A stretch of 64,000 nt of DNA from Guillardia theta CCMP2712 (lineage: Eukaryota > Protista > Cryptophyta). A program made the position numbers and the translations under genes. The DNA lies in the NCBI RefSeq assembly GCF_000315625.1, contig NW_005434637.1, forward strand, positions 246,671 through 310,670, in the 5' to 3' direction. Below are positions 1-64,000 of this stretch, in pieces (position 1 is the first letter of the stretch; each line of letters begins with the position of its first letter). The notes under the pieces were generated by a model. That model ran no database searches and was not told where the DNA came from. It saw only the letters and a program-made list of their open reading frames with translations.

Positions 1-976
1 TCGACTCAGAATCCTAGTGAACGTTACCCTGTCTTCTTGGTCCTCAAAGCCCTCGGGAGCTGAAATCATCTGCGAAGACGAAGTGAAGAGAGGAGGATCG
101 AGAGGGGGAGGAAGGCACCTCATACATGGCAGCCGATTGCACCTGCAGGAAGAAATCATCTCATACAGAACAACGTCATCACAAAGCTTCACCATCTTAG
201 AATCGCTCTTCAACGCACTCATGAAAGCAAACTTGCTGCTGTCATGGTTGATGCCGAGCTTGACATGAAACTTAGAGCAGGACAGGTAAACGCGTAATGG
301 CATGCCTGTCGCACGAGCTTGATCGCCTCGCACTTGTCAAACATTTCAGCCTCAGGGTCTTCAAGGATGCGCAACGTCTCAATAGCCGCAGCATTCGCCT
401 CCCCCCCGGAACCCTTCTCGTTGCTGTGTGCCAAACAGGGATATCAGTGTTGAGACAGTCAGAGAACAAAGATGGCACTTTCCCGAGTGAGAAGACTTCA
501 TCTTTCCTGCTCAGATGCTGAATGTTTGGAGACGAGACACCGAAAAGTGTGCGAGAAGGGTTGGTGACACAAGGCCTCGAGTCATCGTGTTTGATTTCAT
601 AAGGTAGGTTTTGAGTGACCAGGTTGTCCAAAGAAGATCTTGTTTCGGTGTACGAGTCCCTGAGATAAGATGTAGAGAGCAAGTTTGACGACGACCTTGC
701 TTCTGACATGTCCAATGCTGTTGTTGCTCCTGCATGACCGTGCCTTTCGTCACCATCCGTTGAGTTTGCATGCGTTATGTTTCTGCCTTGTTGAGATGTC
801 CTTTCTTGCTTTCCTTTGTACCAAGTTGGTTCTCGACTTCTGTAAGAGGATCTCAAACTTCTTTCGTCCATCTCTTCGACGTCAAAGCCATCAAATCCGA
901 AGAATCCCTCATGGCGCAAGAAGCCCCCTTCCCCTTCCCCGTCCTCGTCCTCATCCCTCATCAAGGCAGAGGACAT
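1..976 (-). CDS. hypothetical protein, multi-exon, runs off the left window edge
   Basis: 234-aa ORF 272..976 followed by a coding-like frame (AIETLRILEDPEAEMFDKCEAIKLVRQ) joined by probable short introns; no family recognised. Confidence 0.5.
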
Positions 977-1344
977 GATGATAGCAGCAGGCTCGAGCCT
1001 TCAGAGCTTACTCAGATGGCGGACGATCTTCATCACTCTCGTTTCTACTCGCCCTCCCCTCCTCTTCATCCCGCCTTTCCAGCCATGGACGGTAGTCACA
1101 GCAAAGGGCCTCATACCGCACAAACTCATACCGCACAAAAATGATGTGATTCGACAGGCTTTGCCAAGTCATAATGTGACAGCTACGTTAGGCGAGCTAC
1201 GTTAGGCGAGGCCATGACGTCGGAGAACGATTCCTTGGTTTACTAAACATGTTTGCTGTAGCATAGAAGGCGACAACATCGCAAGCATCGTAGGGATGTT
1301 AAAAACTAGAGTTAAAGGAAGGGGTAAGCTAAAGTCGCAGGAGC

Positions 1345-4223
1345 TCAAACTGCCGCTGCTGAGACGCAAGAATTGGGGATTATGCAAATCGTGTAGCCCA
1401 CAGGGATCAACTCAGGTGGGGTCCTGGCGATGTCCCAGTTGTTCATGTAGATATGCTTGTCCGAAGTTCCAAATCTCTGCGCAAGGGAGGCCACGGAATC
1501 ATGCGGTTCGATCTGCACATCAAGTAAGAAGCTGATCAGTGCACGAGACATAGGGATCAGTGAGGAAGTCAGAAGATTGAGGGAGGAGGCGGAAGGGAGA
1601 AGGGCGAGAAAAAAGACGAAGAAGAGCTTGTGAGGAAGGGAGTCAGACAGAACCTGGTAGAGATGGCCAATGTTGATCTCCTTGGCAGGAGGGAGGCCGA
1701 TGTCAGGGTTCAGCAGGTCTGGGTTGAAGTGCCAGACTTGGAGCCAGTTGGTTGCAAATCGCGCAGCGACTTGCACAAGAGAGTCTTCACTCTGCACGTA
1801 CCACTTGCAACGAGCGACGCTGATGAAGATGCACCCGAGGCTAGACTGAGCCGTTCGAAACGGACCGCCCACATCTTGAGCGACGAAGCATACCTCACCT
1901 TGGCAATCGTTAGATAGATAATGACTGGCTGCAAGGAATTACCTGCAAACCCGCCATACATAGAATCAGGAAACCACTGCACCAGACGAGATGTGGACTT
2001 TGACAAGGCGTCATAAGGCTCAACCACATTCGAAAGGAATGTTGCTCCCGTCAACGTCAGCCCTTGGGTGTCGAAGGAGATGGCGACCACCTCGTCCGCG
2101 TGATTGATATCTCTGAAAGTCACATTGAAGTAAAGTAATTTGCCCATGGTGGTGCTAAGATTTACATGAGGCACAAAGCTGGGTCCCGGATCTTGACGAA
2201 TGTTATAGAGGATACATCTTTGCGTCGAGGAAAGAGCAGCTGTTGGCTGTTGCCAGTATGTTCCAACGTAACAAAAAACATAATACCCTGCATATTCTGG
2301 GACCCACCGAAGGCTCCTTTGTATGATATTGATGCTCACCGTTGAAAAGTACAAGGGAGCAGTGAGAAACGGCGATGAAACGTTGTACCACGATGGGCGC
2401 ATGGAAAACGAAATGTTGGTGATAGCTGGACCATTGCCTCGCTTGAACAGAATGAAGCCCATCTCGTTAAACTTGGAAGAACATCCTGTTGTAGCCCCAG
2501 GAACAACATAGTAACCATCTGCAGTCTTTTGGTTAACTTCCGTTCTAGACTTCGTTACGAACAACTCAGTTACGGCAGGATCACTCGAGCTCCTTTTCAC
2601 CCACATAGAGACAAATAAACTTCCGTTGTTCACCAAATTGTGAGCCGCATAAGTCAAGGACGAAGATAGAGCATTGGGGTATATGTCATTCATGGTATAG
2701 CTACCGTTTTTCAGAATCGGGCGATATCCTGAATTCCAAAGATCAAGAGCCCCAGGCGCATTCAAGAATTGATAGCTTCGAGAATTCGTCTGACTTTTTG
2801 ATTCAGGATTGTCACAGACGAGGACGATATCCACAATCGCGTCAGAGCCTGTCGATGCGAGCGAAGCTCCTGGAGGCAAGCCATTCGACGGCATTCCAGC
2901 CACCTGCTGAGATTGATCCGGTCTGTAGGTTCTAGTTGCTTCAACTGTAAGATTTGAAAACACGTAGTTCAAGACGAGTGGCTGCATCTGAGGATTTTTT
3001 ACAGTGACTGGTGTCGAGATAGAGAATCCTACCCATCCATCAACATTCTGCAAGGACTTGTCCTGGCTTGACTGGTAATCCGTACCGTCATTTTGTACAG
3101 CAAACGGCTGCGGATCCGCGGGTATGTACTGCACTCTCAAATCTATCAGTGTGCTTGCATTGCACTGTGCATATTGCGTCTGTATTGCGGTACAGAGATC
3201 TACACGAACCACAAGCTGGCGAATTCCAGTACCTGCTCCAACAGTAACAAGGCCGTTGTTGTCGATGCTAGCTCCGGACATCACCGTGAATTCAGAATCA
3301 GGCAAATCCAAATCACTTGCTTTTGCCAATTGATAGGTAATGCTCACATCGGTATTATCATCAACAGGATAATTCGTATTTCCACCGGACAAAACCTTCA
3401 ATGGGACCCCACCCAAAGCAAATGCATCCTTGGCCAAAACATTGAAACTTCCACCGTTACTCTGACTCACCGTCACCACGGGGAGCGTGCGGGCAACGAG
3501 TGAGCTGTGCCTGTTGGTCAAGTCCACGTACGAGACCAATTTATACACTTTGTTGCTGTTGACTGCAAGGTCCTGACCCCTGCAGCAGCCCACAAACGAC
3601 GCCTTCCAGGGTGTGTTCCAGTACGGCTGATTCGCATCAAGGGAAGATCCCGTGGAAGCTTGGTAGCTGCATTAGGTGTGATCGTGCTGATATGACATGT
3701 AAGAAATACAAGAATCACCTGAAGCCTGTCGGATAAAAGTTGGTCTTGCCAACCGGATTGTACGGAGTGGAATACGTGTGGCGAATCATTGTAGTTCCCA
3801 TAATCCAATTCTCCGACTTCGAAAAGGCGGTGACAACAATATCAACGAAGTACTGCTTTCCATCACCTGAAACACTTGCTTTCACTTTATGGGATGGTAT
3901 CATAGGAACAGACCTGTGTAGAACAAGATTTGAGAAGTTCCTGATCCGGTGTTGGAATTGCTACCAAAGTATACACCAGTCAACCTGACTTTGTCTCCAA
4001 CCACCGGGTAATCATCACTTCTAGGATTGTTGCTTTTGCTTACAAAAACCCACTGAAAATTACGACCCCATGCTGTTACCAATTCAAAATCAACCGTGTT
4101 GGGTGCAACTCCCGTTTCGTTCACCGAGCGCCACGACAAAGAACCAAATCGATATGAGCCGGCACAGAAATCAAAGAGAGACAAGCAGAGTGCGAAAGAT
4201 AGTGCCCATGTTGCCTTCGACAT
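1345..4223 (-). CDS. large secreted protein with two C-terminal LysM domains and a MABP-like beta-prism segment
   Basis: Signal peptide MSKATWALSFALCLSLFDFCAG. Introns near 3913-3867, 3718-3667, ~1943-1900 and ~1651-1516 join the ORFs in frame. LysM-like repeats WYVQSEDSLVQVAARFATNWLQVWHFNPDL and YQIEPHDSVASLAQRFGTSDKHIYMNN...GYTICIIP. Confidence 0.8.
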
Positions 4224-4920
4224 TGCTTCGCCGCCCTCAACGCGAGGAGCCTTTTCAGTATCTCCAGTCCCACTCCACCTGCATAGAACTCAACAAACGA
4301 CACATCCAAGCAAGCGGGGTGACGCATGACTTTCACAACATAAGCAGCAAAGGGGATTAAAACTCAAAAACATTTTTAAGAACCAAGAGATGTTTAAGAA
4401 CCAAGAGATGAGAACAACACAAACCGCTGCTGCAACTTGACATCCCACACAGAGAAAGCTCAACATCTGCCACTCAAGTCCATACCACATAACCTTTTCA
4501 AGAATGCAAGCCCGACTCTCAACAACACTATCTGAACTGTTCTCAACTAAGATAGGTCTCAATATTTCTAACATGATCTCGTCTCCATCAAGTTCGCAGC
4601 TGTCCATCTCTTCCTCAACCTACTCCCTTCCCTCTTTTACGCAATGGCCATCGCGGCTGTTGAGAGCGATTAGCTCACTCCACCCCACCCTCTTCGATTG
4701 ATCGAGGAAAGTACCCGTCCTGTACAAGTACCTACCCAGTTTCCTTGATCTTTTGTGGGGACACCCACGAAATTGATAATTAAACTACCGGTACATAACC
4801 TACCCTACCCATTGTTTTACAGTTTTGATCTACAACCGATAGGTCTCATCGGTACAGGTTCCAAATGTTTTGTGTATATTTGAAAAAGAAGAGGACATAT
4901 TGAAATCAATAATCAAGTGA

Positions 4921-5400
4921 CTGACCCGGCGTCCGGCCGGGCGATCAACCGCTGCCGGCGGCGGCGCCGCCGGGCCCGGTTGAACTTCCGAACTTGAAGT
5001 TCACTCAGTGCGGCGAAGCAGCGGAAGCTGCCACGGAATCAGTCCTGAGTCCCGGAACCCCAGCCGAGCAGGAGCTGCTTAGTCTGACAATGCGGCCCTT
5101 CAGTTCACCGGGGGGCGGGGGCGGCCGCGCAGCCTCCGAGTCACCCGCCGGTGACCCGCCGTCGGACCCGGACGGACTCGGACCGGTCACCCGGCACCGG
5201 CCGGGCGGGTGACCGTAGTGGCCCGGTCCCCGAGCGGCCCGCCGCGCCGGTACGCCGTGACGGTAGCTGCCACTGACCATACACCGCCGGGCGGGTGTGA
5301 CCGTCACTGGCGTGACGGACAGTGACTCACACCGTGGCACGGTGGCCCACCGTCACTCAGGAAGTGCCGGGTGACTCTCATACTAGTCAGTGCAGGCTTC
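4921..5400. repeat. GC-rich intergenic island (dispersed repeat family member)
   Basis: Strongly GC-rich, with CCGG/GGCC/CCGTGAC motifs; shares GAACTTCCGAACT with the island at ~51875. Confidence 0.55.
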
Positions 5401-5422
5401 AGACTGTTTACTCAAAGTCACA

Positions 5423-5540
5423 CAGGCTTCCTGCTTAACTTTGAGTAAAGATTATTACTTCATATCAGGCTGCCTACTTAACTTTGAGTAAAGATTATTA
5501 CTTCATATCAGGCTTCCTACTTAACTTTGAGTAAAGATTA
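5423..5540 (+). repeat. 43-bp tandem repeat, about 2.7 copies
   Basis: Unit CAGGCT(T/G)CCT(G/A)CTTAACTTTGAGTAAAGATTATTACTTCATAT starts at 5423, 5466 and 5509. Confidence 0.9.
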
Positions 5541-5760
5541 AATGTGGCTGCCACCCCCAAAAGTACCGAGATAGCCAAAGGTAGGTCCGTACCCTCGGAT
5601 AGCTCAGGTAACGATGGCCTGCCGCCGCTCACAGCCATGTCAGGGTTTCATGAGCTTCCAGGGATGTAGAAGAAGCATGCAGCGATAGTGAGGCTCCTCA
5701 GAAAGCGGGTTGAAGGAGTGTCCTGTTCAGTGAAGTCTGAGGTCACTTCCGCCGCTCGCC

Positions 5761-8243
5761 ATGGAGAGAGTAGTGGATGCTCGAACAGACGCTGCTTCCG
5801 AGCTGGTGAACGAGAACGATACGTTGCTGCAAGGAGAGCTAGAGAAGCGAGGAGGGAGTGGACATTCATTCAAGTTCAGGTGGGTAAAAGCCACAAGAAA
5901 AGAAATCTCTTACTCAGTCACTCCGAAGACACCAGCGATTACCTCGATACGATATGAAGAGATAACATGGTTAGCTGATGGGTTGAACCATTCTCGAGGG
6001 GCAGACAATGATTTGATCGTGATGCCGGCAAGGCCTCCAAAGGCAGATGATGAATCTGGTATACCAAAGTGCTCAGTTCAAGTTGTCTGGAAGAAAAAGC
6101 CTGACGAAGAGATCGACAAGAAAAGCCTGGATCTGCAGCATCTTGACTTTGCTCTGGGGACATCGAAGAATGGTTTCTTTCGGGGAAGAATCTTCGTGTT
6201 CAGAACTAAGAATGTTGACGAGCTTGAGATGTGGGTTGAAGGAATACAACGATTGTTGAGGTATCACCAGGACACAGAGATCGTGAACCTGAGCAGATTT
6301 GAAATGATTCGAAAGACTGTGAGATGGTTCTACGTGGGAGACAGATGTCAGTTCGTTCTGGCAGCAGTGATAGTCAGCAACTTCATCTGCAATATCTTTG
6401 AGGCACAGATGCACTCTGCTTCCGGCACAGACGAAGTGTTTGCCATTTTGGATGTGCTCTTCACGATTTTTTTCACGATTGAGGTTTATTGATGTTTTGT
6501 TGCATGTTATGTGTAACTGACCGTTTTCTTCAGTTACTCATAAATATGTTTTCAACTTTCTTCTGGGAATTTATCTCATCACGATGGAATTGGTTTGACA
6601 TGTGTGTTGTTCTGATCTCTCTGATCAGCGTGTTCATAAACAATCTTCCTGGTGCAAACGTGCTGCGACTGCTCCGTTGCTTTCGTGTCTTTCGACTTTT
6701 CAATCGAATCAAGAGCTTGAAAATGGTTCTCTTAGCACTGACTGCTTCTATTCCCCCTATGGTGAATGCTTTTGCGCTGGTCTGTCTTGTCATTGCTATT
6801 TATTCCATCGTTGCTGTTCAGTTTTTTAAACAGCAACAGCCCGAATTGTTTGGTGATTTCTTTACAAGTATGTTCACCATGTTTCAAGTGATGACTCTAG
6901 ACAACTGGTCTGATATTGTAAGAGCTCTTTGGCTGCAGACCAATCAAGAATTCGGTGTAGCATGCTTCTTTTGCTCCTTTCAGTTGATTGCAACCATGGT
7001 TTTGTTGAACGTTGTCATTGCTGTGCTTCTTGACAACTTTTCGGATGCTTCTAGGGAAGAAGCAATTCAAGAACAAAGTCAGTTTTCTTTCAATGCAGAT
7101 TACACTCTAGCAAGAATGGTGAATTCTATCAGCAATGCTCGCGACAGCTACGAGCTTGAGGTTCAGATTGACTCCTTGTTCGACAAGCTCTTGCAACTCA
7201 ATCGTGATAGGATAATGCAGACTTTGACTTCGACTCCTTCAGAACTCAAGAGATTGGGTTACTTTTTCAATCGCTGGAGATGCAGAGGCATAGAAAGGGT
7301 TCAGAAGAACAAATTGTCTTTCATGCAGTTTAGAAATGGATTCAAGATGATGAGGTTCATTCCCCCAATCATTATCACTCAAGACTTTTGGAAGAAAAAC
7401 GTTCAGAGTGCTGGCTTGTGCGATCGGCAAGGTCTGCTCCCCAGAAGCTCATTTCATACACTTTTGAAATGTATGCTCCGACAGCATGACAGTAGCCTGA
7501 TCAACTTTGCGATGGAGATGAACTTTCAAACTGAAAAGGATCATGCTGCACGTGTCATTTCTGCTGTTCTCGCTGTTATTTGCGATGATCCAGCAAAGGG
7601 CATTCATTTGCATCGCGCGGCTTCCGAAAACTGGACTGAAATACACAATATGCTTGATAGTCCGACGGAGACAAAATTGATGGAGACTTTATCAGCCAAA
7701 CTGAATTCCATGCATGAGCGGTTGGATAAGATAGAAACGGAGCTGAGGGAGAATACCCCTCGGAAAATGCACGCGGCAATTAAAGAGTCGATTGGTAATG
7801 GGCACACGAAGCTCAAGGCTAACGGAACTCACAACCTTGTCTCCTCCAACGGGGTGCATCTGTCACGTAGGCGGGGATCTCAAGCGACCACCGGAGTATC
7901 CCAAAAGGTCGATCGCAAGGTCAATCATAAATCGTCAGACCTGACAGAGATCAATCGTCAACTTCAACAGTCAGACCTGACAGAGATCAATCGTCAACAT
8001 CAACAGTCAGACCTGACAGAGATCAATGATCAGCGTTCATCTGTTCCCGAAGAGATAAAGCAAGAGAATGAAGTCAAACGAGTCATCGAAACCTCCCAGG
8101 TCAGCTTGGAGACACAGGATGTGCATATGAACATATCGGCGCACCCCATGCTCGACACCCCCAAGGGCCCTGTGAATCAATTCATTGATGGTCTAGTGGA
8201 AGGAATTCTCAGTATCGGCAAGTCAGTGAGAAGTTCTGCATAG
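5761..8243 (+). CDS. single-domain (6TM) voltage-gated Na+/Ca2+ channel with N-terminal PH-like domain
   Basis: Exons 5761-6483 and 6534-8243 (50-nt GT-AG intron, in frame). S3 WNWFDMCVV, S4 LRLLRCFRVFRLFNR, pore FTMFQVMTLDNWSDIVR, S6 LLNVVIAVLLDNF. PH-like helix FVFRTKNVDELEMWVEGIQRLL. Confidence 0.88.
7934..8030 (+). repeat. 36-bp in-frame tandem repeat (SDLTEINRQxQQ, about 2.7 copies) in the channel C-tail
   Basis: TCAGACCTGACAGAGATCAAT recurs three times at 36-nt spacing. Confidence 0.85.
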
Positions 8244-8316
8244 AGTGAATTTTCGCAACTCAGTATCGATAAGTCAGTGAGATGTTAGGTGTAGATTGAA
8301 AGTTTGTAAAGAGTAT

Positions 8317-9882
8317 TTACGACAAGGAAAGTTCATCCGAGTCCGTCCAGGTCATTGCTATCCTCCTCATACGATTTGAAGACCCCTCTCATAATCGGGT
8401 GTCCACCCATGGATTCCTGTTGCGGTACAGCTCACTGGGCAGGTCTCAATGTCAACCAACACGCACCTTCTTTTCATTCTCTATCTTGATCTGCGCCTGT
8501 TTCGAACGACACATGTTAGAACAGGTAAGATGTTCCAAGGGCCCTTACGTTGACCCGCCACAGTTCTCGCCTTAGGGTATTGTCCGAAGGATGCTTCGCT
8601 AAGGATCGTTTGAGTATAGCTGTGGCTTTCTCGTACTGACCCTGATTGCCGTCGGTCAGTTGCCGATCTCCGTAGGCTAATCCACCAACCTCTTTTCTCA
8701 AAGTTCTGCTGAAATACGCTACGGCGTTCAGATTTTCTGGATCGATGCGCAGCGCCTAATCAAGTATGCAGCCACTCAACGAACTTCTGTCCATCACCAT
8801 GGGACTGAATTGACAGACCTTTCTATAAATCTCCTTAGCAAGCGCATAGTTTTCAGCCCAATCCTTCAGATTCCAATCAGACCTTCGAATGTAACACCTC
8901 CCTTCACCTCCATCAGAGCCCCGAAGTTGAGCAGCACATGCGCGTTGTTTGGCTCCAACGTCAAGGCGGTTGTCAGGAGCTTGGCAGCTGCCGCACCTGC
9001 CGCCTTCTCTCTGTCTTCCTCCCTGCTGCAGTCTCCTCCGCTTCCAAAGTGCTGCACTTCCATAGAAATCCTGCATAGTTGCACATATTCGGCACATTCT
9101 GTGGGTCTGGAAAGCGCTCACGATCGCAATCGACATAGAACATCGAAATGACCTAGTGCAAGGGCCATGTTGTAGAGCCTGCTTGCTTCCTTCAGATGAC
9201 ACGTCAGGTCATGGACTGGCATCATGATGAAATTACCGTTCTGTTCACATTTTCGATCAGAGACGCTAGGTTGTTTATGGTGGTGGGATTCTTCGGATTT
9301 ATCTCAATTGACCGTCTTTGTTTCAATCACGTGTTAATGACTTAATCAATTCTTCTTCATCATCGATTCCGACCTGTACATAGCCTCTGCAATCTGTGCG
9401 TTGTTGAGCAAAGTCTCTGCATACAGACCGTAGGTTGCTATCAATTCAGGGGAGTCTGGAGAGTTGGCGAGAGCGTCGTCAAGAATGCGCAGCACTTCCG
9501 TCTTGTTCTTCTTGACTTGCAGAGAAGCCTGAGTCAGGGCGATCACACTTGCCGGGTCTGCTGGATTCATCTGCACGGCTCTTTCAAACGCTGTTAACGC
9601 TGGTTGAGCGCCATGGTCAGGTCAGGAGAGAAACAATGTCGTGCTCGGACCTTCGACATGCATCCCCTTGCGTTTCAGTTGCATTCCCTTCTCTCTCATG
9701 AAGGCGCTCTGTTCAACCCGAACAGAGCCGCCACGCTGTGCGCTGAGCAACAGAAACAATGTCGCGAAAATTGAAAACCTGTTCGCCATGCAACGAGGCT
9801 CGTGCTGCGTGTCCTCTTCTTGTCTCTGCTCGTCCCTACTTATGCCTCTGTCTCCTGCTCTCCTCTTCCTTCGTCTAGCCAT
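8317..9882 (-). CDS. TPR-repeat protein, many short exons
   Basis: TPR-like segments ILDDALANSPDSPELIATYGLYAE...AEAMYR, ALTLEPNNAHVLLNFGALM, QYEKATAILKRSLAKHPSD; hydrophobic N-terminal stretch FSIFATLFLLLSA; ends approximate. Confidence 0.65.
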
Positions 9883-10000
9883 GCTTCTCCCCCCTCCTCC
9901 TCCTCTCCTCGACTTGTCAGTCCTTCCCCTCCGTTGTCCTACGAGCCAACGAGCAGACTCAACGGGTTCTGAGGCAGCCTTATTAAAAAACTGTCGGGAG

Positions 10001-11234
10001 ATGGCGAGGAGGGCGGTGGTAGGCTGTCTCCTGGCGCTGGTATGCTTGAGGGGGAGCGAAGGGCAGCTCAAGGGCAGTATGCAGCATGCTTGTTTCGCAG
10101 CTTTATCACAGTCTCTTCCCCGTCCTCCTCGCCATGCTGCAATGGGGGTCGACGTGACCAGGCCTCCCCGGCGAGCTCAAGGGATTGTTGCTACAGGGAG
10201 GTCAGCAAGGACGGACGTGAGGATGCTGTCGACCTGGTTTGACGTGCGGGGAGTGAAGTCTTCGGATTCTTCAAGGCTCTTCGCCATCGCCCAGGAGCTG
10301 CAGGTGAAGCCTCCGCTCCTCGCTCCCAAGTGGGTGTGGAAGATGGCGTGGGAGACGTTCCGCGTCATGCTCAAGGCGCTGCATGCGTTTGACCCGCTGT
10401 CAGCATGGGACAATCACTTCAATCTCTCTGTGCTATGGTGGAAGGCGATCGCAGGCAACACTCGAGGGTCCAAGGTCGCTGACGGCGGCATAGCATACGA
10501 CATGCTCCCTGCACTCACGCGGTGGATCGTTGGATGGCCGTTGTGTCTCCTCTTTCCTCGGCTGCACCATCAGAATGTAGCGATGAGAACCTCGTTCTTG
10601 AGCAGGGAGTGCGACCTTGTCATCCGCGAGAACATGGAGAAGAAGCTGAGCACGAGGATGGTAGTTGTAGGTGCGGGTTTTGACACCCGCGGGTTTAGCA
10701 CGCGGGGGATAGAGCGAGTGATCGAGATCGATCTACCAGCTGTTGCCTCGTTGAAGCAGAGGATGCTACACGAGCGTCTCTTCAAGAGACGACCCTCCCT
10801 GCGGCAGGTTCACTACACCTCCATCGGGGTAGACCTGAATCAAGTGGAAAAGTTCGAACGACTTCTTGAGGAAGCGATGGCGAGCGAGTCAGGGGCGACA
10901 AACTGCCACACCATCTTCGTCTTCGAGGCTGTCTTGGCGTATCTCGACGAGGGTGTGGCAGAGAGACTGCTGGGGGCGTGCAGGAGGGTGGGGTCGAAGC
11001 ACAGCGACTCGATCTCCCTCTGCTTGGCTGATAGGCTGCCTCTCTCACGGTAAGGCTCCTCCTCCGAGCTGTAAAACTTTCTGATCCGGGTGCTGCTGCT
11101 CCAGGGGTGAAGACAGAGAAGCGGCCGCGAGTCTGCTGGCGGGGTTGGGGTTTGAACTGGGAGCATGGATGCCGAAACCTGGGATAGCGCGACACATGGC
11201 GTCAGCGCGGGGCAGAGGAGGGGGCGAGGAGTAG
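10001..11234 (+). CDS. SAM-dependent methyltransferase, leucine carboxyl methyltransferase (LCM)-like, with signal peptide
   Basis: Motifs VAMRT, VVVGAGFDTR, IEIDLP, GVDLN, FVFEAVLAYL. Intron 11050-11104 restores the frame to a TAG at 11232-11234. N-terminal signal MARRAVVGCLLALVCL. Confidence 0.8.
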
Positions 11235-11336
11235 GAGGGGCAGCATGGTAGGTGACACGTAAGAATAAGACTGACTGCTTTCATTCGTCGACCTGCTTTC
11301 AGTCACAAGGGGGCGATTGCTTCCCAGTGGAGAGAG

Positions 11337-14300
11337 TCAGGAGATCCCAAAGTTGTCCATCCCTTCCACCACAACCCGTTGGAAGGCTTGAATCAAGTCA
11401 TCCCGAGTTTGATACTCGGGTAGTACAATCTCTGCAAAGCAAGCTGAAGAAAAGGGTGAGAAGGCATTCGAACATCTCTCTCACATTACTGTGCGCGGTT
11501 GGCAGCCTCGGAAGTGGCAGCTCTGTCTTGCAGATCCGAAACTTGTTGGGCATGCGACGGAAACCTCCGGCAGGGGGGCGAGACAGCGCGCAGGAGAATT
11601 CTTGAGCAGTTCTTGTCAGTCCGATCCACAACAGCAGCATCGTCTCACTGAGGACACAACATCTGAACTCGTTGCTCGCCTGCTCCAACATCTCGAAGAA
11701 CCACTTGACGACGTTGTCACTTGCCTTCCAGCCTACCAACTCTGTGTGCTTTCTCCAATCATCCACATCAACCTCGCACGTTCCACTGATGATCTGCAGA
11801 CAAGGTCATCGGAACGTGAATCTCTGCTGCAATGACATCACCGTAGACAAGTCTTCTACAGTGATGGCTTCATACACGTTTGAGGGGATGCAGGAGTTGA
11901 AACCTTCGCGCATGGCGCGGAGCTGCTGCCGAACAGCTCTTGTTGTCCTGCAACTGACCACAAGCGACACAAACTCGTTCTTGTTCGTTTCGTTCACATA
12001 CATCGCCTGACCTGCGGTCAGTGTGAGTGGGTAGAGCAGGTCATGGCACAGCAGGGAAGCTGCCGCTGTACCTCCTGGTTTCAACGGGATCTCATGGACC
12101 TTGCCATTGCTTTCCATGCAGTGCTCAAAGGTCAAGTTGAGATCTTTCACAGGGTTGTTCACGATCCACTTGAGGTTGCTGTGAACTTCCTTGTCGACCT
12201 CCTTCAAGTCCTCTAGCTCCACCGACTCCCCGAGAAAGAACTTGAAGATGCTGCGCTACTTGTCAAAATGAGCTCTCCCACCCCACCTGCCGTCTACCTC
12301 CTGGTCAGCGTGAAACCGACGGCCACGTCATAGAGGGCAGCGAACGCCTGAGAGCAAGTCAGCTGGACGCCTGCTGGGCTCTCCTTACCAAGAATTGACC
12401 GCAGAATCGAAACACTCGAAGGTGATCGCCGAGGTGATAGATCCTGTTGCTGCTGGGGTCGATCTCAAGGCAGCAGCCGCTGGGAGTGACCCGGAAGAAA
12501 CCAGCCGAGGGGTCAAAGAGCTGAGAAGACACTACCTGGAACCACCTGGTCGGGGAGGAGGCTCAGAGCAGCAAGGCAAGAGGAGGGGCTAGGTTGCTCA
12601 CTCTCTGGTGACTCCATGACCTGACGCTGGTTCTCCCTCAAACCTCACGTTCAGTCCTGCGACCTGCATGAGGACCTGACAAGTAAGAGCCCAGTACTCA
12701 CTGACTCTCGGGAGGCTGCTCTGATGCCTGAAGGCCAGCATGCTATCCCTCAGGGCCTGACTCCTCCTGCAGATGATCCGAAGCCCTGGGAGAGTCTCGG
12801 ACGACATGCCCCACTCTATGCCCTCCCCTTGGTTCCCCAGCTCGGTGAGGGCGAAGTTTGCGGCCCGGTGCCTGCGAGAAGAGAAGGTGAGGAGAAGGAG
12901 GCAGAAGAAGAGTGGGCGACCTGAAGATAGCAACTCGAGTCTCGAAGCTTGTAATTAGAAGCTTCTGGTACTCCTGCAAGCTTGCGATGCTGTTGGAGCT
13001 CATGTCCGAGTGCAGGACGAAGTTCAAGGGCCCGTTGGGGTCGCAGAGCCCTGGGTTGAACTCGATGTATCTGTTGATGATGTCCTTATGCCACAAGATC
13101 ACGCTCATGAAGTCGAGCGGGCAGAAGGTTTGGAGGAGGCGCTTTGTGAGGCAGGGCATGCCTGTTGTGTCGAAGGAGGAGGAGGAAATGTTCGCGATCC
13201 GACAGCAGTCGATCAGGTAGGGAGCTCGGAGAAAATGTTTCGATCTGATCATCCTGCGGTTGCCTGTCAACATGTCAGCGACTACGAGGTTGTCAAAGTC
13301 CATCGCACCGGGCTCGTCGATCAGCGACTCTTCTGTTCGCAGCAGTTTGTTCAAGGCAACCAAGTAGGAAGACCTGTAGACGCAACCAACATGAGGCAGA
13401 CCTCCAAGTTGTAACGCTACTGACAAGGTGTTGAGGAATTCGCTTCTCTGAGAGTCAGACAGCTGACAAGACAGCTTGTTCATCCTCCACGATCGCATCA
13501 TTTGCATCTGCGTCAGGTGATGGTACAAGATACTCTCGTCGAAAGCCTCGTGAATTCTCCCAGTCGCTTCCAGACTGGCGAGCGACGCTACCATCTTCAT
13601 GTACTTCAGACCCGCGTCGAGCAGCGACTGTGCCCCTTCAGCCTCGCACACTCGTTAACATGTTTTTACCTGCGACATGCGCTGGATCGCGCTAGAGAGC
13701 ATGCTTGTGTTCTTCTCGCACTGCATGCAGAGGGTGCGCAAGACGCATCGCTGGCAGGCGCGTCAAGGAGTCGTCGGATTCTCAGCTCATCACTCACAAT
13801 CTCCTCTTGCCTGCAGCCGTAGTTGTCGAGGTCCACCAGCTGCTCCAGGAGGCATGTGATGGTTCCAGGAGCAAAGTCTCTCAGGTTGCAGTGGAAGGTG
13901 AAGGAGGAGGAGGAGGAGGAGGAGGACTGTTCAGCGCAAGCGTTCTCGTCGTTGTCATCCTTGCACTCCTTGCTCGATCCTGACGACCTTCGCATGACCT
14001 CAGAGTACGTGTGCTTGCTGTCATCCAAGAGCCGGGGGTAGCACTTTGACAAGATCTTGTGTATCATCTTCAGCACCTGCGGCAAACCTGTCACCAACTG
14101 TCGGCATAGCAGAGGTGTTTCCTTTGCGCAGATCTCGTGATGTCCCTCGGTCATGAAGACCCGCTGAGCTGCTAGCATTCTTCGGATGAAGTCATCGATC
14201 GCGTTCACTTCATGTGCGAATCTCGTGTAGAAAGGTTTCAGCTGTACTTCATCAGACGTGAGCGTCTTCAGTATCAGCAGGATCTTGCTGTGATGGCCTG

Positions 14301-14981
14301 CTGTCTCGGTCTTGGGCATGAAGACAGTTGTGATTTCGTTCTCAAGGATTAACATCAGGTTGCTGCCTCCCTCCGACGTGCGGCACAAGAAAGACAGGAG
14401 CTGCTGGGCATGTTCCTTCACGTCTGATCGTAGCTTGTAGTTGGTCGTGATGTTGACAAGCGTCTCCACTGCTCCGAGATGGACAAGTTTCGACCTCATG
14501 CTGATGGCTGGGACGATGGTAGAGGAGCTCTTGTGATTCATGATGACCTTTCTCGCCTCTTCTACTCCTACCTCGATGCAATCTGCACTTTTGGAGTTCA
14601 TCAGAAGTATTATCGGTAGCCCATCGCACTCTATCTTCGCTGCCCCTGCGTGACTTGTGAGTCTTGCCTATCACTCCTCCTCCTCCTTCTCCTTCTCCTT
14701 CTCCTTCTCCTTCTCCTTCTCCTTCTCCTTCTCCTCCTCCTCCTCCTCCTCCTCCTCCTCCTCCTCCTCCTCCTTCCTCACCTGGCGCTCTCGCCTGCAC
14801 CATCTTGCTCAACGACTTGCAGAGCCTCTCGTACTCATCACTTCCGGGAAGATGTTTGGTCATCTCGTCCATGATCTTCACGCAGACCGTCACGCTTGTC
14901 AAGAGTCAGTCAGTCAGTCACCTCAAGGGCAGTCGGCGAAGTCGCTCCTTCCTGCCTCCGCCGCTCCAGCGCCGCCGACAT
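11337..14981 (-). CDS. HECT-domain E3 ubiquitin ligase with ARM-like N-terminal region
   Basis: HECT motifs VRFEGEPASGHGVTRE, LEDLKEVDKEVHSNLKWI, VVKWFFEML. Spliced C-terminus RLPTAH|TCFAEIVLPEYQTRDDL...FGIS* keeps the catalytic Cys. Start uncertain. Confidence 0.85.
14674..14778 (+). repeat. (CTCCTT)n/(CTC)n microsatellite, likely intronic
   Basis: Seen directly in the sequence. Confidence 0.9.
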
Positions 14982-15175
14982 GCCCAGGTCGTCGATCGTC
15001 AGCCCAGCCGACGAGTCAATACGAAATCGAACAAGAGTCAACTTGACCGCTTTCGAAAGCATGGAGGGTGACAGATCGGTCCAGGGCGAGGGCACGATAT
15101 CAGTGAGCCCTCGTCGACATCCGTGCCGTCGAACGGGGGCTGTCAGTCGGGACAGAGTTTGACTAGGCGGCACCA

Positions 15176-15279
15176 ACGGCGTTTCATTCATCTCGCAACA
15201 ACAGGGAGGAGTAGGACGAAAGGTCGCTGACGGCGTTTCATTCATCTCGCAACAACAGGGAGGAGTAGGACGAAAGGTC
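15176..15279 (+). repeat. 54-bp tandem duplication
   Basis: ACGGCGTTTCATTCATCTCGCAACAACAGGGAGGAGTAGGACGAAAGGTC at 15176 and 15230. Confidence 0.9.
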
Positions 15280-15380
15280 CTTTCTTTGCTATGACTACAG
15301 GGAGACTCGCTCACGCGTGAATTCTATCGAAGGGAATCGGTACCTCGTGCATGCCATGTCCTGCATCCAACAAGTCACAA

Positions 15381-15388
15381 CTCCTCCT

Positions 15389-15436
<48 letters not shown>

Positions 15437-15472
15437 CCTGCTCCTGCTCCTGCTCCTGCTCCTCCTGCTCCT
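15381..15472 (+). repeat. (CCTGCT)n hexamer microsatellite
   Basis: Seen directly; the same unit in reverse complement, (GCAGGA)n, occurs at 28428-28575. Confidence 0.9.
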
Positions 15473-15529
15473 CTTTTCACTCTTCCTCTCCTCCTCTCCT
15501 CTCCTGCTCCTGCTCCTCTCCCTCCTCCA

Positions 15530-17507
15530 TGGAGAACGACCTGAAGTTTCCATGTCGTCGTGATCGTTCACACGCGGTGCAGGCAAGCCAGAGATCGGGA
15601 GGCGGGCGTGCGAGTTCAACCCGCTTCCGTTGGGCAGCCCCCCCTCTTCAGCCGTCACGTTCTACCAGCCACGTCATCATCCGACAGCGCAAGGACCTTC
15701 GCTCACCTGACCCGACAGCTTCTGCTTGCACCAATCCTTCCACCCCAACCCCAGGGTCGAGTCCAGCTCGTCCTCGTTGTCCTTCAGGTTCTCGACCACC
15801 TGAGAAGGGTCAGCCTCGAAGACGAGAGACGAGCAGTCGTCACCGAAGAGCAGTAGGTAGTCCAGTCCATGCCGTCTTCATCCCAGGTCGAAGGAGGAGG
15901 AGGAGGAGGAGGAGGCTGGAGACGTTTCCATGCTTCGCTTCCGTGAATGTTCTCACAGAAGTTTCTTCCCGGAGTGAACTCGCACTCATCTTGATACCAA
16001 AGTTGACATGCTGCGTCATGCTCTGACACTTTCTGTATGGACGGGCATCTGTTGTATCGATGAAACCTGAAGAGGAAAGGTGTGGGTGGCACTTCAGACG
16101 AGAGGAGAAAGTTTTGCACCCTTGTGTTAGTCTCTCAACGTCATCCTCGCATGCATCGCACATGCACTTGATGAAGCTGCTTCAAAGATCAACATGTCGA
16201 ACGGGTCAAGAGCGTCCCCGGGACCACTCACTCGTGCATCGGCTCACAGTAATTTGATTGGGCGTCATAGCTCTGTCTGAAGAATGTCTTGCACTGATAG
16301 TGCACCGTCACATCACGATCTCCCGCCCGACTGATGCTTACCTCGCGCTCTTTGTCGCGCTTGAACTCAGTCTTGCACGTGCCATCGTACGTCATCCATT
16401 CCTTGACATCGTTATGTCAAAACTCCACACGATTACCATGTACAACGCATACCGTCTTGTCATTCAGCATGGACTGGGCGATTCCGTACCGAGATTGACC
16501 CAGTGCAGGTGACAGGATCGCAGGGCACCTGGGACATGTCAGGTTACCGTCTCATCGACTAAAACTTTTCATGTACCAATGTGAATTCAATTCATGAGTG
16601 CAGATAGTCGAAAAGAGTCCATGGCATCCATGACCAGGAGGAAAATTTTGGTTGCCAACCTTACAAGGGCAAATGAATGTGAGTAGAAGTTTCACACAGA
16701 TGCTAAAGATCGAACCAAAGAAACAAGGTGACAGTGAGAGTCTTTTCTCATCTGTTCAATCACAAGTTTTGCTTTGCTGTCTTGTGTCCAGTATCTGAAA
16801 TCAAGCAAGAATGAGCTGACGACCGCTCAGTTGCAAACGGTTCCTGTTGTCCCAGTACTTGAGAAGGGTCGGATCGCAGGCCCGGCATGCACACTGAATC
16901 TCATATCAACATGGAAACATTCAAACAGCACAATGCATTCCAACCTGAAAGGGAACTTTGGCGTTGGAACAAAAGTAATGAGCAGATTCTTCATGGTCAG
17001 CTCTCAAGAGCGCCTCGGCTTGTGCTTTAGGGATATTTTGCTCACTTGCCTGCAGGATGTTCAGGTTCAAATGAAGCAACAGGATCTCTTTACAAGGAAA
17101 TCAGCGTAGCAGTCATAGATCTCTGTGATGTTGCAGGCAGGAGGAGGCAGCTCGTTGGATTCACCATACGGCGGCTCGTCGCCTCCACTAGCAGCTTCAT
17201 CCCCCGCAAGGATCGATCGCTGCAGGTGAATCTTTCTTTGCCGGCTCTCCGCCTCCCCGTCTATGCTCCTGTGAAGCTGCACCAAATTTCTCATGTTCCT
17301 CTCCTTGGATCTCAGGCTTCGCATGAATTTTGCGGCTCTGGCAGCGTCGTCCACATGATCCTGCTCGCTATACCTGTGACGCAGAGGTCTGACAAGAAGC
17401 TCGTCCGCATCCGAAACGAAACTGAGGACGGCAATCATTGCTAGAACTCCTGCTGTGCACATGAGGAGGACAGGGAAGAGCCATGTCCCCTTCAAGGAAG
17501 CAATCAT
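15530..17507 (-). CDS. Cys-rich hypothetical protein with N-terminal TM/signal anchor, many exons
   Basis: Hydrophobic WLFPVLLMCTAGVLAMIAVLSFV; spliced Cys-rich exons (CNITEIYDCY, EWMTYDGTCK, FIKCMCDAC, CQLWYQDECEF); 3' end uncertain. Confidence 0.5.
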
Positions 17508-18178
17508 CTCTTAGATGATCGCAGAACCTGGAGAAGGAAGCCTGAAAACATTCGATTCAGCCTCAGTTACAGAGAGCAAGTGATGGATGATGAATGAAAT
17601 ATCTTTGATATTGAACAAGGTGGGAGATCCTGTTCATAATTGCTGACGATACTTGTCATTTGCTTTCGTCTATCTTGAACTTGCATTTCCTGCTTTTTCT
17701 CCTCATTTCATTTACAGCTGTAGATGCTCTTTCATTCATGAACATAGGACCTTACAGCGACGATTCACCTCAATCTGTTCTCCTCAATTCTGTTAACCTC
17801 ATTTTTCTTCTCCCCTTCCCCTCCCTCCTCCCCCCAACTGCACCAATTCCTTGACCATCGCCAAGAGTCATTCGCTTTAAAAAAAAGTCATGTCAAAACC
17901 TCGTCCCCTCTTCCCCACTCACACCCAATCGACCTGGGGGGCCGGGGGGCCTGGTCCACTGCGGCCTCAGGCCAGAGTCCAGGCCAGAGTCCAGGCTGCC
18001 CACTGGGCTTCTGCGACGTGCCCGAGGCTGGCCTTCCAGCGAGCAGGAGGCTAACTGAGAATCGGTAGAGTGCTTCAGGCAGCAGACAGCACTGATCGTG
18101 TTCAAGGTGTTTATTGGGCGTAACGTCGAGAGAATGACCCCGCCGCTCACTGGCTGACTCGAGAGGCTCGCACAGTTC

Positions 18179-20182
18179 TTATATCATACTTACACTAGAA
18201 GGACGTGAGATCGAGATGTCTGCGTTGATTACTGGCATGATTTTAGTTCTTGTAATGACCTTTGAGTAGCTGCATGTTCAAGCAATCAGGAAACAGCGAT
18301 CAGAGTCAAATGCCAGTCGAAAATACCTCGGTCCATCCCTTCCTTGCATCTTCAAGTTGCATTCACTGCCAACCTCTCCTCGGAGCAACAAGCTCGCCTG
18401 GTCCCATATCAGTACGCACTTCAAGTCAGTCACACACGATACGCACAAGGGTGACCGTAAGGTCTTTTGCCGCTCGCCCGTTGATTTCAAGCACCACATC
18501 ACCAACCTGTTGCCATTGAGAATAGATCAAGTTCTTTCTCATTCGTTTTACCTTGATTCGTCCATCAGCTTCTGCAGCAGAACCAGAAATGATGTCAAGA
18601 ACGTAGATCTCATCATCATCCTTATCTAGCACCAGCCCCACTGTGCCCACGTTTTGGCCTGGTGATCGATCTTGGCTGTCATCAGCAGACCTGTCGACAA
18701 TCTTCTGAGAAGCCTGGGAATTGAGAAATCTGTTCTCTTGAGTGAGTCGCGAGCATTCTGCCTCCAGACGTATGATGGATTGCTCGAGCTGACTGATTCT
18801 GGAGTCACGATCGAGAACCGTCTTCTGCCAGGACTCAATCTTCTCATTCCACATTCGAGAAGAAAAAGCAGCCATGTCTGTTTGACTCAGTCTCGATCTT
18901 GCCTCAGCAAGTTCCTTTTCGCATGCTTTGTGCTTGTTCTTCCATTCCTCAATTAGCCTTTCTGCTTGCTTGACCCCGTCAGCTGTAAAACAGACGCATC
19001 AATCTTGTGAAAGAAGGTCTCAACGGAACGATCACCTAGTTTCTGATTTTCTACCAAAATATCGTCGCTGTTTACATACTTCTTTTGCCACTCAGTGACG
19101 TGCTTCGTAAGTGTTCCGTTACTCTGAGTCAACAGCTCAATGCGAGCCTCGAGATCGCGCTGCACGACTTCGAAGTTCGAATATTGAAGCTTGTACTCGG
19201 AGAACTCTGAGTTCAAGGAGTGGTACTTGTTCTGCCATTCGGTTGCGTTGGATACAATATCACGTAGCCTCTCCGCAGTATCGATCGAATCTTGCTCAGC
19301 CTTCCTACGAGCCTTAGCCTCGCTCTCTGCCCTAACTTCGACTATTTCTTTCAACTTCTTGGCACTACTGAGTTCAGATTGGAGCGCAAGAATTACGCGA
19401 TCCTTCTCTGCAACCTGTTGCTCCATGTCTCGGACCGAGTTCTGAAGCTGAATCGCGTTTTGCTCCATCTGCAGTATGGTTTTCTCAGCTTTCTGAACCT
19501 TCTCTTCTGCAGCATGCATGGACAAGTCTGTCATATTTCGCATTTGTTCAATTTTGCGCTCCGCCTTCTCAAGATCATCTTGAAGTCCCTCCGCGATTGC
19601 ATAGATGGTCCTTTCATCGATCAGCTCGTATTGGCCGATGAGATTTTCTCGTATCCTGAAGGAGGAGCCCTGCTTTCAACCCTCATCCTCTGCCAGCATC
19701 GCCTGCCAACACCGTACCTCGTTTATTTCTGACACGTACAAGTTGTTGGAGCCGTAGATGATGTCTTCCACCTGCTAAATGTCACAACGAGCATTGAACA
19801 ACTCCCTGAAGATAGCACCAGACCGCCATCCCAGCAAACTGAGCAAGCAGAAACGTCAAACATAACCGTACATCAGACGAAAGAAGCGGACCTTGGACCG
19901 TTGTGTCATTCACTGCTGTGACTGTGCCGATACCATGCTGTCTTAAATGAGGAGCCATGGTAACTCGCATGCCTTCCATTGGCGGAATGTCCTTTCCGAC
20001 CTTTCCAGCTATCAACAGGGCAAAACAGGTGACAACAAAGTCTTTTACGCATTTCGAAGGAATGAAAGTCTGCCCGGAACTCTGCTAGCATGGTGAAAAC
20101 CAATGGAAAGGTGTGAAACAATGAGTACCACTACACCAACAGTCCCCATCGGCCCTGACTGCATGATATCATTTCCCATCAT
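18179..20182 (-). CDS. coiled-coil protein with C-terminal PDZ domain
   Basis: Long heptad-rich ORFs 18953..19543 and 18426..18875; PDZ-like VGLVLDKDDDEIYVLDIISGSAAEADGRIK|VGDVVLEING...LLRGEVGSECNL. 5' end uncertain, may extend to ~20714. Confidence 0.65.
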
Positions 20183-21309
20183 GGCTTTCACTGTACATTG
20201 AAGCAGAAGTTAGCTAGCCATTGTTGCACAACTAAATCATGTTGATTGATGACTCTACACGGCTATTGGTCATCATGTAAATTTGGGAAAATCGCTATTT
20301 CAAGGACGCCCTTTGAACACTATCAATTTTCTCATCTGTTGGGATCCCTATCCTGAATTTACGTTTATCGTGGTCTTCGAACAGAACATACTTGCCCTTG
20401 CACGGCATGTTATTTCGAAACTCAGCCATTCTGCGGGGGCCTTCTGATATTTCTTCTCTAAGAAGTCTGTTGTCTCTCTTATTTGAATCCTCTGTGCAAT
20501 TTTCGTCTTCTCCTCCCCTTGTATCTCTACATGTGACTCTGAAGATGAGCACAACTCTAATGCACCCTCCTCTCAACAGAGCTTCCTTGTGGTTGCCTGT
20601 TTCGTCTCCCTTTCTCCCCTCACATCTTCTCCTTGTTTCCCATCAACTCGCCCTCCACCACCACCACCTCCTCCTCCTCCTCCTCCTCCTGCGCATTCCG
20701 CACCTGTCATCGCCATTCGGACTCGGATCTTCAAAGAGTACCCCCACCCCACCCTATTTCATCCTATTGAAAGCCTACGCAAGGCCACCCACCCCTTGTA
20801 CCTGTCCGTTTCCTACTGCTCATCCGATGTTTCTAAGACCTGGGTCTTACCTGAGACTACGGGAGTTGTCATAGAGAGGTGGATATACACTGGTCCTAGT
20901 TAGAGTAGTCCTACCGCGATCGTCCCTGCATGCAGGGCAAGGCCACGATGAAAGAGGAAGGGAGGAGCAGGAGGAGGACGGGGAGGATAAGGAGGATGGA
21001 GAGAGTTGTAGGAGACAATTTTGATCCGGAAAGAGCAACAAGTCAGGCGAGATGGAAGGAGATGTCAAGGAAAGGGCAAGTAAAGTTTGAGGCAAGACAA
21101 GACCATAGCAGACTGGGGGCCGACGTTTGTGATGGCGTTGACAGCAGAGAGTTCGGGGAGAGAAGTTGAGGATCAGAAGTGAACTAGAAGCAATCTTGTG
21201 ATCAGAAAGGTTGAGGGATACAGGGACAAGGCGGGATAACAGCTTGCATTGGGGATTTCTGCGATTGTTGCAGGACTATTGACTCTGTTGCAGCAGGCAG
21301 GCAGGCGGG

Positions 21310-22946
21310 ATGGATGAGGCTCATGAACTTGCCGCGAACCTAGAAGAACAGATTTTGTTGATGAATCGTGCAGCAAAGGAGGAGATCAACGCATTGACGA
21401 TGGTCGCTCAGGACTATGTTGAAAACGAACACTTGTGTGACACAATCGTGCGATCGATCGAAACTTGTGTTGAAAAAGCAGTCAATGACAAGAAATTGAT
21501 TCCTTTGTACGTTATGGACTCAATTCTTAAGAACGTCGGAGGAGTGTACAACAAGCTTATCTTGTTGAACCTGAATCAGACTCTATGCAACGCCTTTCAG
21601 CAATCGGACAACACCGTGAAGCAAAAGATGATCAAGCTACTGAACACGTAAACAGATGATGGATCGATGCCGCCTGCTGATCTCTTCCTAGGTGGTCCGA
21701 TCAGAATATTTTTTCCAAGAGTGTTGTCGACAAGATTCGCCAAGGCATGATGAGCATTCTACAAACCCCTTCGATGCCTTCATGGAGGGACAAAAATAAC
21801 CTGCAGCAACCAATGATGGTGCCGAATGGGTCGATGCACATGGTATAGAATCATAAATGACTTTCATGCTTGTGTGGTGTTAACCATGGTGACTCCAGCC
21901 GATGGGACGTAACTCCTTGCAGATGGAACCGTCGTCTTCGTCAACGGGCAACATGGTATGCATGTTGCGAAGTAGTTGCATCAGCTCACGTCTTCTTGCT
22001 TCAGTTCTTGTATTCCGGCTCTGGTCATCCGTCAAAGACTGCATCTTTTGTGAATGATAATCCTCCCTATCTAAGCACTCGTGAACCATTCACTAGCTTT
22101 GGGCATCCTCAACTTAACTTGGGTCCTGTTCATGGTCAGTTTGGCCATAACGGATCGATGAACGTATTGCATGCAAACTTACTTCAAACCCGGTCCACCT
22201 CATGTTCTCTTGAGTATGCACAGACGATACAGAATCCTGCCAGCTCTCAGCACTACGACGTGGGGGATATGTGCATTGCCAGCCATCCGCCATGCGCTTT
22301 GCTACAAAGTTCGCCGCCTATAAGACACAAACGAAAGCTGTCTGCGAAGGATTTATCCAGGTATAAACCATTCCATTCTTTGTTTATCGAATGTATTTTG
22401 GCTTGTGAGACGGTTTGCATTTGGATGTGCAACCTCCTCTGCCCTTTTCTGCCTCCTTTAATGATTGAATGTAGCATGGATGTCACGCATGTGATAAGCT
22501 CTCTGTATGAAGAAAAACCTTTCACGTCAAAGATTGATGGGCGGAGATTCAAGAACAAAGAGGATCTAGATCGTCATCTTGACATGTTATTTGAGAGAAA
22601 CCGTGCTAAGAAGGAGCGCTTTGGGAATCAAGAGCGGTTGTGGTTTCGGAACATTAGTGAGTGGTGTAGGGCAGAGGACATCTCCTCTTCGCGCACTCCC
22701 TTGAGAGACTTCAACAAGAGCAAGGACGGCATAGAGAAAGCAGCGGAGCCGATAAAATTGAATGTCGTGCAAGCAGACGATCTTGATGGGCTAGCCAAGT
22801 GTGCAGCTTGCAACGAGGTGCTCAAGAAGGAGTGGAGGGCCGACGAAGATAGGTGGGTACTGCATGGCGTCTACCGTATGAATGGGAACGGCGAGTTTGA
22901 TGATCATGGGACCATTTTCGTCCATCAAGGCTGCTTCCAGGGATAA
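21310..22946 (+). CDS. PCF11: pre-mRNA cleavage/polyadenylation factor Pcf11-like
   Basis: N-terminal CID (INALTMVAQD...KKLIPLYVMDSILKNVG...KLLNT|W). C-terminal region GRRF...DRHLD..F, R.WF and CAACNE...W...HQGC. Confidence 0.85.
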
Positions 22947-23346
22947 CCACAACGCTGTTCGCTTCCTTCGCCCTCTTTCCTCCTCCCGCTCCCTCGCTCC
23001 CCTTCTCCTGATCCCGACGAGCCTTCCTGGGATTTCTGCCTGAGACGTTCTCTTCTTCCTCAGGAAGAAAAGTCACCAGTTCTCTTCCTCCTAGGAGCTC
23101 TCCATTGTTCTTCCAGTAGCCCCTGCTGTCTCTTCCTTCCCCCACACCTTTCCCCTCGTCTCATTGATTCATCGCAATCGAAATCGGCGAGCGCATGCTT
23201 TGTTGCAGTCCCGGATGGTTGCGAGGCGGTTTCATGCGGACAAAGTGAGTCTCTTGCAATGTGAGATAGAGCAGGGAGACGTCCAGGAACATGATGGTGC
23301 TGGAGACACAGGAGGGGGAGCAGGAGGAATTTTGCCAGTCTTGTTA

Positions 23347-24757
23347 TCAGAACTTTAGTGGAATGAAACGGGTTGGACGACCGGAACTTGCGGACAGTAG
23401 GATATGACTCCTCGTCTTGACTGCCTTCCCTCCCTCTCCTCTGCCTCCTACTTCCCCTACTCCTCCTTGTTCCTCGTTCTCTCCCTCCGCCTTCCCTGAT
23501 GCAATCGCCCAAGTCTCCAAAGCCATCCGCATCCCTCGCTCCCATGCTCGACTCTGCCCTTCCAAAATCTTTTCCCGGTGCACCTGCTGAACATTTCATG
23601 GAGTAGCACAAAGACTAAGAATCGTGTCACCTCCCTCCTCTCTCCTCGCGTGCAGGAGCAAGCCAGTCTGCGGTACTCCTCCTCCCCTCGAGCCATCCCT
23701 GCGACCCCCTGCGAGCCGCCGAAGGCGACGAGGAAGGAGGCGCTGATGCGAGACATGAGCGACTCCTCAGGAGCAGACAGGAAGCAGAGGCCATGCTCGA
23801 GCACAAGCTTACTTGCCACTGGATCTCTCTGTACATCGAAGTCACGAGGAGGAGGAGGAAGCAAGGGCATTGAGGACCAGGAGGATGTCGCTCCCTCCAA
23901 GAAGCTCCAGCACCGCGCTCGATGTCACCGCATGCTCCGTGAGGTTGCTGGAATGCCAGAGGACAAGCTCTCCTTGTCCCCGGGAGGAGAAGGCAGACTC
24001 AACCGGCTGCTTGCCCTGCCTGCCCGTCAACGAGGAAGCAGCTGAAAAGCATGCTTGTCCACCAGAGTGTCGGGGAGGACGAGATCAGCGCAAGATCGCA
24101 AGATGCTGCTCCACTGCTGCAGGGTCCTTGTCTGGATGGACGAGAGACTTCCGAGGAAGAGAAGCTTGCGCCGAGATGGAGCCTGGGGTCACAAACCTGA
24201 GTGAGGGAAGCAGAGGCGGCAAGTTGCTACTTGTGGAGTAGGAGGGGGAGAGGCGTCTCGAGTTTGTTCGATGTGAGGAGGCAGCGGAGGAGCCTTGAAC
24301 AGGATCAACTTCTCTGTGAAACTCGCTGCAAACTCTGGTGGAGTTGCCACCCTGCGCTCGCGTTCAGGGTAGACGGGAATGAACAGGAAGAAGAGCAGGC
24401 GAAAGGGAAGACAAGTGAGAAGGGAAGACAAGTGAAATGGCAGATGAGATGAAGGGCAGGAGCAATCGTTATTTGAAGGGAGCTGGGCAGAACCAAAAAC
24501 TGAGCCATGGCAGGAGAGCAGGATGTGCAGAAGGAGGAGGAGGAGGAGGAGGAGGAGGAGGAGGATGGAAGTAGGAGGACAGGAGGAGGAGATTGCAAGG
24601 AAAGCGTAACGTCACCAGTCACTGGCTAGCATGGGTAACGATGAGCTTCTTGCTGTTGCCGGCCACCTCGACCCCCATCCTCGGACCTGTTGAAGCTGAG
24701 GTTACTGGAGGAGAAGGAGGAGATCAAGGAGGGGGGAGGGAGGAGGAGGAAGAGGAG

Positions 24758-24789
<32 letters not shown>

Positions 24790-27458
24790 TGAAGGAGGAG
24801 GAGGAGGTGAAGGTGGAGGAGGTGGAGGAGGAGGAGGAAGAGGGACTGACTTGCAACATGGCGGGCTGGTGGGAGAGAACTTGGTCATGGATGCTCGAGA
24901 CGACCTGATTGGAGGGTGAGGAGGATGACGAAGAGAGAATGTAAGATCTCACGGCGTCGAAGTCCACGAGGACATGGAGCGAGTGGGAGTTGACCTGTGA
25001 GATGAACGAGAGAGGAGGAGGAGGATTTGGAGGAGGAGGATGAGAATGAGGAGGAGCAGGGAGGAGGAGAATGTAAGAGAAGCTCGTGGGTGATTCGAGC
25101 AGGAACTTACTTGCTCCCCTATGGACGAAGGTGTCGAACCGTGCGGGAAGAATTTGAAGCAGCACCTCCTGAATCCCTGGGGAAGGAGGCTGGACATGTA
25201 GTTGCTGATAGACATCAGGAAGAAGGAGAAGGAAACAGTTATTACATCGATCGTTGGGATTCTTGAATCTCGAAGACGACAATAGAAGTTCTTTCGGAAT
25301 CATACCCCAGCAAGAGGGATATCACTTGAGAAGGGACAGCATGCCATGCTGAAGCGATGTACCCAACTCTCATGTTGATCACAGGAAGTTTGAGGGCGAC
25401 CTGAGAAAACCTGTGAGGAGATGGAAGGAGCAAGAAGCAGGAAGCAACCGAAGGCAGGGGAGAGGAGACGACAAGTTTGTTGTGCGCGTCAATGATGTCG
25501 TTCAGTAGAGGATGAGGAACGAATCGAAGGCTCTGTAGAGGATGGATGGTGGTTCTGCCGATGGCAGTGAGCTGCTGGGCTATGCAGGCCATCGCCTTCT
25601 TCTCATTCTCCTCCCTCTCCTCGAACAGCAGAGCGTTGTGCATAACCTCGACGAGGTTGTACCTTGCTTCACAATGACCTTCCTGTCGCCCCAGCAGATG
25701 TCTGTAGTTGCTTGCGCTCTCCACTAACTTTCCTTGCAGGTTCAGGCACTTGCTCAGCAAGAACCTGGCGACGTCGTGATTGCCGTTCAGCTCGACAGCC
25801 TTCCTGTAGTGCTCGCAGGCCGTTCGTCCACCCTCCTCCTCTCCCTCCTCCTCCATCATCATCCCTAGCTTCACGTGCATCTCTGCGTTGTCCTGATCCA
25901 GCTGCAGGCCCAGCTCGAACTCTCTTATCGCTCCTGTCACGTTCCTCCTGTCAGCCCACAGAGCTGCGCCGAGAGCAAAATGGGCGGAAGCGGAGGGATG
26001 GCGGAGGAGGAGGAGGCGGTAGGAGCGCTCTGCAGCTGAAAACTTTCCCTCCTTCATCTGCACGTACGCCAGCTCGTCGAGGTCCTCCAGATTTCCTCTC
26101 ACCTCACACGCTCTCTCTGCCATTTGCTGCGCCAGCTCCAACTTGCCGTCCTTGCTGGCCGAGCGAGAGAGGAGGAGGAGGACGGAGGCAGCGAAGTTCT
26201 GCATCTTGTCAATGGCGGTGGCTGTCAAGGTAGGGGAGGCAGATTCAGCAGCGACTATTGCCATCATTGCGTGCAGGTCTCCGAGCTCAATGCTTGCCAG
26301 CTTGCAAGCTTGCTTCACATGCTTCCACCTCCTCCGCTCGCGTCCTTCTCGTCCTGCATGACTTGCAAGCATGAAGTATGGGAACGAGCGGCGAGGAAAG
26401 AGGAGATGCATGCTCTGGCATGCAAGCAGTTGCGTCTGTGCAGCTTCTCCCATCAGACTCGCCAGTTCGTTGTAGAACTTGTGAGCTTGTAAACACTGCG
26501 ACCCCTCACAATGAGTATAATCATGACTCTGCGCATCCAGGAACATCTCAACATTGAGATGAAGTCTCCCTTGTTGATGGTCAGGAGGCTGATAGCTCAG
26601 CAACATGTACCAGGTCGCTCCCTCTGTTCCATTCAGCGCTATCCTATCCGTCAGTTCAATCACTCCTGCTCCTTTATGGAAGTCGATCGTGCCCACATGA
26701 GCGCTGGAGTTGTGTTCAGCAATCGGACAACCTTGCCGGAATCCAATCTTGTTCACCCTCACAGCACGAAGGTTCTTGCTATGCTTCACAGGGACTTCGT
26801 CCTGCATCTCCGAAATGCTCACATGCAAGTTCAGGGCAGGAGCATGAGTGAAACTGCTCGATGGAACTGCAAACAGGACAGAAGACTGCTGAACAAACAT
26901 GACGTCGCTTCCTCCTATGCCATGTGCTGCAGACTTGGTCAGAACGATCTTCATGAATGTTCTCGAGACAACTTCCGGCACATGATCTTGGTGCACCTTC
27001 AGGTACCATACCCGTGACTGCGCATGACACACTGAGGTATGCAGGACCAGCTCGCTGCTGGCATGTGCGAGGACAGAAGGGTTTCCTCCTTCGATCTCCG
27101 AGGCATTCGTCCTCAGCCATACTGTCCTTTGACTCTTCAAGGGCTTGCAATGCTTCTCAGCACAGCCTGTGAACGAGATGAAAGCTTGCAGGAAATGAAA
27201 ATCCTGCAGGTGCTCGAAGAGGTGTGCCATGCTACCCCTTACGACATGCTCCTCCTCGTCGTAGAGGGAGGAGACCGGGAGCTGAACATGTACATCTCCT
27301 TGATCAACTACTTCAATCTCAGCTATCCTGGAATCTCCATGTTTCTTCCAGGCTTCTTTGGGCAGATTCTTCCAAATGTCGTTTGCTCCAAGAACACAGT
27401 GATGGATAACAATCAATGACGTGATGCAACGAAGCTCGAATGTCCCGAAGGTGGGCAT
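23347..27458 (-). CDS. TPR + glycosyltransferase family 41 (OGT/SPINDLY-like) protein, divergent
   Basis: TPRs in the 738-aa ORF followed by RVGYIAS. Downstream exons VLVDFD, HQPAMLQVRGWG, TLQQWSSILR, LSAPEESLMSRISASFL...EEYRRLA, RAWERGMRMALETW are collinear with the OGT catalytic lobes. Confidence 0.7.
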
Positions 27459-27459
27459 A

Positions 27460-28453
27460 ACTGACTGCGCTGATAGAGATGGACTAACTTATGTACATTC
27501 AAGCTTCAACGAGTGGGCAAGAAGCTCATCTCGCTTCATCTCCCGTTCACTTCTCGTTGTCGTGCTCTCTCCACCTTTCTTCTTGCCTGCAGCATTCTCC
27601 TTACCTGCTCCCCTCCCGTCTCCTCCCCTCTCCTTTCCTCCCCTCCCCTCCTCTCTCCTCCCCTCCTCTCCTCTCCTCTCCTCTCCTCTCCTCTCCCCTC
27701 TCCTTTCCTCTCCTCTGGCCTCTTCTCATCTCCTCCTCACGCCTCTCCGCTCTCCGCTCCCCTCTCTCCTCCATTCATCCATATTTTCGCCATCATCGGT
27801 TTTCTCCCACTTGCGTCTCCCCCTTCAGATCAGTATTTTACACGCCGAACCCGCCTCAAGGTTTTCACGGACTGCCTCGATTCAGCCATGGCGCGAATGC
27901 GAACAATGCTGTTTGTGTTGTTGTTGGTTGGGGAACAATGGCAGAAGGAAGTAGAGGGAATGGGAGGTATATTTACCTCCTCCTTTTCTATCTCCACTCA
28001 ATCTCCTCTCCCTCCTCTCTTCTTCTCTTCCCTCCTCTCCCTCCTCTTCTCCAGTCTTTCCATCAGTCCTCTTGCATCCTTTCGTCGTCATATCCTCCTT
28101 TCACCTCCTCCGCTGCAGCAGATGCATCACCATGTTCTTTCTTCATTATCGTCTCGTTCATTCACTCACAATCATCATTCTGCTCGCTTCCTGGTCTTAT
28201 TCCTTCGCCTCATCGTCTTGACTTAGCCATTTGAGCTCCAGTTTCTTTCCGATTTGACCATGGCATGTGCCATGAAACGCTGATGGTGACTGAGAAGGGG
28301 AAGAAACTAACCAAGGTGCTGCGATACATACATGTGGCTTCTGTTTGACGCGTAATGTCAGCTGGTGGGCGAAGACTATCAGAGCGCATTGCTCAGCCCA
28401 GTCATTCCTCCCGACAGCAGGAAAGGGGAGCAGGAGCAGGAGCAGGAGCAGGG

Positions 28454-28484
<31 letters not shown>

Positions 28485-28539
28485 TAGGAGCAGGGGCAGG
28501 GGCAGGGGCAGGGGCAATGGGCAGGGGCAGGAGCAGGAT

Positions 28540-28576
<37 letters not shown>

Positions 28577-29480
28577 AGACTTTCCTGGAATGATCGTCTC
28601 ACAGGTCGTACGTCGAGTTCCATGTGCTGAAGAACCCGATGCCTCAATGCTTCATTGGGTTCGGTGTGTGCAAGGGAAATCACGAGTACAAGGAAGGGTG
28701 AGATGGAATGTACTGCCCTTCTGATTGGGGTTGTATCCTTCGTCTTGAAACTCGCTCATATATGCTGCACTGTCCCATGGCTGTCATAGAAGTATCGTAT
28801 ACTGCTGCACAAGTTCCACTATCCGATGTCATCTTGACTTGACCGCTTCATTGCTCTCCCGCTCTTGTTTGACACACATCTCTCCCTTGTTAGGAGATCT
28901 GCCATGGCGGCTGAAGATGCCTGGATGTTGTCAAGTCACAGGTACGATGAGCTGGGAAGACAAAGAGAGGAAGCTTACAGCTTGTTGGAAGTGGAAAAGC
29001 TTATAGCAACGGGGGAATGAGCAAGCAGTTTCTGCCTGGGATAGGAACGAAGCCCTACTGCCCAGGTCAAGACAGTCTGAGAGTACTGGCTGACTCAGCT
29101 GACGGATGGATAGGAGAAGAGCACTTGGCTAAAGACAGCGTGAGGGTGAACGTAGGCGATAGGGTTAGACCCAACTCGTATAGTCTACATGCCTGAACGT
29201 TCATCAGCTTGGGCTGCTGGCGGACATGCAGAAACATTCGCTCTACGTCTACGTCAACGGCGTCTGCCAGGTGAAAGCACAACAGCTCCCCTGCGTTGCT
29301 GAGTCGTTTGAAGGGAGAGATGTTCTCTGGGATACCTGACGGAGTGAGGTTCGTGGTGGACCTTGGGGACGAGGAACAGGAGGTAGAGATCCTTCCAACA
29401 GACATGCCGGGAGAAGAACTGTCGGAAGGGTAGAGCGAGGGCTCTTGTGATGTGACATAGAGGGAGATAGGAGGCAACAT
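27460..29480 (-). CDS. probable upstream exons of the GT41 gene, or a separate hypothetical gene
   Basis: Short coding-like minus-strand ORFs (29067..29480, 28402..28683) separated by GT-AG-flanked microsatellite tracts. Confidence 0.3.
27605..27775 (+). repeat. (CTCCT)n pyrimidine tract
   Basis: Seen directly. Confidence 0.85.
28428..28577 (+). repeat. (GCAGGA/GCAGGG)n microsatellite
   Basis: Seen directly. Confidence 0.9.
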
Positions 29481-29519
29481 TTACAACATTTCATTCTTAA
29501 GGTTAAATATTCAACAGAT

Positions 29520-32500
29520 CTAAGGCTTCTTGCGCACAAGACAAGCGACCGCAACCCACAACGAGGTGACTCGTCGAGGAAAGACTCTCACGTGGACTGC
29601 GATGGCGAACTGAGTGTCTTTCTCGTTGGCCTCTGCGGGTCCCACACGGTGGATGTTGGAGCTCTCGATCTCGTGGATGATTGGCTCGATGTCCGTGTAA
29701 GGACGGTTGATGTAGAACCCGATCACCTCGTTCTGCTGCATGAAGCCCGACAGCTCAGCCTGCAGGTCCTCCTCAGTGAACGTCCCCTCGTAATTCGCCG
29801 CAATCTCCATCCGCTTCAGCACCCCCGAGAGCTTCTTGCTCAAGTTCGCAGCCTCGATCATCATCCTCCCGTCGTTGGCCCTCAGGGTCTCCAAGTGCCC
29901 GCGGATGTACTGCTCCACTTCCTTTCGAACTTCGTCTGCGTACGCGTCGTGTTTCTGCAAGGGTTTCCAGTCGATGCTTTCCTGGACGGTGTCCGCATGG
30001 AAGTTTTGGATAGGAAACTTGTCGTTGAACAGCGGCCTCCAAGCTGCAAACAAGTCAGAGGAGAAGAGATCAGACGAGCGATTTTACCTTTCGTGTCGGT
30101 CAGGTCGAATGAAGTGTAGCGAATGTCTCTGGTCTGTTGTATGTTGCCCCAGATGTTGTGCTGGTCCACCACGAAGTGAATCTCCTTGAGAGTACAGTAA
30201 GGGTCCTTGGAGTGATAGACGGATCCTTTCGACGCATTCCACAGGTAAATCTTCTCGCTGTCGTTCGGATCGGAGCCTATTGTCATGACATAGATCGTCT
30301 CGCCTTCGGGGATCCCATTCCCGAATACCAGGTAGGCGCTTGCCTCCAACTTTGGGTTGTGTTTGAAAACATGTAAGAAGAAATTACACAGGAGCGAAGC
30401 GTGCTCCTCCCAGTCACCCGCCATGATGTCGATGAACTCGGATGAGGTACACCAGACATTCAACGAGTCGATGTCGATGTCGTCGCCATGGTCTTCGAGG
30501 TGGAAGTCCTCAAGGAACGGAATCAGTGAGACGAACCTGAGCAGCTGCAGCATCTGCTCATGTACACCCAGCGATTTCTTCACAAGGTCGGGCGGCGGCT
30601 CCTGTATGCACAAGAAGCGGGTGCCCAGCACCCAATCACGTTGCAAGCTGCGCCACAGCGCCTCGAAGTTCCGATCGCGGTTGTATCCCTTGCACTCTAA
30701 GATCCAGTTCTTCACCCGCTGGTCCAACTTGGGCTGAGAAGGAAGCCTTCCTTCCACCTCCCGGTCGAGCGAGCCAGGGATGGACAAGGGCGGATCCAAG
30801 GCGATGCAAACCTGCAGGCTAGACTTTCGATTCTCCTTTTCTTTGTTCTGGCCCTGAGATTCTCCTGCAGCCTCCTCTCCTTCCAGCCTCCCAGCCTTCA
30901 AGTTGCGGCGCTCCGCTCGAGTGTAGCCTATGATGTGCGGTGGTGCATCCAGCTCGAAGGTGCCATCAACCCGACCCTTTGCCGAGGCAATGTAGAGGGT
31001 GTTGAAAGGAAAGCTGATTGAGCCCAACCATCGTTTCTCCACCTTGCGGAGTTTCCCGTATTCCTTCTCTGACTCGTAGACCTTGGTGTCGAAAACTGTC
31101 AAGTACAGCTTGTCTTCGACTTTCATTAGGTTGCTGGGACTCCAGTTATTGCTCGGCGGCTCGAACTTCAACTTTAACTTAGCGTTCCATGCTGGATTAT
31201 TCCCTTTGAAGACTGTAGTGGTCTCCACTTGCTTACCAAATCTTGCCTCGACGACACATTCCAGCGGAGGAGCGATACTCTTCGAATCATTCGTATGCCT
31301 GATTGGAAGATTCTGGGCCCGCTGCACTGAAATACTAATGTAGCATTGTGACGGCGTTGCGATAGTGGCTGGCAGCTGTCCAACCTGCGGTCTCAATGCG
31401 CTCCTCTTACGCAACAAGTTTGTGATGCCGGCAAGAATGTCTGGAACTCCAAAGTGTGGCAGTCTCGGCTGATGTACCACATCCTCATGCCTGTAAACTC
31501 TTCGCAGTCTTTGTCCTTGTCGGGCCTTTGCCTTGGACACCTGCTCTTGTACTTTCTCCTTGAATCTCATGATACGCTGAACCTTCTTTCGCTCTGACAT
31601 CTTTTGGTCTGAATCTTCTGTTTGAGGAAACTCCAGGACATAGATCTTGTCGATAATGTCATCATCTGGAATATCACTCTCGAGCAGTGGAATACTAACA
31701 GCTGATAATTGATTCTGCCTGGTCATCAGCAGCTTGTGTCGAACATTTGCTGGGCGTTTGATGAACTGTTCACCCACCCATCGATGAGAATGTACGCTAT
31801 GCTCTTGCAGTCGAAGGTCAGGTAGCATGTTGTCGCCGACGTAGGTACTGTTAATCCAGCCATCAAATCTCACAGTGTGATTCGATTCCGTTTCCTTGCT
31901 TGCACTCAACAACTCTAACAAATTTCTGTTTCTGGGATCATTCGGATCCAATTCATTTGCTTCGACAAGCCGCTTCAACTTATTTACAGAAATCAACCCC
32001 TTTGCTTTCTTGGTCACATCACTCCTAGACCGTCTATTCAATCTGTTTGTTTCAAGAAGATTGTCTGACTCAATGTCTATCTTGACAGAATCTTCATCTG
32101 CATTGGAATCGAACTTTGAGACCCTGATGAAAACTTCTCCTGCATTGTAATGAAGTCCTGAGGGTCTGACAACGCGAGGCTCATTGATCTTCGTGGTCTG
32201 AGGCTCAATTTCAACACACCACGGTCTCTCTGACGGCACGGTAGCTTGAAACGTCAATGACAAGGAATTAGCATCATCAAAATCTTCTGCAACTGGAAGA
32301 AAGACTGAAGCAAATTCGGAAACATTAGAAAATGTCCTTACACGTTCTAGGAATCCAGAATCCTCCAAAACGTGTATTGTCACCTCTGGCCTTTTGCTTG
32401 ACATCAGTAGTCTTATTGTCTCAATAGTTGCTGTCTTCAGTGTGAAGTCATTTGCAACTTTAAATTCTATATCACGAATATTCCCTTCATCGTCCTTCAA

Positions 32501-34570
32501 CCAATTTCCGTTGACTGATAGTCTCACGATTATTTTGAGGTCCTTTAGTTTCTTCCTTCTCATAGCCTCTGATTTACCACTCGAAGTTTGTGGCAAAGCA
32601 TCAGTCTCAGTCTTTGCTGCTGTGTAAGTCAGAACAGGAAGGTAAATGGGGTCGCCAGGAGAGCGTTTGGTTCGCTCCTGTCGATCACGAATCGCCTTCT
32701 TGGCCGCCTCTACGTCAAATTTTTCCGTACCCTTGTCTTCTTTTGCACGCAAAGTTTCTAGCATATTCTTGTACGCAGATAATTCATCCCGCTCTAACTT
32801 CAATTGCGATTGCAACCTCAAAAGAAACTTCTTGTCTTGAGCATTCGACTTCATCGCTGGCAGTTGAACATTATCGTCGTCGTCGTCTTCATCGTCGAGA
32901 TCTTCATCTTCATTGGGTCTCTCGGCCATCAAAAGCTGAGCCTCCTTTTCCTCGAATTCTTTGATCTTTTTCTCCATGGTCTTTACTTTGTTCTCAAGCG
33001 TTTTGCAATCCTTTTCGTGCTTCGTTCTTTGCAGTGCCTGTGTGTGCTCATGTTGCCTCCTCATTTCTGATAGCTCTGCCTCCAATTCCTCTTCTCTCTC
33101 TTCTTCGTCTTTTCGCTTGTCCATCAACTGCTTCTTGAACTTCAGCGAACATTTGGTGTTGGTAAAACCCTGTGCTTGGCGAGTTTTCTTGACTTCGTCC
33201 CAAATCTGAATCATACGACTTACTATTTTCAGGTCTTCAAGCTCCTCAGATGATTTCTGTATTCGAAGCCTACTGAGCTCCTCATGCAACCATGGCTCTT
33301 TCTGTACACTATCAAAAACATCCCCATCCGAATTGTTTTTGTCGACCGATTCTTTCACATCCTCCTTTCCTTTATCACGCCTACCTTTCCTCACTGAGAG
33401 TCCCTTGATGTTGTTGGCATCCAGTGCTTTCTCTTTCATAATTGTTTCCAACGCCGCCTTTGCAGACGAAATCTTTTGGGAATAGAAATCCACCCATTTC
33501 ATTTCTGTCCTATACTGATATTTCCGCCATAGACTCTCAAGCTCAGCGACGAGATAGTCCTCTTTGGAGAACAGGTGATGATCCTTCAAGGTCAGGGATG
33601 AGAATTCTATCTCGAGAACAGTAGGATGCTCTCTGGATCCAAAAACGGCTTCCATGTTCTGAACAGGAACCACCATGTCATACTGCAAATACATCGCTGA
33701 TGGATCATATCTCATTGTTGGTCTACAGCGACGGATCTCCAAGGGATCGAACGGTGTGACAAAAATTTCCTCACGGGGAGGAAAACGAATCGCAGACAAT
33801 TTGTCATGATCATCTTTTTCTTGGCTATCATCGGCAGCCTTAACACCATCCTTTGCGGCCATGCTTTGCTGCATCCGAATTCTCCGCACAGCACGTTCAA
33901 CATTTGCAGAAAGGATTTCTTTCTCGTGAGCTACATAGAGACCTTGCCTTCGCATGTCATTCCTGGCTTTTTCCAGAATGTTCTCGCCCCTCCCTGCAAG
34001 AGAGAAAAGAACCTCTTTTTCTTGTTGAATCCTCTTTGACACAGGAACCCATGGAATATGTTCAGGATGGCCAGCAAAAGCGGACGTGTAAGAGAAGGGA
34101 GTCTCCAGGCTTGATTCTCTGCTGTCAAATCGTGTACGCCTTCTCGAAGTTTTGCGGTGCAAGACTGAATCCTTGTTTTCATCTGCTTCCACACTTCTAC
34201 CGTCATCGTTTTCTGCTTCATCTTCGGCTTTTGATATCTCGTCATCTTTCTTATCTTGCTCGGCTTTCGCTTCTTTCGCAAGCTTCAGCTGTTCCAGACG
34301 CTTACGACGTTCTTCTCTCGCACGCTTGCTTTCATCAGCAGATGCAGCAACACTGGGCTTACTCTGACTTTGATCTTCGTCAGAAGAATCGTCTCCAGCA
34401 AACCTGTTTCTGCCTCTGGTCTTTCTGGTGAATCCTACACCTGCCCCTGCCCCCTTTTCCTGCTCTATTTCAGTGTCAGCAGGTTTCGGTTTGGGGCTCG
34501 GGGTCTCAGCCTTAGTGTCGCTGTCATCGGAATCATTTTCCTGCTTCCGATTCACCCTTCTTCGCGGCAT
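29520..34570 (-). CDS. CC2D2A: ciliary transition-zone protein CC2D2A/MKS6
   Basis: Coiled coils, LDPNDPRN, C2 domain (ISVQRAQNLPIR...GNNPAWN), RFVSLIPFL, WCTSSEF...GDWEEHASLLCNFF. Intron ~30087-30044 joins the C-terminal FAIAVHVRVFP...SLWVAVA. ATG at 34570. Confidence 0.92.
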
Positions 34571-35175
34571 CTCACAATCTTTCAGATCAATCACGCAAAC
34601 ATCCTGGTACTGGTCAGATCAATGGTAGTGGAGTGATCATGCAATTGTATCAGTAGAATGTAGTTGTTTGCACTTGTCGCGAGCTTGAACTTATCGAAAA
34701 TTGCCGTCTAACCAATTTTCACCCTTACGAATAAAACAAGAGGAGAAGGGTCAGGCTGCAAGGGATGCAGCCACAAGTCTCATGGGAAGAGCTCAAACGT
34801 GTCAAGATTTGTTGCAAGAGGGGAGGAGGAGGGAGAGGAGGAGGGAGATAGAAAGGAAGGGGATGACGCTGCTGCTTCCCACAATCGGGGGCGCCATGAA
34901 GGGCGACAAATTCCCGCGCAAAGGCGGTTGGAATAACCCCTGGAATTAACTATAGGAGGTAGGGGTGGTGATTTCAACAAGGGGTGGAGCATCGTCAGGT
35001 GGGTGAAAAAATCGTTTCACAGGGGTACTTTTGAACGGATAAAGTAGGGTAGTTGAAATGGTTGTGGTGGGAACCCGAAGGGTGGTCGCCAGTACAGAAC
35101 TACTGTAGGGTGGTGCTGGAGCAGGGGGGGTGGGTAGTGAATTGGTATGAGGAGGGACGAGGTCATTATCCCGGC

Positions 35176-36139
35176 ATGGCTCCTCCTGGGATGGCGCCGA
35201 TGCGGCCTGGTAGGTCGAGAGTGATGCAGATGTCCCCATGACCCTCTCAATCCTCATCATACATGCTACTTTCAACTTTTCTGCTCTCCACGCTGCTTCC
35301 TTCTCACTTGCTAACTACCGCAAGCTCTGTTCTCCGCGAATTCTCCCCCACCAGTCGCTCTTATGCTGTTCTTGTCCCAACGGTCATCGTGATCGTGATG
35401 CCCCCTCTATCTGACATTATCGTTCTCATCGCTCCATGAATGCTCGCTTTCCTGCAGGCACAGTTCTTCCAGGTCATGTGCCGGGGAGGATTCCAATCCC
35501 TCCCAACGTAGCCGGTGATCTCGTCTTTGCTGCCCATCCCCTAGCATGAGCGAGCGCGTGATCGGCAGGCGCAGCGGTCGCACAAGTCGAGCCAGACATG
35601 ATGACAGAGCTTGCTGAAGCTGAGAACAAAGTGATTGCGGTCATGAACACAGCCATCACCGTCATCAAGGCCATGAAAGCTAAGATGTCGGCAAAAGTTG
35701 GTGCACCGGTTGCGGACGATGCGGACATAGACAAGCTGACAAGAGAATATGTTGCCTCTGTTGAGGTATGGCAAGCTCAAAAATCTTCCCAGGAGATTTA
35801 CTCTTGTCTGACAGAGGATTCAAGACATTCTGCAAGGAATGCTCATGGGTAGCCATGAGAGGCTGTCGTACAGGCCATACAATCGGACATCTTACGGTCA
35901 TCTCCTCGACCTCTCGATCACAGCGGACGAGGTGAGCTGTGTTGTGGTGGCCTCTTGTCACTCTGATCGTAAGGTAGGTGGCGCATGTTCACAAGCAGCT
36001 CGCAGAACTCAAAGACCTGCTGGAGGCTTCAGCTTTGAAGCCTGATAGCAAGCCAGTGGAGGACGGTTCTGCCAGTTGCTCTCTCCCTTGCTCCACGCTC
36101 ACATTTGTTGCAGTATCGGCTGTCGTCAATTTGGATTAG
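35176..36139 (+). CDS. MED11: Mediator complex subunit 11-like
   Basis: Spliced LAEAENKVIAVMNTA...KLTREYVASVE|..IQDILQG...YRPYNRTSYG...VAHVHKQL matches the Med11 pattern (plant-like YRPFE..Y); start uncertain. Confidence 0.65.
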
Positions 36140-36311
36140 AGTGGTTCGATGTCTCGGAATGTGTTTTTGGCCTTCGTCATGATCATTCAAGGCACGTCTT
36201 TGTAGATATGAGATGCTTCATGTTGCACATGGAGCGATAATTACGAATTCATTTCGTTCTTGACGTTAAGAGGTGGAAGGAGAGATGGTACAATGAATAA
36301 AGTTGCAAACG

Positions 36312-39157
36312 TTACACAGAGCTGTTGATCTTGTTGTAGCCTTGCCTGACAGCCCGCCTTTGGTAAAGATGAAGACTGATCATTCCTAGCAGGATCATAA
36401 AGCAGAAGCTCAGGCTCCCTGCCATACCGGCTCCACTCCACACTCCTCGTTCCGAAGATGAGACCTGCATGCGCTCCATGGCTCTAAGTTTCGACCTGCT
36501 GGCTCGTGCTGCTGCTGGGGCCTGTAGAGATCCTTGCTTCTTCCCATAGATAACCAGATACGAGCGCATGCGGATCTCAGCCGGAAAGCCTTGGTCGACA
36601 CAATCGTCACCGACGCATGCAGCAGGATCGTACTGGCTGTTGTTGAAGAGGCCGGAGTATGTGATGATAGCCTGGAGCCCTGGCTTCACTGACGACGTCA
36701 CATCCACCACCCACGGGCTGACTGCACTGCCTGGACACCAACCAGCCCTTCCAAACTGCCAAGTGCCATACTGGTTGGGAGTGACGCCCTCTGAAACTTT
36801 CCTAGCACATCCCATCTCGCTCCCTGCCCCGTCCAGCGATGTCTCGTACACGTGCTCATCACTTGACGCGTACGTTTCACCGTCGATCTCCACTCCTTGT
36901 CGCAGGCTGAATCGATGCTGAGTGACGCAAAACTCAGCACAGTTCTCGTTGTCCTCTCCCCATCCATGACCAGTGATGACCGAGTGAATTTCTGCTCGGC
37001 TGGTCAGGTAAGGGATGTCAATGTTCATGGGTCGATGCCTTGAGTTGTACTCTTGATCAAAAATTCCTCCATGGAACAGAGGAATCGACAGGAGGGGCTG
37101 CTCATGGATCCCTGAAGACGAAAAGACAAAACGAACGTCTGCAAGGTACTTCTGCTGCGACCAGTAAGGCTGCTTCAGAAGGAAATAATGCCTCCCGCCA
37201 CCCATTAGAAGGGGGAGAGTCGCTGTAGCATCGATCATCCACTTGCCGGGGCGGGAGTAGGGGGTCACGAACCTCCCCATCTCGAAATCACAGGACCCAA
37301 CTGAGGTTGCCTTGCCCCACGAGGTCTGAGATAGAGTCTTTTCATTGGCCTTGCACAACAAGAGTTGGACCACGTAATCCCATTCCCCGCAGTCCTTGTC
37401 GGCGCCCCCTGGGCAATCTAGCGAAGCGTACACTTCAAGTTTGTCAAAATCCTTCATCGTTGCCTCATCCGGTAACTCGACAACACTGTAAAGCCCGCTG
37501 CCGCCACTGAAAAGAATTCCACTTTCCTTCTGTTTCGACTGCTCCAACACTGGAACTATGAGGGCATTCGGTTGAGACAGCTTTTGTTCCAGATTTCGCT
37601 CATACGCGTAATATTCCCCTTCAAGAGCAAGAAACGTGAGTGCAAAACTCTCCTCAGCTCCTCTTGGAGGAATCTGCCCAATTTCCCGCAGACGTGAAAA
37701 GTGATCCAATCCAACAAAGTGCTGAATCGCATTTTTCAGGGAGAAACGGTTTGTTACTGTGACTCTCTTCTTCAGCAAATTCAGAACCTGGAATTACGAT
37801 TAGCCCGCAAACATCTCCAAAGATAGAAGGGAGACAACCTCCCCTCCGGCTTCATGGCTCATCATCACAGCTGGTATCTTCAATCCTGCGCTTTTACAGG
37901 GATCGGGCGAGCCGCATGAGAGCGAGACCATATCGCTGCGTGGTAAAGTGAGCAGGACGTCCTCTATCAGTCTTGCCTTACCCGTCCTCCGAATTCACGA
38001 TTACCACGGCACTTGCACCATGATTTTGAGCCAGCCGAACCTTCTCGAAGAAGGCGCATTTTCCTCTCCTGACAACAGCGATCTTTCCTGCACTCAAGGT
38101 GTAAAGCTTCCAAATCCTCCATCTCTTCCCACCTTGGACACTTTCTTGCGGGTTGTCAGAGTCATCGCATGCCAGCCCTCCCCAGTTGGCAAACTGCATT
38201 TCCAGAAAAATATTCTGAGTCAGCTCCACCATTTTGTACCAGTCTGTAGATTAAACCTCTAGTGGATCTGTCTGCTCTTGCAGCAACTCTCGAATGCTAG
38301 GAAGCCAACCTGTGACAGTTCTCAGACCTTTCACAGAAAATGGTCGACAGGGATGAAATGAGACAGCTGACCTGTATCGCCCTTGGCCTCCACTTTCTTG
38401 GTATGCAATTTACCGTTCTCGGACCAAGAGATCTGCATCAAAGGTTCCTCCCCGCCCCACTCATTCACTGCCTGAAAGACGAGGTTGTCGTAATATTGCT
38501 TCTGGCAAATCTCTCTTTTGAGATGGCACCGCGGCTGGATCGCCTCCGTCATGAAGTGGAGTTGACCCTTCACTTCCTCGTACCCCGACGTTCTCTGCAT
38601 CTGTTCCTGTATGGTCTGCAACTTGTCCATGCTGTCAGCTTGTGCACCGAAAACAAAATGTGTCTGCTGAGGAACAGCCCTGACAAGCACAACGATCAGA
38701 CAACGATCCTGCCGGTCCATGAGCAAGTCTTCAATCACCTGAAGAATGAGCCGAACGAAGAAGCCTCAAGCAAATCATCCAGGTTTTGGTCGTCGGACAC
38801 GATAAGGAAGATATAGGCCCTTTTCTCTCCCGGCTGGACCCGCAACATTCCATTCTTTGTCTTGATATCGAAGGGGGCACAATGACTGAGCGGGAGAGGA
38901 AGCTGGTGGTCCATGTTCGAGCTCGGAACCTCCGGGGATTCAGCTACCTCGTCCATACCGTCCAGCATGTGTGCACTTCTCCCTTTTCGAGCTGCCCGTC
39001 GCTCTAACCAGCGACTGGCCAACAGAGGACGAAGCTGCTCCCTCCTCCTCATTCTTGCTGCCATTGTCTCAGCATGAGAATAGCGAACTCGCTCCGCCGC
39101 TGCCTCTGCCGCCATGTTCACCAAGAGGAAGAAGAGAAGCTGCATGCAGAGCTGCAT
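36312..39157 (-). CDS. type I membrane protein with PA domain and PNGase F-like domains
   Basis: Signal peptide; PA motif GKIAVVRRGKCAFFEKVRLAQNHGASAVVIVN; PNGase F motifs CGEWDY, EMGRFVTPY, ITGHGWG, CAEFC, GTWQFGRAGWCPG; C-terminal TM FCFMILLGMISLHLY. Confidence 0.85.
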
Positions 39158-39312
39158 GGCGGAGCAGATGGCGAACAAAAATGGATCTCAAGGATACTGG
39201 GCGAGCACGAAGGGTCAGGGAAAAGGGAAGACTGCGCGGGGATGTGGGGGGGAGGAAACAGAAATAAACGAGTTGAGTAAAACCGCGTGTGTCGGGGAAG
39301 TTTTGACCGAAA

Positions 39313-40944
39313 ATGGTGAGCGTGTTGAGTTCCGCGATGGGAGAGGGGAGAGGGGGAGAGGCAGAGAGGAGAAGAGAGCAGAGAGCAGAGAGCAGAGAGC
39401 AGAGAGCAGAGAGCAGAGAGCAGATGTGCTGGGGGGTAGCAGGATGAGATGTGAGGAGCGAGGGGAGGTGGGATGAGATGTGAAGAGATATGGGGGAGGT
39501 TTTGCAGGCCTGCCATGTGACAACAATGATAGTCGGCAGACATTGGTCTCGTGATCAAATGGATTCCCGACAAGAAGGTCTACAGGATCATCGGCTTCCA
39601 TACCAATGGCTCGGCGAAACAGACGGGGATGTTGAACATCAACGACACGCTGCTTGAGGTGACTTCGTTGACTGACCTAATTGTCTCCCAACGTTGATGG
39701 ACCCCTGAAGGTCAACAAGGAGAGCGTCTCCGGACTCGCGCAGAAGGATGTTGAGGCGAAGCTGAGAGGGGAGCCAGGATCGAAAGTCAGGCTCAAGGTT
39801 TCGAGAGGGGATGATTCGTTTCATTGCACGATCGGAAGGACGGACCTTCACTCTTTCGTCGTCAAGAAGACGAAGGAGGCGCCAGTCAAGGAGCCAGAGC
39901 CTAAGAAGAAGAAGCTGACTGACCGGGAGAAGGCCGACAAGCTGCTCAACCAGGTGAATCCTGCCGATGCATCCTCCCATGTAACACTTCCTGCCTTCAT
40001 AGGGAACTGGAAAGTACTCTGGCGCCTCCTTCGGCAGCGCGCTCGAGAAAGTCAGCGACAGGGAGGCGTCAAGGATACGAGGGCAGACACAGAAAGAGCA
40101 TGAGCGAGTGCAGGCAGAGGCAGACCGACTGTACGAGGAGACGGTGAAGAAGGACAGGGAGGAGCAGGACAAGAACGTCCATGACTCTGTGGTCAGAAAC
40201 TTCAACTCTTGTCGTGCAGCAGTCCCCTCAGGCCTGAGAGATTTTGTCTGCAGAACCGCTTCTGTGATCAATGCGGGGCGCCGAGGCAAGAGAAGAAGGC
40301 TCCGGTAGAGAAGCAGGCTCCGGTGCAAGAGGGCAAGGTAGGAGAATGCCTGAACCGCCATTTCCTGACTTGTCCTGTCCTATCAAGGAAAACCATTTCG
40401 CTCTGGGAGATTGCATGCGTCCGAGGAAAGCGGAAGAACCTGCCAAGAAAGTTGAGGAGGTAGCAGATCTCCTAGCAGGCGCTGGTTGAAGTGCTGTGCC
40501 AGAAGCCCTGGTGGAGCTGGAGCTCGGACAGCTCGAAGAGCAATGCTAAGAGCGCGTCAGGAGGAGGATGGTTTACGAAGGTGAACGGTGGTTTCCTATT
40601 CCTGATCATGAGCATCCGGGAACAGAAGGATGAAAAACCGCAGAAGAGCCGTTTCAAAGATCGGCTGAATCAGGCCAAGGTAGGGAGATCAGCAAGATTC
40701 GGACATCCTTTGAAAGTGACCTTACTCGTGCAGTTTTCATTTGCAATGTCTATCATTGATTACCGAATACGGAAGACCAACGAAGAATTCATGGCGGTCA
40801 TCACAGGGGTTTGACTTCCATAATTGCTCTAGGGATTTCTTGTTGACTTGAAAGCAGAAATCAAAGGATTCAAAGTCGAAGAAATCACCGAAGACCAAAG
40901 ATGACTCAAAGTCTTCCTTCTGGAATTTTTCATCAGGCAAGTAA
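39313..40944 (+). CDS. PDZ-domain protein with a probable C-terminal hydrophobic segment
   Basis: ATG|intron (contains (GCAGAGA)n)|SADIGLVIKW...GSAKQTGMLNINDTLLE|VNKESVSG...LRGEPGSKVRLKVSR is PDZ-like; later exons are low complexity. Confidence 0.6.
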
Positions 40945-41049
40945 TTCGATTGCTTTCAACTCGATTGCAACAGCATCCATCTGTTCTTTAGTTTGCGCTT
41001 CCTTCACATCTCCACCATGTAATCTATTGATATTGATTGAGATCGGTTT

Positions 41050-42889
41050 GTAAAGCCAAGTCTTCATAACTTGATTAGCTATTGGGTATCTCCTCCCTCA
41101 CCCTTGCAGTGGGCATGCCTCACTTTAAGGAAGACACTTGTAGATCACATGATTCAAGCTTGTATCGAAAACGTTCGGTCATTTTGCAGTTTATACAGTG
41201 TTTTCAAAACTTCTCAAAAGGTTGTTCGCTTTGTTCCAGGACTTCTGGACTTGGATGTTATGTACTTCTTCCAACAACCTTGTTGAGGCATAAATAATCA
41301 GAAACAAGTATAAGATGACGAACAAGACTTACTCATCCTTTTGCAGCCTAATCTGTGTCGCATGAAAATGTCTCTCTTTTTTCAAGCTGTCCAGCATTCG
41401 CTCCCTTTCTTTCTTCTTCTCCTCAAGGTGATTGAGTTTCTTCTCAAGATCACTCTGCATCCTTGACTCCAACATCCTTGACCTCTGCACATTCCTCTTT
41501 GCGACTTCACTCTTCAACTTGCTCAACTCTGATTTCACGAGCAAGTCGAGTTTGCGCTTTTCCTCGCAGGCAGCCAAGTTCTCTTCAACGGTTTTCATGT
41601 GGTCCATGATCTGCATATTCACAAGTCAGGAGAGCAGTGGAAGGAATATATCATGGTGAAGACCAGAGAAGCCTTTTCTTGTAGGATGTTCTCTTTCTTC
41701 TTCTGTATCTCGACGATCTTCTTCTTCTTCTCATTCTCTTTCTGCCTTCGCTCCTGCATCATGCTCACTGGAAACATCAAAGTTAGACATGCCAGGTGTT
41801 TGTTCAAACCTTGGCGATTTCTCTCTGTCGCTCCAACCTCTGTTGTTCCTTCTTCTCCACTTCTGCCTGTTTCCTCTTGTACGCAGCCACAAGGGCTCTA
41901 GCCTTGTCTTCGGCCGACTTGGCAGCTTCTTGTCTCCTCCGTTCAGCCTCGAAAAGTTTGTCGCTGCTGTTTCTCGTGTCATCCATCCAGTCTTCCTGTC
42001 TCTTCTTGGCTTGCTCTTCCTTCCTCTTGAGGTTTTCAAGAATACGGTTGGTATGCTCCTTCAATTCCTCTTCTTTCTTGTTGATGTTGTCTTGGATTCG
42101 CTGTTGTTTCGTCATTTCGCTCCTGCGTTTCTCCTCTGCCTCCTTCTCGTAAGACGCTCTCAGTGTGTCGATCCTCTGCGTCAGAGCCTCGTCCAGCTCC
42201 TTCATCTTCTTCTTCCGCTCCTCCTGCTCGACTATGTTTCTCTGTTCCATCTCATTCTTCCGTTTGATGAGCTCCTCTTGCTTCTTTATCATCTGCTTGC
42301 GACGAAAGTCAGCCCGAACCTTGGCTTCCGTCTCCCTCCTTCTCTGTGCCTCAAGGAGATTGACGTTGCTCTGTGCAAGAACTTGTCACGAGCAGCAACT
42401 CCCTCCCTCCCTCCCTCCCTCCCTCACCACTTTGCTGACTGCAGATATATCCCTCAGCTTCCTCGCTGCGATCTTGATCGCCTCTGCCTTCCCTCGCTCC
42501 ACCTGCGTCTTAGACTTGGAGAGCTCCTGGTGAATCCATGACAGCTCCAGAGGGTCCTCTTTCTCCTGCCTCTCCATGCTCCCACCGCCGCTGCTCTCCA
42601 GCAACCGAGGCAGCCTGGCTCGGCAATCGTTGATCGCTCTCCACTTGGCCATGCGGCTCTTCTCGTAGACGGCATAGCGCACTTGCTGCTGCTCGGGCAC
42701 GAGGCCGGGAGCGCGGAAGCTGTCGAAGGCCCGGGGTTTGAGCTCAAGAGGGTCGATCAGGAGCTGCTGACAAGCCTGGAGGAACCGAGGGGACCTGACG
42801 TCTGACAGCAGCTGTGCGTCGTTGACAGGCTCGAAGGGAACAGGGCATCCTGCTAGAGGATCCTCCTCCTTCTTGTCTTCTTTCACCAT
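41050..42889 (-). CDS. coiled-coil protein, CCDC177/DUF4659-like
   Basis: N-terminal SPRFLQACQQLLIDPLELKPR...RYAVYEKSR motif followed by E/K/R-rich coiled coil; 3' end approximate. Confidence 0.55.
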
Positions 42890-43069
42890 CGAGCTTCAAG
42901 TTGCTTCCGCAACGTCAGTCCATGCCCGCTCCCCCCAGCATTCCGAAGTTCACCCGCTCACGGTCCGATCGCCGATAACGGCAACGCTCCCTGTAGGACA
43001 GCAACTCCCCGAGTAATCTGTGTAAGCACCCCTATTTTACTCATTACAGTTAACTAATGATTACAAGCC

Positions 43070-43350
43070 TCAGCCCCAGTTGCCGTACGGCCAGACCTTC
43101 CCGGGCCCGTCAGCAGGCTTGTCCGACTGTACGGTCCCCGGTCCACTGGCCGGGCGGCCGGGCGGCCGCCCGGCGCAACTTGACCCTGCTAGCCTACTAG
43201 CGGCTGAGTAAACAAGAGGCTACAGTCGTGCTTACTCAGCCTTTTCTCAGCCTAGTAGGCTTGCCCTCATCCCGCACACTGCAGCTTGCCCTCATCCCCT
43301 CTTCCCCGCAGTTCAGCTGACCTGTCAGCCGACCCTCCGTCAGTGCACTT
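43070..43350. repeat. GC-rich intergenic island
   Basis: GGCCGGGCGGCCG runs; inverted pair GCTGAGTAA/TTACTCAGC; short duplication GCTTGCCCTCATCCC. Confidence 0.5.
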
Positions 43351-43479
43351 TTGCCCACTTTCAGATTTCATTGTTCCAAATTTTGCGATAAAATTATCTT
43401 ATAAAATTTCAAAATTGAAAATATAAGAATTGAGATTGTTCTTAGCTGGCAGGTCTGGGCCGACACTGGCAGAGCGAGG

Positions 43480-45456
43480 ATGAAGCGACAAGTCGCGAGC
43501 GGTGGGGACGAGGAGGAGAGTTTTGCTGCTGCCAAACGATTCAGACGACTGCAACCCAGCGATGAAGGCTTCTGGAACTCTGTCAAGATATGTTACGGTC
43601 ACTCAGACGCGGTGTCAAGCATCGCATGCTCTCCTATGGGAAACTTGATTGCATCAGGCTCTTGGGACAAGACAGTAAGGATCTGGAACAAAACAAGCCT
43701 CCAAGAGATATGCTGCATGAAAGGCCATCTACATCGAGTAACTTGCGTTGCATTTCCCCTAGATTCAACAGAAGAAGTTGTGGCTTCTGCTTCTGAGGAT
43801 GGCACAATCAGAACGTGGGAGGTGAGGAGCGGAAGTGAATTGAGACGTTTCAAGGGGCATACAGGCAACGTCACAAGCATTGCATGGTCTCCCACCTCGG
43901 ATAGGATTGCCTCAGCGTCTGAGGACAAGACAGTGAGGATATGGGAGGTAAGCAGTGGGAAGGAAATCAAGATTTGTCGAGGACATCAAGACAAAATTAC
44001 AAGCCTGGCATGGTCGCCCGATGGGACAATGATTGCCACGGGTTCTATGGATTATACAGTGAGGATATGGAGGGAGGACGATGAGAATGAGATCAAATGC
44101 TTTCGAGCAGATGAAGCAGGTCGATGGATCCCAAGAATGGTACCTCTAGCGTGGTTTCTCAACAATGCCGACGGATCCGGCATAAGGAGCGTCGCATGGT
44201 CGACGTGCGGGAAGATGATTGCCTCAGGGTGCTCGGACACGACAATCAGAATATGGGATGTAAATAAAAACAAACAGATCCATTGCTGTGAGGGACACAA
44301 ACGATTCGTTACCAGTGTCGCATGGTCTAAGAATGGAGATCTTGTCTCGAGTTCTGAAGATGGCTCAGTGAGGATATGGCAAAAAAGAAAGAGATTGTTT
44401 TTGTCTTGGCCACAAAATCTCTGCGGTCACAATCTGAATTCTGCTCCTGTGAACAGCGTTGCATGGTCTCCTAATGAACTGAGTATCGTCATGGGCTCCA
44501 GCAACAATACTGTCAGAATCTGGCAGAAAGATTGTTGGCAAGTTGTAAAAAGGTATGAAGTACACAAGAATGAAGTCGCAAGTGTTGCATGGTCCCCAGA
44601 TGGACAGATGATTGCCACTGGATCTGAGGATAAGATGTTGCGGACACATAGTTTTACCAATCCAGACGAGAAAACCCTTTATGAAGGACATGCTGGAAGC
44701 GTCATGACCGTAGCATGGTCTCCTTGTGGAAGCCTCATTGCCTCGGGCTCGGAAGACAAGATCATCAGCTTGTGGAATAGCAAAAGCAGCGACAAAGTCA
44801 GAGACTTGGTGGGACATGAGGAGACGATCACGAGTCTCTCTTGGTCTCCTGATGGGGCAAAGCTTGCGTCAGGGTCCTGGGACACGACTCTCAGGATTTG
44901 GAAGGTCAGCACCGGCAGGAAGGAAAGGTGCTTCAAAGGTCATGCGCATCGCGTGTCGAGTGTCGCTTGGTCTCCGGATGGGAAGACCATCGCCACAGCT
45001 TCATGGGACAAGACTGTGAGGATCTGGGAGGTCAGCAGCGGAAAGTCTAGCCAACACTGTTGCAGTAAAACTGCTGCCTTGACAAGCGTCGCTTGGTCAC
45101 CAGACGGGAAGATGATTGTAACTTTGTCTGGTGAAGGAATTGTGGCTGTGTGGAAGGTAAGCAGCTGGGCTTCACAAAACTGTTTCATTCCAGACAGGAC
45201 GGCTGTGGTGACAAGCGTTGCTTGGTCACCAGATGGAAGTACGATCGCTTGTGGGTGTGAGAATGGTCAGGTCACCATGTTAGATGTGATGATGGACCCC
45301 TGGACTAATGCCACAGTGACGACTCTGAAGCTTGATAGAAGCAAGAGAGCAAAGATCGTGCACTTGGCCTGGTCAAGTGATGCGTGTTATGTCGCTTGTG
45401 GGTCAGATGACGGCACCATCACCATCATTCGGGACGCAGCCTCAGTCCTCAAGTGA
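43480..45456 (+). CDS. WD40-repeat protein (about 14 repeats), intronless
   Basis: 658-aa ORF with repeated GH...VxSVAWSPDG..IASGS.DKTVRIW. Confidence 0.93.
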   Translation: MKRQVASGGDEEESFAAAKRFRRLQPSDEGFWNSVKICYGHSDAVSSIACSPMGNLIASGSWDKTVRIWNKTSLQEICCMKGHLHRVTCVAFPLDSTEEVVASASEDGTIRTWEVRSGSELRRFKGHTGNVTSIAWSPTSDRIASASEDKTVRIWEVSSGKEIKICRGHQDKITSLAWSPDGTMIATGSMDYTVRIWREDDENEIKCFRADEAGRWIPRMVPLAWFLNNADGSGIRSVAWSTCGKMIASGCSDTTIRIWDVNKNKQIHCCEGHKRFVTSVAWSKNGDLVSSSEDGSVRIWQKRKRLFLSWPQNLCGHNLNSAPVNSVAWSPNELSIVMGSSNNTVRIWQKDCWQVVKRYEVHKNEVASVAWSPDGQMIATGSEDKMLRTHSFTNPDEKTLYEGHAGSVMTVAWSPCGSLIASGSEDKIISLWNSKSSDKVRDLVGHEETITSLSWSPDGAKLASGSWDTTLRIWKVSTGRKERCFKGHAHRVSSVAWSPDGKTIATASWDKTVRIWEVSSGKSSQHCCSKTAALTSVAWSPDGKMIVTLSGEGIVAVWKVSSWASQNCFIPDRTAVVTSVAWSPDGSTIACGCENGQVTMLDVMMDPWTNATVTTLKLDRSKRAKIVHLAWSSDACYVACGSDDGTITIIRDAASVLK

Positions 45457-45594
45457 AACAGCCGCGGCAAAGCCCATCTGAAAACGGATCACTGAGCCCG
45501 ATTGGGTGGTCGAGATGGTGAACCGTTGTAGTAGTGAGGGCGGCTGCCACCGTGACCCGCAGCCTGGCACAGTGGCGCGGCAGAGTCACGTCAA

Positions 45595-47240
45595 TCAATG
45601 ATGGAACTCCGAGTGACTGCCGTCACCGTTCCAGTGTAGTAGGAATAAACTTTCACTGCATATCATCATGGTAGTATACATGTTTTGGAACCGATCTTGA
45701 CCAGCTCTTGGCAGTCGTTCCGAAGTTCCACCACCTCGCCCGGTTGTGGCAGGCCATGGGGCCGGCTGGGCAAGCATCTCATCGAGTCCTTGCGGCTACT
45801 CAATTGCTGTATGAAGAAGTACAGTCCGTGTCGTCTCTGTGGAGGGAGACAGGTCAAGGTCAGCCCGTCGACGAGAATCGCAAGCGATCAAGTTACCTCT
45901 CTTCGCGCAGACTCGAGTCGGGCGATGGCTGCGAAAGTATGTCATGCAGTCACCGCAGACAGCCGATCGTAACCTCGTAGTCTCCATCATGGGTTGACAT
46001 GGACAAGTCTTCATGGCGGCCTGCCATCGCTCTCCCACCTCCAAGACTTCGGCACCTGCCTTGAGTGAGTGCATGCGCGTTCGCCAGCTGCATACACACC
46101 CGTGATGCCCTTTGCTCTTGTGGGCTGCGCAGAAGAACAGGCCGCATTTCTTGCACTGATACCTCTCCATCTTCCTTATGAACCAGTTCCTGCAGGTGTC
46201 AACGTCCAGTTATTGTTGAGCAGGCGCGCAACAACTGTCTGTACTTGCTGAAGAGCTTGTTGCAGTAATTGCACCTTTTCCTGATATTCGACCCGTGTGC
46301 TGCTGAACAAACATTCATCAGGATGTCTTTTTGGGGGAGAAAGAAAAAATCCGCAGGATTTCAACTCACATGCTGAAAATTCTTCAATCGAAGTTGGCTG
46401 TATTTCCCTCTCTGTCTCTTGCATGGATTGTCTAACAATCTTCTTTGCGGTCGCATGATCAAGAGTGATCGGAGCTCCTGCTGTGCCATCGGCATGCTGC
46501 TTCGGAATCTGAGCTTGAGCTTGTCTCCCAGTCTCGTTCGTTGGCCTTGTGCTGGATTGCGATCTTGCTGCTGGGCGCAGAGGATCAGGAAACAAAGAAT
46601 AGCTCCATTTCGTCCTTACAATCCGTCCTCGATGGTTGGTCTTTCGATCTCTTCATGCCATTCCCCTGTTGAGAATTCTCAATAGTTTGCTGAAATAACA
46701 TGATGCTGAGGTACCGATTGCTGCACACAACCTCTTGCAGCTGCACCACCAGTAGAATTGGTATGGTACGGTCCCTTCACAGTCATTCAGCGAACCGCAA
46801 ACACTCTCTCACTGTAACACCTCGTCCGAATCTTCGAAGCAATCTTCGAAGTCGTCAGCCAATGCTGAGTCGCTGTGGCTCTTCAGTAGTGATTCTACAA
46901 TCAAGAAACATTCAGCAACCTTCAGATCCCACAGTCTGATGTCACCTTTGATTGATGGTGGAAATGTAGCACACTTGTTCGCTTGTTCTCCTTGAACCCC
47001 AGCGAGCGCTGATAGCGCTTGCATGATTTCTGCTCTCTTGGCTTCCATGTTTGCCTTTCGAACTTTACTGCTGTCCGACCTCAAATTTTGAAGGGATGTG
47101 TGCGATTTTGACTTGGTCGGTCCATTTGCTTTCTTTGACGCAGTACCGCTGGCGTTCTCATTTGACTGCGACTGGACCAAGTTCGGCACTCTTATCTTTT
47201 TCACCATCTTCCCAACTTGCAACCTTGCATTCAGAGTTCC
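45595..47240 (-). CDS. region ending in an AN1-like zinc finger; probable cytosolic tail of the upstream STIM-like gene, or a separate gene
   Basis: YQCKKCGLFFCAAHKSKGHHGC. The first ORF opens right after an AG acceptor at 47241, in frame with the upstream donor at 47441. Confidence 0.5.
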
Positions 47241-47441
47241 CTAGCACCCAAATATATCAATGCAAGGAGTTTGTTGAAAAACACTTCAAATATGAAGAGG
47301 AAGAACGCGCACCGAAACGTGAGTGTGACACTTACAAACTAATATATAGACGATTAGGAAAGAATTTGGGGTGTGCGGGGTTGGGGACTGAGAAACAAGA
47401 GGGAAGGACAAACACGCTTGACAACAGAAATTGGGGCATAC

Positions 47442-49300
47442 TTCCTGCAAGGTCCGAATCGTATCATTGAGGATACCCAAGCGAAATGCACCAAAGGCGA
47501 GTGGCGCCAAGAAGCCAAAAAACGACAAGATGAGGTTCAAAACCTGGCAATCGTTATCGAAGCTGCAGGTGAAAGTGAGAAAAATTACCTGCCAGAGATC
47601 GAAGCTCAGCAACGTTGACCCCCAGTATTTCCATCCTCCAAACAGCCCGGTCCATTTGTTCTGGACTCAACAGCTTCAGCAAGATGAGCAACCCATTGGG
47701 ACGCTACCGTGTCTGAGAAGCAACCAGAGTCTAGAATCTCACGGCAGATAGCCTGTCAACCAAGATAGTTCGGGAGAGAATTGAATGCCAACAAGTAAAC
47801 CTCCGTCAGGTGAGCTCGCTTCATGTCGCTCTTAATCCCTAGGATGGTATGAAGCAATCTACAGACTGTCACGTCTGGAGCTCACAGTCAGCATCACAGC
47901 ACCTCGGGTTCTGTATTCCGATGCTCCACAGTGTCAGGCCTCGAACATCATGTTTCTTGAAAGCCGGTATGTAGTCCTTTGATAAGAGGATTACCGGAGT
48001 ATCTTTCAACACTCATTGTTACCTCCATGTTTGTTGGGACACACTTGTCATCCGAAAGCCATTTGATAAGTTCTTCATTGCTCAGTTTGCTCAGTTTGCT
48101 TCGCCAAAAACGAGTCTTCAGCTCCCACATCTCTTGTCTTGTGATCTACAAGGCCATTTCAGCCCCTTCCAGCTCGTGGAAGCAACGAGTTGTGCCGTAC
48201 CTGTCCATTTCTATCCGGATCCAAACAATGAAATGCTTCTAGAACTCCCACACCTCCTCGAGCCTGCAAAAATTTCATTCCAAGTCTCATGCTTATTCCC
48301 ATACCTGCTGACGAACAAATTCCTCTTCACTGACTTGACCATCATCGTTCTGGTCCTGACCCCCTTCAAACAAATGAGCTTTGAATCTACCAACACCACT
48401 TCTCTACCTTCGAAGAATGATCTCGAATCGACATGTTTGATAGCATCTTCCAATTTTTCTGCACAAAGCACATTCACGTTGAACACCGAGTCAGCAGATT
48501 GTACCTTCAGTCTTGTTCTCCCTAGTAGTCGGAGCCATCAAATCAGCTGAAACAGGAGGTCCCAAACAACCAAGTCCTTCAATTTCCCTGTAGAGAACCA
48601 TCCGGGAGACATCAAAACTTCCGGAAAAGGAGACCCTGGCACTACCTGCAGATAGCCTGCACTAGAGTTCGCCTGACCACTGGGTTCCCGATCTTGAGCT
48701 CGTTCTTGAGGAGCCGAGGGCTGCGGACTCCATACTCCCACAGGGACAATCCATTCAGCCCTGCATGCTCGTTCAACGCAAGTTCGTGTCATCGAGAAGA
48801 AGCACCTGCTTGCTTGAACTTGTTCGCATACTTGCTCATGTCAGTGGGCACGCACTTGGGATACATGAGCCAGTCTAGAACTTCTTCAGAGTTCAGCTGG
48901 CAACCATTGGTCAGCGCCATGGGAGGACGGGAAACAATCTGCAACACACTGACCTGCGAGAGTCTGCTCCGGTAGAATCGCTTCTTCAGAGCGTTCTGCT
49001 CCTCCTTCGTCACATACCCATTCATGTCGCCGTCAAGACAGGCAAAGGCTGAATCCGAACCCCCCCTGCTCCCATCAACAAACTCTTGCCTCGTGACCCT
49101 GTGTGTCATGGTAAATATCCCAGGTCGTTGAGTTACAAAGGAACATGGTTTCACCTTCCATCCCTGTTCTTGTCTCTGATTTCAAAATCATCCAAAGGGA
49201 TGTTCTCTTCGTCATCAGAGGCAAACACGACCAAAACAAAATGAAGGCAAAGCCCCAGCAGTGCGAAAAATCGGGTTCGAAATCTCGATTGTGACTTCAT
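47442..49300 (-). CDS. STIM-like protein: signal peptide, two (EF-hand pair + SAM) modules, TM helix
   Basis: Manual splicing of about 12 short exons: signal FFALLGLCLHFVLVVFA; EF loops DKNRDGRVTRQE, DGDMNGYVTKEE, DQNDDGQVSEEE, DPDRNGQITRQE; SAM1 LNSEEVLDWL...KYANKFKQAGLNGLSL...LKIGNPVVRRTL; SAM2 LSNEELIKWL...DYIPAFKKHDVRGLTL...LGIKSDMKRAHL; TM VLNLILSFFGFLAPLAFGAF. Confidence 0.78.
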
Positions 49301-49859
49301 CTCTGCTCTGATGAAAGTTGGACTGATTCTTTTCTGCAGACACCTTCACCTGATTGACATGTGACTAGCGATGGAGAACCTTTTCACACGCCGAAAATCA
49401 TTGATCCATGGCCCAATTCAGTACAAATCCCTCTCATGCACATCATCAGATGTTATGTTCTGAATATTGTCGCTCGTCCCTTTCATTGCAAGGTGTCCGC
49501 GTTGCTCCTATCCCTCATCTCACCTCCTCGTCCTCAGACGGTCGATAAAAACCGCATGCTGATACTGCACAATCCTTAGTTGGCAATAGAAATTCAAAAT
49601 TTTCGCAAGTACCTCGAAATTGTGAGTCTAAAAATGTGGATAACCCCAAGTTAGTTTTCATATTTGCGCCAACTCTAAAGAAATGGATATAGCGATCCCC
49701 TCATCATTCCCCTTGGAATAGAACCCCACCCCCGACGCAATCATCAAGGGGGTAGTCAACTTTATCCGGTCAGGAAGTCCTTCATTCGTGGGGTACCGGA
49801 GGGTGATTGTAGCAATTATAAGGGGTCATCAGGTGAATAAATCCGGGGGTGGGGGTGGC

Positions 49860-50195
49860 TGGGGTTCAGAGCTGGGACCTGTCGCCGAGTCACTGCAATA
49901 CTGAGTCATACTCAGCCGGGCCCCGGGCCGTGAGTACCGTACCGGGGCCGCTAGTACACTCCGGCGGCCCGCCGCCCCGGCGGGCCGCCAACCACACGGT
50001 AGCTGATACTGGTGACCAGGCTAGTTAGGAACTTCCATGCATTCTGCCGAGACGGGCTGTTGAGAGTCGCCGTCGAGTCGATCGGACCGTCGGATCGGAC
50101 AGGGCGGCCGTACTGAGCCTGCACTGCGGCAGTCCGGCGGACCCCGCGGAGTACGGTAGCTAGTAGACACTGTTTTTTGCAGGCTCGCGTCAGTG
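49860..50195. repeat. GC-rich intergenic island
   Basis: CCGGGCCCCGGGCC and GGCGGGCCGCC motifs, similar in composition to 4921-5400 and 51810-52200. Confidence 0.5.
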
Positions 50196-50251
50196 AGAAT
50201 TCTGATCTAATTCAGTTACAAGTTACAAGATAACAGCAGCAGCCTCCGACG

Positions 50252-51640
50252 CTACAAGAAGAAACGAAGGGGCAATAGTCTTAAGATATGGATGAGGATG
50301 GGACATGACGCGATTCCGTCACGAGGGAGAAGCGCCAAAAGACATTGAGAAGCCTCGCACTTGAGAACTCCGATCCATAAGAGCCTCTCCAGCCGCCATG
50401 GCATTCGCTGCCGGCAAGCTAACAGTGTGTGCCGAGCACATGGGCCACAGCCGACAGCCGACAGCCGAACCTCCTTGAGATCTTCCAGCATCAGCTTCGG
50501 GAGCAGCTGAAACTCGACCTCGCAACTCGCATGCCCCAGCTCACCAGTTGCGTTACTTCCCCAGGAAAACGCCATCTGTGCGTTGGCGTCCACGACCATC
50601 GTGTGGCTGTGGCCACAGACGAGGGAACCGACGTGGGCGCGCTCAATCCCCAGCACCAACGCGGGCACAAGGCTGTTTGACTTGGAGCCGATGCCCAGCT
50701 GTCCGCTATCCCCTTGACCGGAACAGAAGACCCTGCCGGAGGACGTGAGAAAAGCTGTGTGACTGAAACCGCAAGCCAACTGAACCACCCGCTCCTCCCC
50801 CCTCCAGGGCGTCTCGACTCTGCTTGGGATCAGCTTGGGCTCAAGACTCCCGATAGCAAGTTGTCCCTCCTCGTTCCTTCCCCATGCAAAGAGAGAACCA
50901 TCAGATAGCATGACCACCGCGTGTTGCCCTCCGCACGCCACATCTTGCAGCTTTGGCCTGATGGAGGATTGCTGGGGGATCTTGACAACTTGAGGGGTCG
51001 GGCTGACGATGGTGTGCGAAGAATAGCCTATTCCAAGCTGCCCGCAGTCATTGCGACCAAAGGAAAAGACTGAGTGCGCAGAGATAACAACTGAGAAGCA
51101 ATCACCGCACGAAGCTTTCTCGGCACCGCACCCTCTCAGACTCTCAAGCAGCTGCGGTGTCCGAGTGTGATCATATTGCAAGCCCAACCCTAGTTGACCG
51201 TACATGTTCCATCCGAATGACCACACATCTCCTTCCTCCGTCGTCAACACTGCATGCGCTCTTCCGCACGCGAGAGAATTTATCCTTACCCCCCTCAACG
51301 GCAAAAGTTCTCTTAGCTCATGCGACACGCAAGTGCTGAAGCGTGAGCTCTTGTGATCGAGGTTTCCGCATATCCATGTCCGAGTTTCACCTGCTCTGAG
51401 TCCATGAACGACAGAGAAGTCGGAGCCTGCGGCAATGCTTGTTTCACTTGAGCCTGCTTCCAAGTCCTCAACCCTCTTCTCCACTTCATCTGCATATGGC
51501 ACTCGCGCCCATCGCCGCATGACATGAGGAAACCATAGCCGCTTCCTCTTCTCTCCAGGCTCCTCCTCTTCTCGTCGTTCCTCATGCATGTCCGGCCCAA
51601 GTTGGCCGCAATGATTCTGCCCGATGCCATAGACAGGCAT
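50252..51640 (-). CDS. RCC1-repeat protein, intronless
   Basis: Repeated ACG..H...VWSFG.N..GQLG motifs; first ATG (MPVYGIGQNHCGQLG) at 51640. Confidence 0.9.
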   Translation of the reverse strand: MPVYGIGQNHCGQLGPDMHEERREEEEPGEKRKRLWFPHVMRRWARVPYADEVEKRVEDLEAGSSETSIAAGSDFSVVHGLRAGETRTWICGNLDHKSSRFSTCVSHELRELLPLRGVRINSLACGRAHAVLTTEEGDVWSFGWNMYGQLGLGLQYDHTRTPQLLESLRGCGAEKASCGDCFSVVISAHSVFSFGRNDCGQLGIGYSSHTIVSPTPQVVKIPQQSSIRPKLQDVACGGQHAVVMLSDGSLFAWGRNEEGQLAIGSLEPKLIPSRVETPWRGEERVVQLACGFSHTAFLTSSGRVFCSGQGDSGQLGIGSKSNSLVPALVLGIERAHVGSLVCGHSHTMVVDANAQMAFSWGSNATGELGHASCEVEFQLLPKLMLEDLKEVRLSAVGCGPCARHTLLACRQRMPWRLERLLWIGVLKCEASQCLLALLPRDGIASCPILIHILRLLPLRFFL

Positions 51641-51809
51641 TTTCCAACCAAGTACCGGCAGTTTCACATTAGCCCCGCATTGGTGATTTAAATTTGAAAC
51701 TTGATCTATCAAAAAGAACTTTTATGCAATTGGTTTTCAAATGCAAAATGCAAGCCCTGCTTTCGAAATTTTTAATGGCCATCCGCTTTTGAACCCCGCA
51801 ACGGCCTCG

Positions 51810-52200
51810 TTTTATTACTCAAAGTTGAGTTAAAATCGGGACCACCGTCCAGGTTCGTCCGAAGTTCCGAAGAAGAACTTCCGAACTAGGCCCCGGGCCG
51901 TCACGCCGGTTCCGGCCTTGCCCGGCCCGCGGGCCGCGCAGTGCGTTGAACGTCGGATCGGACGCCGCGGCCCCGGGCCCAGGCCGACTCGGACGGTTCC
52001 GCTGCCGTGCGGCCGCCGCGCGGACTCGATCGGTCCCCGGCCGGATGCTCCGGGCCCGGATCAGGGTGACCTCGGACACTCGTTCACTGAGTGACCGTAG
52101 TGCACCGGGCCGACGGTGAAGTGCCGGGTGCCGACCGAGTTGTCGGGTCGGTTTTCAGCTCCTCGTGAGTCAGGCTTCACTCCATGGCCGCCGGCCCTCT
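51810..52200. repeat. GC-rich intergenic island with TTACTCAAAGTT motif
   Basis: Shares GAACTTCCGAACT and the TTACTCAAAGT motif with the 4921-5540 region. Confidence 0.55.
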
Positions 52201-52621
52201 ACCCCCCTCAGACCCACCCCACCCAGTACGAGTTTCACAAAAATCAAATTCCGAGAAGGTTGACAAACAACCTCATTTTGAAATTTCAAGGTTCCTCACG
52301 CTTGTTTCTCATAGGACAAGAAGGGCATACTTTGAAAGTTTTGAAGCATAACCGCAGAATTACTTTAAATTTGGGGCATATAGACCCCTAAGATGAAAAT
52401 CTTATGGAAGGTATTAAGAGAAAGGGGGGTCGCTGGTTTAAGGGGGTCATAAGAATTCCGATAGGGGTTATCTAATACATGTAAGTAAGTATTTTTGAAT
52501 ATTGACCAGCACTTTTTCAGTGTAATTTGTATATTTTATAACAATTTTCGAAATTGCTTCAATATTAGACACAATGATTTCCACTTCTAGGAAACTGTCG
52601 CACAGCACCCGCCTCTCCGCC

Positions 52622-53378
52622 ATGCTCAGAAGCGCTCTCCTCCTCCTCCTCGCTCTCGCCTGCGTCTCCGCATTTGCCCCTGCTGCCCTCCCAGCTCTCA
52701 GATCAACTCGCAAGGCTCCCATCAGGTATCCACCAACCAGACCATGTGCTGTGCTTGTCTTGTTCCCCCTCGAAGGAAATCCTCGTCACACGCAGTGCGA
52801 CTCTCCGTTCCGCCCTCTTTCTTGTGAAAAAACGTTCCGCGTGTCAAATCTCCTTGCAAGTGCAAAAACATTTAGACCATATCATCGAGACAAAACCTAG
52901 GCAGACTTCAAACTAAAATTTTCTCAGCAGCGTGAGAATGGCTGGAGCCGACAGGATGCCCCCAGGCCCTAAGGGACGTGGTCCATTCGGACCTGAGGAC
53001 ACCTTTGTCCTTCCGGACGGTGTGCATCTGAAACTCTTCATCTGCTGATGTCCTCCTCCTCCTCCTCCTCCTCCTCCTCCTGCCTCTCCTCCTCCTCCTC
53101 CTGCCTCTCCCCCTTCCCCCTCTCTTCCTTATATATTTCTTTTCCTGTCTGATGACAGTAATTCAGGTCGCTCTTACACCCCTGGAGATGCCTGCACTGA
53201 TGACATCTACGGTGCTGCTCTCGCCAACCCTGTCGTGCTTCCTGATGCCTTGAAGCTCACCGTCGGAGCTGGAGTGAGTTCAAATTTGTCGAATGCAGCG
53301 GAACTAACTAGACCATAGTTGTTGGGCTTCTCCGTCCTCGTTCCTACCATTCTCATCAAGGTGATTGGAGGATATTAA
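52622..53378 (+). CDS. small plastid-targeted single-TM protein with bipartite presequence
   Basis: MLRSALLLLLALACVSA-FAP signal/transit peptide; four exons splice to ...RMAGADRMPPGPKGRGPFGPEDTFVLPDGRSYTPGDACTDDIYG...LTVGAGLLGFSVLVPTILIKVIGGY*. Confidence 0.75.
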
Positions 53379-53523
53379 ACATGATTGATCTCAAGAAATA
53401 AAAAGTTGAACTCCATTGTGGATGCTCTCGCTGATTAATTTACTAATTTAAAGGGAAAAATTTACATGAAGGAAGTGCTCTTCTCCTTCAAGAAAAGGGT
53501 GTCACCATACTTGCACAGCAAAT

Positions 53524-55586
53524 CAGTTGCCATCCTCGACAGGAGCTTGATTCATCTGAATTCTGTCGAGCGATTTCTTCATCTTGGAACGCTTGCTCAC
53601 GGCCCTACGATTAATGTCCAAGAACCTCTTCTTGCACAAGAGCATTCTATTGAAAACCTGCGGATTGACAGAACTCAGTGAGCTTCAGAGTGATCAGCAA
53701 AGTGCGAACCTTGAGTTCTTGGAAGTCCGTGCTCCCAATCTGTACTCCAAACTCTTCAAATTCAGGAATCTTGAGAGGGTTGTGCATCATGGGCTCGAAC
53801 GATTCACTCGGCAGTGTGAAGTAATTTTTGATGACAGTACCCCCTGTTGAGCAAATATGAGATGCACGAGGCCCCGAAACATTGTTGTGTTACCCAGTTT
53901 GCCGAATTTCATGTGTCTCTTGAAAATATCCAGACTGCATGTTGAGAAGAAGGCTGCAGGGCTCTGGATCCTCGCTAGAGCCGCACGAACGTCAAATGGA
54001 AAATCCAACACAACTTCTTCAAATCGTGTCATAGAAGCCATGGGAGGCAGGCGAGTTCGTTTCTTCTTCAAGACGGCCGACGGAGTTTCTTCTGCCATCT
54101 CTGCCGAAATATCGTCCACCCCAGGCTGTGCCTCACTATCAATGTAGGAGGCGTGCGCTACCATAGAGACACTAGCTTGCCCTACGATATCGCTGTCGCA
54201 TGCTTTGCGTTTCATCGGCAACATCGATGGATGCTGCTCGCTCAGTTTTCCCATCCCCATCGGTGCAAGAGATTCTGCGAAATGCGCGAGCGTTTGCAGA
54301 ATTGATTTCGTCCCGGGTAACTGCGGTAACTAATCATCATCTCGTGCGACAAATATCGCAATTATATACAACCTTCTGTACTGTAGAGTCGTTGGCATCG
54401 GTCATCGCAGCCAACTTTGGAAGGTTATTCCTTGCATCATCACATGTAGAGGTTTGCCTTGATCTGTTGAAAGAATCAGCTTCAAAAGGCTGTGAGCACT
54501 GAATAAAAGCAAACACTGACTCATGATTTTGATCTTCTAGCTTGCAAATCAAATGCGCTTCATGGTTTAATCCATTTGACTTTTCAGCAGCTGCAATCTG
54601 TTGACAAGTGAGACCAGGCTGTTTTGTTTCGAAATTCATGAACCTGTGAGAAAACGGATACTCTGACAGTGGCATCCCTCTTTGACTTGCAAGTCTTGAG
54701 CGTATATCAGCAAAGAACCCAAAAGAATTCTGTGACTCACCGGGTTTCTTGAGAGGTGCACGTCCAAAGCATGCATCGAAACAAATGATCTTGAGCAGTA
54801 GCTACATTCCACCGAAACCCTTTCTGGTTTCTTGGGTTCATACTTCTGAAAACTCCCTCCCCCGTAGGTGTTGGCTTTGCCATTGCCATTGCAGAGAAAG
54901 CTTGCAAAGGAAGGAGCGTTTTGCGCCAAGGGGGTTGCACAGCAAGAAACTGGAGTGGCCTGTACTTCCTTCTTTCCTTGTTTCTCGTGAAAAATCTGTA
55001 CAGCCTTGAGGCGCAGAGCTTCAATGTTGTTTTGGGCTTGGTTGCAATGGTCCAAATACTTAGCCAAGTCCATTCCTGCTGTGCAACTGCTTCGATATTG
55101 TGGGGTTGCAATGATCGGTTTGGTAACTTGATCTCGACTCAGGATGATCGATGCCGAAGGGTCTTTGGTCGCAGACTTGACAATTTCTTTCAGATCAGGG
55201 ATCTCAATCGCGTTCATGTCTTGACCGACGCTCTGCGACTTTGGGGAAGAACCTTCAACGCGATTGACCAAAGACACCTCTGAAGCGAAACTCTGCATCT
55301 GCTTGTCAGGCTCCATCAGCAAATTGCCTCCTGCATCCATCAGAACCATAGGGACTTGACTCATCCACATTTGCTCAGCTACTGAGGGGAAACGATCATC
55401 CGTCTTTGAAGACAAGTTTGGTTGCGCCAAGATCGAGATAGGTACTAATTGGACAGGTATAGAGTCTGGTGTCAAGCAAACAAATCCTCCACCAGCATAA
55501 GTAAGGGGCAGCAAACTATTCATCGCCAAGGTTGTGCCATCGTTCCTCTTCTGGGAAAGTTGTTGCAATGATAGCAAAGGGATCAT
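53524..55586 (-). CDS. C2H2-type zinc finger protein, putative transcription factor
   Basis: CSYCSRSFVSMHALDVHL motif; low-complexity S/Q-rich N-terminus; NLS-like KKKRTR; ends approximate. Confidence 0.55.
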
Positions 55587-57294
55587 GTTTCGTCGGCAAC
55601 GATGCTTTTTTGTAGTCAGGACCTGCTCCTTTGCACTGGTCAGCCATGAACATAGAGAAACAAGCTTTCGAGCAAAAGGTGTAATGAACATGTGGGGGTT
55701 GTTCTCCGTCTAACAGGCTTTCTAAGTCCCTTCCCTCCCATATCTTCAGGTATTATGAAATCATGTGTTACCGAATATCTGTTCTACAGGTGTTAGCCCA
55801 TCTTGCTTTCCCTGGCTCCTATGTTGTATTTAAACACCCAAAGTCATCATGAGGACATCAAACATGTTTCTTCCTCTCATGCACACTATTTGTGGTATTC
55901 TTCGCCCTCTCTGCATCATTCCAAGCTCCGCGGTGAGCTGCCACTAGCGGTGGCATTGACACCGGGCAATGCGCAAGTGGTACAGATACATACCGGTGGT
56001 CTTCCATCAATGAGAGGTACCCTACTCAAATTCCTTACTTCTCGACGCATTACTGGGTGGGGTACTTGAAGTTTATCAAAAATGGTGGGTAGTATGATGA
56101 GATAAGAGGGGTGGGGTATTGAACCCTACCTCCTTTATGATCAAGTCAAAACTTGTGAGCAGGTCGGGGTATCACTATTCTGGTCAGATGGGGCAGGGGA
56201 TGGTGGGTAGGGGTAGTCAAATTTGGGGAAAAAATACCATGGGGAAAGTTGCTTTATCATAAGGGGGGTGGGGTGATTGTGTGATGGTAGGGGGTGGCAA
56301 TCAGTGCTGTCCGAATAGGATGGGACGTTGTTTTGTATTTTTATTCCACGCTTCAGGCTTCAAATTGTCAAGGGTGGGTTGTACTTCATACCCCCCCATT
56401 TCTGCAGTGACAGGTGGGTGCAAGTCCACTCACTGATGAAAAAGTATGGGTAGTCAGCCAGTACGTATTGTTTTTGAGGGTGGGGTCGTCGTGCGCGGGC
56501 GGTACTCAAAGTGTCGAAACAGAGCAAGTAGTGGGTAGGGGTACTGGACTGAAATAGTGAACTTCGGAAACTGGGGGTGGGTAGTTTGTCAGCTCTTCCA
56601 GAGGTCAGAGGAGTAGTGAAACCTCAGACTCAGAGCAAGTCGGATATCTTTGGGGTACCTTTAGGGATTGAGCTTCCAAGTCCGCCATTGAACGTCACGT
56701 ATTCTATAAATGAGATCCTAAGTTCAAAGCGACATGATGAATGGATCTCCCTACTCACTGAGCATGCACAGATCCGATCGGATTGGTGTATAGTACGCAG
56801 TTCATAGGCGTTTTACTGACTCTGAGCCGGAGGGGTGGGGGTAGCCTTTTGAAACTCACTAAAGGTACTTGTCACTGCGTCCTCGGGGTCCGGGAAAAAA
56901 GGAGGTGGGGGGAGGGGTGGGCTTGGCGCGTGAAGCCGCAGTCCGCTCGGAATGCTATTCATATCTGGTCCTAGCAGCTCTGGTATCAGGTATGGCACGT
57001 ATGGTGTTCACCTTACTGCACACTTTCCCCCAACAGTACAAATGACTACCCTACCCTACCCTACCCTACCAAATTTAAAATTTGGAAAACAAGCATTCGT
57101 TATCTTCAAATTTCATGGGAGTGATTTGTAGCAACGAAGGAAATTAGCTTTCTTTGACCACGATCGCTGCTTGCTGCTTTGCTTCTAACTGGTAAAGTGA
57201 CTCAAAAGGTGGTTCAGGTACTAAAACTTGTACTGAATAATAGTCACTCTAAATCACTTTTTGGATCTCATGATCTACTGACTCCAGGTAATTT

Positions 57295-57650
57295 TTAACA
57301 TAACTTTGAGTAAAAGATTACTATATCATAAGTATTAGAGGTCCTCTACGCCGTGGTACGTTGCCCTGGTAGTTATTTTTAAGTTAATTTTGAGTAAACT
57401 GACTGATCGCTGGCCTTTGTTCTTTCTTTCTTTTCTTTCTTTCTTTTCTTTTTTTTTTGAATTTTACTCAAAGTTAAGTCAAAGATCAGTACGAGAATTA
57501 GAATAAAATGTTAATAACTTCGGCAGCTGACTCCGGGCTCTAACTTCACTTAACAGTTTGAGTGATGGCAGCCAGGCAGGCAAGGCCGCTTGCCCGGCGG
57601 CCCGCCGCGCGGCGCGGCCCCGGCCGGCCGCAGTGCCGGGCCCCATGTCT
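57295..57650. repeat. AT-rich TAACTTTGAGTAA motif cluster followed by a GC-rich island
   Basis: TAACTTTGAGTAAAAGATTA at 57301, TAATTTTGAGTAAA at ~57385, inverted TTTTACTCAAAGTTA at ~57462, then GCCCGGCGGCCCGCC. Confidence 0.55.
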
Positions 57651-57703
57651 CGAATCCACCTCAGAGTTTGTTCTATACAAGGGTAGAAGGCACCAAGATA
57701 TGA

Positions 57704-59100
57704 CTAGTCTCCCAATGGACTTGGTTGAGGCAGCGATATGCTGGGGGCCATTTCATTCAGGAGAGGAGCGCAGGGGGCTGCGCTGCTGATGCAAGAGAGA
57801 AGCACGATGGCATGCTCGAGCTTGAGGACGATGAGCGTGAAGAGCTTGAGGAGGATGCATGAAGCTGGGGTAGATACACTCCTATACAAACACCCCTCTC
57901 ATGGTGCCTTGGCAGGGTGGTTTCCAGCGCCGTCCCGGCGAAAATGCTGGCGAGTTGAGGTCTAGCCAGAGCTCAGCAGAGGAGGATGAGGAGTACAAGA
58001 AAGCCCGTATGGCGATCGCGTTCACGTGCTCTTTGCGATTCACCTGAAAGAATGGGCTGACCTGAGGCGCAGATGCAAGACTTGCGAAACGAGAGTGTTC
58101 CGATCGTTCTCTAAGAGGGTACAAGGATGAGCAGTCAAGTGAGCTGTACTCACAGCATGGCAGGCATATGAGAAGGGTGTTGTCATCATCCGAGTTGAAC
58201 AGAAGGACGGTTGCAATCGTCAAGATGGAGGCAATCATTGTAAGTTCTATCGCAAGAAATTTTGTCGCCGTTTGCATACGTTTGAACGGCGAAAGATTGT
58301 GTGACAAAGAACAAGTTTCTTGCGCCATGAAGAGGAACCTGATCGTTCTATCTTAACTGTAGTTGCCAGGTTTACACCTGATCGCCGACAATCTTGGATG
58401 GTTCGAAGATCGTCCTGTCAACGTGGAAACGTTGTATGTTGAAGCTTGTGCTCTCTACTGATCTCGGCATTACAGCATGCTTGCGCGAGAAGGGCAGAAG
58501 GTCCAGAGGCTAGTCTTGAGGACGTCTGAGAACGACAGGCAGCTCCACTCTGAATCGGAAGTGCCTGCCAAGGACGGGGCAGCCGACAAGGTTTTCTTAA
58601 AGACGGACGACGGTCAGACAGTGGAGTTTATTGATGACTCAAAGTGATAGGTTCCTTTTTAAACACATGGCAAGTCTTCCGCCCACTCGCCATCTTTACA
58701 CTCTAATTTCACATCGCTGAGAACCTTCTTCATCTCTTCGGTAACAAGGTTGTTGTCCTGGAAAAGTCGATCAGTCCCAGCGAGCATTCAACAATCTCGT
58801 CACCTTGAGCGCTTTGTGCTGGATCTGAATCAGGTAAAGAAGTTTTCTGTGCAGCGGATTTGGTTCGCGATCATCAGGCTGCGCTGCTTCCTGGACAGGT
58901 TGATGGCATGGTGTGCCTGCGGCATGCGATTGTGAGTTCCTGACAGTTGGGCAAGCACGATCTCGTACTCTTTTTGATCGCATCATGCGTTACGAACTCT
59001 GTCATGGTCATGATGGCGAACAAATGCTTGACAAGCACTCTGTGATTGCCATCAGACCATTTTCAAAGAGGATTCTCATCGTACTTCATCGCGTAGCCTT
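57704..59100 (-). CDS. probable downstream exons of the ARM-TIR gene, or a separate hypothetical gene
   Basis: Series of short minus-strand coding-like segments with GT-AG boundaries. Confidence 0.3.
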
Positions 59101-59129
59101 GAGTAACATCCTCTCGTTGACCCCCTGAC

Positions 59130-61517
59130 TGCTCTTTCAACAAACTTTCTGCGGGCAGAACTTGCTCAATCCAGCTTCCTTCTACACAATGATCGGGCCC
59201 TGTAGAGAAAGGGAGATCAGAGTGGGAAGGGAGGGAGATTTCCAACACAGACCCGCGATAATCCCTATGATCGGCGACGAGATGTTTTGGGCAAACTCGA
59301 CTTGGGTCCGGCAGCACGGGCACAGCACAAGACCTGCAAGATCGGACAGACTTTAGCGCCGTTGACAGTCATCGACATGTCTGTACCATCATTCACGACG
59401 ATCACGACGGAAGCGCATCGAGCAATGTTGGACAGACACGATCGAAAGTCCATTATCCCAGTAGATCCTCCGAGGAAACTGCGAAAGCCCCAGGCAGCGA
59501 GCTTCTGGCTCACCTTCTCAGCTGTCGTCTTGCTGTCTTCGCTGCTGATTATCATGACCATGTTTTCCTTGGAGGAGGAGCGAACTTCAGACTTGGACCC
59601 GACGACTCTGTACAGCAACATGGCGACGTCATCTTGCAAGAAAGGAGAGTCTTGCTTGCTGCTTTGTGTCTTGTCGGGGACTGCAGACACGCCGTCGTGG
59701 TCGAAAGGTTGACATTCGAGCGCTTGAGACGCCCCGTCAACGCCGTAGAATCTGCCGCACAAGATGGTGCAAAGGCCAGCGGAGAGGATCTCGAGCGAGG
59801 CTTGTTGGTCATACGAGAGGTGAATCAAAGCATGAATGCCGTGCTGTGCTGCATGAGGTTGAGAATCGAGGCAGCTCGCCACCGCAAAGCAGCAAGTCTG
59901 CACGAAACCGCTAGAGCACAACTTGGGCACGATACTCAGGTTCGCCGACATCCTCTTCGCGCCCAGAAGAAGCTGCTCCATGTTCAAGGGCTTCCCTCCG
60001 AACGACTTCGACTTTGCTGCAGCTCGCAACATCCTAACGAACACCTTGCACCAAACTGAGTTCCTCTCGATCACTCTTGAAAGAAAGCTGTTCTTCCTGT
60101 GACTGCTCAACAATGCCATCAGAGTCAGCGCCTTGCCATGAGCAGACCATCTCTTATCGTCCACAGAGCTCGGTATCGAGTCACTGTCCTTGATTCGGAG
60201 GAAGTGATCTGAGACGCGCTCTGCGCAACCCGATTGAACGAGAGAATCCGCCGCCTCAATTCTGACCGACAGACTTGCAAGGATGTGCAGGGCAGTGAAA
60301 GAGATCTCAGAGCTCTTTGAGGAGCAAGCTGCTTCTGTGATGACTGGGGAGAACTGATCTATGGGCACCTCGTCCATCGCTCCAGGTGTCGAAACTATCG
60401 AAGTCAAAGTGTGAAGGGTTTCCATCATCAGCAGCCGAATCTCAGACGGATCATCTTGCACAGGTTGGAATTTCCCTGATCTGGATGAAGTGGTATCAGC
60501 AGGATGGGATCTCGTCATGCAGAACTTGATCAGCATCATCAATGCATTCAAGCCGTTTCTGCACAAAACAATTAAGCGTGCTTGCATGTCTTTGCCTGTG
60601 CCATGGCTGCCTTCAGTGACCCACAACTGGATGCTCTTGAGGCATATGGCAATATCCTTCAGCTCATCTCGTTGAATGCACAGCTCAAGTCTCTGCAGGA
60701 GACTTTGTACATCGCGAACCTGACTTTCCGAGCATACAGCAGGGGTCGAGGCCTCTCTGCTGGATTTCACATCTTCACTGGAGAGAGGCCTTGTCGCATG
60801 GTGTGACGGGGGAGTAGAATAGATCAGTCTCTCCCTCGGGGAACTGAAAGGTTCCTGCAGATGCACGGGGGAAAGGCGTACGGAGAAGGAGAAGCGTTGA
60901 TTGATATCATTGTTCGCCACATGTCTTTCCATCGAGGCTGGCGATCGTGATGTGAAAGTGAGATTCTTGTCAGAGGGATGATCGAAGTGCGCTTCACAAT
61001 CAGAGTTGCTTGAATTGAGAGATTTTCTCGGGCTAACCTTGTTTGGTTTTCTCTTGCCTTCCTTAGTCTTCTCGGTCTTGACGGAATCCAAAATCTGGTG
61101 CAAAGCGATTCTTTTTCTATCTCTCATCAGTTCCAACGAGAGGTCAAACGTTTTCTCCTTCCTGTTCTCTTCCATGGTTCCATACCCATGCCCTGCATGT
61201 GTTCCGTTTTGGGAAGCAAATCGATGAGCCAAAATCTGTTTGTAATCTTGATCAAACTCTGACTGGAACGTGTTTCGCTGTTTGGGAGCAGATCGCGAAC
61301 GGCCAGTGAGGCGCGGGGTATTGGGTCCGTGCCTCGTGTCGTTGAAATCCAAGGACACACGAGCTTTGCCCGGTTGACTTCGGCTCCTCCTGCGCTCTTG
61401 CTTCTCATCTTCATCTGCGCTGTAACATGCTAGGCTGCTGTTCATGTTCCGAGGGGATCGCTCGCTTTGATGCATAACGTCCCTTCCTCTCCGCATCATG
61501 CTCTCAGGACCGTCCAA
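59130..61517 (-). CDS. ARM-repeat protein with C-terminal TIR-like domain
   Basis: Disordered N-terminus, helical ARM-like repeats (ALHILASLS, HALIHLSY), then VMIISS...AEKVSQKLAAWGFRSF...IARCASVVIVVND|GLVLCPCCRTQVEFAQNISSPIIGII. Confidence 0.65.
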
Positions 61518-62437
61518 GCATCCGAACTATCAGAATGCCACACGTATGCTATGCTCGAATCCGTTCTCGTCGTTCTTTCGAATGATGTTTCGGATCCTTC
61601 TCCTTACCGACCCTCTTACTGTCTTCGAGTCGCTACCTTGCTCGTCATGGAGCATCTTCAGCCTCTTCCTCTCTCCTCTCCTCCTCCCTCCCTCTCCACC
61701 TGGCGGCATCTTGGTGGCCGTGCATCAGGATCGAATGGCACTGCTGGGGTGGTCTCCAGAGTGGATTAGTACGGGTGTAATTCTCTTCAAAACCACCCCC
61801 TCCCTGCAGTACCCACCCCTGAATGCAGGTTGCCTGAATACACCTCCATTCAGTTTTTTGTTTCAATTTGAAGTTTTTTTTTCTTGTAACCGTTATATGC
61901 TTGTTGCGGCAGTGTTGCGGCAGCGGGTGGAATCTTAATTCGGGTAACGGCCTCCATATGCACTTCATGGGGGTGGTGGGGTGGTGGGGCGGAGCATGTA
62001 CCCTTCATCTCTACTATAGAACGGGGTACTTTTCCCTAAAAGAATTGAGTGTCGATTGTCGGTAGGGTAGGGTATAAAGGTAATATGAGATTACCGAGCT
62101 GGGCTGGCAGCATGGTGGTCGGGGAGGATTGTAGCGGCGGAAGAGGAGGTGAAGGAAGAGGGAGAGGTGAAACGAGTTGAAGAGAGAAGGAAGGGAACAG
62201 GAACATCTCGGCAGCAAACAGCAGAAAGCTGAAGGCAGGTGTGATGATTTTGATTGGGCGGGGAGCGTTCACTCAATACAAATGCTAAAAATCCTGCTTT
62301 TCCGAGGTACAGATTCCAGATAACAGGACAACCCTCTCTGCTGTGACCCCGTCAGATTTTTTTAATTACGAGCAGCAGCATGACTTGATTGAGGCCCTGT
62401 GGATCGTCGTTACACCCGAAGCTCCAACGAGCTGCTG

Positions 62438-64000
62438 ATGCTCGTTAGAGCTATGATAGGTCACCTCAAGAAGATTTTCATCGCGGACCAGAGCTCCATC
62501 CACGACGTGGAAGAGGAAGAGAAGAGCTCAAACAAGGCAGTCCAAGGACCCTTCCACGGTCTTGAGGGTCCCAAGAGGTGGTGGATAGCCTACCTGTGCT
62601 GGCTCGTGGGGGGGTGGGCGGGGCTTCACCGCCTGTACCTCGGGGACTATGAAGGAGCTCAGTCCATGCTCTGCTCTCTCGGCCATTGCGGTGTGGGCTG
62701 GATCTATGACGGATTCAGGGTATCCTCCATGGTGCAAGAAGCGAACCAACGGGGTGCGGGGAGCACACGGTGCCGTGCGGTGCGGCCGCTGTCGTCGTCG
62801 ACGTCGGCGCAGCATTGCAGGAACAGGGTGAGCAACACCAAGTATGGGGAGACCGTCGGGGAGATGTGCATTAAGTTTATCCCCCTGAGCCTCTACGAGC
62901 AACTTGAGAGGCATACGAACCGATACTTCCTGTTCATCGCCATCCTGCAGCTGGACCCGCATCTGACCCCAACCCATCCAGCCACAACCTGGGGCCCTCT
63001 CGCCATCATCTTCATCTTCACGGCGATAAGGGAACTGGCGGATGACTGGCAGCGGTTCCTCGCCGACAGGTCCGCCAACAGCCGGCAGTATACGGTGATG
63101 AGTGCGGCAGGGAACGAAGCCAAGGGCAACATGGACTTCAAGAAGTTGGATGCAGAGATGATATCAGTCGGCGACCTTGTGGTGATCAGGCAGGATCAAG
63201 AGATCCCGTGCGATATCATGCTCTTAGGAACGTCGCACGCGGATGGATGCTGCTTCATCGAAACCTCCAACCTTGACGGGGAAGCTGACTTCAAACTGCG
63301 CAGAACCCCTCCTCTGTCTTCGACCCAATCGCTGAAGGAGATCAAGAGCCTCGTCTCAGAGATCGACTGTATCGAGGTGCCGTACGATGCTCAGCACGAG
63401 CTGAAGGGAATGCTATGGGTCCTCAAGAGCAAAGCGGAAATGGACCTTGACGTGATGGGAAGGAGCGAAGCTCGGCACGGGTATCCCATCGGGGAGACCC
63501 AAGCTCTGCTACAAGGATCGCAGTTGAAGAACACCGAATGGGTCTGTGGGATCGCCCTGTACACAGGGAACCAGACGAGGCTCGGACGATCCCGCCGTCC
63601 TCCAGCGTGTAAGCGATCCGAGCTCGACGGCGCCATCGACAGCATCTCTGCGGTCGTGTTTGTTGGGCAGGCGATCCTTGCAGCCATCCTTGGGGGGCTG
63701 GGTAACCAATGGATGAGCATGCACGGAGAGGGAGCATGGTATCTTAGATCAGCCGTGAGCTCGGAAGGGCTCAGCCTGTATGAGTCAGCGGTGATTCCCC
63801 TGAGATTTCTCCTGCTGATGTCTACCCTCATCCCGCTCTCAATCCAAGTCACCATGGACACTTGCAAATGGCTCTACTCCATGTGGATCGGATGGGACCT
63901 CGGCATGTCTCAGTGCGATCGGGTGGGTAAGCGAGACGCTGAACGAGGAGGAGGAGGAGGCGCGACGCTGCGGAACAGCGACATCGCGGAGAACCTTGGT
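62438..64000 (+). CDS. P4-ATPase (phospholipid flippase, ALA2-like) with N-terminal TM2 domain; partial, runs off the right edge
   Basis: Open frame to the window end (absent from the ORF track): NRVSNTKY...FIPLSLYEQL...NRYFLFIAILQL, VGDLV...IPCDIMLL, IETSNLDGE, LLQGSQLKNTEW..G..YTGNQTR, IPLSIQVT, RNSDIAENLG. Confidence 0.9.
   Translation, partial: MLVRAMIGHLKKIFIADQSSIHDVEEEEKSSNKAVQGPFHGLEGPKRWWIAYLCWLVGGWAGLHRLYLGDYEGAQSMLCSLGHCGVGWIYDGFRVSSMVQEANQRGAGSTRCRAVRPLSSSTSAQHCRNRVSNTKYGETVGEMCIKFIPLSLYEQLERHTNRYFLFIAILQLDPHLTPTHPATTWGPLAIIFIFTAIRELADDWQRFLADRSANSRQYTVMSAAGNEAKGNMDFKKLDAEMISVGDLVVIRQDQEIPCDIMLLGTSHADGCCFIETSNLDGEADFKLRRTPPLSSTQSLKEIKSLVSEIDCIEVPYDAQHELKGMLWVLKSKAEMDLDVMGRSEARHGYPIGETQALLQGSQLKNTEWVCGIALYTGNQTRLGRSRRPPACKRSELDGAIDSISAVVFVGQAILAAILGGLGNQWMSMHGEGAWYLRSAVSSEGLSLYESAVIPLRFLLLMSTLIPLSIQVTMDTCKWLYSMWIGWDLGMSQCDRVGKRDAERGGGGGATLRNSDIAENLG

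What the first reader, a model, noticed from the sequence alone, without database searches (positions are those of the whole stretch)
45595..49300. STIM-like Ca2+ sensor with duplicated luminal EF-SAM modules
Seen: about 12 micro-exons, fragmented in the ORF track, splice at GT-AG sites into signal peptide, EF-EF-SAM, linker, EF-EF-SAM and a TM helix. All four EF loops are canonical (D-x-[DN]-x-[DN]-G...E). The EF-to-SAM junction ITRQEMWELKTRFWRSKLSKLSNEELIKWL and the post-SAM LGPP resemble STIM1 ([27 protein letters not shown]; LFGPP). Established: animal STIM has one luminal EF-SAM with one canonical and one hidden EF-hand and gates Orai through cytosolic coiled coils (CAD/SOAR). Inference: this is an ER/secretory-lumen Ca2+ sensor of unusual tandem architecture in an alga, with no recognisable CAD/SOAR, so it may signal through a different output.
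Basis: partly seen in the sequence, partly recalled or inferred. Interest (0 to 1): 0.85.

Follow-up and report, generated by a model that had tools for sequence, protein, structure and literature searches.

The report
Cryptophyte membrane protein with two STIM-type EF-SAM modules
A transcribed 24-exon gene of the alga Guillardia theta encodes a single-pass membrane protein whose lumen-facing half holds two copies of the calcium-sensing EF-hand plus SAM module otherwise solved only in animal STIM. It lacks STIM's Orai-activating tail, so it is a candidate non-animal luminal Ca2+ sensor with a different output.

Summary
Spliced transcript contigs from three studies join 24 minus-strand exons through 23 GT-AG introns. 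The CDS runs 49300 to 45800 and gives a 733-aa protein identical to a public Guillardia theta entry annotated only as "EF-hand domain-containing protein".

The order of parts is:
- signal peptide
- EF-EF-SAM module 1, linker, EF-EF-SAM module 2 (47% identical, E 1e-42; all four EF loops canonical)
- conserved Trp/Gly juxtamembrane motif and one TM helix
- low-complexity tail
- AN1-like zinc finger

AlphaFold models of both modules (pLDDT 87 and 85.5) each retrieve the three solved STIM EF-SAM structures as the top three Foldseek hits. In an exhaustive VIA-align search with the module 2 model, C. elegans STIM EF-SAM is the only chain with Z of 8 or more. A profile of the SAM half ranks STIM2 and STIM1 first in the PDB.

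The similarity is moderate (TM 0.4-0.6, marginal E-values). There is no SOAR/CAD or coiled coil. So this is a STIM-type sensor module in a new architecture, not a STIM orthologue. Relatives with two to four tandem modules were found only in cryptophytes and environmental contigs.

Ca2+ sensing, ER location and the output pathway are inferred, not shown. A sister note of this scan covers the zinc-finger half of the same gene.

The parts
45800..49300 (-). Coding region of a 24-exon gene (733 aa; 23 GT-AG introns: one of 201 nt, the rest 41-67 nt). Transcript contigs span 45712 to beyond 49500.
   Evidence: spliced contigs from 3 studies, exon chain; identical to public protein P0001
49220..49300 (-). 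Signal peptide, aa 1-27: basic n-region, hydrophobic core, V-F-A before an acidic mature N-terminus
   Evidence: hydropathy; N-terminal hydrophobic leaders also in relatives P0012, P0014, P0019, P0024
48557..49204 (-). EF-SAM module 1, aa 33-176 (EF loops 43-54 and 71-82; SAM about 99-164; C-terminal CREIEGLGCLGPP motif); split over exons 1-5
   Evidence: Pfam EF-hand and SAM_2; AF2 model pLDDT 87.2; Foldseek top three are STIM EF-SAM; VIA-align; Atlas
48454..48556 (-). Inter-module linker, aa 177-195, with one N-x-T sequon (NKT at 190-192)
   Evidence: sequence
47711..48453 (-). EF-SAM module 2, aa 196-350 (EF loops 214-225 and 245-256; SAM about 273-338); split over exons 6-12
   Evidence: 47% identical to module 1, E 1e-42; AF2 model pLDDT 85.5; Foldseek top three are STIM EF-SAM; VIA-align wide top hit 6pw7, Z 8.6; Atlas
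47619..47654 (-). Conserved luminal juxtamembrane motif W-x-G-x-F-G-G-W-x-x-W-G, aa 354-365
   Evidence: invariant columns W354, G356, F358, G359, G360, W361, W364, G365 in alignment A3
47472..47612 (-). Single transmembrane helix, within aa 368-399, followed by a basic cytosolic flank
   Evidence: Kyte-Doolittle windows above 1.4 only at 7-13 and 368-383
46280..47471 (-). Low-complexity cytosolic tail, aa 400-642, with no detectable domain, coiled coil or SOAR
   Evidence: no PDB match at E<=10; no Pfam SOAR
46052..46279 (-). AN1-like zinc finger, aa 643-685: C-x2-C-x17-C-x2-C-x4-C-x2-H-x5-H-x-C
   Evidence: Pfam zf-AN1 E 0.037, below its cut-off; 6 of 20 weak PDB hits are AN1 fingers (1wys, 7yab, 1x4v, 1x4w, 5ij4, 1wfh); identical in the 84%-identical orthologue P0015

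Best explanation
This is an expressed nuclear gene of Guillardia theta. It encodes a type I membrane protein of the secretory pathway.

The luminal or exoplasmic part is a tandem pair of Ca2+-binding EF-hand-pair plus SAM modules. They have the same domain order and overall fold as the STIM EF-SAM sensor, and they are probably homologous to it. Each module has two canonical Ca2+ loops, so four sites in all, and four conserved cysteines.

The most likely mechanism follows STIM. Ca2+ occupancy keeps each EF pair packed against its SAM. Ca2+ loss changes the conformation or self-association of the luminal array. That change is passed through the single TM helix to a cytosolic tail that ends in an AN1-like zinc finger. 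It does not go to a coiled-coil/SOAR unit that gates Orai.

Shown: the gene model, expression, domain architecture, the duplication, the fold match and the absence of SOAR. Inferred: Ca2+ binding, luminal topology, the compartment (ER or other), the switching mechanism and the output.
For: - Spliced transcripts in three studies, and an identical public protein.
- Four canonical EF loops and Pfam EF-hand_1 at E 2.5e-13.
- SAM_2 above its cut-off, and a SAM fold at Z 7.8-8.5 with rmsd 1.2-2.6 A.
- For both modules the Foldseek PDB top three are STIM EF-SAM: 6pw7 at E 1.8e-5 and 1.3e-5, 2l5y, 2k60.
- In an exhaustive VIA-align run with module 2, 6pw7 is the only chain with Z>=8 (134 residues aligned).
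- ESM Atlas: STIM1/STIM2 clusters first, TM 0.56-0.59, rmsd 3.4-3.8 A over 110-117 residues.
- The junction-plus-SAM profile puts STIM2 (7.8e-5) and STIM1 (2.1e-3) at the top of the PDB. The alignment has no gap from the helix leaving EF2 into the first SAM helix.
- Single-sequence phmmer aligns module 2 end to end with C. elegans STIM EF-SAM, E 0.0038.
- Signal peptide plus one TM plus a basic flank after the TM.
- Invariant cysteines fit an oxidising lumen.
- Module-1 and module-2 types form separate clades across relatives, so the tandem arrangement is conserved.
Against: - Structural similarity over the whole module is moderate: TM 0.40-0.59, and rmsd 5.8-6.8 A to the solved structures.
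- Single-domain SAM hits reach almost the same Z.
- Sequence E-values to STIM are marginal. SAMD12 SAM (2.2e-3) ties with STIM1.
- The whole-module profile hits neurocalcin and calmodulin first. STIM is not in the best 60.
- No STIM-specific Pfam model matched.
- AF2 has seen STIM structures in training, which may bias the domain packing.
- Canonical EF loops usually bind Ca2+ at micromolar Kd. They could be permanently saturated in a store or in seawater.
- The tail is not conserved across the family. P0002 has a short acidic tail and no zinc finger.
- Localisation is unknown.
Confidence: 0.6

Rival explanations
1. Convergent architecture. An ordinary canonical EF-hand pair was fused independently to a SAM domain in cryptophytes. 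The module is analogous to STIM EF-SAM, not homologous. The protein acts as a Ca2+-dependent luminal or extracellular scaffold or polymeriser, using the SAM domains as self-association units, rather than as a store sensor.
For: - The EF half matches generic EF-hand proteins far better than STIM.
- No STIM-specific Pfam hit.
- SAM-only structural hits (SARM1, CNK2, DGK-delta, polyhomeotic) have Z equal to the STIM hit.
- SAMD12 ties with STIM1 in the SAM profile search.
- EF-hand and SAM are both promiscuous domains (established knowledge).
- An oomycete fn3 plus EF-SAM-like cluster shows the combination also occurs in another setting.
Against: - STIM2 is the single best PDB sequence hit of the SAM-half profile, and the alignment includes the EF-to-SAM junction helix without gaps.
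- All three STIM EF-SAM entries rank 1-3 for both modules.
- The topological context is the same as in STIM: signal peptide, luminal module, one TM directly after.
Confidence: 0.25
2. A plasma-membrane protein whose EF-SAM array faces the medium. It would report or depend on external Ca2+, for example in cell-surface or periplast organisation or in adhesion, rather than on an internal store.
For: - A signal peptide plus a single TM, with no KKxx or HDEL-type retrieval signal at the C-terminus (sequence).
- Conserved cysteines and an N-x-T sequon fit any exoplasmic location.
- The family occurs in both marine (Guillardia, Hanusia) and freshwater (Cryptomonas curvata) cryptophytes.
Against: - In seawater (about 10 mM Ca2+) four canonical EF loops would be constantly full, leaving nothing to sense.
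- No direct evidence on location either way.
- STIM1 itself is partly at the cell surface, so location alone does not separate the models (established knowledge).
Confidence: 0.1
3. A membrane-anchored luminal Ca2+ buffer, analogous to the multi-EF-hand CREC proteins of the secretory pathway, with no signalling role for the tail.
For: - Two to four tandem modules with two canonical sites each give a high site density.
- The tail varies between family members.
Against: - The SAM domains, the invariant juxtamembrane Trp/Gly motif and the conserved zinc finger in the Guillardia/Hanusia lineage are not needed for buffering.
- No acidic low-affinity, high-capacity region of the kind typical of store buffers.
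- Transcript word depth in the contigs is unremarkable, and contig depth is a poor measure of expression.
Confidence: 0.05

Closest known systems
STIM1/STIM2 and C. elegans STIM-1 (EF-SAM structures 2k60, 2l5y, 6pw7)
   Same: Signal peptide, then a luminal EF-hand pair directly followed by a five-helix SAM, then a single TM. These are the best structural matches for both modules. They are also the best PDB sequence matches of the junction-plus-SAM profile.
   Different: - Two modules, up to four in relative P0002, instead of one.
- Both EF loops of each pair are canonical, instead of one canonical plus one hidden.
- Four conserved cysteines per module.
- No CC1-CC3, SOAR/CAD or polybasic end.
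- The tail ends in an AN1-like zinc finger.
- 15-21% sequence identity; inter-domain geometry only loosely alike (rmsd 5.8-6.8 A).
Uncharacterised oomycete proteins of about 565 aa with fn3 plus SAM (ESM Atlas cluster auto-named 'Calmodulin')
   Same: Their predicted structures match the whole EF-SAM module about as well as STIM does: TM 0.53 for module 1 and 0.56 for module 2, 111-116 residues aligned. This is another non-animal EF-SAM-like unit.
   Different: They carry fibronectin type III domains. No sequence link to the cryptophyte family was obtained. I did not have their sequences to examine.
AN1 zinc-finger (ZFAND) proteins such as ZFAND1, ZFAND2B/AIRAPL and yeast Cuz1
   Same: The C-terminal Cys/His pattern fits the AN1 signature, and the weak PDB hits are AN1 fingers. 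ZFAND proteins link to p97/Cdc48 and the proteasome (established knowledge).
   Different: The first spacer is 17 residues, against 9-12 in the usual pattern. The Pfam score of 14.6 is well below the 27.9 cut-off. No UIM or ubiquitin-like domain. The finger here is attached to a membrane protein with a luminal sensor.
CREC family (reticulocalbin, calumenin, Cab45)
   Same: Multiple canonical EF-hands inside the secretory pathway, behind a signal peptide.
   Different: CREC proteins are soluble, have six EF-hands and no SAM, and often end in an HDEL-type signal. This protein is membrane-anchored, with SAM domains and a cytosolic tail.

Membership tests
STIM (stromal interaction molecule) | Signal peptide and single-pass type I topology | tested here: met
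   Only two hydrophobic segments (7-27 and 368-399), with a basic flank after the second. This is prediction only, not experiment.
STIM (stromal interaction molecule) | Luminal EF-hand pair packed against a directly following SAM domain (EF-SAM fold) | tested here: met
   Both modules: Foldseek top three are 6pw7, 2l5y, 2k60. VIA-align wide, module 2: 6pw7 at Z 8.6, 134 aligned, the only Z>=8 hit. Atlas STIM clusters at TM 0.56-0.59. Packing geometry is only loosely alike (rmsd 5.8-6.8 A to solved structures).
STIM (stromal interaction molecule) | One canonical and one hidden (non-binding) EF-hand; a single EF-SAM copy | tested here: not met
   All four loops fit D-x-[DN]-x-[DN]-G-x-[VI]-x3-E. 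There are two modules, 47% identical.
STIM (stromal interaction molecule) | Cytosolic coiled coils with SOAR/CAD (Pfam PF16533) | tested here: not met
   No SOAR hit at E<=1. Tail aa 396-645 has no PDB match at E<=10.
STIM (stromal interaction molecule) | Match to the STIM-specific EF-hand model (PF25578 EF-hand_STIM1) | tested here: inconclusive
   No such hit for P0001 or for any of 11 modules at E<=10. I could not confirm that this model is in the Pfam copy searched.
STIM (stromal interaction molecule) | Significant sequence homology of the EF-SAM region | tested here: inconclusive
   SAM-half profile: STIM2 at 7.8e-5 and STIM1 at 2.1e-3, but SAMD12 at 2.2e-3. Single sequence against 6pw7: E 0.0038. 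No profile-profile test was possible, because no STIM sequences were available by reference.
EF-hand (Pfam CL0220) | Canonical 12-residue Ca2+ loop flanked by helices, occurring in pairs | tested here: met
   EF-hand_1 at 49 bits (cut-off 25.4) and EF-hand_7 at 44.3 bits (cut-off 30). Helix-loop-helix pairs with short beta bridges in both models.
SAM domain (PF07647/PF00536) | Five-helix SAM fold | tested here: met
   SAM_2 at 22 bits, cut-off 20.5. Z 7.8-8.5, rmsd 1.2-2.6 A over 65-75 residues to SARM1, CNK2, DGK-delta, PHC3 and Shank SAMs.
AN1-type zinc finger (PF01428) | C-x2-C-x(9-12)-C-x(1-2)-C-x4-C-x2-H-x5-H-x-C | tested here: inconclusive
   All eight ligands are in order and all spacers fit except the first, which is 17 (sequence). 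Pfam gives 14.6 bits against a 27.9 cut-off. The PDB hits are AN1 fingers, but at E 0.03-2.7.
CREC secretory-pathway EF-hand proteins | Soluble, six EF-hands, no other domain | tested here: not met
   Four EF loops, two SAM domains, a TM helix and a cytosolic tail.

The most novel reading that the evidence does not exclude
The EF-SAM luminal Ca2+ sensor is older than animals and choanoflagellates. On this reading, cryptophytes keep a homologous sensor module, multiplied two- to four-fold. They use it as their store or luminal Ca2+ sensor, wired to a non-SOAR cytosolic output: an AN1 zinc finger, hence possibly ubiquitin/p97-linked responses. [quoted passage not shown]
Probability: 0.25. Interest if true: 0.85.

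Novelty: new variant of a known kind. Interest (0 to 1): 0.62.

Why it matters
Reviews state that STIM is confined to animals and choanoflagellates, while Orai channels occur much more widely, in green algae, early land plants, brown algae and diatoms. How luminal Ca2+ is sensed in those lineages is therefore open (PMC11085791 section 2.12; PMC8318260).

A transcribed cryptophyte protein with STIM-type EF-SAM modules in the STIM topology makes the question testable. The luminal modules can be expressed and assayed for Ca2+-dependent unfolding and oligomerisation exactly as was done for STIM1.

The tandem, all-canonical design also offers a natural variant for asking how EF-SAM cooperativity and affinity are tuned. 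If the module is homologous, it pushes the origin of the sensor back beyond Holozoa. If it is convergent, it shows that the EF-SAM solution was invented twice.

Tried and rejected
- Pfam on single exon translations. The pieces were too short, and only sub-threshold EF-hand and zf-AN1 hints came out.
- Whole-module profile A1 against the PDB. The list was swamped by calmodulin and NCS proteins because the loops are canonical. STIM was not in the 60 rows shown, so this says nothing about the SAM or the junction.
- Word-indexed homologue searches with P0001, A4 and P0002. They returned only cryptophyte and environmental relatives plus a few bacterial EF-hand proteins. The P0002 search found only itself. 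These searches cannot reach STIM-level divergence, so a blank is not evidence of absence elsewhere.
- ESM Atlas feature search. One chlorophyte SAM/EF-hand cluster at 0.85, below the level at which the tool's own notes allow more than a lead.
- Tail against the PDB: nothing.
- Literature. No paper combines Orai with Guillardia theta. The listed rows show no EF-SAM or STIM-like occurrences alongside cryptophytes, and those show none alongside oomycetes or protists. Collins and Meyer 2011 is not held.
- A two-TM hairpin reading of aa 354-399 was rejected. The first half (W/G/K/Y/S/D-rich) never reaches TM hydropathy and is instead a conserved interfacial motif.
- Plastid or periplastid targeting was rejected. 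The mature N-terminus is strongly acidic, unlike a transit peptide. This rests on the sequence plus established knowledge of cryptophyte bipartite signals.
- I could not read model coordinates, so I could not test which conserved cysteines pair, or whether the last SAM helix sits in the EF cleft.
- I could not test for Orai in G. theta, because no Orai sequence was available by reference.
Full report
**Observation**

The region 45595-49300 carries no long ORF, only many short minus-strand ORF fragments.

I laid public runs on 45400-49500. Transcript contigs from three studies (X1, X2, X8) each cover 45712-49500 as one spliced molecule. Fifteen joints were listed and eight more were counted but not printed. 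Every listed joint is CT..AC on the + strand, which is GT..AG for a minus-strand gene. The runs that hold 0.65-0.94 of the words look genomic. Those holding 0.40-0.43 of the words fit an exon-only copy.

I solved the eight unprinted joints from three constraints: the record-coordinate gaps in the contigs, GT-AG ends and an open frame. The full chain of 24 exons gives 2490 nt, exactly the span of contig X8. It opens at the ATG at 49300 and stops at 45802-45800, for 733 aa.

An exhaustive phmmer search with the 41-aa exon 9 returned a 733-aa protein, P0001. It is letter-for-letter my model. It is UniRef A0A7S4UGX8_GUITH from Guillardia theta, derived from MMETSP and annotated only as "EF-hand domain-containing protein". 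So the gene model is settled and the gene is expressed.

**Anatomy**

Only two hydrophobic segments exist. One is an N-terminal signal-type segment at 7-27. The other is at 368-399 and is followed by a basic flank. In order, the protein has:

- a signal peptide (1-27)
- module 1 (33-176) and module 2 (196-350), each an EF-EF-SAM unit
- an invariant W-x-G-x-F-G-G-W-x-x-W-G motif just before the TM
- the TM helix
- about 240 residues of low-complexity tail with no match in Pfam or the PDB
- a Cys/His cluster at 643-685

Four EF loops (43-54, 71-82, 214-225, 245-256) all fit the canonical pattern, with Asp/Asn at positions 1, 3 and 5, Gly at 6, Val/Ile at 8 and Glu at 12. Pfam gives EF-hand_1 at 49 bits and SAM_2 at 22 bits, both above their cut-offs. 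Modules 1 and 2 are 47% identical over 136 residues, E 1e-42.

Each module has four conserved cysteines, in the F-x-C-L-D, K-C-V-P, A-I-C-R-E-I and G-C-L motifs. That fits an oxidising compartment, but I could not test which cysteines pair.

The Cys/His cluster reads C-x2-C-x17-C-x2-C-x4-C-x2-H-x5-H-x-C. This is the AN1 pattern apart from a long first spacer. Support is weak. Pfam zf-AN1 gives E 0.037, below its cut-off. Six of the 20 weak PDB hits are AN1 fingers. The finger is identical in the 84%-identical orthologue P0015. A sister note of this scan (s1-431916) had already flagged this half of the gene.

**Is the module STIM-like?**

*Structure.* AlphaFold models of module 1 (pLDDT 87.2, pTM 0.80) and module 2 (pLDDT 85.5, pTM 0.82) were searched separately.

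| Search | Module 1 | Module 2 |
|---|---|---|
| Foldseek, 350,542 PDB chains: 6pw7 (C. elegans STIM EF-SAM) | E 1.8e-5 | E 1.3e-5 |
| Foldseek: 2l5y (STIM2 EF-SAM) | E 2.3e-3 | E 1.6e-3 |
| Foldseek: 2k60 (STIM1 EF-SAM) | E 7.5e-3 | E 4.1e-3 |
| ESM Atlas, best STIM1/STIM2 clusters | TM 0.59 and 0.58 | TM 0.56 and 0.56 |

These three STIM entries are ranks 1-3 for both modules. An exhaustive VIA-align comparison of module 2 with 48,161 PDB representatives gives 6pw7 as the only chain with Z>=8 (Z 8.6, 134 residues aligned). All other rows cover only the SAM half (Z up to 8.0) or only the EF half (Z up to 6.1). In the ESM Atlas, STIM1/STIM2 clusters come first, with rmsd 3.4-3.8 A over 110-117 residues.

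*Sequence.* A profile of the half that runs from the helix leaving EF2 through the SAM puts STIM2 (E 7.8e-5) and STIM1 (2.1e-3) at the top of 177,635 PDB sequences. A single-sequence search aligns module 2 end to end with 6pw7, E 0.0038.

*Against.*

- TM-scores to solved structures are 0.40-0.52, with rmsd 5.8-6.8 A.
- SAM-only hits score nearly the same Z.
- SAMD12 ties with STIM1 in the SAM-half profile search.
- The whole-module profile prefers ordinary EF-hand proteins.
- No STIM-specific Pfam model hits.

I read this as a STIM-type EF-SAM module, probably homologous. Independent fusion of two common domains is not excluded.

**Not a STIM**

The protein has two modules rather than one. 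Both EF loops of each pair are canonical, rather than one canonical and one hidden. There is no coiled coil or SOAR. The C-terminus is acidic rather than polybasic. These defining features were tested and not met, so it should not be filed as a STIM family member.

**Family**

Relatives are:

- a 736-aa MMETSP protein, 84% identical (P0015)
- a Hanusia phi protein
- a Cryptomonas curvata fragment
- many fragments from environmental contigs
- P0002, a 745-aa protein on two ENA contigs, with four tandem modules, a TM and a short acidic tail without a zinc finger

In a module tree, the module-1 type (support 96/97) and the module-2 type (90/85) form separate clades across different relatives. The duplication therefore predates their divergence and has been kept. 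The conserved core is signal peptide, EF-SAM array, juxtamembrane motif and TM. The tail varies.

**Mechanism**

By analogy with STIM, the most likely working is this. Ca2+ occupancy stabilises a compact EF-SAM unit. Ca2+ loss changes luminal self-association. That is transmitted across the membrane to the tail. In the Guillardia lineage the tail presents an AN1-like finger, a domain that elsewhere binds the p97/proteasome machinery (established knowledge). All of this is inference.

Caveats:

- Canonical loops may bind too tightly to report store levels.
- The conserved cysteines might staple EF to SAM.
- The compartment is unknown.

Rivals are convergent scaffold (0.25), cell-surface protein (0.10) and membrane-anchored buffer (0.05).

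**Context and novelty**

Reviews state that STIM is missing outside animals and choanoflagellates, although Orai is widespread, and they postulate a different sensor (PMC11085791 section 2.12; PMC8318260). No paper combines Orai with Guillardia theta, and the listed results show no EF-SAM or STIM-like occurrences alongside cryptophytes, oomycetes or protists. The protein itself is public but carries only an automatic name.

I rate it a new variant of a known kind, of moderate-to-high interest. It gives a concrete, easily assayed candidate for a non-holozoan luminal Ca2+ sensor. Its function and its homology to STIM remain unproven.

Noticed in passing
window 43480-45456 (+), 3' UTR to about 45599: An intron-free 658-aa WD40-repeat ORF lies convergent with the EF-SAM gene. 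Its transcript contig (X2 record 2) ends near 45599 and the EF-SAM transcript ends near 45712, so the two 3' ends are only about 100 nt apart. The X2 contig lacks 2 nt at 45568 relative to the window.
   Followed up: no
window 47241-47441 (-): This single 201-nt intron lies just after the TM-coding exons. All 22 other introns are 41-67 nt. It is spliced out in all three transcript contigs. A sister note proposed an alternative isoform here, and I saw no read support for one.
   Followed up: partly
ESM Atlas cluster (oomycetes, about 565 aa, fn3 + SAM_2, auto-named 'Calmodulin'): Predicted structures of an oomycete protein cluster match the whole EF-SAM module about as well as STIM does (TM 0.53 for module 1, 0.56 for module 2). 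This suggests EF-SAM-like units exist in stramenopiles in a different architecture. A chlorophyte SAM/EF-hand cluster also came up as a weak feature hit (0.85).
   Followed up: no
L001:432-2669 and L002:262-2499 (ENA environmental contigs): P0002 is an intron-free 745-aa ORF with four tandem EF-SAM modules, one TM and a short Glu/Gly/Gln-rich tail. The module array can therefore be expanded to four and does not need the zinc finger.
   Followed up: partly
P0001 aa 354-365 (window 47619-47654): An invariant W-x-G-x-F-G-G-W-x-x-W-G motif sits directly before the TM helix in all full-length relatives aligned. It may be an interfacial helix coupling the last SAM to the membrane.
   Followed up: no
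P0004 (682 aa): A highly repetitive protein scored E 2e-16 against the 41-aa exon query through ten short stretches. It is a low-complexity false positive, not a relative.
   Followed up: no
window 49800-50000: A GC-rich stretch with palindromic CCCGGG/GGCCGC-type runs lies about 500 nt upstream of the start codon, beyond the mapped 5' end of the transcript.
   Followed up: no

What the first reader, a model, noticed from the sequence alone, without database searches (positions are those of the whole stretch)
62438..64000. In-frame fusion of a TM2 domain to a P4-ATPase flippase
Seen: one uninterrupted frame encodes KRWWIAYLCWLVGGWAGLHRLYLGDYEGAQSMLCSLGHCGVGWIYDGFRVSSMVQEAN (~62573-62746) directly before the P4-ATPase N-terminal NRVSNTKY motif. 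Established: K..AYLLW...G..G.HR.YLG...GW..D is the TM2 family signature, and P4-ATPases normally have a soluble N-terminus and a separate CDC50 subunit. Inference: this is an unusual architecture in which TM2 may act as a built-in accessory or trafficking module, and it hints at a function for TM2 proteins. The ORF track misses it because no stop lies in the window.
Basis: partly seen in the sequence, partly recalled or inferred. Interest (0 to 1): 0.75.

Follow-up and report, generated by a model that had tools for sequence, protein, structure and literature searches.

The report
Flippase with built-in TM2 membrane hairpin
A cryptophyte alga (by an earlier scan note, Guillardia theta) makes a lipid-flipping pump (P4-ATPase) that carries a TM2 membrane hairpin, a domain of unknown function, at its front end; the fusion is transcribed and conserved in relatives, which ties TM2 domains to lipid flippases for the first time I could find.

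Summary
One open frame holds a Pfam TM2 domain (aa 45-93, E 2e-12, above cut-off). About 19 residues later it holds the first strand and the NRVSNTKY motif of a P4-ATPase.

The fusion is not an annotation or assembly artefact:
- Spliced transcript contigs from three studies start 285-330 nt upstream of the ATG and run unbroken through TM2 into the pump.
- A transcriptome protein of the cryptophyte Hanusia phi (85% identical) has the same architecture.
- At least nine environmental sequence clusters (45-60% identical) also have it.

Across these sequences the TM2 part is as conserved as the pump's N-domain (64% against 70%). The N-terminal tail is not (19%).

The pump is intact and most resembles plant ALA2-type (P4C) flippases. 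Those begin exactly where the TM2 linker ends here, so the module was added in front of a tail-less core.

CDC50 genes are present in the genome, so TM2 replacing CDC50 is unlikely. How TM2 acts is inferred, not shown; I favour a membrane tether, regulator or sorting module on the A-domain.

No paper describing this fusion was found. The scan had also flagged this same stretch from an overlapping window (s1-453510), and a CDC50-flippase fusion elsewhere in this genome (s1-445465).

The parts
62106..62437 (+). 5' untranslated leader of the mRNA. It holds short upstream ORFs at 62244 (14 aa), 62282 (13 aa) and 62380 (2 aa), and the in-frame stop TGA at 62390-62392.
   Evidence: Transcript contigs of three studies begin at 62106 (X2), 62133 (X3) and 62153 (X1) and are colinear with the genome. 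The upstream ORFs and the stop were listed.
62438..62455 (+). Start region with two in-frame ATGs, at 62438 (weak context, C at -3) and 62453 (G at -3). The second aligns with Met1 of the Hanusia phi protein and is the likelier start.
62456..62545 (+). Variable acidic N-terminal tail (aa 7-36), predicted cytosolic.
   Evidence: Mean identity to orthologues over aa 1-34 is only 19%. There is no hydrophobic signal-like segment.
62546..62578 (+). Conserved pre-TM2 motif GPFxGLxGPKR (aa 37-47).
   Evidence: About 72% mean identity over aa 35-47 across nine fused orthologues.
62570..62716 (+). TM2 domain (aa 45-93): helix a WWIAYLCWLVGGWAGLHRLYLG, loop DYE, helix b GAQSMLCSLGHCGVGWIYDGF.
   Evidence: Pfam PF05154 at 47.8 bits, E 1.7e-12. 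The six-frame family search of the genome gave 49.7 bits. Mean identity in orthologues is 64%, with W55, G58, G59, W60, A61, G62, H64, Y67, L68, G69, W88, D91 and G92 invariant. AF2 gives helices at 45-67, 71-79 and 82-104 at low confidence.
62717..62773 (+). Post-TM2 conserved helix end (MVxxAN), followed by a short variable linker (aa 94-112).
   Evidence: Mean identity over aa 94-125 is 39%; the variable part is only about 10-12 residues.
62774..62992 (+). Start of the P4-ATPase core: invariant R113 (RxV strand), NRVSNTKY, a clade-specific 6-residue insertion (62846-62866 region), LYEQ and TM1 (PhoLip_ATPase_N).
   Evidence: Pfam PF16209, E 2.3e-15. Plant ALA2 proteins start MKRFVY exactly at R113. 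All solved P4-ATPases align only from query residue 105-144 onward.
62993..64000 (+). Rest of exon 1 inside the window: TM2-TM4 of the pump and the A-domain, with DGEAD (63275-63289) and the TM4 motif IPLSIQV (63830-63850). Exon 1 continues to window-equivalent 64570 (DKTGTLT at 64022-64042), and further exons follow outside the window.
   Evidence: Splice joints GT..AG after L002:4570, 4727, 4830 and 5002, and the next donor at 5166. Downstream motifs TGDK and GDGANDV and parts of PhoLip_ATPase_C were found exon by exon.

Best explanation
This is a genuine, expressed and evolutionarily conserved gene fusion. An ALA2-like (P4C-type) phospholipid flippase with intact catalytic motifs carries about 112 extra residues in front of its otherwise tail-less core. 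These are a variable cytosolic tail, a conserved GPFxGLxGPKR motif, a TM2 hairpin and a short linker.

Shown:
- One ORF and one spliced mRNA.
- Protein-level conservation of the TM2 part in a second cryptophyte and in at least nine environmental lineages.
- An intact pump.

Inferred:
- Both ends of the hairpin must lie on the cytosolic side, because the A-domain strand that follows 19 residues later is cytosolic. The hairpin therefore either spans the membrane twice (giving a 12-helix pump) or dips in from the cytosolic leaflet.
- It ties the first strand of the moving A-domain to the membrane next to the pump.
- It most likely acts in cis as a regulatory, stabilising or sorting module, while the pump still uses a separate CDC50 subunit.
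For: Domain hits above Pfam cut-offs in one frame.

Transcript evidence:
- Spliced transcript contig X1 record 4 (4297 nt) covers L002:2153-4570 without a break and then four GT..AG introns.
- X2 and X3, from other studies, start at 2106 and 2133.

Orthologues with the same fusion:
- Whole-library HMMER search: the top single-stretch hits cover both TM2 and the P4 N-terminus at 51-61% identity (aligned).
- Precomputed Pfam gives TM2 plus PhoLip_ATPase_N for Hanusia phi P0173 and for P0174, P0001, P0002 and P0175.
- P0173 is 85% identical over 706 aa and starts at the Met equivalent to ATG 62453.
- Metagenome contigs L022, L023 and L026 carry TM2 and P4 exons on one strand, with TM2 and NRVSNTKY in one exon.

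Region-wise identity: TM2 64%, pre-motif 72%, PhoLip_N 70%, linker 39%, tail 19%.

Pump intact: DGEAD, IPLSIQV, DKTGTLT, KGADEV, TGDK and GDGANDV.

Closest relatives:
- ALA2-type flippases score 347-368 bits, against ATP8A1 261, ATP9A 172 and Neo1 144.
- ALA2 proteins begin at the residue equivalent to R113.

Charge distribution fits N-in/C-in: KR before helix a, D/E in the loop, R after helix b.

CDC50 genes are present. Only one of about seven P4-ATPase loci in the genome has TM2.
Against: - No protein-level data: translation from ATG 62438 or 62453 is inferred from conservation, and three short upstream ORFs precede it.
- Helix b is only weakly hydrophobic (Kyte-Doolittle 19-residue mean about 0.6).
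- In some orthologues (P0004, P0009, P0024) helix b is shortened or not hydrophobic, so a two-pass topology is uncertain.
- Animal TM2D proteins are annotated with the opposite orientation, loop cytosolic (PMC8714088).
- AF2 of the N-terminal 254 aa is of low confidence (pLDDT 59.7).
- The C-terminal exons (TM7-10) were not fully mapped, and an assembly gap lies near the 3' end.
- Nothing tests what TM2 does.
Confidence: 0.62

Rival explanations
1. TM2 serves as a built-in beta-subunit substitute, so this pump folds, leaves the ER and cycles without CDC50.
For: TM2 sits at the same N-terminal position where, in a paralogue of the same genome (G000:C230), CDC50 itself appears to be spliced in frame to a P4-ATPase (earlier finding s1-445465). 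Both modules have two membrane segments with both ends cytosolic.
Against: TM2 has only a 3-6 residue loop and no ectodomain, whereas CDC50 acts largely through a large luminal domain that contacts the pump's luminal loops (PMC10654040). The nearest relatives (ALA2/P4C) associate with a beta subunit (PMC10654040). CDC50 loci are present.
Confidence: 0.1
2. TM2 is mainly an oligomerisation or sorting device. The glycine- and tryptophan-rich hairpins self-associate or bind other TM2 proteins, and so set the pump's compartment or clustering rather than its catalytic cycle.
For: N- or C-terminal regions determine the localisation of mammalian P4-ATPases (PMC7530900). The helix has small-residue motifs (GGWAG). 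TM2 domains often occur as tandem arrays of 3-7 copies in other eukaryotic proteins. Fly Almondex has been proposed to act as a trafficking module (PMC8714088). The genome has other stand-alone TM2 genes.
Against: No test was made. The short, partly conserved tether to the A-domain strand and the clade-specific insertion next to it suggest a closer coupling to the pump than a mere sorting tag would need.
Confidence: 0.22
3. The TM2 segment is not part of the functional pump. Translation starts at a downstream ATG (62666 or 62729), and the upstream frame is leader sequence or a separate small product.
For: ATG 62729 lies 30 codons before NRVSNTKY. The first ATG has a weak context, and the leader has three upstream ORFs. 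ALA2-type pumps work without any N-terminal tail.
Against: The frame stays open from TM2 into the pump in every orthologue. TM2 residues are conserved at 64%, with 13 invariant positions, while the tail upstream is free to vary. Met98 is not conserved in orthologues: Hanusia has Leu there, others have Leu or Met. Under scanning, ATG 62453 has the better context.
Confidence: 0.04
4. Assembly or gene-calling artefact that joins two neighbouring genes.
For: The assembly is a draft with gaps (N run near L002:7640-7750).
Against: The sequence is continuous, with no stop. Independent transcript contigs from three studies cover it, as do several independent metagenome contigs and a transcriptome of another species with the same junction.
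Confidence: 0.01

Closest known systems
ALA2-type (P4C) phospholipid flippases of plants, Dictyostelium and some fungi
   Same: They are the best-scoring named relatives of the pump part (35-39% identity, 347-368 bits over aa 113-711). They share the RxV first strand, N-R-[VI]-S-N-T-K-Y, L-x-E-Q, TM1-2 and the A-domain. By family knowledge they are PS flippases that pair with a CDC50/ALIS subunit (PMC6402034, PMC10654040).
   Different: ALA2 proteins start at the residue equivalent to R113 and have no N-terminal membrane segment. The cryptophyte clade adds about 112 residues with TM2, and a 6-residue insertion after NTKY.
P5A (Spf1/ATP13A1) and P1B P-type ATPases, which have two extra N-terminal helices (Ma/Mb, MA/MB)
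   Same: These are P-type pumps with an extra helical pair in front of the core M1. PMC10654040 states that P5A has two extra N-terminal TM helices and 12 in total.
   Different: Those helices are family-wide, are not TM2-domain homologues, and occur in pumps with other substrates. No P4-ATPase is described with them. All solved P4 structures align only from residue 105 onward.
Animal TM2D1-3 (Almondex, Amaretto, Biscotti) and DNAJC22/Wurst
   Same: They share the Pfam TM2 domain, two short helices around a conserved G-x-[DH]-R-[FL]-Y-L-G core. Their molecular function is unknown, with links to Notch trafficking, endosomes, phagocytosis and endocytosis (PMC8714088, PMC10409296). DNAJC22 was a weak hit here.
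   Different: TM2D proteins are small, have a signal peptide and an ectodomain, and are annotated with the loop cytosolic, the opposite orientation to the one required here. They are not fused to any enzyme.
Natural CDC50::P4-ATPase fusion in the same genome (G000:C230)
   Same: A two-segment membrane partner is joined to the N-terminus of a flippase in the same organism. My own reading of the splice junction agrees with earlier finding s1-445465.
   Different: The partner there is the known beta subunit with its large luminal domain. Here it is a TM2 hairpin with no known relation to flippases.

Membership tests
Pfam TM2 (PF05154) | Score above the curated gathering threshold over nearly the full 51-position model | tested here: met
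   47.8 bits against a cut-off of 27.9, model positions 2-51. The genome six-frame search gave 49.7 bits.
Pfam TM2 (PF05154) | Two membrane-spanning helices joined by a short linker | tested here: inconclusive
   Helix a is moderately hydrophobic (KD19 1.08) and helix b weakly so (about 0.6). AF2 predicts helices but at pLDDT 61-66. Some orthologues have a truncated helix b.
P4-ATPase (phospholipid flippase) | PhoLip_ATPase_N with the N-x-[VI]-x-[TN]-x-K-Y motif, and homology to solved flippases | tested here: met
   PF16209 at 56.5 bits. ATP8A1 E 2.4e-76, and ATP11C, ATP8B1, Drs2, Dnf1, ATP9A and Neo1 are all hit.
P4-ATPase (phospholipid flippase) | P-type catalytic motifs: DKTGT, DGE(T) in the A-domain, TGD, GDGxND, KGA | tested here: met
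   DKTGTLT, DGEAD and KGADEV. VTGDK and IGDGANDV in downstream exons.
P4-ATPase (phospholipid flippase) | TM4 P-I-S-L type motif (proline followed by a hydrophobic gate residue) | tested here: met
   The variant IPLSIQV aligns to IPISLLV of ATP8A1. Proline is kept, and the gate position is Leu instead of Ile.
P4-ATPase (phospholipid flippase) | Complete C-terminal membrane domain (TM5-10, PhoLip_ATPase_C) | tested here: inconclusive
   Only profile positions 1-68 were found exon by exon, below cut-off (16-17 bits). The six-frame search missed it. TM5/6-like exons are seen. The transcript contig has 1525 nt beyond L002:5166. Exons were not joined.
P4C (ALA2-like) subfamily | Closer to ALA2 orthologues than to P4A or P4B references | tested here: met
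   347-368 bits to ALA2-type proteins, against 261 for ATP8A1, 172 for ATP9A and 144 for Neo1. No tree was built, so placement rests on scores only.
P4C (ALA2-like) subfamily | Association with a CDC50/ALIS beta subunit | not testable with these tools
   CDC50 loci exist in the genome. Binding was not tested.
P4-ATPase flippase activity | ATP-driven lipid transport | not testable with these tools
   This needs an expression and transport assay.

The most novel reading that the evidence does not exclude
The fusion is a 'Rosetta stone': TM2 domains in general are membrane partners or regulators of P4-type lipid flippases. On that reading the animal TM2D1-3 proteins (Alzheimer-linked TM2D3, Notch trafficking, phagocytosis) and DNAJC22 would act through flippase-controlled lipid asymmetry in endosomal and plasma membranes.
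Probability: 0.12. Interest if true: 0.85.

Novelty: new variant of a known kind. Interest (0 to 1): 0.58.

Why it matters
TM2 is a widespread domain, found in bacteria, archaea and animals, with no known molecular function. Its animal members matter for Notch signalling, phagocytosis and Alzheimer risk (PMC8714088, PMC10409296).

A conserved, expressed fusion to a lipid flippase is a concrete functional lead. It suggests looking for TM2D-flippase or TM2D-CDC50 contacts and for lipid-asymmetry defects in TM2D mutants.

For P-type ATPase biology it would be the first P4 pump I know of with an extra N-terminal membrane module. It sits a few residues from the moving A-domain, and it lies next to a sister case in the same genome where CDC50 itself is fused. 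Together these point to a cryptophyte habit of hard-wiring flippase partners.

Tried and rejected
- **Complex prediction** (TM2 aa 30-105 against pump aa 120-711): score 0.00, verdict 'no answer'. This is not evidence either way. The pump chain also lacked TM5-10.
- **AF2 of the first 254 aa with a 12-row alignment**: mean pLDDT 59.7. It is usable only as a weak indication of helices. I ran no fold search on it.
- **Raw RNA reads of run X19**: only 2 reads were laid, because only about 6% of the run was read. They say nothing about the transcript start; the start rests on assembled contigs.
- **Word-index protein searches**: these gave only one named fused relative (Hanusia phi). The length window (up to 1244 aa) excludes full-length orthologues of about 1300 aa, so the taxonomic range beyond Guillardia and Hanusia is open. 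The environmental contigs carry no taxonomy.
- **Stand-alone TM2 genes of the same genome** (C26, C31): they are not close copies of the fused TM2, so a recent local duplication is rejected.
- **Targeting-signal reading of the N-terminal tail:** rejected, because it is not hydrophobic and not conserved.
- **P4B (Neo1/ATP9) membership,** which I first suspected from the LYEQ motif: rejected on scores.
- **Paper searches** for TM2 with P4-ATPase, flippase or TMEM30A, and for Guillardia with P4-ATPase: nothing describes this fusion or a TM2D-flippase link.
- **Joining exons:** No full-length search, fold or tree of the joined product was made.

Full report
**What is in the sequence**

- The window is G000:C37:246671-310670. 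The genome size of 87.1 Mb in 669 contigs fits my recollection of that genome.
- From ATG 62438 (a second in-frame ATG lies at 62453) one frame runs open to the window end and on to window-equivalent 64597. An in-frame TGA at 62390-62392 closes it upstream.
- Pfam finds TM2 (PF05154) at aa 45-93 with 47.8 bits against a cut-off of 27.9 (E 1.7e-12).
- Pfam also finds PhoLip_ATPase_N (PF16209) at aa 123-185 with 56.5 bits against a cut-off of 29, then E1-E2_ATPase.

**Is it one gene product?**

- The upstream neighbour is a long ORF on the other strand (59265-61517), so the TM2 part cannot belong to it.
- Laying public runs on L002:1400-5300 (window position = L002 position + 60000) gave three lines of support:
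  - A 4297-nt contig of run X1 (depth 180) covers 2153-4570 without a break. It then skips four GT..AG introns of 51, 53, 109 and 50 nt and continues past 5166. It is spliced, so it is RNA-derived.
  - Contigs of two other studies (X2, X3) begin at 2106 and 2133 and show the same introns.
  - The mRNA therefore starts 285-330 nt upstream of the ATG and carries TM2 and the pump together.
- The leader holds three short upstream ORFs.
- The raw-read RNA run X19 was sampled too thinly to add anything.

**Is the TM2 part translated and selected?**

- A HMMER search of aa 1-175 against 1.84 billion representative proteins gave, as its best hits, single alignments spanning both TM2 and the flippase N-terminus at 51-61% identity (P0001-P0004, P0009, P0011, P0012, P0014, P0024, aligned).
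- The word-index search added a EukProt protein of Hanusia phi, another cryptophyte (P0173). It also added P0174 and P0175. All have precomputed Pfam TM2 plus PhoLip_ATPase_N.
- P0173 is 85% identical over 706 residues. It starts with the Met that aligns to ATG 62453, which is therefore the likelier start.
- The environmental members come from ENA and JGI metagenome contigs without taxonomy. Contigs L022, L023 and L026 show TM2 and NRVSNTKY in one exon, followed by further flippase exons on the same strand.
- Region by region, mean identity to the G. theta protein is:

| Region | Mean identity |
|---|---|
| N-terminal tail | 19% |
| GPFxGLxGPKR motif | 72% |
| TM2 | 64% |
| Linker | 39% |
| PhoLip_ATPase_N | 70% |
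| A-domain stretch | 46% |

- Thirteen TM2 positions are invariant.
- A non-coding leader, or a separate accidental ORF, would not behave like this.

**What kind of pump is it?**

- The catalytic motifs are present: DGEAD, IPLSIQV (a PISL variant), DKTGTLT, KGADEV, VTGDK and IGDGANDV.
- Among solved structures the best match is ATP8A1 (261 bits), then ATP11C, ATP8B1 and Drs2. ATP9A (172) and Neo1 (144) score lower. Every alignment starts at query residue 105 or later.
- Among all proteins, the best named relatives of aa 113-711 are plant 'phospholipid-transporting ATPase 2' (ALA2) orthologues, plus Dictyostelium and Dispira proteins, at 35-39% identity and 347-368 bits.
- ALA2 defines the P4C subfamily, which is related to P4B but uses a beta subunit (PMC10654040).
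- Aligned, ALA2 proteins begin MKRFVY exactly at invariant R113 of the cryptophyte protein. The TM2 module was therefore placed in front of a core that otherwise has no N-terminal tail.
- The fused clade also has a private 6-residue insertion just after NTKY.
- The genome has about seven P4-ATPase loci and only this one has TM2.
- The other TM2 genes of the genome are not close copies.
- The C-terminal exons are short and were only partly recovered, and an assembly gap lies nearby.
No full-length search, fold or tree was made.

**How it probably works (inference)**

- The strand beginning at R113 belongs to the cytosolic A-domain. The residues after helix b (aa 94-112) must therefore be cytosolic, and with an even number of passes the tail is too.
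- The charges fit this: KR before helix a, DYE in the loop, R after helix b.
- This orientation is the opposite of the one annotated for animal TM2D proteins (PMC8714088).
- Helix a is moderately hydrophobic and helix b weakly so.
- In P0004, P0009 and P0024 helix b is shortened or polar. A re-entrant hairpin in the cytosolic leaflet is therefore as plausible as a two-pass one.
- Either way, a conserved membrane element sits about 19 residues, of which only 10-12 are variable, from the first strand of the domain that rotates in every pump cycle.
- I therefore favour a cis-acting membrane tether with a regulatory, stabilising or sorting role. Known analogues are the extra N-terminal helices of P5A and P1B pumps (PMC10654040) and the localisation role of P4-ATPase termini (PMC7530900).
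- Replacement of CDC50 is unlikely, for three reasons:
  - CDC50 loci exist.
  - P4C pumps use a beta subunit.
  - TM2 has no luminal domain.
- AF2 and the complex test gave nothing usable.

**Comparison and novelty**

- Seven full-text searches found no paper that describes a TM2-flippase fusion or a TM2D-flippase link.
- The TM2 domain's function is still stated as unknown (PMC10409296).
- This is a new variant of a known kind: a P4-ATPase with an added, conserved N-terminal TM2 module. It is confined, as far as shown, to cryptophytes and unassigned environmental eukaryotes.
- Its wider value is as a functional hint for TM2 proteins. One lineage-restricted fusion is weak support for that generalisation, so I put it at about 12%.

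**Earlier notes of the scan**

- The same stretch was flagged from an overlapping window (s1-453510).
- A CDC50::P4-ATPase fusion elsewhere in this genome was reported (s1-445465). I came upon it independently, and my reading of the junction sequence agrees.

Noticed in passing
G000:C230, locus L019 (C230:26000-35000), minus strand, about 6836-934: CDC50 exons lie directly 5' of a P4-ATPase. A canonical 55-nt GT..AG intron (about L019 5210-5156) would join '...DDSEANDRR' in frame to 'EVECPPDPHKHFESNYVKTNKYT'. The flippase exon has no ATG of its own, and the CDC50 frame stops at once if the intron is kept. This looks like a natural CDC50::flippase fusion and agrees with earlier finding s1-445465. 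I did not check it with reads.
   Followed up: partly
Proteins P0005-P0050 (e.g. Lingula anatina XP_013400308.1, Mercenaria, Amphiura, Anneissia): The nearest non-fused relatives of this TM2 segment (34-41% identity) are uncharacterised proteins of marine invertebrates and of metagenomes. They carry 3-7 tandem TM2 domains and no other Pfam domain.
   Followed up: partly
window 62244-62388: Three short upstream ORFs (14, 13 and 2 codons) lie in the transcribed leader of the flippase gene. They may give translational control.
   Followed up: no
G000:C13:416000-422500 (L027), minus strand: An intron-less 1137-codon open frame encodes a Neo1/ATP9-like (P4B) flippase. This genome therefore has both P4B and P4C-like pumps, unlike plants (PMC10654040).
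   Followed up: no
L002:5770-5895 and 7069-7300; N run at about 7640-7750 (window-equivalent 65770-67750, outside the window): GGREGG/GEGRGG-coding purine-rich low-complexity repeats lie inside introns or the 3' region of the flippase gene, and an assembly gap lies close to its 3' end.
   Followed up: no
window 59265-61517, minus strand: A 750-codon open frame lies divergent from the flippase gene. The two share a roughly 600-900 bp promoter region. It was not analysed.
   Followed up: no
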